A DNA stretch of 64,000 nt from Octopus vulgaris (lineage: Eukaryota). The stretch is from the NCBI GenBank assembly GCA_951406725.2, contig OX597818.1:141174001-141238000 (forward strand), given 5' to 3'. Below, one piece after another: positions 1-64,000 of this stretch (position 1 is the stretch's first letter; each line of letters opens with the position of its first letter). The notes under the pieces are model-generated. The model had not been told where the DNA came from. It did not search any database and saw only the letters and a list, made by a program, of their open reading frames with translations. A program made the position numbers and the translations under genes.

Positions 1-30
1 ATTGCTGGCTCTGTGCCAAAATTTGAAATT

Positions 31-1684
31 ATGAAAATGAAGCAAACAAGTGCTCCACTCTAGCCTTGAAATCAGCGGAGTGGGCACTACTACCTACTTA
101 CTGTGGCAAACGTTCGGCCAGAGTAAGAATAGGTAGAGTGACCACTGAAATTGACGAGGCATCGCTGGTGGCAGCCATCCTATATCATACAGAGGAAGAA
201 GCAGACGTTTTAAAATGTCAGACTACGGAGGTGAACTGAAGGAGATATGGGCTAGAATTAATAGTCCATATAATCCTGCCAGACCTCCATAAGATTGTGG
301 TAGAGCTGGTGTTGCCAGAAGAGACCAGATTAAGGATTGTTGTGGAGGGTAGACCTCCAATATGTTTTATGTGTGGAGTAAGGGGACACATGAAGGCCAA
401 GTGTCCCCAGAAACAGGAGGAAGAAATAACAGAAACAGAAATGCAAGAAGAAGAGAATATAGTTGTAGCAGAGGAGAAAATGGACGAGCAATTTACGGTG
501 TGGAAACGAAAAAAAGAATTTAGAATAATCACCTAAAAGCCCCATGGAGAAAAAAAAAGAAAAAGAAACGAGGAAGAGAATAAAAAAGAAAAAGAAGAAA
601 ATGGAAAACCAAGTGAAATGTGAACTCAGGAACCGTTGCCTTCAACCAGTAAGGAAGAAAGAGCACAACAGAAGAATGAAAACGAAAGAGACAGCGAATT
701 TTGAGACAGAGAAAATTGTGTCGGACGAAGAGAGAGGTGAAAGATATCAGAGAAAGATACCTACATGTAGAAATTTACGAAACCTCGTAGAATACGAAAA
801 CAGGGTTGAAATCGGACAGAATGGTAACAAAGATGAAAAATGTTATCAGAGTGAAATTGGCAAACTCAGAAGGTAAGAAGGGCTGGCTATTGGAGAGAGA
901 AAGAAGATTAGTAGAAATGTTTGTGGGAAAAAAAGAGTTGTAATATCACCACTTCAATTTAGATACGACGAGTTGCCGCCTGTTGTAATTTTCGACGATC
1001 TTATGCAATATTTGTTGTAATTGTGTTTACAAAGCAAAAAAAAAAAAAGATATAAATGACTATAAAGTGGACTGTAATTTAAAAGAACACTAAAATAAAA
1101 CTGCGTATCTTTTCGGTTTGAACGGCAGTTTTTTCTAGCGGTGTCATATGAAATTGTCACCCATAATTATGACCCTAGTATCGATCTATTGCATTTCAAT
1201 CTGTTTTAGGGTTAGGGTTAGGGGTGGGGGGAAGGGCATCTTTTTTTCTTCACAAATGTAAATAAACCTAATCTGTTTCTTAAACGAGGGACATATTCAT
1301 ACGACACAGAATGTTTTTTTTTACCTCAATGGACGTCAGTGATTGGTTGAAATTGCAGAAATTGAAGAAAAAAACAACAAATATCTTACAAACTATAGAA
1401 TTTTCTCAATAAAGCCAAGAGAAAAATATGTTTTATAAACACATTCTACCAGTATACGAAGTTTAAAAGTGTTTAATTACCTAGAAATTATGTTAAAAAC
1501 TGCCGTTCAAACCGAAAAGATCCGAAACTGCTTGCTTTGGGGTACGAGTAAGCAATTTTTTCCTCATTTTTTGTCATAGTCATAGTCCATTGAACATGTG
1601 TTTTATATGTACACCAATGTCTTGTTTTGTCTGTCCTTGTGGTGTCCCCTCTTTATAAAGTCCATGTGCCTAAATAAAAGAAAT
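31..1684 (+). mobile_element. Degenerate ORF1-only (gag-like CCHC zinc-knuckle) non-LTR retroelement, copy 1; 5'-truncated and interrupted by a MITE
   Basis: ORF 297-536 contains CFMCGVRGHMKAKC (CX2CX4HX4C). Upstream frames read EWALLPTYCGK and LVAAIL, and a downstream frame reads YDELPPVVIFDD; all match copies 2 and 3. It ends in AAATAAAAGAAAT at about 1672-1684. Confidence 0.75.
1105..1523. mobile_element. MITE with ~27-bp TIRs and 8-bp TSD (Merlin-like termini)
   Basis: Left end GTATCTTTTCGGTTTGAACGGCAGTTTTT; right end AAAAACTGCCGTTCAAACCGAAAAGATCC. Flanks are AAAACTGC (1097-1104) and GAAACTGC (1524-1531). It carries an internal (TTAGGG)3 plus G-runs. Confidence 0.8.
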
Positions 1685-1878
1685 CGAGCTGACAGAATCG
1701 TTATCACGCCAGACATAATACTTAGCGCCATTACGGGCTAGATAACACAAGTATCAGTTGAGTACAGGGCTCGACGTAATCGACTTACACCCTCCCCCGA
1801 AATTGCTGGCCTTGTGCGAAAATTTGAGACCAACATTTTATAAGTATGCTAATTTAAGAATATTGTATTGCTATACGT

Positions 1879-1920
<42 letters not shown>

Positions 1921-4089
1921 GTGTATTTCAGTTGCTGAGCTGAGGCGTTCCATTGTTAGATCTCATATTATAGTATACAAACTCCCGACTACTAATACTA
2001 GTAATATCATTTATTTTCACCTTACCAAAAGTCTTCTATACGTTTGGTATTGAAACCAAGTGGGGAAATGTGATTTTACAATTTGCTCCCAATGGTGTTA
2101 GCGGCTTCAAGTAACGTGAATTGAACACACTCCTACTGCGTACACTTCAAAGAGTGCTAATAAAATAATTTAATTACTTACGTATGATACGTAGTTTTTA
2201 TCCAAAACGAAAAGTGGTTGCTCTCACATTCATTTCCTAATGGAGACCGGCATTGAAATGCGTTGTTTCTAATTGTAAACTGTATAGGAATCGTAAAAGA
2301 CTGAGTCACTACGTCGTAAACAACCAGTCTTTAATGTTGATTGATTGAGACTTGGCTAAAATCTGTTTCAAATATAGAGGAAGAAACGAAGTGTTTTACC
2401 TCGATCACGTCGATACCAAGCACATTAACGATGTAAGTCATGTGAAATTGACTCACAGCGATCTGGGGACAAAGCTGGCCACCGGAAAACTACAGTCCTG
2501 ATCAATAGTTTGTATACATTTGAATGCATTGGTAAAATGTTTTCACTGTAATTGATAATGGAAAACAAGGAATGTATTTTAGAATAAAATAAACACACAA
2601 TCTTAGAACAATTTACAAAAGTACAAATATTAATGTGATACTGCCAAATGCTGAATACGATAACGCTTTGGCTGCAATACAGCGTCATTTCCGTCAGACC
2701 TAATTTTAGGAGTAATCTGTTATTTCCTTTGTTCAAACTTAAAATATTTCTATTCTAAATACGAAATTGATGAAGGATAATAAGCTACAACATTGCTTTT
2801 GCTGTAACATAGATTTGTCTATACTATTTATGCCAGGAGACGATCCTGAATATTGTAGACTGCCAATAATACTCTAATCTGGTCATGTATAGTGCAATTA
2901 AAGAACATAAAGTAGTTAACATCTCCAGAACATGGAAGTAGGTCTTCAAATCTATTGCAGCCCGTTAAAGCATCATCCAAAATTACAGTCACCTTTTCTG
3001 CAGAAACGGCCCCAATAACAGAAGGAATTGGCATAACTTAACCCTTGCAAGTGTATATCTGAGATGGTACATTGACGTAAAAAGCGACATACGAAACAGT
3101 TGCTGCAAACTGCATCACAGATGTTTGATGTTTCTTCACATAAACATACCTTCAAGCCACTTTCTCTCCTTGCAAATTTGCAGACCACACTCAACGTTTC
3201 CCACGGTCGTGGATTTGTTAGACGGAAACTGAAAGAAGACTATCGCATGCATAGCCCTAGCTAGATAGTTGAATGATCTCCTTAGCAAGAAAGACAATAG
3301 AGTAATCTCCCTTTACTAAGTTTCTCGGAGCGACTATGTCATGAGACGTGTTTCCTAATTATTCAAGAAGCTTAGCGTTTTTCTTGGAAGTTTTTAGAAT
3401 GTCTCACATTCCATTAATAAAAACAGCTTGCTAAGCCTGCCCTTCGGGTATTAGTCGATTAGACTTAGAACCATTCACGTCATTGCTATGTCCGTCTGTT
3501 TCTCTATGCCACATGACTGAAAACCACTACTTAGCTGTTATTTCTACATTTTCTATCTCTGAACTTTCTTGCATAGATTAATTAATCCAACTAGATTGTA
3601 CATTTTGATTATGTATCATCATCGATTATATTTTTATGTAGTAAATATATAGTTCTTGAATTTATTTTTCATCTCTATATGAACACTTGTAATAATACAA
3701 GAACCAAATTTTGAAAGAAAATAATTCCCGAGGTCGGTGCGTCCGACTAAAATTTCACAAGCCAACGCACCAGCATGGCCGCAGACAAATGACAGAAACA
3801 AGTAAGATATAAAAGATTATATGTGTGTGTGTGTTTGTTTGTGTGTGTATGAGTGCGTGTGTGTGGGTTGAATTAAATGAGACAACAAAGCCAAGGCAAT
3901 AGAAATAATATATTTCTAAATCTCTCAGGGAGATTTATGCAGTAGCAGCACGATGAAGTGATAGTATGTTGTCAACTTAATATGTGAGTCCCATAAAAGG
4001 GAATAATGCTACTGTTATTTTGCTTGACACGTTTCCTCTGTCATGTTTGCAAAGTGGTGATATGCACCTCCACCCAGCAAAGCCAGCAG

Positions 4090-4130
4090 CCAGAGACTAG
4101 TTTCAGAATCCTTGCTCATCATCAGTCTGG
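4090..4130 (-). ncRNA. Type I hammerhead ribozyme motif (canonical core, GUC site)
   Basis: Minus strand reads CCAGA-CTGATGA-T-GAG-CAAGGA-TTC-T-GAAA-CTAG-TC-TCTGG. Helix I is CCAGA/TCTGG and helix III is the palindrome ACTAGT. Confidence 0.7.
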
Positions 4131-4175
4131 AGTAGCATGGATTGCTAGCCTTATTCTTTATTCTTTTCTATTCTC

Positions 4176-4560
4176 GGCACAAGGCCCGAAATTTTAGGTG
4201 ATGGAACCTGTCGATTAGATCGACTCCAGTACATAACTGGTACTTAATTTAAAGACACCGAAAGGATGTAAGGCAAAGTCGACCTCGACGGAATTTGAAC
4301 TCAGAACGTAAAGACAGACGAAATGCCTATTTCTTTACCACCCAGAAGGGGCTCACCACAGAGAGGACACACAAGGACAGACAAACGGATTAAGTCGATT
4401 ACATCGACTCCAGTGCGTAACTGGTACTTAATTTATCGACCCCGAATGGATAAAAGGCAAAGTCGACCTCGGCGGAATTTGAACTCAGAACGTAACGGCA
4501 GACGAAATACAGCTACGCATTTCGCCCGGCGTGCTAACGTTTCTGCCAAGTCGCCGCCTT
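4176..4560 (-). mobile_element. tRNA-derived SINE (composite: tailed copy followed by a second partial body)
   Basis: Reverse complement contains GTTCTGAGTTCAAATTCCGCCGAGGTCGACTTTGCCTTT (B box plus conserved core) twice. Same family as 32412-32790. Confidence 0.8.
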
Positions 4561-4762
4561 TGAAATTTTGGCACAAGCCAGCAATTCAAAGGAAAAGTGA
4601 TACGTGACTGGTACTGTATTTTATCATTCTTGAAATGAGGAAAGGTCACATTAATCGCAGCGGGACTTGAGCTCAGATCACAACGAACCGGGTGAAATGC
4701 CACCAACCAAGCATTGCGTGTGATGTGTTAACGGCTTTGCTAGCTCGCTCCCTTTTAGCTTT

Positions 4763-6515
4763 AATCTTTATTATTAGCACATTGGCTCTTACAAAAAAGG
4801 GACGAACGAAGACAGACAACACAATATAGTGGGGTACATAAAACATAAATCGAATGAATATGAATATAATGATATAATGAATAATGAAATGTCTTACCTG
4901 CGCCCCACACATGAACAGTTCATTGTACTTCTTTTTTTAAAAAACATCATTTTAATTTAACAAATTTCACTTGCTTTCAACTGATTTCACTATATCTTCA
5001 GATGGCACCACTGGTGGTAGTTCGTCACATCGAACCCACGACTCCGATAATACAATTTGTTCCCCAAACAATTCTCTTAATGCTTCTATTTTCACTCTCT
5101 CTAGCAAGACTGCCCTGTTGTTCTCAGTATGCTCCACCTCCGACAATTTCACTCTGATTAGGTTTTTCATTTTAGTGACCCGCTTCTCTATTTCTACGCT
5201 CTTTTTATACTCTATCATCATCCTCCCATTTTTTCCTATCGGTACTCCATCCCGTTTTCCATCTCTATTCTCTCCTGATGTTCCTGGTTTTTGTCTCTCA
5301 AACATCTCTTACTCTTTATTGTAGCCTCCTTTCCTTTCTGAATACTTGTTTTTTCTTTTATAATTTTCTTTTTTTTATTTCTGTTCTTTCAATTTGTATC
5401 TCCTCTAAGTTGCCATTTCTCTTTTTGGTGGTGAATAGGCATTTCCATCTCTTTTCTTTTTCCTTTCACCAACTAAGTATTTTTCTCCTACGTTTTTCAT
5501 TTCTCCACTCCTTGTTCCACCTCCTGCTACTTCTGTTCTACTTCTTGTTTCTGGCGACACCTTGCTTGCATGTATCCCCGTACTTCACAGTGATAGCAGA
5601 TGGGATGTATTCCCTCCATTACAAAACTTAATTTAACATCCTCTGGCAACATAATTTCATCTACAATTTTATGCAGGTCCGGCAAACTGATTTGGACCGT
5701 CACTTCAAGGCCGTATCCAGACCAGTTTACCTCTGTTGTCCTCGTTACTTTCAGCAGAGTGGTCTCCTCTTCCGCGTTGAAGAGAATGGCTGCCACCAGC
5801 CACGTTTTATCGATTTCTGGGGTCACTCTGCCAATTATAATTCTGGCCGACTATTTGCCACATCAGGTTGGCAGCAGTGCCCACTCTTCCGACCTCAGTG
5901 GCACAGCGGAGCACTTTATTGCGTCCTGTTCGTTCGCAAACCGTACCTCCACTGTGCCGTACTTCTTGCCTCTGGTGTAGTATGTCGTAAGGGGCTTAAT
6001 ATCCTTAAGACACTCCTCCATTGCTTCAATGGTTGCTATTTCCATTATTTTGCTTGAGCTTGATAGCGTTCTATACAAAAGAGTTTGTTTTGTTTTTTTG
6101 CTGTTTCCTCCATTACCTCTTTTGGTGGGGTCAGCCTCAGGCCACTTCCTTCCTTAACTTTAAGTTAATTCGCCTTTTTCAATCTCCTCTTGTCGAATTT
6201 CACTTCTTTAACCTGCAAAACGTTGTTATTCCAACCTCTTCCCGTTGCTGCAGCATAGCTGACGGCTGGTTGTGTCAACATAACTTCGTTTCTTCAGATT
6301 GTCACAAATGACAAGAAAATTTCCAGAAAATATTTTCGTAAATATCACAGTTCACAAAATTTACAGAAACTTTTTTACCCAACAGGGCGAAAATTACCGT
6401 TTTTCAATTTCAATTAACACAAATTTACAATAAACAGAACAGGAAACGAACTCACACAGCGCAGGTAAGAAAGTGAAGACGACAACGTGTCGTAGACGAA
6501 AAAGGCGTGGCCTTG
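4763..6515 (-). mobile_element. Degenerate ORF1-only zinc-knuckle retroelement, copy 2
   Basis: Frameshifted pieces of one protein: 5863-6078 (RGKKYGTVEVRF), 5527-5826 (CYHCEVRGYMQARC) and 4967-5305 (DELPPVVPSED). No RT/ORF2 lies between the ORF end and the AATAATAAAGA 3' end. Confidence 0.8.
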
Positions 6516-6520
6516 CTAGC

Positions 6521-8151
6521 ATTATTCTTTACTATGAGCATATAGCTCTTACAAAGAAGAAGCGAACAAAGACAGACAACACAATATAGTGCGGTACATA
6601 AAACATAAATCGAATGAATATAAATATAGTGATATAATGAAAAATGAAATGTCTTACTTGCACTCCACACGCAGACAGTGTCATTTAACTGTGTTTGCAA
6701 TACATGTTCGTGAACAGTATATTATTCTTTTTTTTTTTAAACACATTTTAATTTTGCAAATTTTACTTACTTTTTATTCAATCGACAATGTATTGCACAA
6801 TGTCTTCGAATGGCACTACTGGTGGCAGCCAATCAGATCGAATCCACAGCCACAGCAATTCAATCCGGTCTTCGAACAACTCCTTCAATTCATCCGCTCT
6901 CCCTCTCTTCAGCAAAACCGATCTCTCGTCCTCTCTACACTCACTTGCCGCTATCCTAACAATTATAAAACTTTTCATACTCGTAATCCTCCTCTCCATC
7001 TCGACACTCTTTCTGCACTCCACCATACTCCTCAGATCTCTTCTTCCCGTCCCCCCTTCCATCTCCACTCCGTTCCGATGCTCCTGGTACCTGTGTGTCA
7101 ATGTTTTCCACCCATAACACCCTGCTCCACCTGCGCCTCATGCCGCTCCTGTCCCACCTCCTGTTGCACTTCCTGTTTCTGTGGATACCTCGCTCGCATG
7201 TGAACCCGGGCTCCACAGTGGTTGCAGATGGGAGGTCCTCCCTCCACTACCACTCTTAGTTTGACCCCCTCCGATAACACAATCTCATCCACAATATTAT
7301 ACAGATCCGGGACACTGATTCGGACCGTCACCACAACGCATCCAAACCAGTTCATCTCCGCTGTCCTCGTGACCCTCACGACATTGGTTTCCTCATCCGC
7401 ACTGAAGAGAATGGCCGCCACCAGCCACGTTTCTCCAAATTCTGGGGGCACTCTGCCAATCTTAATTCTGGCCGCACGTTTGCCACAGCAGGTTGGCAGT
7501 TGTGCCCACTCATCCGACCTGAATGGCACAGTGGAGTACTTTATTGCGTCCTGTTCGGTCGCAAACCATACCCCCACTGTGCCGTACTTCCTGCCTCCGG
7601 TGTTGTACGTCATAAGGTGCTTCACCTCCTTGAGGCATTCCTTCACTGCTTCAATGATTGCTACTTCCACCCTCTTACCGATGTTAGACAGCGTTCCACA
7701 GACAACATTTTCTTCGCTGCTTCCTTCAATATTTTTTGGTGGGATCAGTCTCAGACTGCTTCCCTCTTCAACAATTAGCTCGTTAAGTTTTTTCGGTCTT
7801 TGTTCGTCCTATTTCACCTCCTTGACCTGCACAACGTCGCCATTTACATCCCTTTCCGCTGCTGTAGCACAGCTGACAGCTGGTTGAAGTTTGATATCTT
7901 AGCTGGTCACAAATGACATGAAAATTTCCAGAAATTGTCTTCACAGAATCACTGTTCAATAAATTTACAGAAACTTTCCAACTCGCAGAGTGAAAATTAT
8001 AGCTTTCCACAGGACAACAGATCAAATTCTAATAAAACGTTCAATTCAAATATAACAAAAATTTACAATAACAGAACAGGAAACATACTGACATACCGTA
8101 GGCAACAACTGAAAACAACACCGTGTCTCAGACGAAAAAGGCGCGACCTTG
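6521..8151 (-). mobile_element. Degenerate ORF1-only zinc-knuckle retroelement, copy 3, head-to-tail with copy 2
   Basis: ORF 7098-7670 (GRKYGTVGVWF...CNHCGARVHMRARY) plus 6778-7101 (DWLPPVVPFED). The 3' UTR at 6521-6720 aligns with 4763-4925. The 5' motif CAAGGYCRCGCCTTTTTCGTCT is shared with copy 2. Confidence 0.8.
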
Positions 8152-8367
8152 ATGGCTGTCGATGCGTATCCGGCTTTGAAAACATATAGATTTCAAGTGG
8201 AATACATTCACTGATTTTTGAGATTAGAAATAATATATTTCTAAATCTCTCGGAGAGATTTATGCAGTAGCAGCATGTTGTCAACTTAATAGGGAAGAAT
8301 CCTACCGTTATTTAGCCCTAAGAAACACCATTTCCTGTGGCATCGACAGCTAGCAAGCCATCCTACT

Positions 8368-8408
8368 CCAGACTGATGATGAGCAATGACTCTGAAACTA
8401 GTATCTGG
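8368..8408 (+). ncRNA. Type I hammerhead ribozyme motif (canonical core, GUA site)
   Basis: CCAGA-CTGATGA-T-GAG-CAATGA-CTC-T-GAAA-CTAG-TA-TCTGG. Helix I extends past a bulge through AGCCAT/ATGGCT. Confidence 0.72.
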
Positions 8409-8489
8409 ATGGCTTTGCTGGGAAGAGGTGCTTAACTCCACTTTGAAAACATAAAAACACAGGAAATATATCAAGTCCAACAGGAAACG

Positions 8490-8705
8490 GTGTTTCAAAT
8501 TTTGGCAGAAGGACAGCATGTACGTGACTCCGAGGAACTCGATTACATCGACCGCAGTGCTCAACCGATACTTGTTTTATCGACTCCTGAAGGCTTAAAG
8601 GCACAGACACCCTAGGCGGAATTTGAACTCAGAAGTAAAGACGTACAAAATGCCCCCGAAGCATTTTGTGCGACGTGCTAAGGATTCTGCCAGCTCACAG
8701 CCTTA
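8490..8705 (-). mobile_element. tRNA-derived SINE, diverged copy
   Basis: Contains GGCGGAATTTGAACTCAGAA and TTCTGCCAGCTCAC, matching the SINE family at 32412. Confidence 0.7.
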
Positions 8706-8859
8706 AATAGATGTCTATATACTATAAGGATATATAGTAGAGTATAATCCATTCGAAGGTTCCACAATTAAGAACTTAATGTTGTGTAGACTAACAGCAT
8801 AAAAAAACTATGTTATATATATATAGTGAAATTAATATATACTTTACCGAGTCAAAAAC

Positions 8860-8914
<55 letters not shown>

Positions 8915-9415
8915 CGTGTGTCTGTGTGTGTGTGCGTAAGACAATTATATAAATATAAAATTGGATGTGTGACTTTTATGCGTGACTAGACACATATACA
9001 TATATTTATATATAATCACAATGAATGGCATTTCATGTGTACGCTTACAAATATTCGAACAGTCATTGGATAATTTATTTCTTGTGTGTGTCATTTAGTT
9101 TTATGTACTACACTCCCTTGAACTGAAAGTGGGTTTTATTTGCTGGACGCACGAACGCCAATCTAATATATAGCAAAGGTTTCACCGAGGTCAATAGAGA
9201 GGTGAGTGGCAAAAGTAATTCATCTTATTTGATGTACAGATGAACAAAAAAAATAATATCATAATCACATTTTATGAGCATTGAAATATATATTCCCACG
9301 TGTGAAACGTATGGTTCTGTGTGTGAGGCAATCAGGTGAAAGCAATCGACGTGAAATGATACCAAGACATGACAAATACTTGCTACAGTAGGCGTGTCAT
9401 TATCATAACGTTGAT

Positions 9416-9417
<2 letters not shown>

Positions 9418-9480
<63 letters not shown>

Positions 9481-9493
9481 GGTGGTGGTGGTG

Positions 9494-9542
<49 letters not shown>

Positions 9543-9616
9543 CAGCAGCAGCAGCAGTAATAGTAGTGGTGATAGTAGTAGTAGTAGTAGTAGTAGTAGC
9601 AGTAGTTGTAGTAGTA
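9418..9616. repeat. Compound trinucleotide microsatellite (GTA)n/(GTG)n/(GCA)n
   Basis: Direct reading of the sequence. Confidence 0.95.
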
Positions 9617-10139
9617 AATATGGTGGTGAGATTTGGGTTTGTTGTAAAAAAATGTATGTATATATATATCGAATAGATACGAAATTGCTGCTTTATTTAT
9701 GTTTATATTTAATGTTTTTCGCACATATTTACTTCATTGAGACCAAAATATAACACACCATATCGTGCCTCGTGTCGATTTGAACACGGAATTTTGTGGA
9801 TGGTTAAGGAGGTGACAAAATATTGCAAGTTTAAATTGTATTTCGCTGTCGGTTTTAACTCGTATATTCTTTTCTACTCTAGACACAAAGTCCGAAATTT
9901 GGTGGGGAGGGAGCCAGTCGATTAGATCGACCTCAGTACGTAACTGGTACTTAATTTATCGACTCCGAAAGCATGAAAGGCAAAGTCGACCTCGGTTTTA
10001 AATCGTATACTGCTGGCGGGGAAAGTAATTATTTGAAACATGTTGGGTTATATCTATGCCCTTTGACTGGTAACAAATTAAAGTTCAGGAAAGAAATTTA
10101 GAAAGAAAATAAAATCAGTCGTGAAATTAGAAGTATTTG

Positions 10140-10500
10140 AAGGCAGCGAACTGGCAGAAATTTTAGCGCGCTGGACGAAATTCTTGGCAAGGTTCTGAGT
10201 TCAAATTCCGCCGAGGTCGACATTACCTTTCATCCTTTCGGGGTCGATACATTAACTACCAGTGAAATTCTGGCGCCGATGTGATCGACTTACACCCTGC
10301 TTACAAATTTCAGGCCTTTTGCTTAGAAAAATGCTTAGCGGCATTTCGTCCGTCTGAACGTTCTGAGTCCAAATTCTGCCGCGGTCGACACTGCCTTTCA
10401 TCTCTTCAAGATCGCTAGAATAAGTACCAATTGAACATTAGGTTCGATGTAATCTACTTACTTCTTCTACCTTGCTGGTGCTGTGCCAAAATTTGAAACT
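10140..10500 (+). mobile_element. tRNA-derived SINE, two tandem bodies
   Basis: AGGCAGCGAACTGGCAGAA head; GTTCTGAGT(T/C)CAAATTC core occurs at about 10192 and 10360. Confidence 0.75.
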
Positions 10501-10984
10501 AATGTTAAAGGTACTTCTTTGTCTGAACCCGAAATTACACGAGTCAAAGTCAAAATTAAAGTGGTTTCAACACCAAACATTTCGTGATTGCACACGGAAC
10601 ATGTTACCGATACAAAGCGATAAAAAACATGGAAAAAGAAAACAATTAATTAATAAATATGAGGCGCGAAGTATTATTAATCAAAGGTTGATGTAATTCA
10701 AGCTACATGTCAAAGCGTGTATTCGAACTTTAGAGGTTTTAAGATCTTAATAATGGAAGGAAAACGAAGTCATAATCGACATCTTAAACAAACAAAAAAA
10801 AATGTTATCCATCAAAATGGAAAATAGAATATTAGCAAAAAAATGGAATTTTTATGGGCCACTCTAATTCTATTTCGGCAAATACAGGAACAACTCTTGA
10901 TATTTTGGTTGTAATATGTTACCTTAGTAGTGATGAAGTAGTAACTAAACAGGTATAAACACTGGGTGCTGTAGTCAAATGGAG

Positions 10985-11305
10985 GAGGAGAAGACCCCCT
11001 TCAGTCATGAATGACTATGGGATTGCACCTAGAGAGTTACCCTCCAGGGCAAATCCTGGGAAGGTTCTTTATGGAAGCCCAGCAGTCAGCCATGCATACC
11101 AGCCTCCCCTTTTCATACCACTGATGTTATCCAAGGGAAAGGCAAAGGCTGATGCAGCTTGGCACCAGTGATATCGCAACTCATTTCTACAGCTGAGTTA
11201 ACTGGAGCAGCGTGAAATAAAGTGTCTTGCTCAAGAACACAACACGCAGCCCGGCCCGTTAATCGAACTCACAACCTCACGATCGTAAGCTCGACGCTCT
11301 AACTA
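10985..11305 (-). mobile_element. tRNA-derived SINE of a second family (CORE/Ceph-like body)
   Basis: Reverse complement begins with a tRNA-like head (AGTTAGAGCGTCGAGCTTACGATCGTGAGGTTGTGAGTTCGAT) followed by GTGTTGTGTTCTTGAGCAAGACACTTTATTTCAC. Confidence 0.65.
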
Positions 11306-11524
11306 CAAGTCAGAGTCGTTAGAGTGTTGCAGTGATTGCCTTGCAGTATTTCTTGCGATATTTAGACTATCAGTTCTAATCCGGCCGTGTTCAACCTCGT
11401 CTTTCATCTTTTCCAGATCAATGAAAGGCTGTGGATTGCCGGGAATGTTAGATGGTTGGACGAGATATTCAAGCAATCTCGGCTCTCTGTATTTTCACAC
11501 CAATGCCAGCAATGATATTAATTT

Positions 11525-11728
11525 CAAATTTTGGCACAAGTCCATCAATTTTGGGGCAAGGTGTGCGGTGCTTACTCTAGTACTCTACTAGTACTTATTT
11601 TATCGGGTCCAAAAGGATGAAATACAAAGTCAACCTCGGCGGAATTTCAGCTAAAATGCAATGACAGGTGAAATGTCAGTAATCATTTTTCCCGGCTTGG
11701 TCACGATTCTGTCAGCTCACCACCTTAA
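11525..11728 (-). mobile_element. tRNA-derived SINE, diverged copy
   Basis: Contains AAAGTCAACCTCGGCGGAATTT and ATTCTGTCAGCTCACC. Confidence 0.65.
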
Positions 11729-12422
11729 TACCGGCAATGATATTAGTACTAATATGTATCGACGCAAGCCAGCAGCATTTTCGTAGGATAAACATAGATG
11801 GAGTAGAGAAGGTACATATTCAGACATAGACAACTGTCGGAGTTACCCACATAATGTTGTCCATTTCTACACACATAAATATATTGATACAGGCATGGCT
11901 CTATGTTTGAATATCTCGATCTGCAATCATGTTCTTTCAGCTTGATTTGTACTGTTCAGGACGTTGAGCAAGTGGCTTCTAGTACCTAGTGAGTTAATTT
12001 CTTAGGCAAGAAACTGCATAGAAAACTGTTTTATTTATGCGTGTGTGTGTGTGTGTACGAGTATGTAATTGTGTTAGGGTTTATACACTCCTACACAGCG
12101 TGAGAACTTGTAATATCCTGTTTACGTTCCAGTAACCTAGTGATTCGTCAAAAGATACAGACAGAATAAGCAACAGATTTAAATGAAAAAGAAAAAAAGA
12201 CATTGGAGGGGTGGTGCATACCCTGCGAACAGACAAATTTTTTCGCAAATTATAATATGACTTACAATGCGTTGCTTACCCATGCTTTTTAACTGAACTA
12301 ATTAAGTATCACCATTATAGTTATTTATACATCGGTGAAATTAAGAAAAAGACTCGTAAATAAGCGAAACCCTCAAATCCATAACTGAACACATAGATGC
12401 GCGCGTACAAACAGCACGCACA

Positions 12423-12480
<58 letters not shown>

Positions 12481-13217
12481 CGCATATCTTTATATGTATT
12501 TACGTATGTTTGATGATAATCAAGCCAAATTTTCATCATTTCGAGCCATTCACCTAATGAGTATTTCTGCCAAATGTGGTGAAAATCAGTTCAGCAGTTT
12601 ACCAGTTATTTTGCAAACACACAGACAAACAGCTTAAGACAAGCGATTACAATAGTCAGCTTTCGCTTACAAGCGCAGGGTGAATATCCAAATTTTTAAC
12701 ACTCTATCGCTAATAAAATGAGAACCTTTTTCTCTCATAGTTAGAAATAGAGATGCAAAAGGGAGAGAGAAGGTACTGCAAACACGGTAGCAAATTATAC
12801 TTACAGCAATACTGCTGCTTATAACTGTGAACTATACACCAGCGTGGGAAATTAATTAGAGTTAAATAGACTACGCCACGAGAGTTAATTGCCATGGCAT
12901 TGGCAATTAATGCAGTGTCTGTGACAAGGCTGTAATTAGTAAGATTCTGAACTAAGAACGGCCAAGGTAAATGCTTCAAGGCATTATAATTATTATTATA
13001 ATGACTATAATGAATATTGCTACTAATACTACTGTTATGAATACTCGACCCAATGAATGTGTATCTACATATGTTCTTGATATATAGGGAATAGCAACCA
13101 AATCGTGCTCAAGTTTCTGATATAGAAAACGTATGACATATTGGTTGTTATAATCCTAGATACAATAGGTCGCAATATTATTTTTAGAGATGTAACGATC
13201 CTGAAGATGTTATCGAA

Positions 13218-13286
<69 letters not shown>

Positions 13287-14111
13287 GTGTGTGTGATTTA
13301 AGAGTAAGAAAGCCAACATCGACTTTTCTCTTGAATAAAAACAACGGTGGCGTTAAATGAGACGACTTGAATGCATGGCCGGCTGTCCATCTTTCTCAAA
13401 AGTATCTCGCCAAGATCTGCACATAAATGTGCAAATGCGTAATAATCCCCTAAATAATTAACAGCAACAGGATGCAATATAAACTGATTTAGCTTCTGTT
13501 TTTCTCAGGTTGATCGACAGCGCCTAGTGTTTCATTGTGGTTCGTGGATTACTCAATTTTTCATACTAGAAAATGGACGTCTGTTTTAAGCATACTGGCT
13601 GAGTCGATAAAGCATCATATAGAATACCTTGCGTTATATGTCCCTAATCTCTCCCATCGAGGTCATCTATAACTATCATTCTAGGGTTGGTAAAAAGTTT
13701 CAATCTTTTCATTTGACACTACATATTCTGAGTTCAAATCCTATGATGAGCTATTTGTGTGGTAGTCTTTGTCTGTTTAGCACTACAACCTAGCATCCAA
13801 GCAGCATTTCGCTGTATCATTTCCATCAGAAATTTTCGGGCCAACCTCACATTTCGAGATTAACCTGCAACCAGTCATGGAGGTTTTGCCCTTCATCTTC
13901 ATTAAGAGATTGAAAATATTTGTTTATGAGGAGTAAGCATCAGTTGACCATTAGTAGAAATTTGATTAGGAAAGCTTCTATGAACGGCTTGGAACTTTTG
14001 TCTTCTAGTGCAAGAGTCGCACGATGTTAAACTATTTATGCGTTAGTATGAACTAAATCTAGTATGCATGCACACACACAACACAAACACTCACACACAT
14101 AAATATACATT

Positions 14112-14189
<78 letters not shown>

Positions 14190-14697
14190 TATATATGCAT
14201 ATATATATATGTATATATATATTCGTATGTATGAATTGGTTATTATCGTATTACACACGCATGCATAGATACGCATATATACTCATATGCATATTACAAA
14301 TATTTCCACATTACACAAGGGAAACATAAACGTAGTAACTAATATATAAAAGAACTAAAAATGAAAATAACAAAACATGTCTGTTTGGTGGTGTTGACTA
14401 ACTCTAGGTAAAAGATCTAAGACGGTGGTCACTTTAATGTTCAACCTCGGACTAAATTTATCGGTGATTATTTGAAACATTTGCATTTCTCGAAGCTCTG
14501 CAGCTCCATTGCTTCGAGAGTTTATGGTGATATTTATCTTTCATAAAGCCATTAATTATCCATGTGTACAATTCAAAGTGAAAGTAGGTTTTCTTGTCGT
14601 CTAAACATAAGATGAAATTTAATATGTACGTCTACGTACGTGTGTGAGTATGTGCTTGTGATCGTTAGTATGCATATTTGCTTTACTCTCACATGTA

Positions 14698-14759
<62 letters not shown>

Positions 14760-14893
14760 CATGCTGAAAAAATGCTGGCAATAAATATAATAGGTGTTAT
14801 ATTTTACATATCATATATATCCCGAGTGGTTTTCAGTAAATATTTGAATGTCTTTACGCATAATTATATGTATAAACCTCGTATTAATAGAAC

Positions 14894-14928
<35 letters not shown>

Positions 14929-14977
14929 ACTATATTAATATCTGTATATATACATATATACATATATATATACATAC

Positions 14978-15027
<50 letters not shown>

Positions 15028-15720
15028 GTGCGTGTAAATTTAAGCACGTGTCTGCCTGCTTGTCTGCCGCTGTGTCTGTACACTATTACGTATTAATGGC
15101 TTTTAAATATTTGAGCAGATATACTTGATTAACAGTTATATGTGCATTTACAGTTCACACTTCATACAGCCAGCCATGGATATTTACACACTTGCGCTGA
15201 CGCATACATATACACTTGTATGTATGTATGTATGTATGTATGTATGTATGTATGTATGTATGTATGTATGTATGTATGTGTGTATGTGTGTATGTGTGTA
15301 TGTATGAATGTATGTATGTATGTATGTATGTATGTATGTACATGTCTATAATATTGATTCTTTGGTTGCACAAAATGAACTGTCGCTAGAGTAGAAATTA
15401 AAACAGTACATGTTGAGTAATTAAAACATTTTTTGAGTGACAAGCTTAGGATAGTTTTGCTCTCTAATGGCCCTATCCCATGAATATTTATTTGCATATT
15501 AGACACCATAGCTCTTCCAAATCACTTTTGTATGATAATGTTAATAATAAACATTTGCAAACAACTTTGTTCAGAACGGAATTTAATATAACAACAGTTG
15601 TTTTAGCATTTATTCGGAAATAAACCCCTGTACATGTTTATAATATGCCTCCCCTTTCTAGTAATTTTCTAAAACTAACAAATCATAGTTGTAATTTTCC
15701 TGCTTTAAATAAGAGTAGAT

Positions 15721-15793
<73 letters not shown>

Positions 15794-15880
15794 ATTTATA
15801 CATACACATATATATATATATAAACCCTTTACATACATATATACATACACACACATATACATACATATATACATACACAC

Positions 15881-15915
<35 letters not shown>

Positions 15916-16840
15916 TATATACTTTCATACGTTTATGTGTGTTTGCGTCTGCGTGTAGCAGAACTGTTTATTACATTAATTTTAATGAAATATTAGACAT
16001 CTTGTCAATTTAGGCGTTCTCACCTTTAAAACTAATAAATTGGCTCACCAGAGTTTTTCTTAGCATCAAGTTACATGCCATAGTTGTTAGCCAGTTTAGT
16101 TGCAGATATCGGTTGGGTTCAGCTGTCAAATCATGTGGTTGCAACAGAAATTGTTTCCAACGCAGGAAAAAAATTCATTTTTGTCTGTGGAGCCTCCCCA
16201 TAGTAATAAAAACAGGAGTTTATCACGCTATTGATCTTTGGACCAGCCGCCAATGAACTAGACACCAGCAAGTGTCACAGCTGTTTTCAGCCAGTTGTCG
16301 CCTGTCTTCATCGTTACAGCAACAGAGAGCAGAGCACAGCCACAGCATTAGACCCAACAGAACTGAAGTCATTTGACATGTTTGTCCTAGGCTGTGATAT
16401 TAACATCATTCCCTATGGCAATTTGCTATTATTACTGTGAATAAAGATTGAGTGATCTGAGAATAGTACGCCTGATTTTCGAAAATATGGCATTCGGAAT
16501 TCTTCCCTTACAACAAAACAATATCTCCCAATGCGTTTCGATACCAGTGCTGATTCCAGAATTTGGGATACTTAACTGGTCTTTAGAAGGAATCCACACC
16601 ATTAGACGTTAAAAGCTGCAAGGAACTGACAAGTGAAAATCTCCACAGAAATAATAATATCGCCGGGCTCTACATAAGAAGAGATAAGGGATGCTAAGAA
16701 GAGATAAGTGATGCTTGCTTGTGTTCAGTGCAGACAGCCTTTGAATGTCGTATAGTCACTTTCAGACAGCACTTACTAAACAACAACAGCAAAAATAAAT
16801 ACTGAGTGGAATAAAATCAACGTAACAAATCATTAGACAT

Positions 16841-16904
<64 letters not shown>

Positions 16905-17678
16905 TGAAATGCGTTTTTACCGCTTGGTTCGCTTTCAATGCCACTACATCCCGTCCGATTCGCTCCAAAATTTACACGGACATGTAGAATGAGGTGACGA
17001 TGCGCGTCGGCTACCTTAGAAATCCCTATCTTAAAAGGTGTGGTTGCTAGGGGCCATCTTCCTACCTCACCCTATTTCCTCCAGTACTCTGTCACTCCTC
17101 TTCATTTGACAATGCAACTACCGTTATTTAATGTAAAGTCTTCCTCAAATCACTCTGTAGCTATTTACTCTCTTCCAAGAACATTTTCACTCACTCTATC
17201 TCTTACCTTCCTATACATTTTACTCATGTATCTATCAGCGTTCATGGACAGTAACAAATATTACTCGCCATCCCCATCGCCATCGCATTCTATTGTCTAC
17301 CTGTCAACACACACACACACACACACACACATATATTCATATATCTAATATTATATTTTTATTTCCCTATTAGTGGTTTTATCTCTAATTTAATTTCTAC
17401 AGCGTGCACACACACACACACACACACACCTATATGTAGCCCCAGTACACCCGAATGAAATCGGGTTCTCTTCATCAAAATGTGAAAAGGGGTCTACAAT
17501 TATCATCGCCACAACTTATGTATGTCTTCCTCACTCACTCACTCTTTTTCCTAATGATAATTATCATCGCCACCACCAACACCACCAACACACAATCTGG
17601 ACAATCTTTCTCTTATAACAAATCATGTTTACATTGCAACGACGTCTGCCACCTCCGCCGTCTCTATTTATTCTGCAA

Positions 17679-17872
17679 ATGACCAGAACTCGGGAAGCTT
17701 AGTTTAGTGTTCTATGGTCTATGACCAGAACTCGGGAAACTTGGTTGAGTGTTCTATGGTCTATGGCCAGAACTCGAGAAACTTGCTTGACTGTTCTATG
17801 GTCTATGACCAGAAATCGGGAAACTTGGTTGAGTGTTCTATGGTCTATGACCAGAACTTGGGAAACTTGGTT
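17679..17872. repeat. 42-bp minisatellite, about 4.6 copies
   Basis: Unit ATGACCAGAACTCGGGAAACTTGGTTGAGTGTTCTATGGTCT starts at 17679, 17721, 17763, 17805 and 17847. Confidence 0.9.
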
Positions 17873-18564
17873 GTGTCCTCATCTTATAAAATGTGGCCCC
17901 AGTAGACCCAAATTAAATCGGGTTATATTAACCAAAAGGTGAAAAGGGGTATAAATGGGGCTGGAAGGGGATTAAAATTTAAAGGAGCGGGTGTTTAGCA
18001 ATTCTCTGTTACATCAAGCTAAAAAATTTGCTCCAGCCTTTTAATCGTCAATGTGTTGCCGTCCATGATGAAGAAGTTTTGAATGCTTGCCATCGTGAGT
18101 CTACTGTCGTGAGAAAGAATCAAGTCAAAACTTGGTTTTTAGGGATTTTCTTTTACATCAAGTTCAAACTTTTACGCCAGCCGTTGAACTGTCAATACGT
18201 TGCTGTCCGTCGTTAAGAAATGCCAGCCATGGTGACTCTACTATCCTCAAATTCTATCCCTTCAAACTTTGGTTTCCAATATTTTATTATTTTTATTCAG
18301 CTCGCAAGTTCGTCTGTCCCTTTTAAATGTTAGTGTTTTGCTGTCTGTCTTGAAGCAGACCTTTCCTTTGTAACTGCCTGATATTTATGATTGATCTTTC
18401 TAAATATTTTATTTCTCAACTTACTCAAGATCTTTTGTTGTTTATAAATGGGAGAGAGATACATAAAGATAGAGAGTAAGAGAAAGCGAGGGAGAGTCCG
18501 AGAGAAAGGAAGAGTAAGAGAATGGGAAAGTGAGAGAGAAAGGAGAAAGAAACAAAGAGGGAGA

Positions 18565-18900
18565 ATCATCATCATCATGATCATCATCATCATCATCATC
18601 GTTTAACGTCCGTTTTCCGTGCTAGCACGGGTTGGACAGTTTGACAGGGGTCTGGGAAGCCAGGAGGCTGCACCAGGCTCCAGTCTGATCTGGCAGTGTT
18701 TCGACAGGTGGATGCCCTTCCTAACGCCAACCACTCTGTGAGCGTAGTGGGTGCTTTTTTCGTGCCGCCTGCACAGGTGCCAGGGGGCTGACAGCGGCCA
18801 CGATCGGTTGGTGCTTTTTACGTGCCACCAGCACAGAAGCCAGTCAAGGCGGCGCTGCAATCCGCCACGTTCGGATGGTGCTTTTTACGTGCTGAAAGGA
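18565..18900 (-). mobile_element. SINE/LINE-tail repeat ending in (GAT)n
   Basis: Reverse complement contains GGTTGGCGTTAGGAAGGGCATCC (a widespread SINE central motif) and three GCACG(T/A)AAAAAGCACC sub-repeats, and ends in a (GAT)n tail. Confidence 0.6.
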
Positions 18901-18979
18901 AGCAACAGAAAGTAACAACCACACTCTTACCCGCGCGTAGAGCGGGTCACCTTCAGCTAGTATATATATATATATATAC

Positions 18980-19062
<83 letters not shown>

Positions 19063-19065
<3 letters not shown>

Positions 19066-19360
19066 AGGCGCAATGGCCCAGTGGTTAGGGCAGCGGACTC
19101 GCAGTCGTAGGATCGCGGTTTCGATTCGGGCGTTGTGAGTGTTTATTGAGCGAAAACACCTAAAAGCTCCACGAATCTCCGCCAGGGGGTGGTGGCGATC
19201 CCTGCTGTACTCTTTCGCCACAACTTTCTCTCACTCTTTCTTCTGTTGGCCTGCTCGCTTAGCCAGCGGGGTGGTGTCATTTCAAGGCTAAAATAATGCG
19301 AAGCGCATTGTGACCAGCGATGTGTAGCAACATCTGATAGTCTGGTCGGTCACGGTGATA
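19063..19360 (+). mobile_element. tRNA-derived SINE (OR-type head, tail variant A) inserted in (TA)n
   Basis: A box TGGCCCAGTGG and B box GGTTTCGATTC. The 5' ~170 bp is shared with 39037-39411 and 53378-53749, but the 3' tail differs. Confidence 0.8.
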
Positions 19361-20027
19361 TATATGTATTACTCTATTATAATCCTGCGCGCATAAACGA
19401 AAGCAAGGTATTTTAATCACTCGTTTGGACTTTTTGTCTGTGTGTTTGTAAAACTACTGGAAAACGCTTGAACGGATTTTTACCACATTTGGCAGAAATA
19501 CTCATCCGTTGAGTGGATCGAAATGATTAACATTTGATTTGATTCTTACAAATTTCCCGATAAGCACGAGTGTGTAGATCATGGCGTACCTAAGCGCGTA
19601 GAGAGGTGTGTGTACATACATACATACATGTGCAAGTGTGTGTGTGTATATGCGTAAGTGTGTGGGTGTGAGTGTGCGCGTTTGCATGTGTGTGTGTATG
19701 TATGTGTGTACACTGATGGATTCGAGGGTTTCGTATATTTTCGAGTTGATTTCTTAATTTCACCAGAGTATAAATACCTATAATGGTGATACTTAAAAAA
19801 GAAAGTAAAAGTTAATCCAGTCCAATTAAAAAGCATGGATAAGCAACGCATTGTAGGCCACTCTATAATTTGCGAAAAAAGTTATATGCACGCAGGGTCT
19901 GCATCGCCCCTCCGGAATCATGCAACATTGTGTGTTGTAAAAAAGATAGGGTAATATTTCGGAATGGTCGTTTTTTTTTCTTGCCAAATCAACACACGCA
20001 CCATAATTTCGTTTTTCACTTGTTTAT

Positions 20028-20399
20028 TATTACCTCTACATTAGCGAAGGTAGAGTTATTGTTTCAGTCGTGTTTGTTTGTTTGTTTGTTTGTCTGTGGA
20101 CAGCATATCTCAAGAACCGCTGGATGGATTCGGATGAAATTTTCAAGGGTAATGGGCCTTGTGACTGGCATGAATTGGTTAGATTTGGGGATTGATCGGG
20201 TACCGGACAAGGATTCAGGATTATTTTTCCTATTTTTTAACTTAATTTTTGTGAGCGGTCGAGTTCATTTTTAGTATTATCGTTTGTGAGAGAGGTTCAG
20301 TTTATTTCAGATATTCTCATTTTAAAAATCATCTCTGGCTCATTATTGAGAGGTCATTGGTGTTGCCTTAGCGGATGTTTGCGCTCTCTGAGTGCTTTC
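20028..20399 (+). mobile_element. Non-autonomous Helentron/DINE-1-like element
   Basis: 5' TACCTCTACATTAGCGAAGG, internal (GTTT)n and GGATGGATTCGGATGAAATTTT, and 3' CCTTAGCGGATGT plus a terminal stem-loop GCGCTC-TCT-GAGTGC. Related fragments lie at about 12540-12690 (-) and 19380-19560. Confidence 0.55.
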
Positions 20400-20508
20400 G
20401 TTGTCTTTATAATATGTCCATTGTCTGGAAATCTTTCGTCACACAATTATGACATCTTCGGCGACCCTCCATACCATGTGTGTTCTCTTGTGCTGTTTAG
20501 TTCTGATT

Positions 20509-20725
<217 letters not shown>

Positions 20726-20839
20726 TTTGTTCATCATGTCCACATACGTGTGTATTCATCATTATTTCATTCAGTTTTAGAAACAATTCTTCAATTTTGG
20801 AGCCTATGGAACTTATTTTGATGCGTAACATTAACGTAG

Positions 20840-21215
20840 TTTTGAAAATGGAAGATATCAATATCCTACATGTCGGCAGCGACCTCCTAAGGAAGTAATC
20901 TCTTCCGGATGACCTCCCATTTAAACTCAAAACATCCGGACTAAAATACCTCCAGGAAGATCTTGATGTGGAACGGCCAGCAAATCAAAACATGTATGTA
21001 CCATTATAGAGGCCAGCTGATCTACGTTTGTGAATATGTCCTTGGAGATCCAGAAGAATGATGATAAGTATGGAAAATGCTTCGAAACCTCCAGATTCTC
21101 TAACCAGATAATAAACTCACACTTATACCAATAGTAATTGGGGCACCAGGTTCTGAGAGCCTTAAGTGGCAGTCTGGATACGCTAGGATTTTCAGGAAAA
21201 GAAATCAACCATCGA
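20840..21215 (+). pseudogene. Restriction-like endonuclease C-terminal remnant of an R4/R2-type LINE
   Basis: Broken translation CTIIEAS*STFVNMSLEIQKNDDKYG...MLRNLQIL*PDNKLTLIPIVIGAPG resembles the RLE terminus (K..KY..L...IPIVIGA.G). Confidence 0.6.
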
Positions 21216-21220
21216 ACTTG

Positions 21221-21300
21221 CTAATACACTCTGTTACTAATACACTCTGTTACTAATACACTCTGTTACTAATACACTCTGTTACTAATACACTCTGTTA
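21221..21300. repeat. 16-bp tandem repeat, 5 perfect copies
   Basis: (CTAATACACTCTGTTA)5. Confidence 0.95.
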
Positions 21301-22929
21301 GTAACACAGTAAAAATATGCAAGACTTTTCTCAAGTTTAAAATGTGACAGTTTTTCTTATCTACATTTCGACGATGGAGCTTTGTATCATTGTTAGAAAC
21401 CAACTTCTTTCTCGGTGAAAAATTACAAATAATTAAGAACAGTAGAAGATGCATACATACATACATACATACATACATACATACATACATAGGAAGACAG
21501 TATGTGGAAGTTAGAGAGATGTTTAGACAAGTAAACAGGCAGATAAATGGATAGATAATTAGATATATACTACGCTACACACCTGTATGCATGTGCACAT
21601 ACATACATACATACATACACAAAAAATAAATTTCTCTGAACAACAAATATTACATACAAAATTTAATAAGAATCTGTCTATTTCTATTACTCTCGTAGTA
21701 CTTTTATCTCTGTTGCTATTTGTGGTTTCTTAGTTTGCAAATCAAAAGTAGTGTACGTGAACATAATTTGCCTGTGTAACGTTGAAACATCGAATCTGAA
21801 AGACCAGGTGAAATATAATACAAACGCCAAAGGAAATGGAAACATCCGAAGAATCTTTTATCACTTTCATCAATCAACTTATTACATATTTATCTCTACA
21901 GTCATTTCTTTATTCTAATAACCTATATTTTATAAGGCTTCTGTAAATGTAGCTCTATCTATTTTGTATGGATTCTTGTTATTTGTAATCTCGTTTAATA
22001 CAACGGCTGTTTTCTTGCTGAAGTTTTCGACAGCAAAGGGAATCATAGTTGACGAATTCAAATACAGATGTAATAGGTAATGTTTCGAATCTTCCGGTGT
22101 GCTCACAGAAAGTGACGTCGAATAGAATTGTTTCTTCATGAAACGATGGTACTTGTTCAACAATCGGGAATTCGTATTACGGTAGAACATCGCTGAGATG
22201 TACCCTTGTTCCCAAATGTTATTAAAACCCTTTAGTATGCGTGGCTAAGAAGATCGCTGCGCAGTCTGAGTGAACAGTTCTATCTCAATGTTGAACCTAC
22301 GTATAGCTTCAGATTGTCCAATTCCTGAGGAGCAAAATCTGAGAGACAAAAACTATACTGTAGTGCGTTGTGTATATGTATGTATGCACGTATATTATAT
22401 ATAAGTAAGATTCAGCTGAATTAGTTACTTAAGTTGAGGCACCTCGTAAGGTCGGTATAATGTAAACACGCAACAGTATTATGTAAATGTAGACTATATT
22501 ACAATAGTAACGACAGAAGGGTACTCCTGTAGCGTATGCAAACAATTTGACCCAGCTGAGTATATAATCCGATCTTCAGCTTTTCAGACATGTTCATTTC
22601 ATTAAATATACAGTCCATAGTATACTTCATAATTTGCGAAGGGCATGTTCCGAGATAGGTGAATACAATATAAATATTTATTTAAATATATCCATTCTGT
22701 CAACTGAAATAGTTGCAGAATCTTTGAAAATGTTTTGCCTCATAGAATTTAACTCATTTGGAATCTGCTCGAACGTAAAATTCTTGTATTCATCTGAAGA
22801 AATCGGTTTCTTTATAATGATATAATATACTTGTTAATCAATTAAAGGAGGTGTTAGAAACGACCAAAATGAATTGACACCTGTTCTTCAATCGTTATAT
22901 ACATACATACATACATACATATATTTATA

Positions 22930-23060
22930 GCAGCTCCAGCGAAAATTTTCGAACCATCTGGTTCGGACAGTAATAGCTTTAGTTTGCGTCCACGGATTTA
23001 GGGCCCAATTTGAATTCGTAAAGCGTAAGTTCTCGAATTAGACTACGTTGCACGATCATC
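22930..23060 (-). pseudogene. Mariner (Mos1-type) transposase HTH remnant
   Basis: Minus-strand translation IRELTLYEFKLGPKSVDA, then after a frameshift TVRTRWFENFR. Confidence 0.55.
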
Positions 23061-23965
23061 TGCAGGGCTTTCAAATCACACATGGAGTGAAGCATTGCAC
23101 ACCATATCAGCGTACCAACCACCATGATACTACAAACCTCAGAGGGTTCCGTCCGTAGCTTGAACTGTTTTAGTCACATGATATTAAAGCAAAATAGCAC
23201 ATTTGCAAATATTGCAAAATGTCTTTCTCGTTTTGTATGTACATACATACATACATTCATACATGCATACATACATATGCGTGAGTGTGTGTGTGTGAGT
23301 GTGTGTGTGTGTGTATTTCTATATATGTATCATGTATCATGTACATGTATGAGTGTTTATATATATATATGGTAATCTGTTAATGTACGGATTACACGGT
23401 ATATAAAGAACATGAGCACTAATTTTAATCCTGTGTTACGTTTTCAATGCTGTCTGAGTAGCTATTGTTTGATTTGAGGGACATTTGTATTCATGTTGTA
23501 TATGATATTAAAATAATAACTAATTTACATAAGAATTGAAAATCAACATCAACTATGTACATCGTCAACAATTATCTTACCTAAAATTCTTTCTCTTTTA
23601 CAAGTTAGTTACTAACGAGGATTCCATAGATAAAGACAACTGACATCTCTGAAACACATTCCTTTCTCAGTAGTCAAGCCGGGGAAAATATAGTATAAAT
23701 GAACGTTTTCTTTGTGTTAAAACCAGCAGTTCTAATAAATGAAGAGTTGAAATGAAATACTTACTATATTTGAGAGCTAATTATATGGCACTACTGATTC
23801 TAAACACCTGCATTTGTTGAGGTAATAAAAATGTTATATATTTTATCGTATAATTCAGTGTAAGTACTGCTAACTGCAATATAATATGCAGCCACTTACT
23901 AATATATATCATATATTTGTATAATGCATATTATATACTATGCCTTTTATATATACATACATGCA

Positions 23966-24017
<52 letters not shown>

Positions 24018-24259
24018 TATTTGCGCGCGTGTGTGTTTTATATAATGAATTTCATTGGTTTACAGTTGTTTCTGCAATAAGATGTCAGTATCAAGATATC
24101 ATACTACAGCTGCATCAGAGCCTTGTATATGATGTGCACTTTATTTGGGAAAGTTACATTTTCAGAATATCCGAGCGTTATGAATGAGAACAGTATACAA
24201 TTATTCTTTAAAAAAACTTTTCTGTTAATTTTTCTAAATTTAATTGTTTTCTATACTTA

Positions 24260-24295
24260 CAGTTGAAAAAGTCTTAATGACTGAAACCGGTACTG
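24260..24295 (+). ncRNA. Minimal type I hammerhead motif with U3:A8 core
   Basis: CAG-TTGAAAA-AGTC-TTAAT-GACT-GAAA-CCGG-TA-CTG. Confidence 0.6.
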
Positions 24296-24458
24296 AAATG
24301 TTTTTTATAAAATTATTTTAGCATTTTCTATCGTGACTTTTTTTTCCATATATATCAACTCGTGTGTTCCTTTTCAACCTTCTATATATATGAACATCGA
24401 CAAAGCATGTGTGACGACTAGAGCGTTGGACTTCAATATCGTTGGGAATAGGAGACCT

Positions 24459-24978
24459 CCGTAAATCCTCGAGTATAGTCCGCCCTTGAGTATAATACGC
24501 AGGAAATTTTTAGGGGCTGTATTTCTGAAAAACCTAAATCTTGTGTATAATACGCACCCTTCTCTAACTTGAGTCGTGCGTAATTAAGCCAGCATCATCT
24601 AGTCGAGCAAACACTTCCGTGCATGCGTAATACAATAATGGTGATGTTCTTAACTTTTATATGGGAATATAAATATGCTTGCAAATTGTTTTTGTTACAT
24701 GTTATTCCGTGTTCTGAATACTTTTATTTTAATAAATTTTGCTTACTGCAAGATATGGGTGATTCTTTTATGACTTCATTGCTTTCAGGCTTAGCTTAAG
24801 GTATTTTCCTGCCCGACATCACAAAATGCGTCTGAATAAACATTGCCGGACAGCAAATAGAGACTCGGACATTGCTTAGAAAATATTTTTCACTTTTAAC
24901 CTCGTATATAGTACGCACTAGGGATTTTGACATTTAAATTTTGGGGACAAAATGCAGATTATACTCGAGGATATACGG
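24459..24978. mobile_element. pogo/Tigger-like MITE
   Basis: TIRs CCGTAAATCCTCGAGTATA and TATACTCGAGGATATACGG, with TA on the right flank and subterminal repeats (GTATAATACGCA). Confidence 0.7.
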
Positions 24979-25559
24979 TATATTCATTGAATCATACAGG
25001 TTTGAAGAGTTACATTCAGGACTTGAAGTTTCTGTGTCAATAACTAGATGATCAAAAACAAAACAAATTACATTTTACTTTTTGAAAATTATCTGTAGTG
25101 TTTGCGTTTATATAAATGTTTCGCAAGATTTCTGATGTGAAATTCGTGTATTGAAATAGATATTGTTATATTTAGGATGGGGTTTTTTTGCGTATTAACC
25201 GCATTCACTATATGCTTGGTTTTTACTTCAGCTTAATAATTATTATTCTTACTTTAGTGTCTTTTGTCCAAAATCTTTCGTCATATATATAGAAATACAT
25301 TTGTATATAATTTCTAACATAAATATATATAGATGTGTGCTTTGATGTCTACATATGAATATATATATATATATATACACAACAGTGAATAGATGAATGG
25401 ATGTACACATAGATAGAGCTCGTGTGCTGAAACCGGATAAAAAAATATATATATACATATCATGTATAGTTCAATACAAATGCATATATATATGTATATA
25501 TACATATATATTTATATATGTGTGTATATATATAAATGCTTTTATATATATAAATATAT

Positions 25560-25687
<128 letters not shown>

Positions 25688-25898
25688 TATATACGTACGT
25701 ATGAAAGTATTCTGGGTTTTTTTATATACTTATCAATTTATACGAAATATCTGGACAAAGACGATTAAAACTCATATTACAAATTGAGTGAAATTTATTT
25801 GCACAACGAAGAGAACAAATTTCTCACATACACAAACACACACACAGAAACACATACATTTATACATATGTGATAGGCTCATGTGTATGTGTGCATAA

Positions 25899-25941
<43 letters not shown>

Positions 25942-26154
25942 GGTGTGTGTGTGTGTGTGTAGGTAAGAACGTGTAGTTAAACTTAGCAATATGTAAACAG
26001 ACATCAGATAGATAACGCACCCTGTCCACAAATAGCATGCCCAAGCTATTTCCTGGTAACTAAGAGAAATCTGTCAGGGAAAAAAGCCTTATCAGACATC
26101 AAAGCTTCTTCATGGACCTGTTTCGAATGATATAAAGACAAGTGTGTGTGTGAG

Positions 26155-26191
<37 letters not shown>

Positions 26192-26875
26192 ATGTGTGTG
26201 TGTGTGTGTATTTGTACACAGTGAAATTACTGATGCTGGAATGTGAAGAAAATCAGTGAAGGTTTCTCATTGCAGTTGATAGTAAGCTGCTCTGTCTCTG
26301 TCTCTCTCTCTCTCTCCCTCTCTCTCTCTCATTCTGTCTCACTTTATCTCTTTCTCTTCCTCTTGCACTTTGTATCCCCAGCACCCTCTCCTATTATTGT
26401 TCTGTCTCTCTTTGCCTTTCACATTCTCACTCTTTCTTTCTTACTCTTTCCTTCTCACGCTTTTCTCTATCTTTCTCTCTCTCTTTCTCTCTCGTTGTAT
26501 CACCTCGCAGTGTACGCACACGGCAAGCGTCCATTAACAAAGCAAAACTCGTCGAGTTGTTCGTTTGTGAGATTTGCAGAGTAAAGGAAACTTTCAACTA
26601 GTGTCGATGAGCACAGCAAGGCAAAATACATTAAGTTTTTGTTTATAAGTCTATTAACACGCCGCTTCAATAGTTTTGTTGCTAGATAGCACCTACCAAA
26701 GACTACAGTGAATTTTTATATGCATAACATGTATGAATACCACTCATAGCATTTTCATTGACTCCTTGTAAGCTAATTTATGTCTCTGCAACACAAATTC
26801 ATTAGAGATGTCTTATCGAGCTATTCTCCCGACACAACGTAGATGAACATAAAATGTTTCAACTTTTGTATCTAA

Positions 26876-26937
<62 letters not shown>

Positions 26938-27135
26938 GATATAAAAATAGGATAAAATCTTCATAAGAATTTATCAAGTAGTCAGCGTGAAAAAACCTCA
27001 TAAGAGAAGAAATCCACCAATTTTTTCCCTTAAATAAATTTATATTATATAGAGGGCATTATTACACATAAATGCTACTTGGAGGCTTGTCGTGTGGCAT
27101 TTATGTGTAATAATGTCCTCTATATAATATATAAC

Positions 27136-27208
<73 letters not shown>

Positions 27209-27821
27209 ATGAATTAGCACTACAATATAACATTTACAGTATCAGTGTCAGAGACATCCAGTAAAAAAATTATCAGGTATTAAAAAATATGTACAAATGT
27301 GGTGTTGGTCGATTAAACAATTAAAACGGTGCCTCACAATATCTGCGGTCCAGTGCCCAGCCATAAACTGATTTGTTAATATTTTTTCCTCGATTATATC
27401 GTTCATTTCTGTTCTCACTATTGTGCTCTAATATCGATGACGTATTATTCAGCTATGGTAATTTGTAAACATTTTTGATTCGGCATCATTTCGTATCATT
27501 CAACACTTTAACACACACACGCACAAATGCACAGACATAATAACGTTTATTTAAAAAGAAATACTCTTGTTGCTAAAACTCATATTTGAGTCTATCAAAG
27601 GTCAACCAAAACGTTGGAATGTATCTCCTTTCTAACAAATTCTCTCCCCTGACGAAATACGAAATTTCGAATATCCTAATTTACGATATTCAATATGGAA
27701 ATTTAAATTGATTAAATTTAATTACTCAATTTAATTAGTTGGGTATGGGAACAGCCGTGGGTGTAAAGAATTTGATTTTATACTAAATGGAATTTGTTCA
27801 AGCGCAGGAGTGGTTGTATGG

Positions 27822-28285
<464 letters not shown>

Positions 28286-28384
28286 ATAAAATTGATGTAT
28301 AAATATTAATTTCTCCAATTTCTTTTTCTCATAAAATATTTACACACACTTACATAGATTCATACATACATATAATTATATGTA

Positions 28385-28530
28385 TTTTCAGCCACTGTCT
28401 TGCTTTACAATGTATGCACTCAGTTGTCATTGCTCCAATGGAAACTGTTATGTCATCTGTATAATGAACTGCTGGATCACAATTGAAAGTTGCTTCGTAG
28501 AAGTTGCTCCTCTGAGCTGTTGCAACTGTT
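28385..28530 (-). pseudogene. Helitron Rep/helicase N-terminal remnant
   Basis: Minus-strand translation FYEATFNCDPAVHYTDDITVSIGAMTTECIHCKARQWLK resembles the animal Helitron motif AF.YDP...Y....V.IG.M...C..C.A.KW. Confidence 0.6.
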
Positions 28531-30955
28531 CTTCGTTCTACAGTGGATATCCTATTCCTTGTCAGCCGTGCATACCTCTGTTAAGGATTTTGAGATGCTC
28601 TGGCTTTTGCAGTGCATAGTCTATTCGTTTCTTGGTATGCTTTCATTTCTGCCGCTGTCTCTCTTTCCTTGGACAGAGATTTTGTTTTGTAGACACATTT
28701 GACACTTTCCTACTACGCATGGTTATATACGTATACAGTTATATACGTGCAGACGATACTAATCAATGAAAATAACTGGGTTAACGGAAATCATATTTCG
28801 TAATACGACGAGCAGAAAGAAAGTAAGAATTTTTTACGGAAAATAAAGAATTGTACTGGCTGAAGCGAAAAATTTGTCAGTGAATCAAAGAGCCAGTATC
28901 GAAGGAACCGGAAAGAAGCTGTAAACACCAGATAAACACAAAGCCGTTTCAAAAGTAAATCAAAATTTTTAGGAAAATTAACTAAGTGTATGGATATAAG
29001 TGAAATTGTTGAAGTTACTTCTGTCAGTTAATTATGAATTTACTTTTATCAGTAATTCCGTCAATAACAAAAAACCCCACAAAACGTTGCAAAAGTATAC
29101 AGGAAATTTGTAGGCAAATTTAACGAAGTGTACGGATTGAAGTGAAATTTATGAAGTATTTTTGTTAGTAAATTATGTATGAAATTACTTTCATTAATTA
29201 TTGGGAATTTATTTCTGTCAGTAATGTGTCGTTGATATTTGTAAATAGCGATTGAAAACTTACAGTGAACGCAATAGTGATTGAACTTAAAGTAAAAACA
29301 ATAGCGTTTGAAAAATGAAAATGAAAAATAGAGAGTGACTGAGATATAAAGTGAGGAGAGAGAGAACTAGCTAGTTAAACAAATAAGATAGATATAGATA
29401 GATAGACAGATAGATAAATAGATAGATAAGATAAAAAACAGATAAATACAAAAAGGTAGATAGATTTATAGATAGAGATGGATAGAGAGTTATGCATAGA
29501 GCGATATAGAGAGATGGAGATAGATAGAGAGAGACGTATGGCAAAATATAGATAGAAAGATAGACGTCACTGCCGCTAGAAACCCAGAAATAAATATTTA
29601 AAAAGACATTCAAAGACGTGAATCTAATATAAAAAAAACAATTTTTTTATCTTTATGAATTAATGGAAGGGAGAAATCAATTTCTGAACGTTACTTCGCA
29701 AAGAGTTACCTCTCTTATGCACATAACCAAGGAATGGGTGTTTTCTGCCTCCAGGGTCCCGTTATTCAGTTTGAACAATTTTAAGAGTCTAAAACCAACC
29801 TTTGAACATAAGTAATATATGTTCCCAGTTTGGAGATTATCAGCTTAAAACTTCGGCCGTTATAATCTTTTACACACATAGACAGAACGGGATTTGCATT
29901 ATATATATATGTTTGTGTGCGTGTGTAATATATATACATGTATATATATACATATAAATATATACATAATATATACATTATGTATGTATATATGTGTATG
30001 TGTGTGTGTGTGACAGAGAGAGAGAATTTTGGGGGCGTTTGAAAATGTAACTGTGCCTTAAAACATGTAGTCGGTTTTAAATTTTCTAACAGCTTTATTA
30101 AAATACCGAACCGGTTTCGGCATTTTTGGTTCATCAATCGTAAATATAAAAATTACTAAAGAAAGAGTTTCGAAGAGTTACAAGGCAGAATTCGGAAAAA
30201 CGTGCGTAAAAGATCAAATGCTCTTACAAATTCCAATGAATTTCTGGAAACTAGACAGTAATAAGAGTTAAAATATTTCTATAACAATCACATAAGATAG
30301 AATGTTCAGTAATATTTCATTTTATTAACGGAACAAGTCCTGAGGATACGAGGAAGAAATTGATTACATCAACCCCATTGTTTCACTGGTACTTAATTTA
30401 TCGACCCCGAAATGGAGGAAATAATGTAGCGTCGCTAAAAATTGACCATGGCTTACTCCATAACGGGTGATGAAGCCGAAGTTTCGCCTGTCAGTATTTA
30501 TAGAATTTACCATAGGAATCAGTGGTTGCTTCTACAAAACCGTAATGTGAAAATCATAAAATAATATAAGGTAGCTAGACGCAATTTAAAGTCAAAAAGA
30601 AATAATTCTCTGTTAATAAAAAATCACCTAGGTTGCAGAGAGCACCGGCATTGCTAGAAATAAGAGTCAGCGGATTCTTAGCGACAGGAAGCACATATTT
30701 TATTTTAACTGAGAGGGGATATAACCTCCCAACCGCAAGCGAGATGCATTAGATTAGCATGCTAATTTCGCATAGAAGAATAATGGTAATTTGACAAGAA
30801 TCAAGGTGGCTAGACGCAATGTAAAATCAAACAGGATATATATATATATATTAATCAATATCGGGGTAGCAAAAAATTCAATAGAAATTTTTTCGCCACC
30901 AGCGGTCTAGTGAGAAAGAAAAAATAGTCAACAGACTATATAATGTACATTCAAC

Positions 30956-31177
30956 AATAATATTAAGGAATAGCCTTAATAGGCCATTCAACTCACTAAA
31001 ACGAGTAGCCAAACTCAAACCGCTAAATAGTAGTAATTCAGAAATCAAAGGAAAATTAAAAGGGTAAATGTTTTTAATTTTCCTTTGATTTCTGAATTAC
31101 TACTATTTAGCGGTTTGAGTTTGGCTACTCGTTTTAGTGAGTTGAATGGCCTATTAAGGCCATTCCTTAATATTATT
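30956..31177. repeat. Long near-perfect inverted repeat (106-bp arms, 10-nt spacer)
   Basis: 30956-31061 is the reverse complement of 31072-31177, with one mismatch seen. The spacer is GGGTAAATGT. Confidence 0.92.
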
Positions 31178-31190
31178 ATTATTATTATTA

Positions 31191-31260
<70 letters not shown>

Positions 31261-31299
31261 AGAGACAGAGACAGACAAGAAAGGGAGAGTTTTAATTCC

Positions 31300-34200
31300 T
31301 TTAAGCATATTTTTAGACAATCTTTCCAGAACCGTTTGAACGAGATATGAAGACACTGCAAGTAAGTGGAGCCAAATCTCGTCAACCAAAATCAAACCTA
31401 ATGCATTTCGATAATTAATGTGATTTATAAAAATCGACAGAAAACTTTGATACAAACAAAAAATATACAATCTGAAATGATATATTTACTGATCGAAATT
31501 GAAGTTACACCACCCGGAAACTAATACATAGCATACATGTATTCACTGAAAAGCAAAAACCAATCAGAATTTGAAAGACTGTTGGCGGTAATCTATAATG
31601 TATCTAGACTCTGTATCTTAGACAGCTTAGACAATTATATATATATATATAACATACATTAATTGAAGGAAATTTATAACGAGTTGACTAATCCATAAGG
31701 GAAACAAATGTATAGTCATAGGTTTTTAAATATGAAATTGGTAAAAGTTATTGAATGTCTGAGTTTATAAAGTCTTGGTATAGGTCTTGTTTGTATAATA
31801 CTTATGATAGCGTTTTTGATGGGAGGAAGAGGGAAGTGATACGGAAGGGGAATGTGGGCGTGGAAAGAAGTATGCCGAGAAGAGAAAAGAAGTGGTAGAG
31901 AAAAAGAAAAGGAAAATATGAAAAAGAAGAAATTGTATCACATAACCCAATTTTTTTACAGACACTAGAATGAATATGAATATCCCAAAGATGCATTTCT
32001 TTGTCTTTATCTCTTTCTTTTTCTGTAGTAATACAATGACATTTTGTAATTTATCAAGAAAATATTAATATAAACGGCTAGACAATACTAACTCTATTGG
32101 CTTTAACAGCCTGTTGAATATCCTACTGTAAATGACCAATTAACATACATCAAATAGATATTCTCAGACTACTTTGACAAGTATATTCTTCCTTTTGCAA
32201 ACCTCCAGTTTGAACCTGTCAATGCCACTTTTGTTTAGCTGATTCCACCAAATTAACACTATCCTAGGTATTAGAATATGTAATTTAGTTATTTGATAGA
32301 ATAGAAGACCCTAAACTAAAACCGCCCAAGAAACCATATTTATATATAACAGTATATATATTCTGCCCCGAAACTGCCGGCCTTCTGCTAAATTTTGAAA
32401 CCAGCATATAAGGTGGCGAGCTGGCAGAAACGTTAGCACGCTCGGCTAAATGCTTTGCGGTATTTCGTCTGCCGTTACGTTCTGAGTTCAAATTCCGCCG
32501 AGGTCGACTTTGCCTTTCATCCTTTCGGGGTCGATTAAATAAGTACCAGTTACGCAATGGGGTCGATATAATCGACTTAATCCGTTTGTCTGTCCTTGTT
32601 TGTCCTCTCTGTGTTTAGCCCCTTTTGTGGGTAGTAAAGAAATAGGTATTTCGCCCGTCTTAACGTTCTGAGGTTGACTTTGCCTTTCGTTCTTTCAAGG
32701 TCGATACAGCAAGTATCAGTTGAGCACTGATGACGATGAAGTCGACAGGTGCTCTCCACTGAAACTGCTGGCATTGTGCTTAAATTTGAAAGCAATATAT
32801 ACATCAACAGGTTGTAACCTGAGATGGGATTGTCTCAGATGTGATCAAGAAGCATAGATACATTCCAGGCATTTCGCTGATATCTTAAAAAGGGTAAGCG
32901 AGTGTGTATCGAAACCTTATTTGACTTATATATTTAGTTATACTGCAAAGGATTAAGGCAAAACGTAAATGGTTGGTTCCGTTTATTTTGGATTGAACTG
33001 GTTATAAAAATAGCAAAAACAACAATAACAGACCATGTAAACGTGCTTCTATATAATTCCCATCTATAACTTCTAGGTTAGTGTCTTTCGGATACTTTTC
33101 GTTTTTTCTAATTCATTTTGCAGTAAACGAGAAATAAAGACATTAAGAGGTAGCGGCGCTGAACCTCTTCTATCAACAACAAAAATAATACGGTTAGATG
33201 TTTAATATGATTTTTTAAAATCGGCCCAAACTTTTTAAAATTTGTGGAAATAGTAAAACGAATTAGCCTACTGAACCACGTTGAAATTACATCATCCGGA
33301 AACTGACGCATAATAAACTTATGGGCTCTGAAAAAATAAATAGAATCTGAAAGTGAAGTCGGTTGGTGGTAATCTATAATGTATCTACATTTTGTGTCTA
33401 GGCAGCTTAAGAGAAATGGAAAATATAAAAAATAAAACGAAACTTAGTGCATGTGAAGAAATAATGTAACATGTTCTTTAATCCATGCATGGAAGGCACA
33501 AATGTATTAATTTATTTTATAGAAAACTAGTATGGGATATTCATGGCAGAGTGTTTGATAGGTAGAAGCTTACAAGGGATAAGGAGGGGGAGAACAGAGT
33601 GGAGTGCAGTGGCAGGAGATGGAATGGAGTGTTGTTAGTGCAGAAGGATGAAAATATAATCAGACAGAAGAAAAAAAATCCTAAATAATTTCGACGAGTC
33701 TTTTAAGTTTCCAGATATCCCAATGGTCAGATTATGTGAAAAGCGAGAACTGGACAACCCTAATCTAAAACCATCCAAGATAATTGTGGCAAGCATCAAG
33801 CACTGCTGGACATAATCTTAGCGAAGGCCGATTAATGTGCAATGCGAAAGCAAAACCAGTTAGTTTATAGTTACAAATCTTACTGGATGTGGCTTGAGGA
33901 AATTTGTTACAATTAAGACGAACATGCGAGCGCATAACCACTCCTACGTTGTTCAGCATCGTATATCTTCAACGTACACAGTTTTAAGAGAATGGTCCCA
34001 GTTTACTCAGCACATATGGCGCTACAATGTTAGCCATTTAAACGTGCTTATATTTAATTAAATCAATAACCGCTATGTTAACGTTTACGTTACATTTTTT
34101 ACCACTCTTCTCATTTGATTTGCTGTCAACGAGATATAAAAATATTGAAAGGAGTGCCAAAATTCTTTAAGTAACAACGTGATACACAAAAATTGGCTCA

Positions 34201-35250
34201 AAGTAAAACATACATACTTACATACATATATACATACATATGTGGAAACATTAAAAAAAAATTTAGCCAGTTGAACAAAGTTGAAATTACATCATCGTAA
34301 ACTTAATACGTAATGTGTATATGTGTGCTGAAAAAAATAAATAGAATAAGAGCTGTCGGTTGGTGGTAATCTATAATGTAGCTACATTTATGTCTAGACA
34401 GCTTAGGAGAAATGGAAAATATTAAAAAATAAAGAATGAAACTTACAGCAACGGAAGAAAGAACATAACACGTTTTACAATCCTACATGGAAAAACACAA
34501 ATGTATTATTTTTTATGGAAAACTAGCATAATATTGAATTTCAGAATTGGATGTGATACTTATGTCAGAGGGTAAAAACGAGTAGAAGAAACTTATTTCA
34601 TTGGGATAGTTGGTTTTTTTTCATCCTTATCCTGTTGAGAATAGTTGAGACTCAACGCCCACCTTTCTAAAACTACCCAAGGCAGTTTTGATGAATACTC
34701 AGCAATGTGGACGTAACCTTCGCTTAATCAATGTTGGACTGGGTGTAAATAACATATACAACAACAACAACCAAATTATTAATTATACGGGCTTATATAT
34801 TTAATTCATGACAATAACTTCTAACACATCTTTTTTTTTTGACATTTTTACTCTCTCTTTTCTAATCTGTCTTTTAATGTGAGATATGAAGACATTGCAA
34901 ATAAATGGTGCCAAAATTCTGCAACTAAAACCCAAAATAATACTGTTCAATGCTTAATATGATTTTTTGTAAAAAATCGATAGAAAGTTAATAAAAGAAT
35001 ATAGACCCAAATATTGAAAAAAAAGTTAAACCGAATGAACAAAGTTAAGATTACATCATGTGGAAACTAATATAATAACATACGCCCAGAAAAGAAAATT
35101 GAATCCGAAAGCTAAAACTGTTGAGTTGATCTATAATGTTAATACAAGTTAGGTCTGGAAAACTCGGGAAAATGCAAATTATAAAAATTTCAATGGAACT
35201 TATAGCCATTATCTATAATCCATACATGATAAACACGAAAGTATTATTTA
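31300..35250 (+). repeat. Cluster of four diverged copies of a ~400-bp AT-rich repeat
   Basis: GAAATTACATCATC...GTTGG(T/C)GGTAATCTATAATGTA...GTCTAGACAGCTTAG recurs at about 31500-31630, 33280-33410, 34280-34410 and, more diverged, 35045-35170. Confidence 0.7.
32412..32790 (+). mobile_element. tRNA-derived SINE, well-preserved tailed copy plus a second partial body
   Basis: GGCGAGCTGGCAGAAACGTTAGCAC head, B box GAGTTCAAATTCC, core GCCTTTCATCCTTTCGGGGTCGAT (Deu/Nin-domain-like), and tail ending GTAAAGAAATAG. Confidence 0.85.
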
Positions 35251-36002
35251 GACAAAATCGTTACAGCGTCCGACAAAATGATTCGTGTTAACGGTTCCAG
35301 ATCTTTAAGACCGGAATTCAGATCAACTTTACTAAACCTGATCTTACATCCTTTCAGATTCAATAAAACAAAATACCAGTAAGGTTTTAGAGTAGATCGA
35401 ATCGGGAGATTTGTAGAATTTAATCTATATAAAAAACAATAGTTTCGAATGGTGCATTAGATCGCTGCAAGAGAATGATTTGAAGTATGTTTCCAGATTC
35501 CTTATATTCTGATTTTAAATCCAGTTGATGTTATTTCGCCTTTCATCCGTCCGATCTGTATAAATTAAATTACCAGTTAAGTACTGTGATCGATATTATG
35601 GACCCACCTTGTTTCAAAAAACATCTGAGATTTCTGACCATATGATCAAATTAGAAAAAATTATATTACGGAACTTTGGTAAATTAATTTTTAAAAGATT
35701 TGTCCAAGTTTGATGTAATGACGTATTGGTATGGCACATAGTATCTGTCATAGAGAAACGATGTCGTAAGAAATAAGACAAGAGGAGGAAGGGAGATACA
35801 GGGTATGGAAGGGGAAACATTTAGTATGGTAGGTAAAAAAGGAAAAAAATGATGTATAAGTGTAAAGCATAAAAATGTCTAAGGTTGACCATGATGCTGA
35901 CGTGGAATAATATATGTAGGCGAAGAAGAAGAATGAATTAAGGTACTAATGATGTATTCAATAGAGAAGAAAACAGACGTAGGAGAAATAATTCCGTTAA
36001 TA

Positions 36003-36031
36003 TGATGATGAGGACGACGGCAACAAGGAAA

Positions 36032-36067
<36 letters not shown>

Positions 36068-36289
36068 GTATTGGTGGTGGTAGTGGTGGGTTAGTGTTGG
36101 TGGTAGGGATGCGGCTGCTGCTTGTGATACTGGTGGTGATGCTGGTGTTCGTAGTGGTGTTGGTGGTGGTGATCATGATCATGATCATATTCATGATGAT
36201 CATGATACAGACGTCGACAACGATGATGATGTTGATAATGATGATGACGATGATGACGATGAGGATGACGACGACGACGAAGATGAGGG

Positions 36290-36321
<32 letters not shown>

Positions 36322-36639
36322 CTAGTGGTGGTTGTGGTGATTGTGGTGGGGGTGAGGGTGGTAATAAGAAACAATCAAAGTAAGCTAAATAGGTTTGATA
36401 TTTAGAAAGGACGTTTCATAAAGGACCAGATTCAAAGATTGATTAACAGGGGTTGCAGGGTTGTAGTGAGTTCGAAATTGATAGGCTTGAAAATTAAATT
36501 AAAAAATAAAAAAAAAAAGAAGAGAAAAGAAATGTGTGACAGGGCGGGTATGTTGGTTTTTGATTAAAGATTAATTTTGAATGCGGAAACATGAGTGCGA
36601 TTTGCAGGAGATATCATCATCATCATCATCATCATCATC

Positions 36640-36700
<61 letters not shown>

Positions 36701-36740
36701 CCACCACAACCACAACCACTACCACCACCACCACCGCCAC

Positions 36741-36772
<32 letters not shown>

Positions 36773-36883
36773 ACACCGTCACCACCACCACCACCACCAC
36801 CACCACTGCCACCACCATTGATAATAATAATAATAATAATAATAATGATAATAATAACAAAAATAATAATAATGATAATGATG

Positions 36884-36914
<31 letters not shown>

Positions 36915-36937
36915 TAATAATAATAATTATAATGATG

Positions 36938-36987
<50 letters not shown>

Positions 36988-37069
36988 AATAATAATAATA
37001 ACAAAAATAATAATAATAACAAAAATAATAATAATGATAATGATGATAATAATAATAATAGTAATAAAA

Positions 37070-37106
<37 letters not shown>

Positions 37107-37131
37107 TAATAATAAATATAATAATAATAAT
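36003..37131. repeat. Large compound trinucleotide repeats (GAT/GGT, then CAT/CAC, then AAT)
   Basis: Direct reading; source of the poly-H/S/N/I ORFs. Confidence 0.95.
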
Positions 37132-37648
37132 ATGGAGCGTTGGTGTGTTTGTATTGCAATATAACGTGCACCGGTATTCATGTCAGGGTATCAAACAGAA
37201 GAGTGGAGAATGAACGAGAAAATCTTTGTTGAAATAATGCGAAAGCTATAAAGACACGCGGGTAAGTCTGTCACGGAAACCTATACAGACACGCTTTCAA
37301 ACGAAAGGGGAAAAATAGGAGCGAAGAAGGGATAAAAGAAATATAAAAGGAGAGTTATTTGTTATCAAAACGTTGATAATTGTAAGTGTGTAGACATTGA
37401 AGGGATTTTTAACATTGTTTAGTTTACTTCTCCACCCCTTTTATTCATATTTCGGTCGGTGACTGTTATATGTGGTGGTGGTGGTGGTGGAGATTAATAA
37501 AAGGCCATAAGTTCACTTAGTACTCATAAAGTAATTAAAAAAAATATGCATCATTCAAATATGCATGTATACTTACTGCCGTGCGCGTTTTGTGTGTGTG
37601 TATATATATATAAATATATATATACATATATATATATATGTATATATA

Positions 37649-37697
<49 letters not shown>

Positions 37698-37760
37698 GTA
37701 TACAAACACACATATATATATATGAGCATATGTATATATATATTTATGTATATATATATT

Positions 37761-37802
<42 letters not shown>

Positions 37803-37919
37803 CATAGAGAGAGAGAGACAGAGGGAGAGATAGAGAGAGAGAGAGCATGTATGTATCTATAGTATTAACGTGTAGGGATGTGCATATATATATATGTGTG
37901 TGTGTGTGTTTGTGTGTGT

Positions 37920-37969
<50 letters not shown>

Positions 37970-38456
37970 ATCTGTATGTGTGTGTGCGCGTGCGTGTATG
38001 TGATTTTGTGTAAGGATGAAAGCTGGTGCTTATGTATAAATTTCATGTTTTCCGCAGTATTTCTGTAAGTGTGCATGTGTACATATGTATCTATGTGTGT
38101 ATGTATTTATGTATGTGTGAGTGTGTGTTTACAATGAAATAACTGAAAACCGACACAAAAAGAAAGAAAGAAAGAAAGAAAACAGCAAGGTAGAGTTGTT
38201 TAATGATGTGGCTAAGGTTAAAAACACAACCAGCCGCCTCTTTTGATGATAAACTGGAATATATCCAAGTTCAAAATACTGTAACACAGGCGCGTCTATA
38301 CGGTGATGCTGTATTGCAGAGAAAGAACTCTATTTATTGAACGTATTGTAGTTTCATTGTTGGCAATCAATTTGAACATCAATCAGAAACTTTGATATAA
38401 TCCGTATTGATTTCTTTTTATTCATTTTCTTTATTGATATATTCATTTATTTATTG

Positions 38457-38615
<159 letters not shown>

Positions 38616-39036
38616 TGTATATGTACTTGTGTGTGTCTGTGTGTCTGTGAGTATGGTAGGTGATATATTTGTTTAGGAATGTATGAATGATTGAAAGTGC
38701 GCAGATTCCGTTGAATATAGTGTGTGGGCGCTTAGAGGGTGAAGCAGGCGGCAGGGGAAGATCTCGATCAATTATTTCTAAATAGTCTATGTGATTATCA
38801 CAAGGGAATGGTCGCAGGTGATACGTATGAAATGTTTTATGGTTGCAAACCTCTGTTTGTGGAATCTAGGCAATAGGCTCGATTTCCGCTTGAGACATTT
38901 CTTTATAGTTAGCAAGTAAATAGTCGCATAGAACTACAAGCAAACAAAAAAAAGCAGTTGTTGGCGTTGATCTGATTAACTAAATCTCTGGCAGAAATAC
39001 ACGTCTCCCTTTGGGAACGTAAGACGTTTCTGGGTA

Positions 39037-39411
39037 GGAGCACTCCGTCGGTTACGACGATGAGGGTCCCAGCTGATAGGATCAACGGAACAGCTTGCTC
39101 GTGGAATTAACGTGCAAGTGGTTGAGCATTCCACAGACACGTGTACCCTTAACGTAGTTCTCGAGGAGATTCAGCGTGACACAGAGTGTGACAAGGCCGG
39201 CCCTTTGAAATACAGGTACAACAGAAACAGGAAGTAAGAGTGAGAGAAAGTTGTGGTGAAAGAGTACAGCAGGGATCACCACCATCCCCTGCCGGAGCCT
39301 CGTGGAGCTTTTAGGTGTTTTCGCTCAATAAACACTCACAATGCCCGGTCTGGGAATCGAAACCGCGATCCTACGAACGCGAGTCCGCTGCCCTAACCAT
39401 TGCGCCTCCAC
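39037..39411 (-). mobile_element. tRNA-derived SINE (OR-type head, tail variant B) with 13-bp TSD
   Basis: TSD ACGTTTCTGGGTA at 39024-39036 and 39412-39424. Highly similar to 53378-53749. Confidence 0.88.
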
Positions 39412-40229
39412 ACGTTTCTGGGTACTTATTAGTCCACCGGAATTTTGAACTAATTACAACCAACAAATCGTAGTTCATGTGCGTAGAAAAAAGATGGATA
39501 GGCGTTTGTCGTTCCCTAACCTTATCCAAACTTTATGGATTTGAGCTTTTGTAAGAAATCAATTTTATTTAATTCAACGTTGCAGTTTTCATTAAATGGC
39601 TTCTCTGGCTCTTTCTCACCGGTAACTCAATCCTAAGCACAGCTACAGAGTAGCACGTCTGCATATCATATAAATTGATCGTCTTGCAAAGAAGGAGTAT
39701 TTGTTTACAGTGCTGAAGAAAAGATGATATTAATGATGGGTATTATTTTAGATCCGATGATATGGCTAAAATATCGATCTAGTGCTGAGGGCAGCTACCA
39801 GTGGTTTTAGAACCACAACCTCCAATCCAACCATAGTGTGCACTATCATACTTTAGTTGGTTGTCTGGTCACACAATATCCAATTTCCTCTAGCCTGTGT
39901 TCCTTTATCATTTTGGTGTTAAATCACTACTTTATTTGGTCCCATACTTCTCTCTTTCCCTAGAAGTCTCTCAGATGTTTTGATATTGTTAGTGGTACAG
40001 TAACGTTGTCAACAACAGACTAAGGCATTCAGGGAATGTTTTAGAAATGGTGTTCTAATAGGTAATATATTTTAGCCTTACTGATTTCACTGTCGTTGAG
40101 AATGAAAACAAAAATAGCAATTGAGATCCATGTCTTGTATATTATAGTTTACTGAGAAGTTTGTGTCCATGATCCTTTTACATAGGCTCCAAGACTGAAA
40201 GAAAAAGGGAGGAATATATCCGTAAATCG

Positions 40230-41330
40230 ATAGAACGCTCTGTCAATTTTCCATCGTCCGTGATGTTTATCCGAAAGTCGAGCAAGGAGACCTCTTTTCC
40301 ACTATAAATCGGCTCTCCCTATCAATGCCAAGATGAACTAAAGATGCAGTGACAACAACAGCCGGGATGCACATGTTATTCAGTTCCTAAAGATACTTGG
40401 GGCTAACGTATATATCCTACATCCCTTTCTAACTCCATACAGAAATGCAGGCCAGCTAAATGTCGCAAGAGGGATCTCTCTGAATCCTCTTTTCTGAAGC
40501 TTCCCTACTTCAATGAGAAGAACGTCTGCGCCATCTACAAGGCAATCTGCAGGGAAGGACTCAACATTCGATTGGCTCGTTCAGGAACGTCCCTACGCAA
40601 GTATCTATCAATGTTCAGTACAACAACCCTGTACCCAACGAACTGCCCATTCATGACCATAACATATGATTACGTACGTGCGTCGTATACCAAATACGAT
40701 GGTCCTAATGCAGCAACCACAACATTGGTAGCACAACACGACCACTCCACGTCCGAATTAAGGAGCATCTCACCACCAACGCGTTCTCCTTCTGCAAGCA
40801 CCGGAGCAGAAGTGGCAACACCACCGAGGAGATAGACGCCTGGATACTAGCCTCTGGGAATAACACCGGCAATTTACTTCTAAAAGAGGCTCTGCTGATC
40901 CACCGTTTCAACCCAAAAATTAACAGTCGACTAGAGTTAAGTCAGTGGTTCTTATGACAGCATCCAACAGATGTTCAATGCCTTGCAACTGCAGTCTACA
41001 TTTGTTTACACCAACTCTCGGACAGGCGGCAACACTTAAAAGGCGACTGCCACTATTACTACTGATGTAACGCCGTCACACTACAAATGGTGAGTAGTTT
41101 ATAGCAACAGCTGCGAGACGTCGATTGCACCTACATTTGGAGAGCGACTGCTGCTGTTACTTAAACGCTCGGGAATTTGAATGGATTAACGGATCCTACA
41201 TAACTGAACTGTTCGTTGACTGTACTTTCTATCTGAAGATGGGCCTTTGCGCCTGAAATATAAATGTTTTATTAAACATTCAGCATTCTCAGAAGCTGTC
41301 TATTTTCCCTCTTTTTACATTCTTCGATAT
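40230..41330 (+). pseudogene. Penelope-like element 3' part: RT thumb, linker, GIY-YIG endonuclease and 3' UTR
   Basis: Broken translation FHYKSALPINAK...FLKLPYFNEKN...IRLARSGTSLRKYL...VVYQIRWS*CSNHNIGSTTRPLHVRIKEH...LLLKEALLIHRFNPKINSRLEL (stop at about 40956). A degenerate hammerhead-like CTGAAGA...GAAA lies at about 41233-41258. Confidence 0.8.
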
Positions 41331-41359
41331 TACAATGCTTCAATCCAACTGCAGCGCTG

Positions 41360-41442
<83 letters not shown>

Positions 41443-41874
41443 TACATATATTCGGTTTAAGTAATTGAGATTCAAGTGAATTCTAATGAATTCACATGAA
41501 TATGGACCTTAACTAGGATGCACCGGAAATCTATATGGTGTTAACCATACGACAAATGGGGTGATTACAAATAGGAAAAAGCAACAAAAATGCATTAAAA
41601 TCTCGGTACAATTGTTTCGTCCGAGGACATCTTTAATAAGCTACAAAAAATGCAGTAAATATAGATGGCTCGTACTCGTCAGCCGAAAAAACATCAGAGA
41701 TTCCCAAACATCAAAAGGGGGAGATACAAATGAGGGTGTAAGTTTAACTGCATTGAAGAAAGTTCGATTCCTGGAGATCCGATGAAAGGTCTTGAACTTA
41801 CAGAATTTGTGCACGTCCATATATAGCTCATAGTGAATTGTTAATCAAGTTTTGTGAAGAAATTTTGGATACAA

Positions 41875-41916
<42 letters not shown>

Positions 41917-42257
41917 GTATGATTGTATGTAAATCTCTCTCTCTATATATATATATATCTATATATATATATATATAGTTATGTATATATATTGTTCGAT
42001 TATTTTACTGTCTTTTAGTTCCCTCAAACTTTCTTCCTCTTTTCTTTTTCTCGCTCCTCCTCTCTCAGGTTTGTTGGCCCTCTCTTTCTTTAACTCCCAC
42101 TTTCCTCCTCATTTGTCTCCCCTTTAACTTTCCCTTTGTCTCTGATTTTTTTTCTAATCCTTTAGTCCCGTTGCCCCTGTTCTCCATGTTCTCAGTTTTC
42201 ACAAAGACGAGAGTGAAACAACAAACATATTATTTTAACGCTCGGGAAGTGAGAATG

Positions 42258-42296
42258 CCTTTTTACGTTTCGAGCCTACGCTCTTCAACAGAAAGG
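42258..42296 (-). ncRNA. Minimal hammerhead-like motif (A6U core) in a short dispersed repeat
   Basis: CCTTT-CTGTTGA-A-GAGC-GTAG-GCTC-GAAA-CG-TA-AAAAGG. Other copies lie at 42673-42705 (-), 46683-46720 (+) and 62067-62104 (-). Confidence 0.5.
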
Positions 42297-42814
42297 AACA
42301 CAGAAATAGAGAAAAGACAAAAGGAAAAATCAGAAATTTCAAACATCTTTAGAAATGTTCAAACGGTTCAAACGTCGTGGTGTATTGGAGCGATTTCTCA
42401 TTAAAGGAAAAGTTCAGTTTAATCCATAGGTAGGAGTGTAGGTTAAACTGAAGTGTAGGAGTCCAGGTGTAGGAGAGTAGAAGAAAGTCCACGTAGTGAA
42501 GCCAGATAGAATAATCCAAGAAAATTTCGAAGTAGAGATGGAGACATGATAAAACTGGTGCGACCACGTGAGCGTGTGATATATAGTGAGAATTACAAAT
42601 GAAAAAAAAAGACGTCGACGGGTGTGTAGACAACAAGCAGATGCATTAGTTTAACGCTCGAGAAGTGAGAAAGTCTTTTACGTTTCGAGCCTACGCTCTT
42701 CGACATATATATATATAAAGAGAGAGAGAGATATAGTTAAATAGATAGATAGGTAGACACATAGATAGATAGATAAATAGATAGATAGATATATAAATAG
42801 ATAAATAGATAGAT

Positions 42815-43588
42815 ATGTTTCTTTATTAGCCACACAGGGCTGCACACAGATAGAACAAATTACAAGGTAGAGCTTTTCTTTTGAAGGTTTAAGAAAGAAA
42901 AAAAAAAAAAAAAAAAAGAAAGGAAGGGGGAGTTTCGATCAAAAGGGATCGTAAAAGGAGAGAAAGAGGACAAAAAAAAGGGGGTTTAAAAAAAGGGGGG
43001 AGGAAAAAAATTGATCAATAGGGATCGTTATCACAGAAATGTCAATATGAAGTGTAAAGAGGAGGGCAGGTGAGGTTTACCCGTGCAAAGAAAAGCCTAC
43101 GGAAAAGACCACGGTAACCTCGGTCAATGATGTCACATTTTATATTTCTTTTTTTTTTTTGCAAATAAGCAACTCTCTGTTTTCGATTTCTGGGTTCATA
43201 GGACTATGCTCAAGGTGGCTTCGTCATTCATACGTGCCATTCTTGCTACATTCACCCATCTTTTTTTAAAACATTCGCTAGACAAAACTTGCCTCTCTAC
43301 TCTCACTTTCCTTTTCAAGTGGTACTTGAAGAAGTTGATGAGAGATTGACCAGAGAGGAAAGTGTTTGTCTCCAATCCTTTCAGACGCGTCCACCAGATA
43401 CATTCTTTCGCCATAGCCACAAGGATGATGAAAATAGCTCTTCCTTCCCGTTTGAAGGAAGGAGGCGTGACAATATTGACGATAGACTCAGCTGATAAAC
43501 CGACTCGTCCCACACGTGACAGCAGTTGTTCGACATAAGCCCACAGGTCGGAAATTGTTGGACACTGAACGAGTGCGTGCAGAACGGT

Positions 43589-43589
<1 letters not shown>
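42815..43589 (-). mobile_element. 5'-truncated Tx1/L1-clade LINE (ORF2 C-terminus plus 3' UTR) inserted in (GATA)n
   Basis: Open frame HALVQCPTISDLWAYVEQLL...AKECIWWTRLK...FKKRW to the stop at 43196. The tail is GGCTAATAAAGAAACAT, with (GATA)n on both sides. Confidence 0.8.
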
Positions 43590-43682
<93 letters not shown>

Positions 43683-44143
43683 TTCTTTTATTCATTTATT
43701 TGTTTGTCACTTGACTGCGACCATGCTGAAGCACCGCATTTAGTCGAACAAATTCACCCCAGGACTTTTGTAAGCCTAATACTTATTCTATCAGTAGCTC
43801 TTTTCCGAACAGATAAGTTACGGGGACATAACCACACCAACATTGGTTGTCAAACGATGGTGTGTGGACAAACACAGACACACAAACATCCTATATATAT
43901 ATATATATATATATATAGATATACTACGTTTATATATTTATATATTTAGTAAGGAGAGACACACAAATAAGAAAGAAGAAAGCAAAGGACTACTGATGGG
44001 GTCACAGGATTGTGACGAAAGAAATCTGGCCGAAATAAGATTAAGTTTAATGTAAAAAATAACTAACACTGAAGCAAAGTAACACCAAATATATAGTGCG
44101 TCTGTTTTTATTGGCTAAACTGGCAAAATGACCATTCCGAAAT

Positions 44144-44226
<83 letters not shown>

Positions 44227-45706
44227 AAATTCTCCAATCGAAGTCGTATGGTTTTTCGTAGTTTAACGGTGATGCAAAAGATAGTAACAACCACGAATAC
44301 AGGAATACAGTTCCTTAAATGTATTGAATATAAACATTCATTACCAGTGGGTGCACGCACACTCACACACACATACTGACGCGCACGTGAGCACTGTTGT
44401 GCGTATGATTGTGCATGCGTATTTGCGTATGTGTGGATGAATATGTTCAACTGTGTTGATTGATGTATGCACGCAATCAGAAAATTAAATATGTTTATGC
44501 TCAGATATTTGTTTCTCCCTGTATATGTTTGTGTGCGTCGAATGGCTTTAGGTCCGTATGCTTCTTCTTTATAAGTGTATCAGTAGTTGTGTGTTTGTAT
44601 GTGCCTATATTTGTGTGCAGGCATGGTTGTATGAAATTGATGACGTGATCATGGATGACTTTGACATATTTCATTTCTATTTTCTCACACCTCATAAAAT
44701 GTCTTTCTTTCCCGTTTTATAGTTCGTATATTATATTTTTCCCGCTTGCAATCATCTCGACATTTCTAGAGGCGTTTCATTTTATCTTCACAATGATATA
44801 TGTTTCACTGTCCGAAATGATGTCGCCTTTGACGATATTAACAGAGCTTTTGAAATTCTCAGTTTAAATATGCTGGTTTCTTCAAAATAAATTCAGAATT
44901 ATTCTTCCTGAATATTTAGCAACACAAAATGTGTTCATTCTTCAAGCTGCCGCCATTATCATGCATTTCACCATTAAGTGGGGGGAATATTTGATTCTCT
45001 TTAGAATTGATAGGTCGTCAGTTTTCTGTTGTAAGTCTCTGTTAAAAGCATAAAATGTGAGCGAATTTCGTTCCGTGTTAGGGTGCGATATTCTCCAAAA
45101 TATAACATCCGATGCGGCGTGGTGCGTAGCACCATAACCAAAGCTAGAAAATACGACACTGCGAAGTGGAAACAATAGTGAGGAAAGCGAAAGGTGTTCA
45201 TGAACCTCCACTTCGCTCTTGCGCTCACGCCATGAGTTATTTTCCGTGTTTGTAAGAAGTTTAGTGCATATTACACCATGTTGATTTTGAAGTATTTCTT
45301 CCTAAATCATACTCTCTACAATTGCTCTGAAAAAGATTAGTCTTCTTGACTTCGAAATGCTTAATTATCAGACGTTCAAAACACACATAAAATCTGAATG
45401 CTGTTTTTCTCCAATCGAAATAAAGTCTCTATTAATAAGGGCTTTCTCTTCCTTTATTTCCCCCTCTCTCTCTCCCTCTTTTCCTCCTTCCAACAATCTC
45501 TCTCTCTCTCTCCCTCACTCATTCCCTCTTTCTCCTTCTTTTCACTTATTCTTTATTATAGCTGTTGTCTTTGAGAGCCGTATCATTTTTGACGTAGCAC
45601 AGCTAAAATCAAACCTTTCCAACCATGGCCATTACGTCATTCTCACGCTCATTCATGTTTCACCTATACTTGAAACTACAACTTTCCTTTATGAGAGTAT
45701 CCAGAC

Positions 45707-45822
45707 TCTTCCAATACTAAAACTAATATACTACTGGAACCGTCCATGAACGGACAGTTGTCCATGAACTGTTGTCCGGTCATGGACGGTTCCAGTAATA
45801 TATTAGTTTTAGTATTGAAAGA
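45707..45822. repeat. Hairpin/MITE-like inverted repeat (~45-50-bp arms)
   Basis: CAATACTAAAACTAATATACTACTGGAACCGTCCATGAACGGACA pairs with TGTCCGGTCATGGACGGTTCCAGTAATATATTAGTTTTAGTATTG, with two mismatches. Confidence 0.85.
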
Positions 45823-47396
45823 ATAGAATGCAAGCGGAGAAGAGGAAATATAGAATAAAGCATTTGGAGTCGCTATCATATTATGAATCCTCAAGTGGGT
45901 GATTTAAGATGTTTCAATGCCATTCATTTAACTCATTATTTTTATATAAACCATTTGGTATATTTCTGTTGTTATCGTTACGCCTGACTCATCGTAAACT
46001 AAATATCACTGTGACCGATATCCAAACTACAGTGGAAAAGGGTAGCCACTGGATTTGGTTAAAAAGAGACGATATGCGATGGCTAGAAGAATATTGAGCT
46101 TTATTTGATAACCAGTTAATCTAGCAGGGGAAGGTGCTCATATCATTCAGGGGGGCCAGTGTGCATTGATGCCGTGGAGATGTAGGCCCCGAAACGGCGC
46201 GCATTCTCTCCTGATGGCCCCATACACTTGCTGGCTTCCGATATGTGGAGTTCTTAACTAGTAGCACTTGCATATGCAAATTGTTTGCAAAACATATATT
46301 TACACTGAAGCAGTTCTGATTTTGGCACAAAACAATTCAGAAAGCCGGCAGGCTTCAACGTGTTGAGTTGAAATTTTTTCACTTGGCAAAACTTGCTGAT
46401 GAAGGTTAAGGCTTTTCGCCAGAACTAGACATAATGATTGAAGTGTATCAAAATACCAAACTATATAACATTGGTATATTAAAAATTATTTAACCTATTC
46501 GCCTGACTACTGTTGTTTTTCTGTTTAATTTTTTTCAGTTATTGGAAGTTTAACACGAGGGTTTCACTCCTCTTTCTAGTAGGTAGGCACGTTGTGTGCC
46601 CTTATTATCAACCGCTAGCGATGATCGACCGCTCGGAACTAAAGCTTTTTTTTATCCTCTCTCTGTTTATTTTCTCGTCTTCCTTTCTGTTGAAGAATGT
46701 AGGCACGAAACGTAAATGACTTTCTTACCTTCCCGTGCGTGAAACTGATACACCTGTTTGTTGTTTATACACCTGCTTTCATCTTTTGTTGTTTTTTTTT
46801 ATAAATTCCAACTATACACATATATATATATATAAATATATACTTACATTTATATCCTCTATTTGATATTCTATATGTATAAGGTATATTATCGTTGTTG
46901 TTATTATCAAACCACTCTTTACTTCCTTCAATATAAAATCTCATAAAATGGCCTCCAACTAACATACCAAATCACTGAAATGGCAAAGACTACTACTTTA
47001 TCTTTTACGTCCCTTCTCAGTTGTTTCCAGTAATTATTTCCTTATTAATTTCTCTCGTGTTTCCTCTTTTTTAAAATTTATTTTTGCCATATGTTTTGTC
47101 TGATTAGTCCCTGCAGGAGTATTTAAACGAAACAGTAGTCGCCTGTTGTTAAAAGGCGTCTCAACAGTAAACTGCACAACAGTATATGTATGTCAGTGTG
47201 TGTCTTTGCGTGTGCATATGTACATATTAATACAAAAGATAGACATACACAATATGTATATGTCTATAATGCGTGATTAAATATATATATAGATGTATGA
47301 GTATATACATATATATACACACACGCGCATATATTATGTACGTATGTATGTATCTATCTACATCTCTGTTTATAAAAATATATTCATAAACACAAT

Positions 47397-47463
<67 letters not shown>

Positions 47464-47599
47464 ATATATATATACATATATATATATACTTATATATATA
47501 CATATATATATATATGTGTGTGTGTATAATTGTGCGTATGGAAATATTCTTTATAACCAGATGTGTAGATAGATATTTAGATAGATGGATAGATAAATA

Positions 47600-48045
47600 G
47601 ATAGATACATACATACATACATACATACATGCATACATACATACATACATACATAAATACATACATACATACATACATACATGCATACATACATACACAG
47701 AAACATACATACATACACACATACATACATGCAGACATACATACATACATACATACATACATACATACATACATACATGCATGCATACACACATATATAC
47801 ATACATACATACATACATACATACATGCATACATACATACATACATACATAAATACATACATACATACATACATACATGCATACATACATACACAGAAAC
47901 ATACATACATACACACATACATACATGCAGACATACATACATACATACATACATACATACATACATACATACATACATACATACATACATACATGCATGC
48001 ATACACACATACCTACCTACATACATACATACATACATACATACA

Positions 48046-48079
<34 letters not shown>

Positions 48080-48092
48080 CATACATACATAC
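47600..48092. repeat. (TACA)n microsatellite with a 196-bp higher-order duplication
   Basis: The interruption CACAGAAAC recurs at 47696 and 47892. Confidence 0.85.
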
Positions 48093-49239
48093 AGGGCGTG
48101 AGGGGAAAAGGATTGAAATACTGAAGCCCGTGTTCTCTAGGTGTCGAATGATTGAAATGAAGAGATGGTAACGTTATGGAAGCGAGGTGAAAATAAAGGC
48201 TGAATCTAGCCAATTATACGAATGAAAACTTTTTTTTATTGCATTGTTTTATCTTTTTATAATAGCTTCCCAATCTTACTTTAAGATAATTAATTTAATT
48301 AACTAACTTGTCCAATAAGACATAAATTTTCTTCCAGATCGTGAGACTTATTTAAACATTCCCATAAATCTCATCATACGAAATGTCTTTCTTTTCTTGT
48401 TCTTCGGTGCGGTGCCAAAGTTTCATTCCGTCTTAATGTGGAGTTATTTTTCTTCCTCGCTCACTCACCCCCTCTCTCTCTCATACACACTCTCTCTCGC
48501 TTGTCCTCTCTTTCTCTCTCTCTATCTATCTATCTGTCTATCTTACTCTCTGCCTCGCCCTCTGACGTTGCTCGGTTGTTCTCTTTCATTTTCTCTCTAA
48601 TATCTGCCTTTAGTTCGTTTACACATCTATTTACTTGTTTCTCTTTCTCACCGACGCTTGTTATTTGAAGTATGGTCTCACACATATACATTCCTACACA
48701 AACACACACAAACAAAGACGCATGCACACATGTACAAACATTCGTCGAGATACAAACACGTATGTGTGTGTGTGTAAGCTTTACTCTGGGTATGTGTGAA
48801 TTGTATCAGTGTGTCACTTAACACACTGTGAGTCTTATATTCAACGTTCCTTGTTTTTCAACATTTCAAAACATTGATTTTTAGATACAAGTGTAAGTAA
48901 GGTGCATTAGTCTTTCCACTCGTTTCACCCGCATTTTGTGTGCTCGCCGTTGTGAGGGAGGGAGTGTCGATGAGAGAGTGTATGTGTGTGTCAGTGTGTG
49001 CGTTCGTGTGTGACCCACACTAAAGGTTTTTTTAAGTCTCACACAATTCCATGTACTCACAGACAGGGTGTCACACCTGACTATCGGGTAGGCATACACA
49101 TATACACATTATACATAAATGTCTCACTTCCATCGAACACTCATTCATACATACTCATGAATACAAACATGCTCACACTCATGCATAAACACGTATGTTA
49201 TATAAACACACAAATACACACATTACACATACATATATA

Positions 49240-49292
<53 letters not shown>

Positions 49293-49294
49293 AC

Positions 49295-49343
<49 letters not shown>

Positions 49344-49348
49344 AAGAC

Positions 49349-49419
<71 letters not shown>

Positions 49420-49424
49420 AAGAC

Positions 49425-49498
<74 letters not shown>

Positions 49499-50511
49499 GC
49501 AGACAGATAGATATACATATATTCACATACGTACATACACCTAAATTTGGCAACTGTAAAAGCAAGAACCCACCATATAACATTATATAAAGGATACTGC
49601 GAGCGGATGACCTGCCTTGACACGAGCTGCAATGAGGTAGCTTTCATTTGCTTTAACTTGATCTGAAATGCAATGTGTGTGGTTGTTGAGATTATGTATT
49701 TCCACGCAGCTAATAGATGCCAACTTAACAAGCACTTATGCTAAAAGGTGACATAAATCTAAAATGCTTCAGAGTAATGAAATTCGTTTTTTTGTTTCTT
49801 TTTGTTTCTTTTGCAAAGGAAATGGCGTCAGAACAGTTTCGTTTTCCAATTGATCACCAAAGAGAAAAACTGAAATGAAAGAAAGTAATTGATCATTTTG
49901 GTCTTAAATTTAGATCTGCTGAATGCAAACTGTCGACACCTGCACAATCATACACGCACACACACAAAGACACACACAAAAACACACACGCACTCATACA
50001 TACACATATACAAACATACGTACATTCATATATATATATCCATAAATACGGATGAGTAGACAAACGGAATATATTGGCGTACAACACATTTGTTATGTAT
50101 ATTAATTAATAACAGTTTGACAAATCTCCACGCAACTTCGCAGGCTCATTGGACGAACCTAACGCGTCAGGCTTGTAGAGACCGACTGAAAAAATTCCAA
50201 AATGCTTTCTAGATGTTGGGCTGCTATCGGTCGACGCAGCTCTCATTGCGTTTTAAGTATGACGCCAACATCAATTCCAACTTTATTTCTAGGACCACGT
50301 GCTAGGAAAGGATGTTGTTAACTGGCGTATCTCTATTTGGGACGTGGTGTATTGTTTATTAGCGACATCAGTTCGTTGGTGTGTTTGACTGTGTTTCAGT
50401 ATGTGTATCTGTCACGTGAGCGTGTATGTTTGATACGTAGCTTGTACATGGGGTGTGTGTTTTTTTCTGTTGAGAGCTACTGATGATAGGTGGAGTGTGT
50501 ATGTAAGTATC

Positions 50512-50920
50512 GGATCTTTTCGATTTGAACAGCAGTTCTTAACATAATTTCTAGGTAACTAAAAAATTTTAAACTTCGTATACTGGTAGAATGTGTTTAT
50601 AAAACATCTTTTTCTCTTGGCTTTATTGAGAAAATTCTATTGTTTGTAAGATATTTTTTTTCAATTTCGGCAATTTCAACCAATCAATTACGTCCATTGA
50701 CGTAAACAACATTCTGTGCCGTATGAATATGTCCCTCGTTTAAGAAACAGATTGGGTTTATTTACATTTGTGAAGGAAAAAAAAAGATACCCTTCCCCCA
50801 CCCCTAATCCTAACCCTAACTAGCCCTGAATCTAAAATATATTGAAATGCAATAGATCGATACTAGAGTCATAGTTATGGGTGACAATTTCATATGACAC
50901 CGCTAGAAAAAACGGTCGTT
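50512..50920. mobile_element. Second, inverted copy of the MITE at 1105-1523 (right TIR degraded)
   Basis: Begins GGATCTTTTCGATTTGAACAGCAGTT. The body is the reverse complement of 1130-1520, including CCCTAA repeats. Confidence 0.8.
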
Positions 50921-50948
50921 TTTTTTATATATAATGCATACATGCATA

Positions 50949-50987
<39 letters not shown>

Positions 50988-51284
50988 GAAATATTAAAAT
51001 TACTAAGGTTATATGGATACAGTTTGTGTATCAAATAGCTAACTTAAGGCGATGGCCTCATGGAGCTAATAAGCGGTCAGCTTTATTCTTATTTTTATAA
51101 GAATGCCATATTAGTATGGCGATAACTAATATTTTCCGGGAACGCTGCCGTTGTTCTCTTTTAGAGAGACTTAGTAATTTTAATATTTCTATTATTGAAA
51201 ACAAGTGGATGTATTCCACCGAAGCTAGGTAAATAAAACCTTTGAACAGAGATTGTCGGAAGCGACACCTACTGGTTTGGCTAC

Positions 51285-51326
51285 GCTGCATTGAAAAGGG
51301 GCAATACCCCGAAACGCGTCTGTAGC
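51285..51326 (+). ncRNA. Type I hammerhead ribozyme, U3:A8 core variant, copy 1
   Basis: GCTGCA-TTGAAAA-GGGG-CAATA-CCCC-GAAA-CGCG-TC-TGTAGC. Predicted cleavage after C51320 (GUC). Confidence 0.8.
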
Positions 51327-51647
51327 TGCCGGCCAAGTAGTGTGGAGCGACTGACCTCCCTTGTTCAAAGGTTATATGGATACAGTTTGTGTATCAAATA
51401 GCTAACTTAAGGCGATGGCCTCATGGAGCTAATAAGCGGTCAGCTTTATTCTTATTTTTATAAGAATGCCATATTAGTATGGCGATAACTAATATTTTCC
51501 GGGAACGCTGCCGTTGTTCTCTTTTAGAGAGACTTAGTAATTTTAATATTTCTATCATTGAAAACAAGTGGATGTATTCCACCGAAGCTAGGTAAATAAA
51601 ACCTTTGAACAGAGATTGTCGGAAGCGACACCTACTGGTTTGGCTAC

Positions 51648-51689
51648 GCTGCATTGAAAAGGGGCAATACCCCGAAACGCGTCTGTAGC
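51648..51689 (+). ncRNA. Type I hammerhead ribozyme, U3:A8 core variant, copy 2
   Basis: Identical to copy 1, offset +363. Confidence 0.8.
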
Positions 51690-52010
51690 TGCCGGCCAAG
51701 TAGTGTGGAGCGACTGACCTCCCTTGTTCAAAGGTTATATGGATACAGTTTGTGTATCCAATAGCTAACTTAAGGCGATGGCCTCATGGAGCTAATAAGC
51801 GGTCAGCTTTATTCTTATTTTTATAAGAATGCCATATTAGTATGGCGATAACTAATATTTTCCGGGAACGCTGCCGTTGTTCTCTTTTAGAGAGACTTAG
51901 TAATTTTAATATTTCTATTATTGAAAACAAGTGGATGTATTCCACCGAAGCTAGGTAAATAAAACCTTTGAACAGAGATTGTCGGAAGCGACACCTACTG
52001 GTTTGGCTAC

Positions 52011-52052
52011 GCTGCATTGAAAAGGGGCAATACCCCGAAACGCGTCTGTAGC
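52011..52052 (+). ncRNA. Type I hammerhead ribozyme, U3:A8 core variant, copy 3
   Basis: Identical to copy 1, offset +726. Confidence 0.8.
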
Positions 52053-52373
52053 TGCCGGCCAAGTAGTGTGGAGCGACTGACCTCCCTTGTTCAAAGGTTA
52101 TATGGATACAGTTTGTGTATCAAATAGCTAACTTAAGGCGATGGCCTCATGGAGCTAATAAGCGGTCAGCTTTATTCTTATTTTTATAAGAATGCCATAT
52201 TAGTATGGCGATAACTAATATTTTCCGGGAACGCTGCCGTTGTTCTCTTTTAGAGAGACTTAGTAATTTTAATATTTCTATTATTGAAAACAAGTGGATG
52301 TATTCCACCGAAGCTAGGTAAATAAAACCTTTGAACAGAGATTGTCGGAAGCGACACCTACTGGTTTGGCTAC

Positions 52374-52415
52374 GCTGCATTGAAAAGGGGCAATACCCCG
52401 AAACGCGTCTGTAGC
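52374..52415 (+). ncRNA. Type I hammerhead ribozyme, U3:A8 core variant, copy 4
   Basis: Identical to copy 1, offset +1089. Confidence 0.8.
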
Positions 52416-52577
52416 TGCCGGCCAAGTAGTGTGGAGCGACTGACCTCCCTTGTTCAAAGGTTATATGGATACAGTTTGTGTATCAAATAGCTAACTTAAG
52501 GCGATGGCCTCATGGAGCTAATAAGCGGTCAGCTTTATTCTTATTTTTATAAGAATGCCATATTAGTATGGCGATAA

Positions 52578-52621
<44 letters not shown>

Positions 52622-52682
52622 TATTTATATATGCATGTATATATGTACATATATACATATATATATATATATATATACATAC

Positions 52683-52716
<34 letters not shown>

Positions 52717-52752
52717 GCATATACATACATATATATGTATATATATATATAT

Positions 52753-52863
<111 letters not shown>

Positions 52864-53377
52864 TGTATGCATTTATGTATGTATTTGTGTACAATATGTC
52901 TACATGTGTAAGAGTGTATTTATATTACTTTTCCGCACATATTATCTGCGGGGTTTACCAGAGTATTACAATCTCCCGAACGTTAATTCTCATATCGAGA
53001 AGCCAGTCGATGAATGATTTTCTATATAGGCAGAACACCAATTTAGATCGACATTATAATGAAAAAAATCACATGTACAATATGGTCCTGAAGTTGACGG
53101 GATTTCAATGAAGCATGTAAGATGATGTAACTAAATACTCACTATCAAAGGTTCCATAGAATTTTTTGGTAGTGTATTTGTAAGCATTCTAAATGGATAT
53201 TCCTGATTCTACTAAGATGCAACTATTTTAAATAAAGCTGTAACTCAAAATCATTTATAGCAAAGTTACACAATGATCTTATACTTTATCTAAACCTCAA
53301 ATACTAAAATCTGAGGATTTTGATATGAAACTAAATCTATGACTAGACACTAAAAATAACATAAACTGGGGTGGGGC

Positions 53378-53749
53378 GGAGCACTCTGTCGGTTACGACG
53401 ACGAGGGTTCCGGTTGATCCGATCAACGGAACAGCCTGCTCGTGAAATTAACGTGTAAGTGGCTGAGCACTCCACAGACACGTGTACCCTTAACGTAGTT
53501 CTCGGGGATATTCAGCGTGACACAGAGAGTGACAAGGCCGGCCCTTTGAAATACAGGTACAACAGAAACAGGAAGTAAGAGTGAGAGAAAGTTGTGGTGA
53601 AAGAGTACAGCAGAGATCACAACCACCTCCTGCCGGAGCCTCGTGGAGCTTTAGGTGTTTTCGCTGAATAAACACTCACAACGCCCGGTCTGAGAATCGA
53701 AACCGCGATCCTACGACCGCTGCCCTAACCACGGGGCCATTGCGCCTCA
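53378..53749 (-). mobile_element. tRNA-derived SINE (OR-type head, tail variant B)
   Basis: Near-identical to 39037-39411. Confidence 0.85.
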
Positions 53750-55231
53750 CATAAAATAAACTAATTCTATATTAAATAATAGTCCATGCCTGAATCTGAT
53801 CTCCCACGTGATCCTATAATACGCCTCAATTCACACGCAATCTGCATCACAAAGCTAAATCCAGAACACGAAATATATCATTCATCTTAATTCATACAAA
53901 ACTCAAAGTTAGCTCCAGAAACTAAGCGGAAACCCAGATTTTCTAGGATATAGAATTAATTCTAAGAAGGAAGAGATGTGACCATCGTGCAAACTGGCTA
54001 GCTGTTAATAAAATAGTTAATGATATCAAAGCGATATTAATCAGCCGCCCGCTAACTAACTATATATTTTTAGTACAACTAAATAACTATTATTTCTGAA
54101 AGTAAACATCTTAAGCCTTATCTTAAACTGAAACCTATTAATAAATTTAAATTGCTTCTAGTGACTTAATTAACCTATTTCAAAAACGAGCTATAATTTC
54201 TTTACAGCTATAACGCGAAGCACGCAATTAAATGAACGTTCATCAAATGCTTAATTACTAGATTTTAAAAATAAACATGGTTGTCATTAACCTAGAATTA
54301 AACCCCTTTATAAACTAACATTTTGTTTAATTAACGTCAATGAATTGGCAGAATCGTTAGAATAATAGACTGCTTTTCTGTATGTTCCGGTTTTCTCAAT
54401 TTGGAATTGTTCCCACTCATTTCATATTTATATTGCTATTCTAAATGGAAAGCTTGAAGATTTATTACAGAAGGCAAGGTTATTAGGTCTGGTACTTTAA
54501 AAAGAAAGTGAATGCTCTTTGAAATATGACAATCTAATATAAACTGTTTGGAAACAGCTAAATTTACAAGCCACACATTACTTTTGGGAATTTTCAAAAT
54601 TGTATATTTAATATTTCGGCAGTAGTATTCCTTATTTAGATATCTCTAGACTTCACTGGACATCACAAACTATTAATGAGCGATTTTTGTAATAATGGAC
54701 ATTTTCAGGTAAGGATAAGAAGTATTCAGATGCCTATGATTTTATTCTATCTTTTTCATTGTATTATCAAGAGAAAAAGCGTCGTTTATGAATCTTTCTG
54801 CAGCACCTGAGACTAAGGGGAGCAATGAAGACTAATGGGAGAAGGCATTACTAAGCCAGAAGCCTGTTTTAAATTCTTGCAACACAGAGAAAGGCAGCTG
54901 AGGGACCAAGTGGTAATTTTAATCAGGGAGATGAGTTAACTTTCCTGCCAAAGGCATTGGTGTTATTTCAAGTCAGGAATCAAAACTGAATAAGTAAATA
55001 CACGTAACAAACACCGCTAGGAATTTTTTCCAACGTTCTAAACAGCAGTCAGTCCAGTCCCACGGACAGATATTATGTAACAGACCCTAAAATGATAACA
55101 TGCACATTATCGATATTGGGATTTCAACTCAGAGCTGTAAGAAATGCCGTAACACATTCTGCCCTTCGCTTCAACATCTCTGGCAATTCACAGACTTATA
55201 CCCCAAAGTGAAAAGATACCGGATATCGAAT

Positions 55232-55430
55232 TCAAATTTGGCACAAAACCAGCAACTTTGTGGGTGAGAGTAAGTCCAATGCCAGTGTTCAACTGGTACT
55301 TATTTTATCGACCCCGATAGGATGAAAGGTAAAGTCGACCTCCGCAGAATTTGAACTCAGAACGTGAAGACGGATGAAATGCCGCTAAGTATTTTGCCAG
55401 GCGTGCTAACGATTCTGCCGACTCGCCATC
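55232..55430 (-). mobile_element. tRNA-derived SINE copy
   Basis: Contains AAAGTCGACCTCCGCAGAATTTGAACTCAGAAC and GCTAACGATTCTGCC. Confidence 0.75.
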
Positions 55431-55839
55431 TCGAAAACATATTCTAATATTACGAGGATAACTCAGCAACATCTAACATTTCATGAAAAGCAATTCCTTG
55501 GAGAAACCTTGAAAACCTATGCTTCAAGCATTAGATATCGGCCTTAATAATGTTGTCATATAACAAATGGTTTTGTTCTCTGTGGCATATTTGGCATGCA
55601 TTGTAATTAATATGGCTGCTGAGTTCTTTTTCATTCAAATTGCTAACTAAAATTTAAAATTAAAATGACTAGTATTAAGTAAACTAGCATTGTATAATTT
55701 GGTTGTGATCAAACATACACTTAAAATACGAAGTTTTCTGCAAATTGCGAGGCGCGTTCAAAAGGTATATGACTTTATTTTTTCCTGCCAAATCTAACGG
55801 CTCGTGGGCAAAATTTTTTGGGTGGAAGATGACGTCACC

Positions 55840-55975
55840 CTTCCTGTGCAGCGGTCCGATCATCACTACAAACTTGGCCGACAGACGGATTTGTCCCACA
55901 CGTGACAGCAGCATTTCAATATAACCCACAAGTCAGCAATGCCCGGACACTGAACGAGGACGTGCAGAAGGGCTT
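55840..55975 (-). pseudogene. Short Tx1/L1 ORF2 C-terminal fragment
   Basis: DLWGYIEMLLSRVGQIRLSAKFVVMIGPL, nearly identical to 57290-57390. Confidence 0.7.
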
Positions 55976-55978
55976 TCC

Positions 55979-56133
55979 TTTTTGTGCCTTATTATTTAAC
56001 ACGCTCACCGGTAAAATTTCCACTTATTTCTTATTGTTATTTTCCTAAAATTTTTCTTGCGTCTTGCAAACTTTTCAATAAGAAATAAGTAGAAATTTTA
56101 CCGGTGAGTTTGTTAAATTATAAGGCACAAAAA
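55979..56133. mobile_element. Small MITE with ~57-bp TIRs
   Basis: TTTTGTGCCTTATTATTTAACACGCTCACCGGTAAAATTTCCACTTATTTCTTATTG, with its imperfect reverse complement at 56076-56133. Confidence 0.8.
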
Positions 56134-56159
56134 GAAAATGACTCTCCCCAGACACAACA

Positions 56160-56236
<77 letters not shown>

Positions 56237-56253
56237 TTAATAATAATAATAAT

Positions 56254-56647
56254 AGTTTGACAAGCTCAGAAAATATAAAGACCAACTCATTGAAATTGAG
56301 AAAATGTGGCATCTCAAGGCGGTTATAATACCAGTGATCGTAGGAGCACTAGGAATGATCAAGAAGGGAATCGAAAATTATATGAGAATGATCCCTGGCT
56401 TACCATCCCTGCAAGAAGTGCAAAAGATTGTCTTAACTGGTACATCACACGTATTGAGAAGAGCATTGTCGATGTGAGAATTATTACTACCCATGTATTT
56501 TAATTTAACTAAAAAAAAAAGAAAATGAACGAACTATTGAGTTTAGTTTAATGGCCTACCAATGTATACTATGAGTTTCTTTGCCCTAGGAGTCGGGAAG
56601 ACACTCGGCAAGAAATGGAAGCAAATTTGAAAGAAGAAAAAAAAAGT
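56254..56647 (+). mobile_element. 5'-truncated R4/Dong-type LINE 3' end inserted in (AAT)n
   Basis: Open frame DKLRKYKDQLIEIEKMWHLKAVIIPVIVGALGMIKKGIENYMRMIPGLPSLQEVQKIVLTGTSHVLRRALSM*. It has an A-rich end and (AAT)n on both flanks. Confidence 0.8.
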
Positions 56648-56734
56648 AATAATAATAATAATAATAATAATAGTTTCAACTTTTGCCACAAGGGCAGCAA
56701 TTTTACATGATAATAATGATGATGATGATGATTT

Positions 56735-57895
56735 AAGTTATTTGCCACTTTGATGATGGGGACAATACAGAGACAGACATAAAGTGTGGGTGTTTATATA
56801 TAATAATGAAATGATGAATAAAATAGGAATTAAAAGAGTATCACGGTATACATTGTAAGAGAAGGGACATATGCATAGCATACAAAGATAAAAATAAATA
56901 AACTGACAGGTAGAATGATAGAGATGTGGAAGCACTCCTGATACAGGAATGCCTCTAGGAATAATCGAGGAACGCCACTGTCCGAGATTTCCCTGAAAAT
57001 CTAGGAGCAAGTGGTTTCTCCAATTTCTCTTCTTCAACTCACAGGTCTACACTTAGAGAAGTACCATCTACTCTACATTTTCGCAACATTCATCCACCTT
57101 TCAAAAACTCACTCGAGGACAGCACATCCCTCTCTACTCTCAATTTCCTTATCAAGTGAAACTTGAAAAAGTCAATGAGAGCTCTACCAAAGAGAAATGT
57201 ATCAGTACTCATTCCTTTCAGTCTTGTCCACCAAACAACCCATTTCTGTACAGCGACCAGGCAAAGGAAAACTGCCTTACCTGCACGATTGAAGGTGGGC
57301 AGCGGTCCGATCATCATTACAAACTCGGCCGACAGACGGATCTGTCCCACACGTGACAGCAGCATTTCAATATAACCCACAAGTCAGCAATGCAGAAGGG
57401 CGTGCAGAAGGGCTTCGTCACTCTACGCACACCTCGGACAAGTCCGTCTGAAAGCACATCTGTGCCAGTAGAGTTTATCTCGAACCGGCAGCGCTCTCCT
57501 GTAGACTGCCAGGCCAAGGAAATCTGGAAATTATCCACGATAGTTCCCGACCGGAAGTCCTCCGGAACAGACTAGCTAGTTCGTTCTCGTCCGCGCCCTG
57601 AGTTACCCCAAGAACGTCGTCACTCTTCCCCGCCACTATTCCTCTATAAATTTATAAAGAGGTACATCCACTGATCTTACTGCCCGACTGGTAAAGGGTT
57701 ATGAGCACCTGACGACATTCTAGGCACCAGGCGCCCAGTCTCGGTTATTTCTTGACCCAAGACAGCAGCTCTGTCAAGGAGATGAGCTGCGGAAAGATGA
57801 GCCTTACAAATGAGGCCCACACACGCTCACCGTGCAGAAATCGTATCAGGTAGCATAAATTAAGATCATATTTGCGCATAAGGAGTTACGGCTTC
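56735..57895 (-). mobile_element. Tx1/L1-clade LINE 3' remnant
   Basis: ORF 57090-57380 is homologous to 43196-43513. Upstream frames read DNFQISLAWQ. The 3' UTR ends at (ATC)n. Confidence 0.75.
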
Positions 57896-57899
57896 CCTA

Positions 57900-58735
57900 A
57901 TCAATTCCATATAGCCACAACAGAAGTTGCTGAAAAAAATAGTTGGGATTGGCTGATGAAAGGAACACTAAAAAGAAGAGACCGAAAGCACTACACTGAC
58001 TGTGCAAGACCAAGCTTTGGTCACGAAGTGGAGGATCAACTCTAGGAATGAGCAAGTGTCTCCGTTGTGCCGCATCTGCAATAGGGTGGATGAAACCATT
58101 GCCCATAACACGAATGAATGCCCTACAGTTTCCCGAAACCACTACAAATTGTGACGACACGATCAAATAGTGAAAGTTCTACATTGGAAACTGTGAGAAA
58201 AGTGGAAGCTAGAGAAAGGCAAGACATGGTATGAACACAAACCACAGAGTGGCGGAGTCGGAGACTAGTAGAATCTTCTGGGATGTCCCAGTCGAAACAG
58301 ATCAGGTGTTAGAGCATAACAAGCAGCACCTAGTAGTGATGGACAAGGTGCACCACATATACTATATAGTTAATGTTCCCCTTTGACCCACGGATAGTCA
58401 AGAAGGAAGTCGAAAAGACAGATAAAAACAACCCTTTTAAGAACGGCTATGTAAAATGAAGAAGATGAAGATAGTGCCGATTATTGTTGGGTCGTTGGGA
58501 ATAGTAACAGAAGGCATCAAGGGGAATATACTGGAAATTAGAATAGAGTGTCCCGTAGGACTGTTACAAAAGGTTTGCCTTCTTGGTACGGCCAGAATAA
58601 TCAGGAAAGTATTAGATAGCTGAAAAGAAGGGATAACATAGTACCGTAGGCTGCAGGTAGTTAGCCCGCTATGCATGTAAGAATCAAGAAGTTCGCACAA
58701 AACCTGTTATAATGAGAATCAATAAAAAACAATAA
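57900..58735 (+). pseudogene. R4/Dong-type LINE zinc-knuckle and RLE remnant
   Basis: KETESTTLTVQDQAL...DETIAHNTNECP...RHDQIVKVLHWKL...WYEHKP...RIFWDVPVETDQVLEHNK...KIVPIIVGSLG...LLQKVCLLGTARIIRKVLDS*. Confidence 0.8.
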
Positions 58736-59665
58736 TTTTAACAGCCCATTTTGAAACAGATCCAGTTATATATAAGAACATGTAATGTATTGGGTTAAAT
58801 ATCACTTGGAACAAAAAAGGATTGAAACTGCATGTTCTTCGATTTCTGCCTGAAGCATTCGATTTTTTTTCAGTTTTCTATATTTAAAGGTTACTTAACC
58901 CAATATATCCCATAGCATTGCTTATAACAGGGTTTACTTTAATGCCCACAGTTGGAAGACATTACGTTCTCCACACAAAATTTTACCTTTAATGTTTTTC
59001 TGAGAAAAATCGATCCTGCCAGATTTCACACTTAATTTATTGAATAATCATATAACACTACTTCCTATACGTATTATACAAGAGTGATGATTTTCTGATC
59101 ACTAATCTTTCAAGTGCGAGAAATATTATACGCTTCTGAAGAGGACTAAGGCAGAAACATATACAAAGTTGTCCCCCGTATTTGCTAAAATCATATTAGT
59201 TTCCTAACGGCATAATTATTAAAGATAGAAAACCTTTCGCCGCTGTGGTGCTTCTATTTTCTTTTCTTCACAACATGAGTTTTATAGATTAAAATTTTGT
59301 CATCACTATATTTAAATATGATGACACTGACTTGCAAATTAACGAAAATATGTTACGTAGACGCTTGTTTCCATGGTTACACTAAAATTAGGTTTTAAAT
59401 AGAGTTCTTTGCATTCCTAAGATATCTACATGTGTATAGTTTGGCTTATTACTACTGCATCTAAGTTTCTAATAGATATTGGCATTGCAATATTATTTCA
59501 GATATGCTGACAGAGGTTTCCTTGTTCTTATTAATGTTTATATATTTGCTTTATATTGATATTGTAAGTTTTTTTCGTTGACGTTTTATGTTGTGGGCGT
59601 TGTGATTATCATAGTTATGGCAACTATCTATCTGCTTACTCCTCTTTCTCTCTCTCTCTCTCTCT

Positions 59666-59699
<34 letters not shown>

Positions 59700-59885
59700 A
59701 TCTATTTCTCACCGCTCTGCACGCTCATACACGCAGTGGCTATGTCGATTGACAGACAAAATAATTGGTTAATGTGACAGTCGTGTTAGTGTTACAGAAT
59801 TATTATATTGATTAGGATAATTAATAAGATTGATTACTTAACAAACTGTTTCTTAACAGCAATATCGATATATAGATCGATAGAC

Positions 59886-59958
<73 letters not shown>

Positions 59959-59989
59959 GACAGACAGACAGGCAGGCAGATAGATAGAT

Positions 59990-60043
<54 letters not shown>

Positions 60044-60634
60044 GGTGAGTGTGCGTTTGTGTGAGTGTGTGTATGCGCGCATGCATTCGTGCGTGCGTGT
60101 GCATCTATGGAAATATAAGAAATTATCTCTTACGGTAGGAGTCGGTGAGTACCGCGCCTCACTTAATTTAAAGACAGAATAGTAAAATACTTTTACATAT
60201 TCATACACGCATATAGCTATATTTCAGCATATATATTTGCATGTCTGCGTGTGTTGTTTGTGTGTGCGCTTGTGTGTTTGTTTGAGTGTGTGAGTATGTG
60301 CGTGTGCAAGCGTGCATGTATGTATATGTTTATGTTTATGTAAACGTTAATATATATATATACATATGACTGTGTTCATGTGTTTGCGCATTTGTAGCTT
60401 TTCAAAATGCATATATTCAGTCAATTCTTTCTATAAAAATATCACCCTGGATTCCAATGAAATTACTAAATTACATGAGAGAAATTTCAGTAACTAGAGT
60501 AGTGAAGAGTTACATCTTAAAATTAAAATACCTTCCATATATTCACAGCTTCACCTATACTTTATTCTTACAAATTCCGAGTTAGAAGAACTTTACATAT
60601 AGTTATTGGGATGCAAGTGACACAAAATTGGTTG

Positions 60635-60845
60635 CAAATTTTGGCATAAGGCCAGCAATCTAGGCGCTGGAGTTAAGTCGATTACATCAAACCCCAGTTT
60701 TTTAATGGTACTTATTTTATCGACCTTGAAAGAACAAAAGATAATATTGACCACGGCAGAATTAGAACTCAGTAGGTAAAGATGGACGAAATGCCGCTAA
60801 GCATTTTGTCCGACGCACTAACAATTCTGCCCGCTAGCAGCCTTC
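60635..60845 (-). mobile_element. tRNA-derived SINE, diverged copy
   Basis: Contains GGTACTTATTTTATCGACC and GGACGAAATGCCGCTAAGCATTTT. Confidence 0.7.
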
Positions 60846-61706
60846 CAAGTGGTACAAAATTAAAAACTATTCTTCTATCAAATTATATTATTGTAAAAAT
60901 GATTACTTACAAACGTAATACATTAATAATGTAGATGTGGACAATGCTTTGAATTGGTGTTTACAACTGTGTTTTCGTAATGGATATCTAAAAAGGCTGA
61001 ATTTATTTAAATATACCGTATGAGTCTCACCGGAAAATATTTCAATGATGAAATCTTTGAAAACGCTTCCTTTTGAAGCGAAGCGTAATTTCTATCCGTT
61101 ACAGTAGTCGTAATGGTGTGTGGCCTCTGATCTAAATGTTTTCTGCAGTCTCACACTTTGTTATGATGTGTACTTTTACAGACTGCAAACACTTTTCCCC
61201 TTACCCCCATTTTTTTTTCTATTTTGAAAAGAAATAAAGCAAACTATTCAATCTCAAAATGTATATAAAGCATCACTCGCTACCACATTTTTTCACCTCC
61301 ACTCTGTATTCTTTGAGTTTTCTCTGACACATTTCACTTGTAAAGCAAATCATATTCCTTCCCCCATTTTTTTTTTTGGTTTTTCGTTTTGTTTAGTAGT
61401 GTTGCTCGTATTATTAGAGGTATAAATATATAGATATTGATTTTCCCCTATAATACGAATACAGAATATATCCCATATGTCAATGAAGCGCTGTAGAGTA
61501 ACACTAAAAAGCGATTATAATAGGAACTTGATTTTAAACCTATGTGTGTATGGGGGAGGGAGTTTATACATTTAGGGATTCCTTAAAAATAGAAACGTGT
61601 TGCATATTTGTATTTAATGCTGTCCCCGGTGTAAGGTCCCCTTTCTGCACCAATTGATAAAGTAGACATAAGTTGTAATATAGGACGTACCACTACGATC
61701 AGTAAA

Positions 61707-61757
<51 letters not shown>

Positions 61758-61865
61758 GAAGTACATAGAAACTTAGACACCTAAATTTTATAAAAAATAC
61801 TCACATATATCTGTGTGTATGTATGTATATATATATATAAAAATGTGTGTGTGTGTGTACGTATG

Positions 61866-61921
<56 letters not shown>

Positions 61922-61939
61922 CATATATATATATATATA

Positions 61940-61976
<37 letters not shown>

Positions 61977-62220
61977 AGGGAGAGTTTACGAAAAAAAACA
62001 AAAGACGAAGACAGGTGGTGTACAAAGCAAACAGATGTATTAGTATAACGCTCAGGAATAGGAAAAGTTTTCTACGCTTCGAGCCTACGCTTTTCTACAG
62101 AAAGACACACAGAAAAAAATGTGTGTAGTGGCTAACGATCTATATATACAAAGACATTTTTCAGAACGAGATAAAAAAAAACCAAGGCTGTGAAGATTTT
62201 AGAACATTTATAATTAGAAG

Positions 62221-62268
62221 GCCTTACAGCTGTTTCCAGGATATCTATTATATCCCTTCATCGGAGAC
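62221..62268 (-). ncRNA. Hammerhead-like motif (CCGAUGA core) next to a PLE RT remnant
   Basis: GTCT-CCGATGA-A-GGGATAT-AATAG-ATATCCT-G-GAAA-CAGCTG-TA-AGGC. Confidence 0.5.
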
Positions 62269-62619
62269 GCTGTGAGAAAATTGTTAAGTAATAGTTAATT
62301 TAGATAAGATACGAAATAGAGAGTGAAATGGAGGAATGAAAATATATGTGAGATATGCAGGGATATTGCATTTGTAGATCCATTATTTAGGCAGAATGGT
62401 ATACATATAAGATTCCAATACTTTGTGAGTAAATTGTTCATTCCAAGTATAAAGTTTGTACACAGTGCTATTGAATCAAGGGTTTTATTTATTCCTTCCT
62501 ACAATTCGACATAAATAATTACTACTCTTCTAATTTTCCTAAACTTCTTAATCAAGCTCTTCTTCTAGCTAGGGACCTTACTAACCTCAGCCCACTAGAA
62601 ATTAACATAAAACGTAATG

Positions 62620-62890
62620 CCCGTAAATCTCTTATTTCTTTTGAAAGCAAACTCTGGTGTCAGGCCAATAACCGCAGCAATAATCATAGCAACCTATTTG
62701 ACATAACCATGGGATCATCTTATTCAGCTCAGGTCACTGACTTACTTGGACTATATGTACTACATCACCTCCATATACTTTTTCCTGGGGAGGCCTATAC
62801 AGGGACGATGCTTTTTTAGTTACCAAAAGCATAAATAAATCCTCCTTAAGAACTTCAAAGGATCTACACAATATACTTTAAGGTGATTTA
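62620..62890 (+). pseudogene. Penelope-like reverse transcriptase remnant
   Basis: LFDITMGSSYSAQVTDLLGLYVLHHL...GGLYRDDAFLV matches the PLE RT motifs FDVTMGS...GLY and GLYRDD. Confidence 0.75.
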
Positions 62891-62991
62891 CTAGCCCCAT
62901 ACATTTCGATACATATATGTGTGTGTGTGTGCGTGTGTGTATGTATGTATGCATATATATGTATGTAGATATATATATATATACACATATA

Positions 62992-63027
<36 letters not shown>

Positions 63028-63166
63028 TCAATAAATGGTGGGGTTGTGTTGACCGCACGTGGAGAAATGATAAGTAAGGAAAAATTTTTTTTAAAAATGC
63101 AGAATGCTCAAATGAAAGAAAAATTTTTATAAAATGAGAAAATGATAAAATATATAAATGTATATT

Positions 63167-63207
63167 TATTCAACCGGTTTTCGTCATTGTATGACTTGTC
63201 AAGAATA
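63167..63207 (-). ncRNA. Hammerhead motif with U3:A8 core (one extra A) downstream of a PLE endonuclease
   Basis: TATTC-TTGACAA-GTCA-TACAA-TGAC-GAAA-A-CCGG-TT-GAATA. Confidence 0.55.
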
Positions 63208-63838
63208 TTTATGTTTTAAGAAGTTTTTTTAAAATTAGAAAGGGGAAAAAAAGAAAATTGCATTGTTTTTTGTAAAAGAATAATGATAAAAATGTACAAA
63301 AATTAAAAAATAAGTTCTCCGATACATTGTGAGTTCGTTGTGTATCTTGCGTTTTATGGTTGTTTACGAAAAAATTACCTTGAGGTGTTAAGATCCAAAG
63401 GGATTAAGAGCATGTGTTGTGTTGTGTTGTTAAATTCAGCATGTTTGCAGGACAGGAAGTAGTAGTAATTGTGGTCCTGGTTCTTCAGTTCCTGTGTTGT
63501 GAGTAAGGGGAGACAACTCTTTTGAGTTCTTCAATAAAACCCAAATTATAAAACTATCATTTTAGCTTCATTTGCATTATCTTTTTTATATAATTGCTTG
63601 TTAACTTAACTTTCAGATTTTAACACTTTATTTATATTATTTTCTAATAATATAAATCTGCATAGACAATTGCATTTCAAATTGTCATATCATTTATAAT
63701 AAAAATGATAGTAATAACAACAATAGTAAAAATGATATTTAAAGAATATAAGTTTTAGCTTGAAGTGATGAATGCATGGTATCTTTATATATTTGTGTTA
63801 GTCCATCCATGAAAAGTGAGGTAGAGAAAGGAAGTTTG

Positions 63839-64000
63839 ATCAACGAGGAGTTTGCATATTAAGTTGTGTTTGGAATTTTTCAATAAAGAGATTCTCCTTG
63901 TTAATTCTCTCCTGTGTGGTGATCCCGTCTTTACATTGGTAGAAGGGGAATATATAGAATTTGGGGTTTAAGTCTTTAGCACATGAGTCTAAGTGGTCAC
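63839..64000 (-). pseudogene. Penelope-like GIY-YIG endonuclease C-terminus (runs off the window edge)
   Basis: Minus-strand DHLDSCAKDLNPKFYIFPFYQCKDGITTQERINKENLFIEKFQTQLN matches the R..KE..FI.KF...LN terminal motif. Confidence 0.7.

Follow-up and report, generated by a model that had tools for sequence, protein, structure and literature searches.

The analysis of a 64,000-nucleotide stretch of Octopus vulgaris DNA (the window) reveals a tandem array on the plus strand at 51005-52584, composed of 4.35 units of 363 bp, with a short inverted segment at its left edge and (TA)n on both flanks. Only 2 substitutions are found in the 1,580 bp of the array, which indicate a very young locus. The inverted segment at 50982-51007, on the minus strand, is the exact reverse complement of 51170-51195, that is, of unit positions 166-191 when 51005 is taken as position 1. 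The same 26-mer agrees fully with units 3 and 4 and differs from unit 2 at a single position, and the match extends beyond neither edge. Its last 3 nt (AAG, 51005-51007) are at the same time the opening 3 nt of the array, forming a 3-nt microhomology at the junction. Both the 26-nt identity and the AAG overlap had been claimed in an earlier note on this DNA and were verified by direct comparison. When control 100-nt stretches of the window were compared with the unit on both strands, the longest matches were 5-12 nt and none of 622 reached 13 nt, against the 26 observed. This match-length control, together with the recurrence of the pattern throughout the family described below, rules out chance or an assembly artefact.

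The left (TA)n run, the target microsatellite, occupies 50946-50984 (TRF, period 2, 19.5 copies), and the right run extends from 52581 to 52860 (TRF), grading into a mixed TA/CA microsatellite. Thus, both outer ends do merge into (TA)n, as had been noted, with the letters held in common amounting to only 3 nt (ATA) at the outer end of the 26-mer and ~4 nt at the right end of the array. A target-site duplication at this locus is unreadable inside pure (TA)n. The left flank at ~50500-50925 belongs to a very high-copy repeat (summed contig depth of about a million in three runs), and a comparison of four runs with 50400-51300, aimed at an empty allele, returned only 6 reads from the raw-read run, with reads broken off at the TA run. 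Elsewhere in the window, a fragment resembling the C-terminal endonuclease of a Penelope-like element (PLE) protein lies on the minus strand at 63858-63998 (57% over 47 aa, E = 2e-11) and crosses the window end.

The repeat unit and its genomic family

The unit is non-coding, with a GC content of ~40%, and each copy carries at unit positions 281-322 a predicted minimal type I hammerhead motif consisting of helix I, a U3-A8 core, a 4-bp helix II and a short palindromic helix III. The first motif lies at 51285-51326 on the plus strand, where it was identified by a descriptor scan and where helices I and II are also present in the fold; its cut site, likewise predicted, would fall after 51320. 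Repeats of the motif follow on the same strand at 51648-51689, 52011-52052 and 52374-52415. A U3-A8 core is a described PLE hammerhead variant, according to the accessible text of PMC4209133. In older subfamilies, the descriptor scan found the palindromic loop 3 changed from GC to AT, and helices I and II varied with their pairs kept. Rfam reported no hammerhead in the array; its only returns, miRNA noise arising from microsatellites and an RT-2 hit below threshold, were disregarded. The unit RNA folds far better than shuffled sequences (z = -6.4). PLE-protein similarity was not found within the array, nor was an ORF with RT and GIY-YIG endonuclease found in or beside it. The unit, including its end-to-start joint, was covered in four of four runs, whose RNA status is a guess and whose contigs cannot separate circles, tandem copies and DNA.

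The unit is dispersed across the 2.8-Gb genome, with 1,106 unit candidates and 1,288 exact matches to the hammerhead 19-mer. A pattern joining unit position 191 to (TA)n gave 1,273 matches genome-wide, and one joining position 128 to (TA)n, built for the young subfamily, gave 72; the reversed-pattern control was 0 in both cases. The family therefore comprises at least 1,273 ends in the genome. By its tandem, non-coding, low-GC and dispersed organization, with a predicted hammerhead in each unit, the repeat fits the animal non-LTR retrozymes, whose units measure ~150-450 bp and have a GC content below 50%.

Two arms and two fixed ends

Four sets of copies were assembled, in which individual loci carry L numbers. 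Set A held the 40 best unit matches, with the array locus included and the selection blind to ends. Set B held the first 40 of the 1,273 191-ends, of which 2 were dropped (n = 38), and set C held 40 of the 72 128-ends. Set D, likewise selected blind to ends and tallied by eye, held the first 20 new interior-motif loci on C1, of which L223, masked and truncated, was dropped (n = 19). L060 and L068, truncated and taken from the wrong side, were left out, and L104, a segmental duplicate of L029 including its flanks, was excluded from the pooled count. Ends were binned at 111-133 for ~128 and at 180-200 for ~191.

In set A, 33/40 copies were two-armed, always 5'-to-5', and 7/40 had one arm only; 64/73 outer ends lay in (TA)n, as compared with a window background of 3.3%. 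Set D yielded 13/19 two-armed copies (11 with one end of each kind and 2 with a non-standard end) and 6/19 single-armed ones. Pooling set A, minus the duplicate, with set D gave 45/58 insertions that were two-armed and head-to-head. Among the 42 classifiable pairs of sets A and D, 39 combined one ~128 with one ~191 end, where 21.0 were expected (P = 3e-9), and 3 were homotypic; L114, whose inner structure is complex, was counted as one-of-each by its outermost ends. Set B contained 25/38 two-armed copies, 21 of them with a 128 partner, 1 homotypic and 3 other, alongside 13/38 with one arm. In set C, 34/40 copies were two-armed, and 33 of these 34 had a 191 partner. The ends at ~128 and ~191 persist in copies only ~80% identical to the unit of the locus.

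Inversions, (TA)n targets and end phase, which the earlier note had proposed to score across genomic copies, thus each proved to be the rule throughout the family. Since the inversion is a family rule, it is not a one-off 5' accident. The array locus itself is an ordinary family member. Its 26-mer is a short 191-arm (50982-51007), whose outer end at 50982 is the fixed end 191, as assigned from the exact reverse complement and the 191-end + (TA)n pattern. The array is the 128-arm of the same repeat (51005-52584), ending at fixed position 128 according to TRF and the 128-end + (TA)n pattern, and AAG joins the 5' ends of both arms. The "5' inversion" of the earlier note consequently holds as far as the inverted piece goes, but the piece is better read as a separately primed second arm with its outer end at a 3' priming site, 191. 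Between the two fixed ends lie 63 nt, unit positions 129-191 (51133-51195 on the plus strand in unit 1), which by end-phase counts and by analogy with the accessible part of PMC11167929 form a putative equivalent of the PLE tail.

Arm-to-arm mismatch was lower within than between loci in all three age classes (0.69 vs 1.15%, 0.78 vs 2.52% and 4.06 vs 11.47%), and both arms of an insertion are usually of one haplotype. Within arms, 90 variable positions were private or mixed and only 29 were common to all passes. Target-site duplications of 10-16 nt including a non-TA base were found at 6/46 informative loci, in which the TA run is interrupted, against 3.5% of mismatched flank pairs (P = 0.005). 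At L043 (302-1777), a whole two-armed insertion occurs twice in tandem, ~1.1 kb apart, probably by local duplication.

Junctions and 5' ends

The 5' ends of the arms abut each other directly, and no TA intervenes. Junctions were counted in copies at least 95% identical, giving 79, of which 54 had no gap. In 46 of these 54, the arms overlapped by at least 2 nt, where random joining would give 16%; the two long overlaps, of 8 and 19 nt, are probably due to internal inverted repeats. The remaining 25/79 junctions were gapped. Some of these gaps are point variants beside the junction instead of true inserts, and some were templated by the other arm or by adjacent flank, such as an exact 110-nt inverted copy of the flank at L062. 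Inserts of 38-110 nt, copied from flank or arm in inverted or direct orientation, were seen at L062 (5508-5617), L114 (1740-1838), L066 (498-537) and L033 (392-506), suggesting template jumping or end joining of the polymerase-theta type.

Junction positions also recur at unlinked loci (L012/L116, L027/L145, L022/L047 and L001/L130). Re-mobilisation of whole two-armed elements was considered and set aside: L012 and L116 have the same junction and equal arm lengths, yet neither their haplotypes nor their flanks agree, so that they look independent, pointing to microhomology hot spots.

The 5' ends are unevenly distributed over the unit. A cluster at positions 347-17 holds 60/210 ends where 20 were expected, and it includes the junction of the array locus at unit position 1. 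The long stem that contains the hammerhead has its 3' strand at this cluster. More generally, 5' ends prefer the 3' strands of predicted RNA helices (6/362 rotations scored as high, in a post hoc comparison), as is expected for an RNA template. A transcription start, instead of a polymerase stop, might conceivably also produce the 347-17 hot spot. At the predicted hammerhead cut, 5' ends showed no enrichment, with 5/210 within 309-319.

Arm lengths revealed a further class. Among 191-arms, 16/107 are 22-38 nt long and stop short of the 128 site, with none at 39-70 nt, as compared with 3/96 among 128-arms (P = 0.004). The array locus belongs to this short class, which may reflect collision with a second polymerase or a predicted hairpin near 147-165.

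Autonomous PLEs in the genome

Intact elements with an RT-CxxxxCxxC-GIY-YIG arrangement are present in the genome, end in (TA)n and have head-to-head arms. Two local PLE families end at two sites ~35 nt apart. In family 1, the two end sites are 34 nt apart in (TA)n and the arms are head-to-head; family 3 combines a U3-A8 hammerhead with a tail of ~35-40 nt, and its head-to-head copy at L191 has one short and one long end, so that both kinds are represented. Both outer ends were readable in only five autonomous insertions, of which 4/5 were one-of-each by eye. The local translations display a CX2-5CxxC linker between RT and C-terminal GIY-YIG, a layout that the accessible text of PMC8557442 gives as common to Neptune and Nematis. 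By linker and domain order, features common to Nematis too, these elements are candidate Neptune-type PLEs.

Homology between the unit and an autonomous PLE was sought among the top matches of four families (30, 30, 12 and 19 loci), drawn from tens of thousands of genomic PLE candidates, and none was found there (best match 21 nt, E at least 0.04). A PLE ORF at L062 was rejected as a partner, being a separate neighbouring insertion, and at L111, where the repeat directly borders a PLE copy's 3' UTR, it was read as having inserted into that PLE.

Several features of these families were observed along the way. A young candidate Neptune-type family (L072, 910-3342, and G000:C6:17952156-17956997) has many near-identical intact ORFs and ends 34 nt apart, and the descriptor found no hammerhead in the stretches of it that were examined. 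The L191-L199 family bears a U3-A8 minimal hammerhead ~90 nt before its first end. In a fourth young family (L204-L222), the final 170 nt before (TA)n contain, by eye, a minimal hammerhead-like motif with a changed core base, along with 13 nt matching the antisense strand of the unit at ~104-116, which may be chance. The L161-L190 family has a 3' region made up mostly of (GT)n/(TA)n-like simple sequence, in which ends are unplaceable.

Proposed mechanism and alternative explanations

We consider it probable that the array and its 26-nt inversion arose together in one insertion event through dual-end priming of the PLE type. In such an event, a GIY-YIG endonuclease would nick both (TA)n strands ~10-16 nt apart, and the two free 3' ends would prime RT at internal RNA sites 63 nt apart, aided by 3-4 nt of A/U pairing. 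Each cDNA would extend 5'-ward by 20 to 2,000 nt along a tandem or circular RNA, with a tendency to end at the base of the long stem that holds the hammerhead. The two antisense cDNA ends could then join only head-to-head, by 2-4-nt microhomology or a templated insert, with second strands filled in by repair. At the array locus, the 128-primed copy would have reached 4.35 units and the 191-primed copy would have halted after 23-26 nt. The borrowed enzyme is likely a PLE of the Neptune type, an assignment made by layout alone. This agrees with the earlier proposal of one RT-mediated insertion, plausibly by a PLE enzyme, which is supported by the family-wide inversions, the (TA)n targets, the fixed ends and the PLE-like layout.

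Self-priming would generate an inversion when a strand folds at a palindrome and copies itself, whether by the antisense model in the accessible part of PMC3846280 or by cDNA snap-back. It requires the short arm to be contained in the long one, as the 26-nt arm of the array locus is; 8/79 junctions come close to a palindrome, their inner ends lying no more than 15 nt apart, and some junction inserts are templated by the other arm or flank. However, among 34 copies with both arms shorter than a unit, 26 are not nested and 11 lack any shared sequence, while the 8 nested cases compare with 8.5 expected from shuffled arms. Moreover, a palindrome is absent from 71/79 junctions, and the 347-17 hot spot accounts for 6 of the 8 near-palindromic ones. 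The disjoint-arm copies already refute fold-back in large part and leave room for it at no more than a minority of junctions; we regard it as very improbable. Classical LINE twin priming, the alternative that the earlier note had mentioned, would use the RNA 3' end for one primer and a random internal site for the second, with the 5' part inverted, and we find it harder still to credit. Microhomology at the inner junction is compatible with it, and the short 191-arms (16/107 vs 3/96), including that of the array locus, resemble a polymerase halted behind another, yet a predicted hairpin near 147-165 also explains this class. This model does not fit priming sites that are both fixed and internal, the lack of a poly(A) tail, or 191-arms that in 67/79 cases run beyond the 128 site; only 2/79 arms stop within 15 nt of the start of the other arm, whereas the model of PMC2837659 needs a stop close to the second site.

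The length of the right arm could alternatively be secondary, with a short two-armed insertion followed by local expansion to 4.35 units through unequal crossover or slippage. The original unit number is not fixable from the array itself, and the accessible text of bioRxiv 10.64898/2026.07.22.740005 discusses PLE termini that are amplified locally to form tandem repeats. Against this, unequal crossover requires at least two starting units; more than one unit is present in 56/158 arms, of either orientation, and in both arms at once in 11/79 copies. Multi-unit arms stop at 347-17 on later passes (24/82 entries) as they do on the first (30/149), and the near-identity of the units (2 substitutions in 1,580 bp) marks a very young locus. 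Local expansion is in our judgement distinctly unlikely, and we infer that the array did not grow by unequal crossover, although a unit may have been gained or lost later. A less remote alternative, although still an unlikely one, invokes two RNA molecules or two separate insertions in one microsatellite. On a single RNA, strand displacement would be needed for arms whose unit coordinates overlap, as those of most copies do; for L1, two RNAs have been proposed to act in "dual priming" (PMC2837659, in its accessible part); and a single active source locus within a cell could account for the common haplotype. Yet random pairing predicts 21/42 one-of-each pairs where 39 are seen, unless the enzyme dimer is asymmetric, and the direct joining of 5' ends with no TA between them excludes separate insertions.

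Within the preferred reading of dual-end priming, the source of the two arms can be specified with less confidence. We lean slightly towards both arms deriving from one RNA molecule, and we hold the chances to be even that the template was a circle. A more specific version, in which a PLE dimer grips one circular RNA at sites 63 nt apart, with one active site per strand, and rolls from both, is put forward tentatively, at somewhat worse than even chances. If it were true, tandem arrays and head-to-head inversions would be written in a single reaction, and one-RNA, two-active-site priming, not self-priming, would be the origin of the inverted pseudo-LTR of PLEs and of their "tail at one end". 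Each of the >1,000 genomic copies would then record a single event, with the short class representing a rear polymerase that met the front one.

These findings make a small ORF-free family a large natural data set for separating published PLE insertion models, and its statistics argue against self-priming and LINE-style twin priming. They also provide a sharp prediction for an existing in vitro system, namely, that each event uses a single start site on each strand. Animal retrozymes are hereby tied to PLE machinery through an insertion footprint instead of sequence kinship, and their arrays are suggested to arise at insertion.

Comparison with known systems

Published work already covers this type of element, the layout seen in PLEs and the use of two start sites, and the comparisons that follow refer to the accessible parts of the cited sources. 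Metazoan non-LTR retrozymes (PMC7229834; bioRxiv 10.64898/2026.07.22.740005) are likewise dispersed, tandem, non-coding, low-GC units with a type I hammerhead each; those of mussels measure ~350-390 bp, and mobilisation by PLEs or LINEs has been proposed. Head-to-head arms, fixed paired ends and (TA)n targeting are undescribed in those parts for published retrozymes, whereas all are present in the octopus family. The preprint (10.64898/2026.07.22.740005) ties retrozymes to PLEs via pLTR homology, while no pLTR homologue was found here in four families; it also invokes local tandem amplification, whereas the octopus arrays look written at insertion. Circular monomer RNA and self-cleavage, further marks of non-LTR retrozymes, are putative in the octopus unit. 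A literature search by title and accessible text yielded no report of a one-arm-per-site rule or of non-nested retrozyme arms.

Endonuclease-positive PLEs of the Neptune type (PMC8557442, PMC3846280) share the inverted, 5'-truncated copy beside a direct copy, the tail at one end and the bias for (TA)n or other microsatellites, and they carry a minimal hammerhead, including the U3-A8 variant, as in the octopus unit (PMC4209133). Target-site duplications are a common feature as well, of ~8-10 bp in these PLEs and 10-16 nt in the octopus family. The octopus unit differs in having no ORF, in forming whole-unit tandem arrays in either arm and in its 63-nt tail, as compared with 30-40 nt in published PLEs and ~35 nt in the local ones. 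Its junctions are mostly non-palindromic, unlike those underlying the 2013 self-priming model (PMC3846280). The mechanism of tandem and inverted PLE insertions is stated to be unresolved in PMC8557442.

In twin-primed L1 (PMC2837659), two cDNAs on opposite target strands are likewise joined head-to-head. L1, however, uses poly(A) and a variable internal site, with its fragments parted by a deletion, whereas the octopus sites are fixed and the arms usually overlap. PAc, the anole Poseidon PLE protein, cuts and extends both strands in vitro from two internal start sites that bound the tail, and the hammerhead is dispensable for its insertion (PMC11167929). Two adjacent internal start sites, AT-rich targets and a predicted dimer are the points of resemblance. 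PAc starts without target homology, while the octopus ends have 3-4 nt in common with (TA)n, and in bulk it exhibits no between-strand difference in start site, whereas the octopus copies use one site per arm (PMC11167929).

Follow-up and report, generated by a model that had tools for sequence, protein, structure and literature searches.

A Hammerhead Retrozyme of Octopus vulgaris Whose Insertion Pattern Suggests Mobilization by a Penelope-like Element

Introduction

The non-LTR retrozymes of animals, as described in Acropora, in Mytilus, and in the axolotl and newt (satellite 2), are non-coding tandem units of 150–450 bp that each contain one type I hammerhead ribozyme; their GC content is below 50% and their monomers are strongly self-paired (PMC7229834). 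According to the available text of de la Pena (2020; PMC7761336), retrozyme repeats show no motif that points to a partner. Vertebrate pLTR-derived retrozymes have been proposed to be non-autonomous partners to the Penelope-like elements (PLEs), which is a reading that we share for the element described here (Li, 2026; 10.64898/2026.07.22.740005). That proposal is based on co-occurrence and pLTR homology in Xenopus; in the text available, no mollusc was sampled and the mechanism was left open.

PLE insertions have a tail at one end, contain an inverted truncated copy, and are biased toward microsatellites (Craig, 2021; 10.1101/2021.04.23.441226). In vitro, the Poseidon element PAc starts reverse transcription at two internal sites and extends both strands, and it is predicted to act as a dimer (Frangieh, 2024; PMC11167929). 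Among cephalopods, 235 Rfam hammerhead matches were listed, without analysis, for the giant squid genome (PMC6962438, available text). In the available papers on retrozymes, Penelope elements, and hammerheads in octopus and other cephalopods, we found no description of the family reported below.

Here we analyze a window of 64,000 nucleotides from the Octopus vulgaris genome that contains a young tandem element of this kind. The class of element is already known (PMC7229834), and a PLE partner has already been proposed for it (Li, 2026; PMC7761336). The fixed internal ends, the paired inverted arms, and the (TA)n target are features that we did not find described for a retrozyme in the available text of Li (2026) or PMC7761336, and this insertion pattern suggests, as evidence from the genome, Penelope-type two-strand priming. 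Our main reading, to which we give a probability of roughly 0.78, is that the element is non-autonomous: a hammerhead retrozyme that is moved by an RT-endonuclease taken from a PLE.

Results

The Element Is a Pair of Inverted Arms within a (TA)n Microsatellite

TRF, applied to the whole window, found a single array at this locus (51005-52584, period 363, 4.4 copies, 99% matches), and direct comparison resolved it into four units of 363 nt and a further 128 nt, among which there are two substitutions (51556 T>C and 51759 A>C). A preliminary description of this DNA, which had counted about 4.35 head-to-tail units with two substitutions, was therefore accurate in this respect. It had also equated the element with 51005..52584; the array stands, but the left boundary of the insertion is 50982, the outer end of a 26-bp stretch that repeats unit positions 166–191 in inverted orientation and overlaps the array by 3 bp (BLAST mapping of L005, the window's own locus among the fetched loci). 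The array is flanked by (TA)n on both sides, as seen by TRF and in the sequence. From left to right, the locus consists of the left half of the target microsatellite (50946..50981, within a TRF array at 50946-50984); a short inverted arm on the minus strand (50982..51007), the outer end of which lies at unit position 191, the putative priming site B; the overlap between the arms (51005-51007); a long arm of 4.35 units on the plus strand (51005..52584, from TRF, unit comparison, and BLAST mapping), which ends at unit position 128, the putative priming site A; and the right half of the microsatellite (52585..52620). Where animal non-LTR retrozymes have a target-site duplication, it is longer than 4 bp; because the target here is (TA)n, such a duplication is unreadable at these insertions.

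The claim that the array lacks a credible open reading frame was borne out: the longest stop-to-stop frames are 51 aa (sense) and 120 aa (antisense). A search of the element for a frame with RT and GIY-YIG domains found none, and the element itself is thus not an autonomous PLE. The 363-bp unit is close in length to those of Mytilus retrozymes (350–390 bp; PMC7229834), and its GC content of 0.40 is below 50%, as in the animal retrozymes. Self-pairing of the monomer, another property of that class (PMC7229834), is predicted here as well. The first of three predicted 363-nt monomers (51321..51683, plus strand), which would be released by hammerhead cleavage, is predicted to adopt a branched, rod-like fold; the linear monomer is much more stable than shuffled sequences (z = −6.3), and similar values were obtained for the predicted circular monomers of this family, family A (z = −6.2), and of the related family B (z = −5.7; 40 shuffles each).

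Other repeats and frames were seen in the window. Just to the left of the insertion (50700-50921) lies a separate high-copy repeat with telomere-like CCCTAA runs, for which the summed contig depth reaches thousands in three sequencing runs. A 42-bp minisatellite is present at 17679-17873 (TRF; 4.6 copies, 90% matches). Two open frames outside simple repeats, of 236 and 163 aa (7098-7808 and 43196-43687, both on the minus strand), read like fragments of other retroelements.

Each Unit Carries a Type I Hammerhead with a U3:A8 Core

The presence of a type I hammerhead in each full unit, proposed from helix I, helix II, the GAAA, and the GUC, is supported by the sequence, the predicted fold, and covariation. 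Copy 1 (51285..51326, plus strand; predicted cut after 51320) consists of helix I (51285-51290 paired with 51321-51326), the first core box TTGAAAA (51291-51297), helix II (51298-51301 paired with 51307-51310), and the GAAA (51311-51314). Direct comparison of units places copies 2, 3, and 4 on the same strand at 51648..51689, 52011..52052, and 52374..52415, with predicted cuts after 51683, 52046, and 52409, and it confirms the GUC cytosines previously assigned to the four cut positions. What the first reading missed is that the core box is U-U-G-A-A-A-A, with a U3:A8 pair, and not CUGANGA, with C3:G8. Helix III is minimal: it lies within the palindrome ACGCGT, and just A-U and C-G enclose its 2-nt loop. 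The same form, a one-pair helix III whose loop is palindromic, is found in the axolotl HHR_Amex1, a ribozyme that cleaves as a dimer (PMC7229834). As hammerheads with such a weak helix III cleave as dimers (PMC4209133; PMC7229834), release of monomers from the octopus array is not assured.

The U3:A8 core, which is present in octopus families A and B, sets them apart from the retrozymes of PMC7229834. It was reported earlier in schistosome PLE hammerheads: the minimal hammerheads of the Schistosoma Cercyon PLE show the same U3-A8 covariation (PMC4209133). The Cercyon motifs are minimal and mostly single, whereas the octopus hammerheads have a 6-bp helix I and a 4-bp helix II and occur in tandem units, and the octopus genome also contains a homologous C3:G8 family.

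If the array were an ordinary satellite or minisatellite that arose by unequal crossing over, or an assembly artifact, the hammerhead would be there by chance or as a fossil, and it is consistent with such an origin that Rfam misses the motif. At gathering score Rfam found no hammerhead in the whole window, and at E ≤ 10 it found none in 50800-52800, where the matches were microsatellite-driven miRNA models and a sub-threshold RT-2; the Rfam check that had been suggested thus fails to detect the motif at either setting. Covariation across three families argues against a chance motif. We aligned 24 hammerhead copies (22 distinct) from the homologous families A, B, and C, and 93% of the cells in this alignment pair, compared with 26–49% in slid controls. 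Among the 22 distinct copies, both sides have changed in four of the six helix I pairs and two of the four helix II pairs; the 3:8 pair is C-G in 11 and U-A in 11 (U3:A8 in families A and B, C3:G8 in C); and every one of the 22 has a self-complementary helix III loop, which occurs in three palindromic forms. Since related alignment rows represent about three lineages, this covariation corresponds to a few independent events. The 3:8 pair, helix I, and the palindrome nevertheless all point one way, and we conclude from these comparisons that the hammerhead is real.

The U3:A8 pattern matches the assembly at 4793 places, versus 420 for a control. A short recurring motif of this pattern, with the box TTGAGAA and no obvious helix II, was seen at C1:21166763, 21302248, and 22161163 (G000). 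An abundant dispersed family (L191, L192, L196-L198, L202-L205, L207, and L209) carries a hammerhead-like motif with a canonical core, in some cases as close inverted pairs; a retrozyme profile gave no match to this family.

The Element Belongs to a Large Dispersed Family with Homologous Relatives

The exact 30-nt ribozyme core occurs in 892 copies, on both strands of the 2.8-Gb assembly, whereas the reversed control occurs in none, and a genome search found matches to the element spread over many contigs. It had been anticipated that dispersed arrays would start at differing phases; dispersal and a variable 5′ phase were indeed found, but the 3′ ends are fixed at two internal sites. The tandem 363-bp units, the dispersal, and the covarying hammerhead agree with the original identification of the element as young, non-coding, tandemly repeated, and of the same kind as the non-LTR retrozymes of animals.

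Family B is 80% identical to family A over 297 nt and has the same ends and target. An older family, C, was found with a profile of 63 monomers (E = 3.8e-12); it has a canonical core and ends at the homologue of site B. Its copies (L195, L206, and L210-L234) mostly have at most one unit per arm and contain three distinct helix III palindromes.

None of the sequencing runs on record as RNA contains the element. Contigs from four runs (three guessed to be RNA and one of unknown kind) span the unit piecewise, and one contig of 393 nt equals the unit plus 30 nt, which is not evidence either way because it would be expected from tandemly arrayed DNA as well as from a circle.

Insertions Pair Two Fixed 3′ Ends

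We mapped insertion ends in two sets of loci. Set 1 took in all of the loci with a core that were listed for contig C1 and for the first 107 Mb of C2, in 63 stretches that hold 64 insertions, and set 2 comprised 34 further near-identical loci; because the loci were picked for carrying a core or a whole unit, the sample favors long arms. The outer 3′ ends cluster at unit positions ~128 (site A) and ~191 (site B), which are 63 nt apart and lie 175 and 238 nt beyond the cut site, so the ends are not at the cleavage site. Among the 64 listed insertions of set 1, 38 were two-armed and inverted with one end at A and the other at B, and none was A+A or B+B; the remainder comprised 7 two-armed insertions with one end elsewhere, 17 single-armed insertions ending at A or B, and 2 others. 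Set 2 contained 25 A+B, one B+B, and no A+A insertions, together with 3 two-armed insertions with another end and 5 single-armed ones. A and B are thus paired in 63 of the 64 classifiable two-armed insertions of the two sets. Exact junction patterns occur genome-wide, related families included, 394 times for A and 1273 times for B, and among the 35 A and 100 B matches listed on C1, facing pairs were A+B in 16 cases, B+B in one, and A+A in none (about half of these pairs are loci already counted in set 1). (AT)n continues from 86 of 97 A or B ends, against a background of 3.7%, and the arms overlap by 2–6 bp in 46 of 72 inverted junctions.

The available text of PMC7229834 mentions neither fixed internal 3′ ends nor two-armed inverted insertions nor a (TA)n target for its retrozymes. 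These features resemble those of PLE insertions: PLEs, including Poseidon PAc, share with the octopus element two internal RT starts, a tail at one end, an inverted 5′-truncated copy, an AT-rich or (TA)n target, and a hammerhead upstream of the start sites (Craig, 2021; Frangieh, 2024). The octopus element differs from PLEs in that it has no protein, the whole element is repeated monomer, and the tail is 63 nt instead of 30–40 nt. At both octopus start sites the terminal bases are TA-like and match the target, whereas PAc started at a site without homology (Frangieh, 2024; PMC11167929).

An origin as a satellite or an assembly artifact is hard to reconcile with hundreds of dispersed short arrays that have fixed ends, inverted arms, and a common target, or with a window array whose units differ at two sites and whose ends fit the family pattern. 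Adjacent units that share variants (L086, L022, and L146) could be local DNA duplications, as such an origin would allow, but we regard it as largely refuted and very improbable. Two other routes to inverted arms were considered. L1-type twin priming, in which the first cDNA stops at the second site, was rejected, as 5′ ends are not in excess at positions 121–135 or 181–210, and fold-back copying, from which A+B pairing would not be expected, was judged less likely.

Two pairs of loci are described here for their individual features. L012 and L154 have identically built junctions, with an A arm of 74 nt and a B arm of 1375 nt, despite different flanks and haplotypes, which may be a coincidence. 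The insertions at L038 (1066-1105) and L088 (1247-1286) both adjoin one common GC-rich, non-microsatellite sequence, which is probably another repeat.

Both Arms Were Probably Copied from One RNA, Which May Be Circular or Linear

At 11 diagnostic sites, discordance within loci was seen in 19 of 755 locus-by-site comparisons, versus 46% expected for random copies (positions 272–274 were excluded from this haplotype comparison because of a gap-placement artifact). The two arms of a locus mismatch at 45 of 1031 shared sites, a value raised by the gap artifact, compared with 28% between loci. The simplest reading is that both arms of an insertion were copied from one RNA molecule, although copying from two RNAs of one source locus is possible.

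The form of that RNA can be approached from the lengths and 5′ ends of the arms, which we counted without L029 (a segmental duplicate of L042) and L057. Among 160 arms, in a sample that favors long ones, 122 extend beyond the cut site; 100 are longer than one unit, 31 longer than two units, and 13 longer than three. The number of arms that cross the cut site led us to reject the cleaved linear monomer as the usual template, and because the excess of stops at the cut site is slight (7 versus 3.3 expected, p = 0.051), cleaved linear monomers rarely serve as template; this weak excess is also no sign of cleavage in vivo.

It is possible, though we would not favor it, that PLE-driven insertion always uses an uncleaved linear multimer that starts near unit position 354–361, with the hammerhead kept for another step and the arrays homogenized or lengthened at the DNA level. 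The scarcity of stops at the cut site agrees with this proposal, and so does the distribution of 5′ ends, 26 of 160 of which lie at unit positions 350–363 (51354..51367 in the first unit of the window, plus strand; 6.6 expected, p = 2.5e-9), after 0–5 extra rounds and in single-armed insertions too. This hot spot counts against a circle, because a circle has no end there and a linear transcript with a start site has one. It may be a transcription start or an RT stop, and the quasi-palindrome at the hot spot could favor the joining of ends there. It halts just 11% of passes, however, which is unfavorable to a template that is always linear. Outside the hot spot, the recurrence of 5′ stops did not reach significance (the observed value was attained in 68 of 1000 simulations).

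Sequence variants bear on the same question. Variants specific to single units were found in L027, L086, and L022, and a monomer circle does not give rise to such variants; those in register in both arms of L027 and L147 favor a linear multimer. Among the apparent in-register cases, L050 was dropped as an alignment ambiguity and L159 is doubtful. Units alternate with a period of two at L147 (with both arms in step) and L023, which is what a dimer circle would give. Against an invariably linear template stand three observations. First, arm mismatch is equal in and out of register when all variants are considered (73/9869 versus 141/17590, p = 0.62), and templates were therefore mostly uniform across units. 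Second, 20 haplotypes occur, yet units inside one locus are nearly always alike, and rare variants are fixed across 4–7 units in some loci. Third, copying with truncation can only shorten arrays, yet no shortening is seen in younger arms relative to older ones (12 versus 88 arms, p = 0.32). Published experiments lend weight to the linear multimer: PAc mainly used uncleaved RNA as substrate, and insertion still took place with ribozyme mutants (Frangieh, 2024; PMC11167929), and just one of nine Xenopus dimers was cleaved (Li, 2026; 10.64898/2026.07.22.740005).

Rolling reverse transcription on a circle is plausible and fits several of the observations, and we consider that circles have probably been used as template at least part of the time. 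A mixture of circular and linear templates fits best, with homogenization at the DNA level remaining as a rival.

A Young Penelope-like Family Is a Candidate Donor

A GIY-YIG search, in which 150 of 6136 candidates were scored, gave 148 matches among those scored; 16 copies have open frames of 781 aa that encode an RT, a linker zinc finger, and a GIY-YIG domain, with a mean divergence of 1.0%. The protein matches Pfam RVT_1 and GIY-YIG (the latter C-terminal), and a CX2-5CxxC zinc finger motif lies at residues 647–655. By this motif, which Neptune has in common with Nematis (Craig, 2021; 10.1101/2021.04.23.441226), the family is Neptune/Nematis-like. Its copies end in (TA)n at two sites ~33–40 nt apart, and all three two-armed copies are of the A+B type; the 63-nt spacing of the retrozyme sites is about twice this tail. 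The pLTR hammerhead agrees with that of family B in its U3..A8 box and in its helix III palindrome, and one PLE end closes in CTATTAT, as the retrozyme ends do.

Comparison of the retrozyme monomer with the pLTRs of 46 GIY-YIG loci by blastn and nhmmer detected no homology, and because of this we infer the donor from behavior alone. An apparent link at L109, where an 80% match lies beside a GIY-YIG frame, was rejected: it is a neighboring family-B insertion, with a microsatellite between. The U3:A8 core common to retrozyme and PLE may be convergent, because the older homologous family C has a canonical core.

We lean slightly toward this young Neptune/Nematis-like family with intact 781-aa frames as the likeliest donor. 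It is possible that the donor is another PLE (a Naiad, or an unsampled Neptune or Poseidon family), perhaps with a pLTR ancestral to the monomer. Naiads occur in Octopus and show a (TA)n preference, tails, and inverted copies, but they lack hammerheads in the available account (Craig, 2021; 10.1101/2021.04.23.441226). More distant PLE subfamilies are also present in the genome (33–65% protein identity), and the scored fraction of the GIY-YIG candidates leaves room for others; the sampled family, for its part, is young and intact, has both its target and its U3:A8 core in common with the retrozyme, and has one CTATTAT end.

Several features of these PLEs were recorded in passing. The 16 copies (L121-L136; for example, L128:1131-6728) have upstream frames of 258 and 220 aa, and the cut triplet of the hammerhead is GUU or GUA. 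Their 3′ regions contain repeated motifs that we take to resemble CCAAT and CRE. Five of the 16 copies start within 70 nt of one common pLTR position. Relatives of the PLE protein (P0029, P0040, P0060, P0074, and others) are filed under the names of bivalve gill symbionts and are probably host DNA in symbiont assemblies.

Discussion

Cleavage and circles have been demonstrated for the retrozymes of PMC7229834, whereas for the octopus element the pathway that we propose combines observed patterns with steps that are conjectural. A genomic array would be transcribed, and adjacent hammerheads would pair through the palindromic helix III and cleave incompletely as dimers, as the literature and the covariation suggest, to yield monomers, multimers, and, after host ligation, circles. 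A PLE protein would then bind one RNA and cut both strands of (TA)n, the target in which the insertions lie. The 3′ ends of the target would prime reverse transcription at different sites, unit position 128 on one side and 191 on the other, in keeping with the pattern of ends, and a dimer might use both sites simultaneously. Each cDNA continues past the site of cleavage, in many cases over more than a unit's length, and would do so on a circle or on an uncleaved multimer. Finally, the cDNA ends would join through the 2–6 bp of microhomology seen at the junctions to form two inverted arms. The insertion in the window can be read as one such event, in which site A gave rise to 1580 bp and site B to 26 bp.

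A more specific version, which we put forward tentatively, is that a dimeric PLE RT-endonuclease acts on one circular ribozyme RNA, with two cDNAs primed at the two fixed sites, each by a different strand of a cut (TA)n tract. Before their ends are joined, both cDNAs would use strand displacement to roll round a monomer or dimer circle that they share.

Unlike the retrozymes of Li (2026), the octopus element has no detectable homology to the pLTRs tested, but it carries a mechanistic footprint. The family supplies named sites of priming and a target, the rule that each end uses one site and each insertion one RNA, and, in the same genome, a young, intact candidate enzyme. The questions of which enzyme moves retrozymes and whether circles are templates, left open in the available text of PMC7761336 and Li (2026), thereby become testable on a 363-nt RNA with an existing in vitro assay.

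The thousands of U3:A8 motifs suggest that consensus-based searches undercount hammerheads in genomes such as this one, and the homologous C3:G8 and U3:A8 ribozymes offer a natural comparison within one genome. If two cDNAs do roll round one circle, the arrays would document, in the genome, a two-headed form of rolling-circle target-primed reverse transcription, and this would account for the spread of animal retrozymes as well as for the one-end tail and inverted copy of PLEs.

Follow-up and report, generated by a model that had tools for sequence, protein, structure and literature searches.

Introduction

Non-LTR retrozymes of metazoans are described as tandem arrays whose units measure 150-450 bp, have a GC content below 50%, contain one type I hammerhead apiece and are expressed as unit-length RNA in linear and circular form (PMC7229834). 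They include mussel repeats of 350-390 bp and axolotl elements with dimer-dependent hammerheads; RNA circles and cleavage were shown for such elements, and a host ligase is reported to close the monomer (Cervera and de la Pena 2020, PMC7229834). Animal retrozymes have been viewed as dependants of Penelope-like elements, or PLEs (bioRxiv 10.64898/2026.07.22.740005). For PLEs, reports describe insertions in which one of the inverted ends bears a tail (PMC8557442, PMC3846280), as well as an enzyme that uses two internal start sites and cuts and extends both strands (PMC11167929). As for the ribozyme core, a U3:A8 pair is an accepted natural variant, presented as a covariation of several hammerheads and, by citation, as active in vitro (PMC3088659). 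About 1,300 U3-A8 matches were recovered from Schistosoma Penelope elements once the search descriptor was changed, and hammerheads with a short helix III are described as cleaving via dimers (PMC4209133).

We describe a hammerhead with the core UUGAAAA, located at positions 51285-51326 of a 64-kb stretch of the Octopus vulgaris genome (the window). Like metazoan retrozymes (PMC7229834), the family to which it belongs has short tandem non-coding units below 50% GC with one type I hammerhead each, a strongly self-paired predicted circle, a short palindromic helix III and Penelope-like elements alongside. It departs from those described in that paper by U3:A8 in a canonical-size hammerhead with conserved loop 1/loop 2 letters, by the presence of all four 3:8 states in sister subfamilies and by insertion ends that map to two fixed sites; the circles and the cleavage documented for those elements are predicted from the sequence here. 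With the U3-A8 hammerheads of Schistosoma mansoni Cercyon (PMC4209133) and other natural U3-A8 cores (PMC3088659) it shares the same compensatory pair, which a C3-G8 descriptor misses. However, the Cercyon motifs are described as mostly single, heterogeneous and minimal, whereas the window family is young, homogeneous and tandem, with a 6-bp helix I that is extended, a 4-bp helix II and a U3:A8 majority. The (AT)n targets, 5' truncation, back-to-back arms and one-end extension are those of EN+ Penelope-like elements (PMC8557442, PMC3846280, PMC11167929), from which the family differs in being non-coding, in having a tail of ~60 nt against 30-40, and in its lack of clear homology to the local Penelope repeat. 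The U3:A8 variant is therefore not new, and the element is a new family with a known core variant. In our view the 363-bp unit probably belongs to a young non-LTR retrozyme family and carries the motif as its type I hammerhead, which likely cuts tandem transcripts to unit-length RNAs; these would circularise and be pasted into (AT)n by a Penelope-like reverse transcriptase (RT)-endonuclease.

Results

A type I hammerhead with a U3:A8 core

The first-pass annotation had read the core as UUGAAAA, with positions 3 and 8 both changed, and this reading was confirmed (Table 1). The motif has type I topology, with three helices round the core and an opening at helix I. The core letters U4, G5, A6 and A9, G12, A13 and A14, A15.1-U16.1 and H17 are all present, and U51291 and A51296 make a Watson-Crick 3:8 pair. 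In 22 copies from the different subfamilies the core letters were invariant (22/22), barring 3:8, H17 and one 16.2 change. When the 64-kb window was searched with a descriptor requiring a 6-bp helix I, the sole matches were the four copies of the array, whose hammerheads are identical, and 50 shuffles of the window remainder gave a mean of 0 matches. The Rfam hammerhead models yielded 0 matches at the gathering score and none at E up to 10; this is a limit of the models, an Rfam match not being a defining hammerhead feature in the cited papers.

Folded alone, the 46-nt motif is modestly better than its shuffles (z -2.1), and the 363-nt unit folded as a circle reaches z -5.9. Helix III is 2 bp long and palindromic, which points to cleavage in a dimer, so that the lone 46-nt piece is likely unrepresentative. 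Helix I had been proposed to extend past an internal loop. The extension was recovered, but in another register than the proposed one (UUGGC 51277-81 with GCCAA 51332-36). In the circular unit the proposed pairs have a probability of 0.00, whereas those of GGC 51279-81 with GCC 51328-30 reach 0.97-0.98; in the 22 relatives, 56.4% of cells are paired in the proposed register and 87.5% in the nearer one. Four loop letters (U51282, U51327, A51304 and A51306) are invariant in 22/22 rows, a pattern that would fit a loop 1-loop 2 tertiary contact. A conserved reverse Hoogsteen pair is described in the hammerhead loop-loop contact (PMC6155905), and the window letters may correspond to it.

Table 1. 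Features of the hammerhead and of the insertion that carries it (window positions)
Feature	Position	Strand	Remarks
Left (AT)n target tract	50946-50984	.	flanks insertion
Short inverted second arm	50982-51007	-	26 nt; 3' end = start site 2, ~235 nt downstream of predicted cut (locus L005)
Forward arm of retrozyme insertion	51005-52584	+	4.35 head-to-tail copies of 363-bp non-coding unit, 41% GC; 3' end = start site 1, 175 nt downstream of predicted cut (locus L005)
Right (AT)n-rich target tract	52581-52763	.	flanks insertion
Hairpin directly upstream of start site 1	52557-52572 (51105-51120 in unit 1)	+	present in every subfamily printed
Hairpin upstream of start site 2	51156-51168	+	similar hairpin in tail of autonomous Penelope-like family, by-eye resemblance only
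Full type I hammerhead, copy 1	51278-51331	+	includes helix I extension, 51278-81 with 51328-31
Helix I	GCUGCA 51285-51290 with UGUAGC 51321-51326	+	6 bp; 97% of cells paired, 4/6 pairs changed on both sides (22 relatives)
Helix I internal loop UAC/U	UAC 51282-84 opposite single U 51327	+	from folding and 22 relatives
Catalytic core positions 3-9, UUGAAAA	51291-51297	+	U3 = 51291, A8 = 51296
Helix II, GGGG-CAAUA-CCCC	51298-51310	+	4 bp; loop 2 = CAAUA; A51304 and A51306 invariant in 22/22 relatives
GAAA (G12-A13-A14)	51311-51314	+	followed by palindromic mini helix III and C17 (51311-51320)
Helix III	51314-51319	+	palindrome ACGCGU only; 2 bp in monomer
C17	51320	+	predicted cut between 51320 and 51321
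Hammerhead copy 2	51648-51689	+	core at 51654
Hammerhead copy 3	52011-52052	+	core at 52017
Hammerhead copy 4	52374-52415	+	core at 52380

The array and its family

The units of the window array differ at 2 single positions overall, and the 363-bp unit is devoid of a long coding frame (the longest ATG frames are 39 aa on the ribozyme strand and 78 aa on the other). The hairpin next to start site 1 is a candidate recognition mark for the reverse transcriptase.

Exact copies of the core region number 801 in the 2.8-Gb Octopus vulgaris assembly, against 0 for the reversed pattern. The first 100 of the exact copies listed all read UUGAAAA, and the core invariance of the window family is a biased measure in that 40 of the 60 loci mapped below were chosen by core pattern. 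Divergence over these 60 loci is 2.3% between loci, 0.7% between the two arms of one locus and 0.5% within an arm; since the arms of one locus are closer to each other than loci are, both arms derive from one template variant. The sequence traits of a non-LTR retrozyme are found here: 363-bp tandem units with a type I hammerhead in each, 41% GC, no coding capacity and a dispersed distribution. The window family is thus a young, dispersed, multi-copy non-LTR retrozyme family. Its sister subfamilies are homologous to it over the whole unit and have the arm structure in common. Within the window family (L167-L184), all 7 point variants found at C17 were C-to-A and none was C-to-T or C-to-G. The change gives GUA, a permitted cleavage triplet, and these variants are possibly a single sub-lineage.

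Elsewhere in the genome, the units of one C3:G8 array (L035-L041, G000:C1:20.00 Mb) alternate between sequence variants, one unit being 353 bp long. In older dispersed families (L034, L042-L044, L050-L053, L058) the core is canonical with one base added behind position 9, helix II is long, and inverted arms are frequent. At twelve loci with other hammerhead-like matches no RT frame was recognisable by eye. In viral contigs there were 3 matches to the U3:A8 pattern, none with a convincing helix I or III, and 58 to the C3:G8 pattern, a count made before any structural screen.

Insertions end at two fixed sites and pair unlike ends

We mapped 60 loci, 40 in genome order and 20 best-scoring ones. 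Arms end 3' at two fixed points, ~175 and ~235 nt past the predicted cut, on (AT)n, and their 5' ends are scattered. With its fixed internal 3' ends, one tailed inverted end, 5' truncation and microsatellite targets, this footprint is of the Penelope type. Among the 40 genome-order loci, 23 had two arms with mixed ends (one of them, L154, scored from its flank) and 0 had two arms with ends alike; 5 had one end off both sites, 2 were cut or irregular and 10 were one-armed. The 20 best-scoring loci comprised 13 mixed, 1 alike and 6 single. Unlike ends are therefore paired in 36/37 scorable two-armed loci (binomial p 3e-10). The anole enzyme in vitro is reported to show no strand difference in start site (PMC11167929); in the present family, by contrast, the two arms of one locus nearly always carry unlike ends. 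No publication describing this strict pairing was found in the main texts of a largely open-access literature.

Arms of up to 5.5 units occur (L127). A start precisely at the predicted cut was seen for 11 arms (of 18 pattern matches), and a single control site gave 5 (of 12; p = 0.105), a difference that we do not use as a sign of cleavage in vivo. By inspection, arm 5' ends (L127-L166) look enriched 39-62 nt past the cut; the long central stem lies there and may cause the reverse transcriptase to stall.

Covariation of the helices

The covariation set consisted of 22 copies chosen to span the subfamilies and all four 3:8 states. In these, 94.9% of helix cells were paired, against 26-51% in slid controls, and 67 cells had changed on both sides, against 23.4 in shuffled alignments (0/500 shuffles as high). 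Changes on both sides occurred in 10/18 pairs, and compensatory changes were present in every helix. Two other measures of covariation in this set, by pair count and by type count, did not exceed all shuffles (133/500 and 460/500, respectively). Helix III stays self-complementary through seven sequences (ACGCGU, ACCGGU, ACUAGU, ACUCGAGU, ACUGCAGU, ACUAUAGU and ACCUGGGU), which again points to dimer cleavage. The units of the subfamilies are only about 70% alike, yet the other core letters are invariant.

Four states of the 3:8 pair

A relaxed pattern search found 2,679 related motifs in the genome, of which 1,944 (by subtraction) have U3:A8, 586 C3:G8, 107 U3-G8 and 42 C3-A8. Position 3 and position 8 thus form a Watson-Crick pair in 2,530/2,679 motifs (94.4%), compared with 62.8% under independence, these being copies and not independent events. 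The earlier proposal that 3:8 had undergone a Watson-Crick swap and not decay is supported by this excess, together with the core invariance in 22/22 copies and the covarying helices. The description of U3:A8 as rare does not hold: the variant was already published, and it is the commonest state in this genome (1,944/2,679). As to covariation across genomic copies, which the first-pass annotation had put forward as a check, the helices do covary, but U3-G8 and C3-A8 subfamilies exist and have spread to many places, which in part bears out the independent variation of positions 3 and 8 that the annotation had named as evidence against its proposal. U3-G8 marks two subfamilies. Of the C3-A8 matches, 26/42 have one loop in common; they occupy 19 places, and at some of these they are present in both arms or as tandem copies.

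A tree was built from 172 distinct copies, reduced to 65 at 97% clustering and then to 48, once 4 chimeric rows had been dropped along with 13 that nearly duplicated the window family; it rests on 245 columns, core columns omitted, and is unrooted (no outgroup). It replaces an earlier 65-row tree that had four chimeric long branches. The 48-row tree requires at least 12 state changes at 3:8. A single clade of C3:G8 was rejected (p-AU 1.6e-9), as was a single clade of U3:A8. One C3:G8 group is sister to the C3-A8 subfamily (97/87 and 99/90, joined at 96/99), and these sister groups are nested in U3:A8 rows, themselves nested in U3-G8 rows. Many other mismatched rows are single copies that may represent plain post-insertion mutations, and template switching between subfamilies could add false state changes to the tree. 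From the sequences, the 3:8 pair has likely flipped several times, through mismatched stages, and Watson-Crick pairing at 3:8 appears as favoured and not strict.

Tandem neighbours, hand-counted among the matches listed, were found for 25/100 U:A, 34/100 C:G, 4/100 U-G and 3/42 C-A motifs (Fisher p 2e-9). We do not take the lower tandem rate of the mismatched subfamilies as support for the preference, because older U:A subfamilies are equally low (2/21) and age confounds the comparison. No publication with all four 3:8 states in one retrozyme superfamily was found in the main texts of the largely open-access literature; cores of this kind may already be contained in the supplementary lists of retrozymes that accompany PMC7229834 and PMC4209133.

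An autonomous Penelope-like family in the same genome

The genome holds many intact Penelope-like copies with a 781-aa open frame containing RT and GIY-YIG domains (GIY-YIG scores above its cut-off, RVT_1 just below). Judging by a Cys-rich linker, they may be of the Neptune or Nematis type as classified in PMC8557442. These copies also have two 3' ends, ~35 nt apart, on (AT)n. Their terminal repeat carries a hammerhead-like motif with 858 matches; the first 100 listed comprise 96 U3:A8, 3 U3-G8, 1 C3-A8 and 0 C3:G8. When 35 retrozyme units were compared with the 1 kb behind 30 GIY-YIG matches (30/6,136 candidates), homology to a Penelope terminal repeat was limited to one weak 34-nt match (E 0.008). 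Another Penelope family may be the parent of the retrozyme. The retrozyme works like Penelope and is not to be called derived from the Penelope-like family examined, its helper being assigned by class only. Two further traits of that family were observed: a second, upstream open frame of 479 aa (L218, L220, L222), for which no convincing Pfam match was obtained, and a terminal repeat composed of short internal tandem repeats.

Discussion

In the mechanism that we favour, transcription through the array would give a multimer RNA in which neighbouring hammerheads pair through helix III and cut after C17, presumably mainly as dimers and aided by a loop 1-loop 2 contact. A host ligase would close the 363-nt monomer into a circle. 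The Penelope enzyme would then break an (AT)n tract on both strands. On one RNA, copying would be primed from one strand at +175 and from its partner at +235, and each primed strand would run round the template, in rolling fashion, until it stops, leaving two back-to-back arms. Selection would favour a Watson-Crick 3:8 of either kind, mismatched states still being mobile for a time. Against this mechanism stand the spread of mismatched subfamilies, the insertion of ribozyme-dead mutants in vitro (PMC11167929) and the 8/9 Xenopus retrozyme dimers that reportedly did not cleave (bioRxiv 10.64898/2026.07.22.740005). Tandem arms could alternatively come from read-through transcripts of older arrays.

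This last point leads to an alternative that we hold to be unlikely: that the fold is kept with cleavage dispensable, the Penelope enzyme copying uncleaved read-through array transcripts from two internal sites, so that no circle would be needed and 3:8 would be weakly constrained. The mismatched subfamilies have moved, arm starts at the cut are not significantly in excess, and published work goes the same way, in that ribozyme-dead mutants are inserted by a Penelope element in vitro with undiminished efficiency and anole RNA-seq had no ends at the cut (PMC11167929). Weakly constrained cores would nevertheless hardly keep every other core letter invariant across subfamilies ~70% alike, nor Watson-Crick pairing in 2,530/2,679 motifs, regained after mismatched stages, and without a circle 5' truncation should shorten arrays at each generation, yet arms reach 5.5 units.

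A satellite that expanded in place out of a decayed Penelope terminal repeat, through unequal crossover and with U3:A8 as an inherited relic, is very improbable. Such a route has been proposed for vertebrate retrozymes (bioRxiv 10.64898/2026.07.22.740005) and the local Penelope repeat has U3:A8 too, but the footprint contradicts local growth: the loci are dispersed and number hundreds, their 3' ends fall on (AT)n at the same two points, and their 5' ends vary. Compensatory changes are found in every helix, and the Penelope repeats examined have no clear sequence likeness to the retrozyme; both observations also speak against it. Also very improbable is the reading that makes an L1/Tx1-type LINE, present inside some relatives, the real carrier of the element. 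This LINE was joined to a U3-G8 hammerhead in 4/6 long regions examined; however, it occupies a single position within the retrozyme unit and is accompanied by a short duplication of retrozyme sequence, so that the retrozyme appears as the target of the LINE. The ends of the retrozyme are internal and Penelope-like in pattern, with no poly(A), and LINE-type duplications and tails were absent from the retrozyme insertions at the 60 mapped loci.

Returning to the cleaving and circularising retrozyme, a more speculative extension can be offered, which we regard as possible but doubtful. The core pair would have crossed a fitness valley repeatedly (U3:A8 to U3-G8 to U3:A8, and U3:A8 to C3-A8 to C3:G8), with mismatched stages kept mobile by cleavage rescued in trans, through a helix III dimer with a paired ribozyme or through the Penelope protein. 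U3:A8, common to the retrozymes and the autonomous Penelope, would be a tuned, assistance-dependent setting under which circles persist long enough for a single dimeric enzyme to copy them, from two fixed sites, onto the two strands of one cut.

The four 3:8 states occur in almost identical RNA frames and, with their copy numbers and a tree, constitute a natural allele series that permits a test of the need for cleavage in retrozymes and of the route of compensatory core changes. The first-pass annotation had warned that CUGANGA searches would miss this family, and this was borne out: searches limited to that motif, and Rfam likewise, would miss about three quarters of the superfamily (1,944 + 149 of 2,679). 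For the Penelope insertion mechanism, a sharp prediction follows from the strict pairing of unlike ends.

Other repeats in the family and in the window

In four regions (L121, at G000:C8:32857000-32866500, L122, L123 and L124) a LINE, which we take to be of the Tx1 type, sits at the same position of the U3-G8 unit, ~20 nt before the core. Its domains are zf-CCHC and APE endonuclease, RT and zf-RVT. There are two LINE lineages, 81-82% alike, with stacked copies in L122 and L123, and the retrozyme looks like the specific target of this LINE. On the minus strand of L123, near 1837, the junction between a U3-G8 core and a 5'-truncated second LINE falls exactly behind the GUC triplet of that core; this single junction may reflect microhomology or be the trace of a cleaved RNA end.

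The window itself contains a second, unrelated hammerhead-like motif at 63172-63210 on the minus strand, with the core UUGACAA (U3:A8), a 5-bp helix I and a palindromic helix III, in an AT-rich piece that ends on (AT)n near 63025. It is likely a remnant of another Penelope-type repeat. Finally, a 42-bp tandem repeat of 4.6 copies, 90% alike, occupies window positions 17679-17873.
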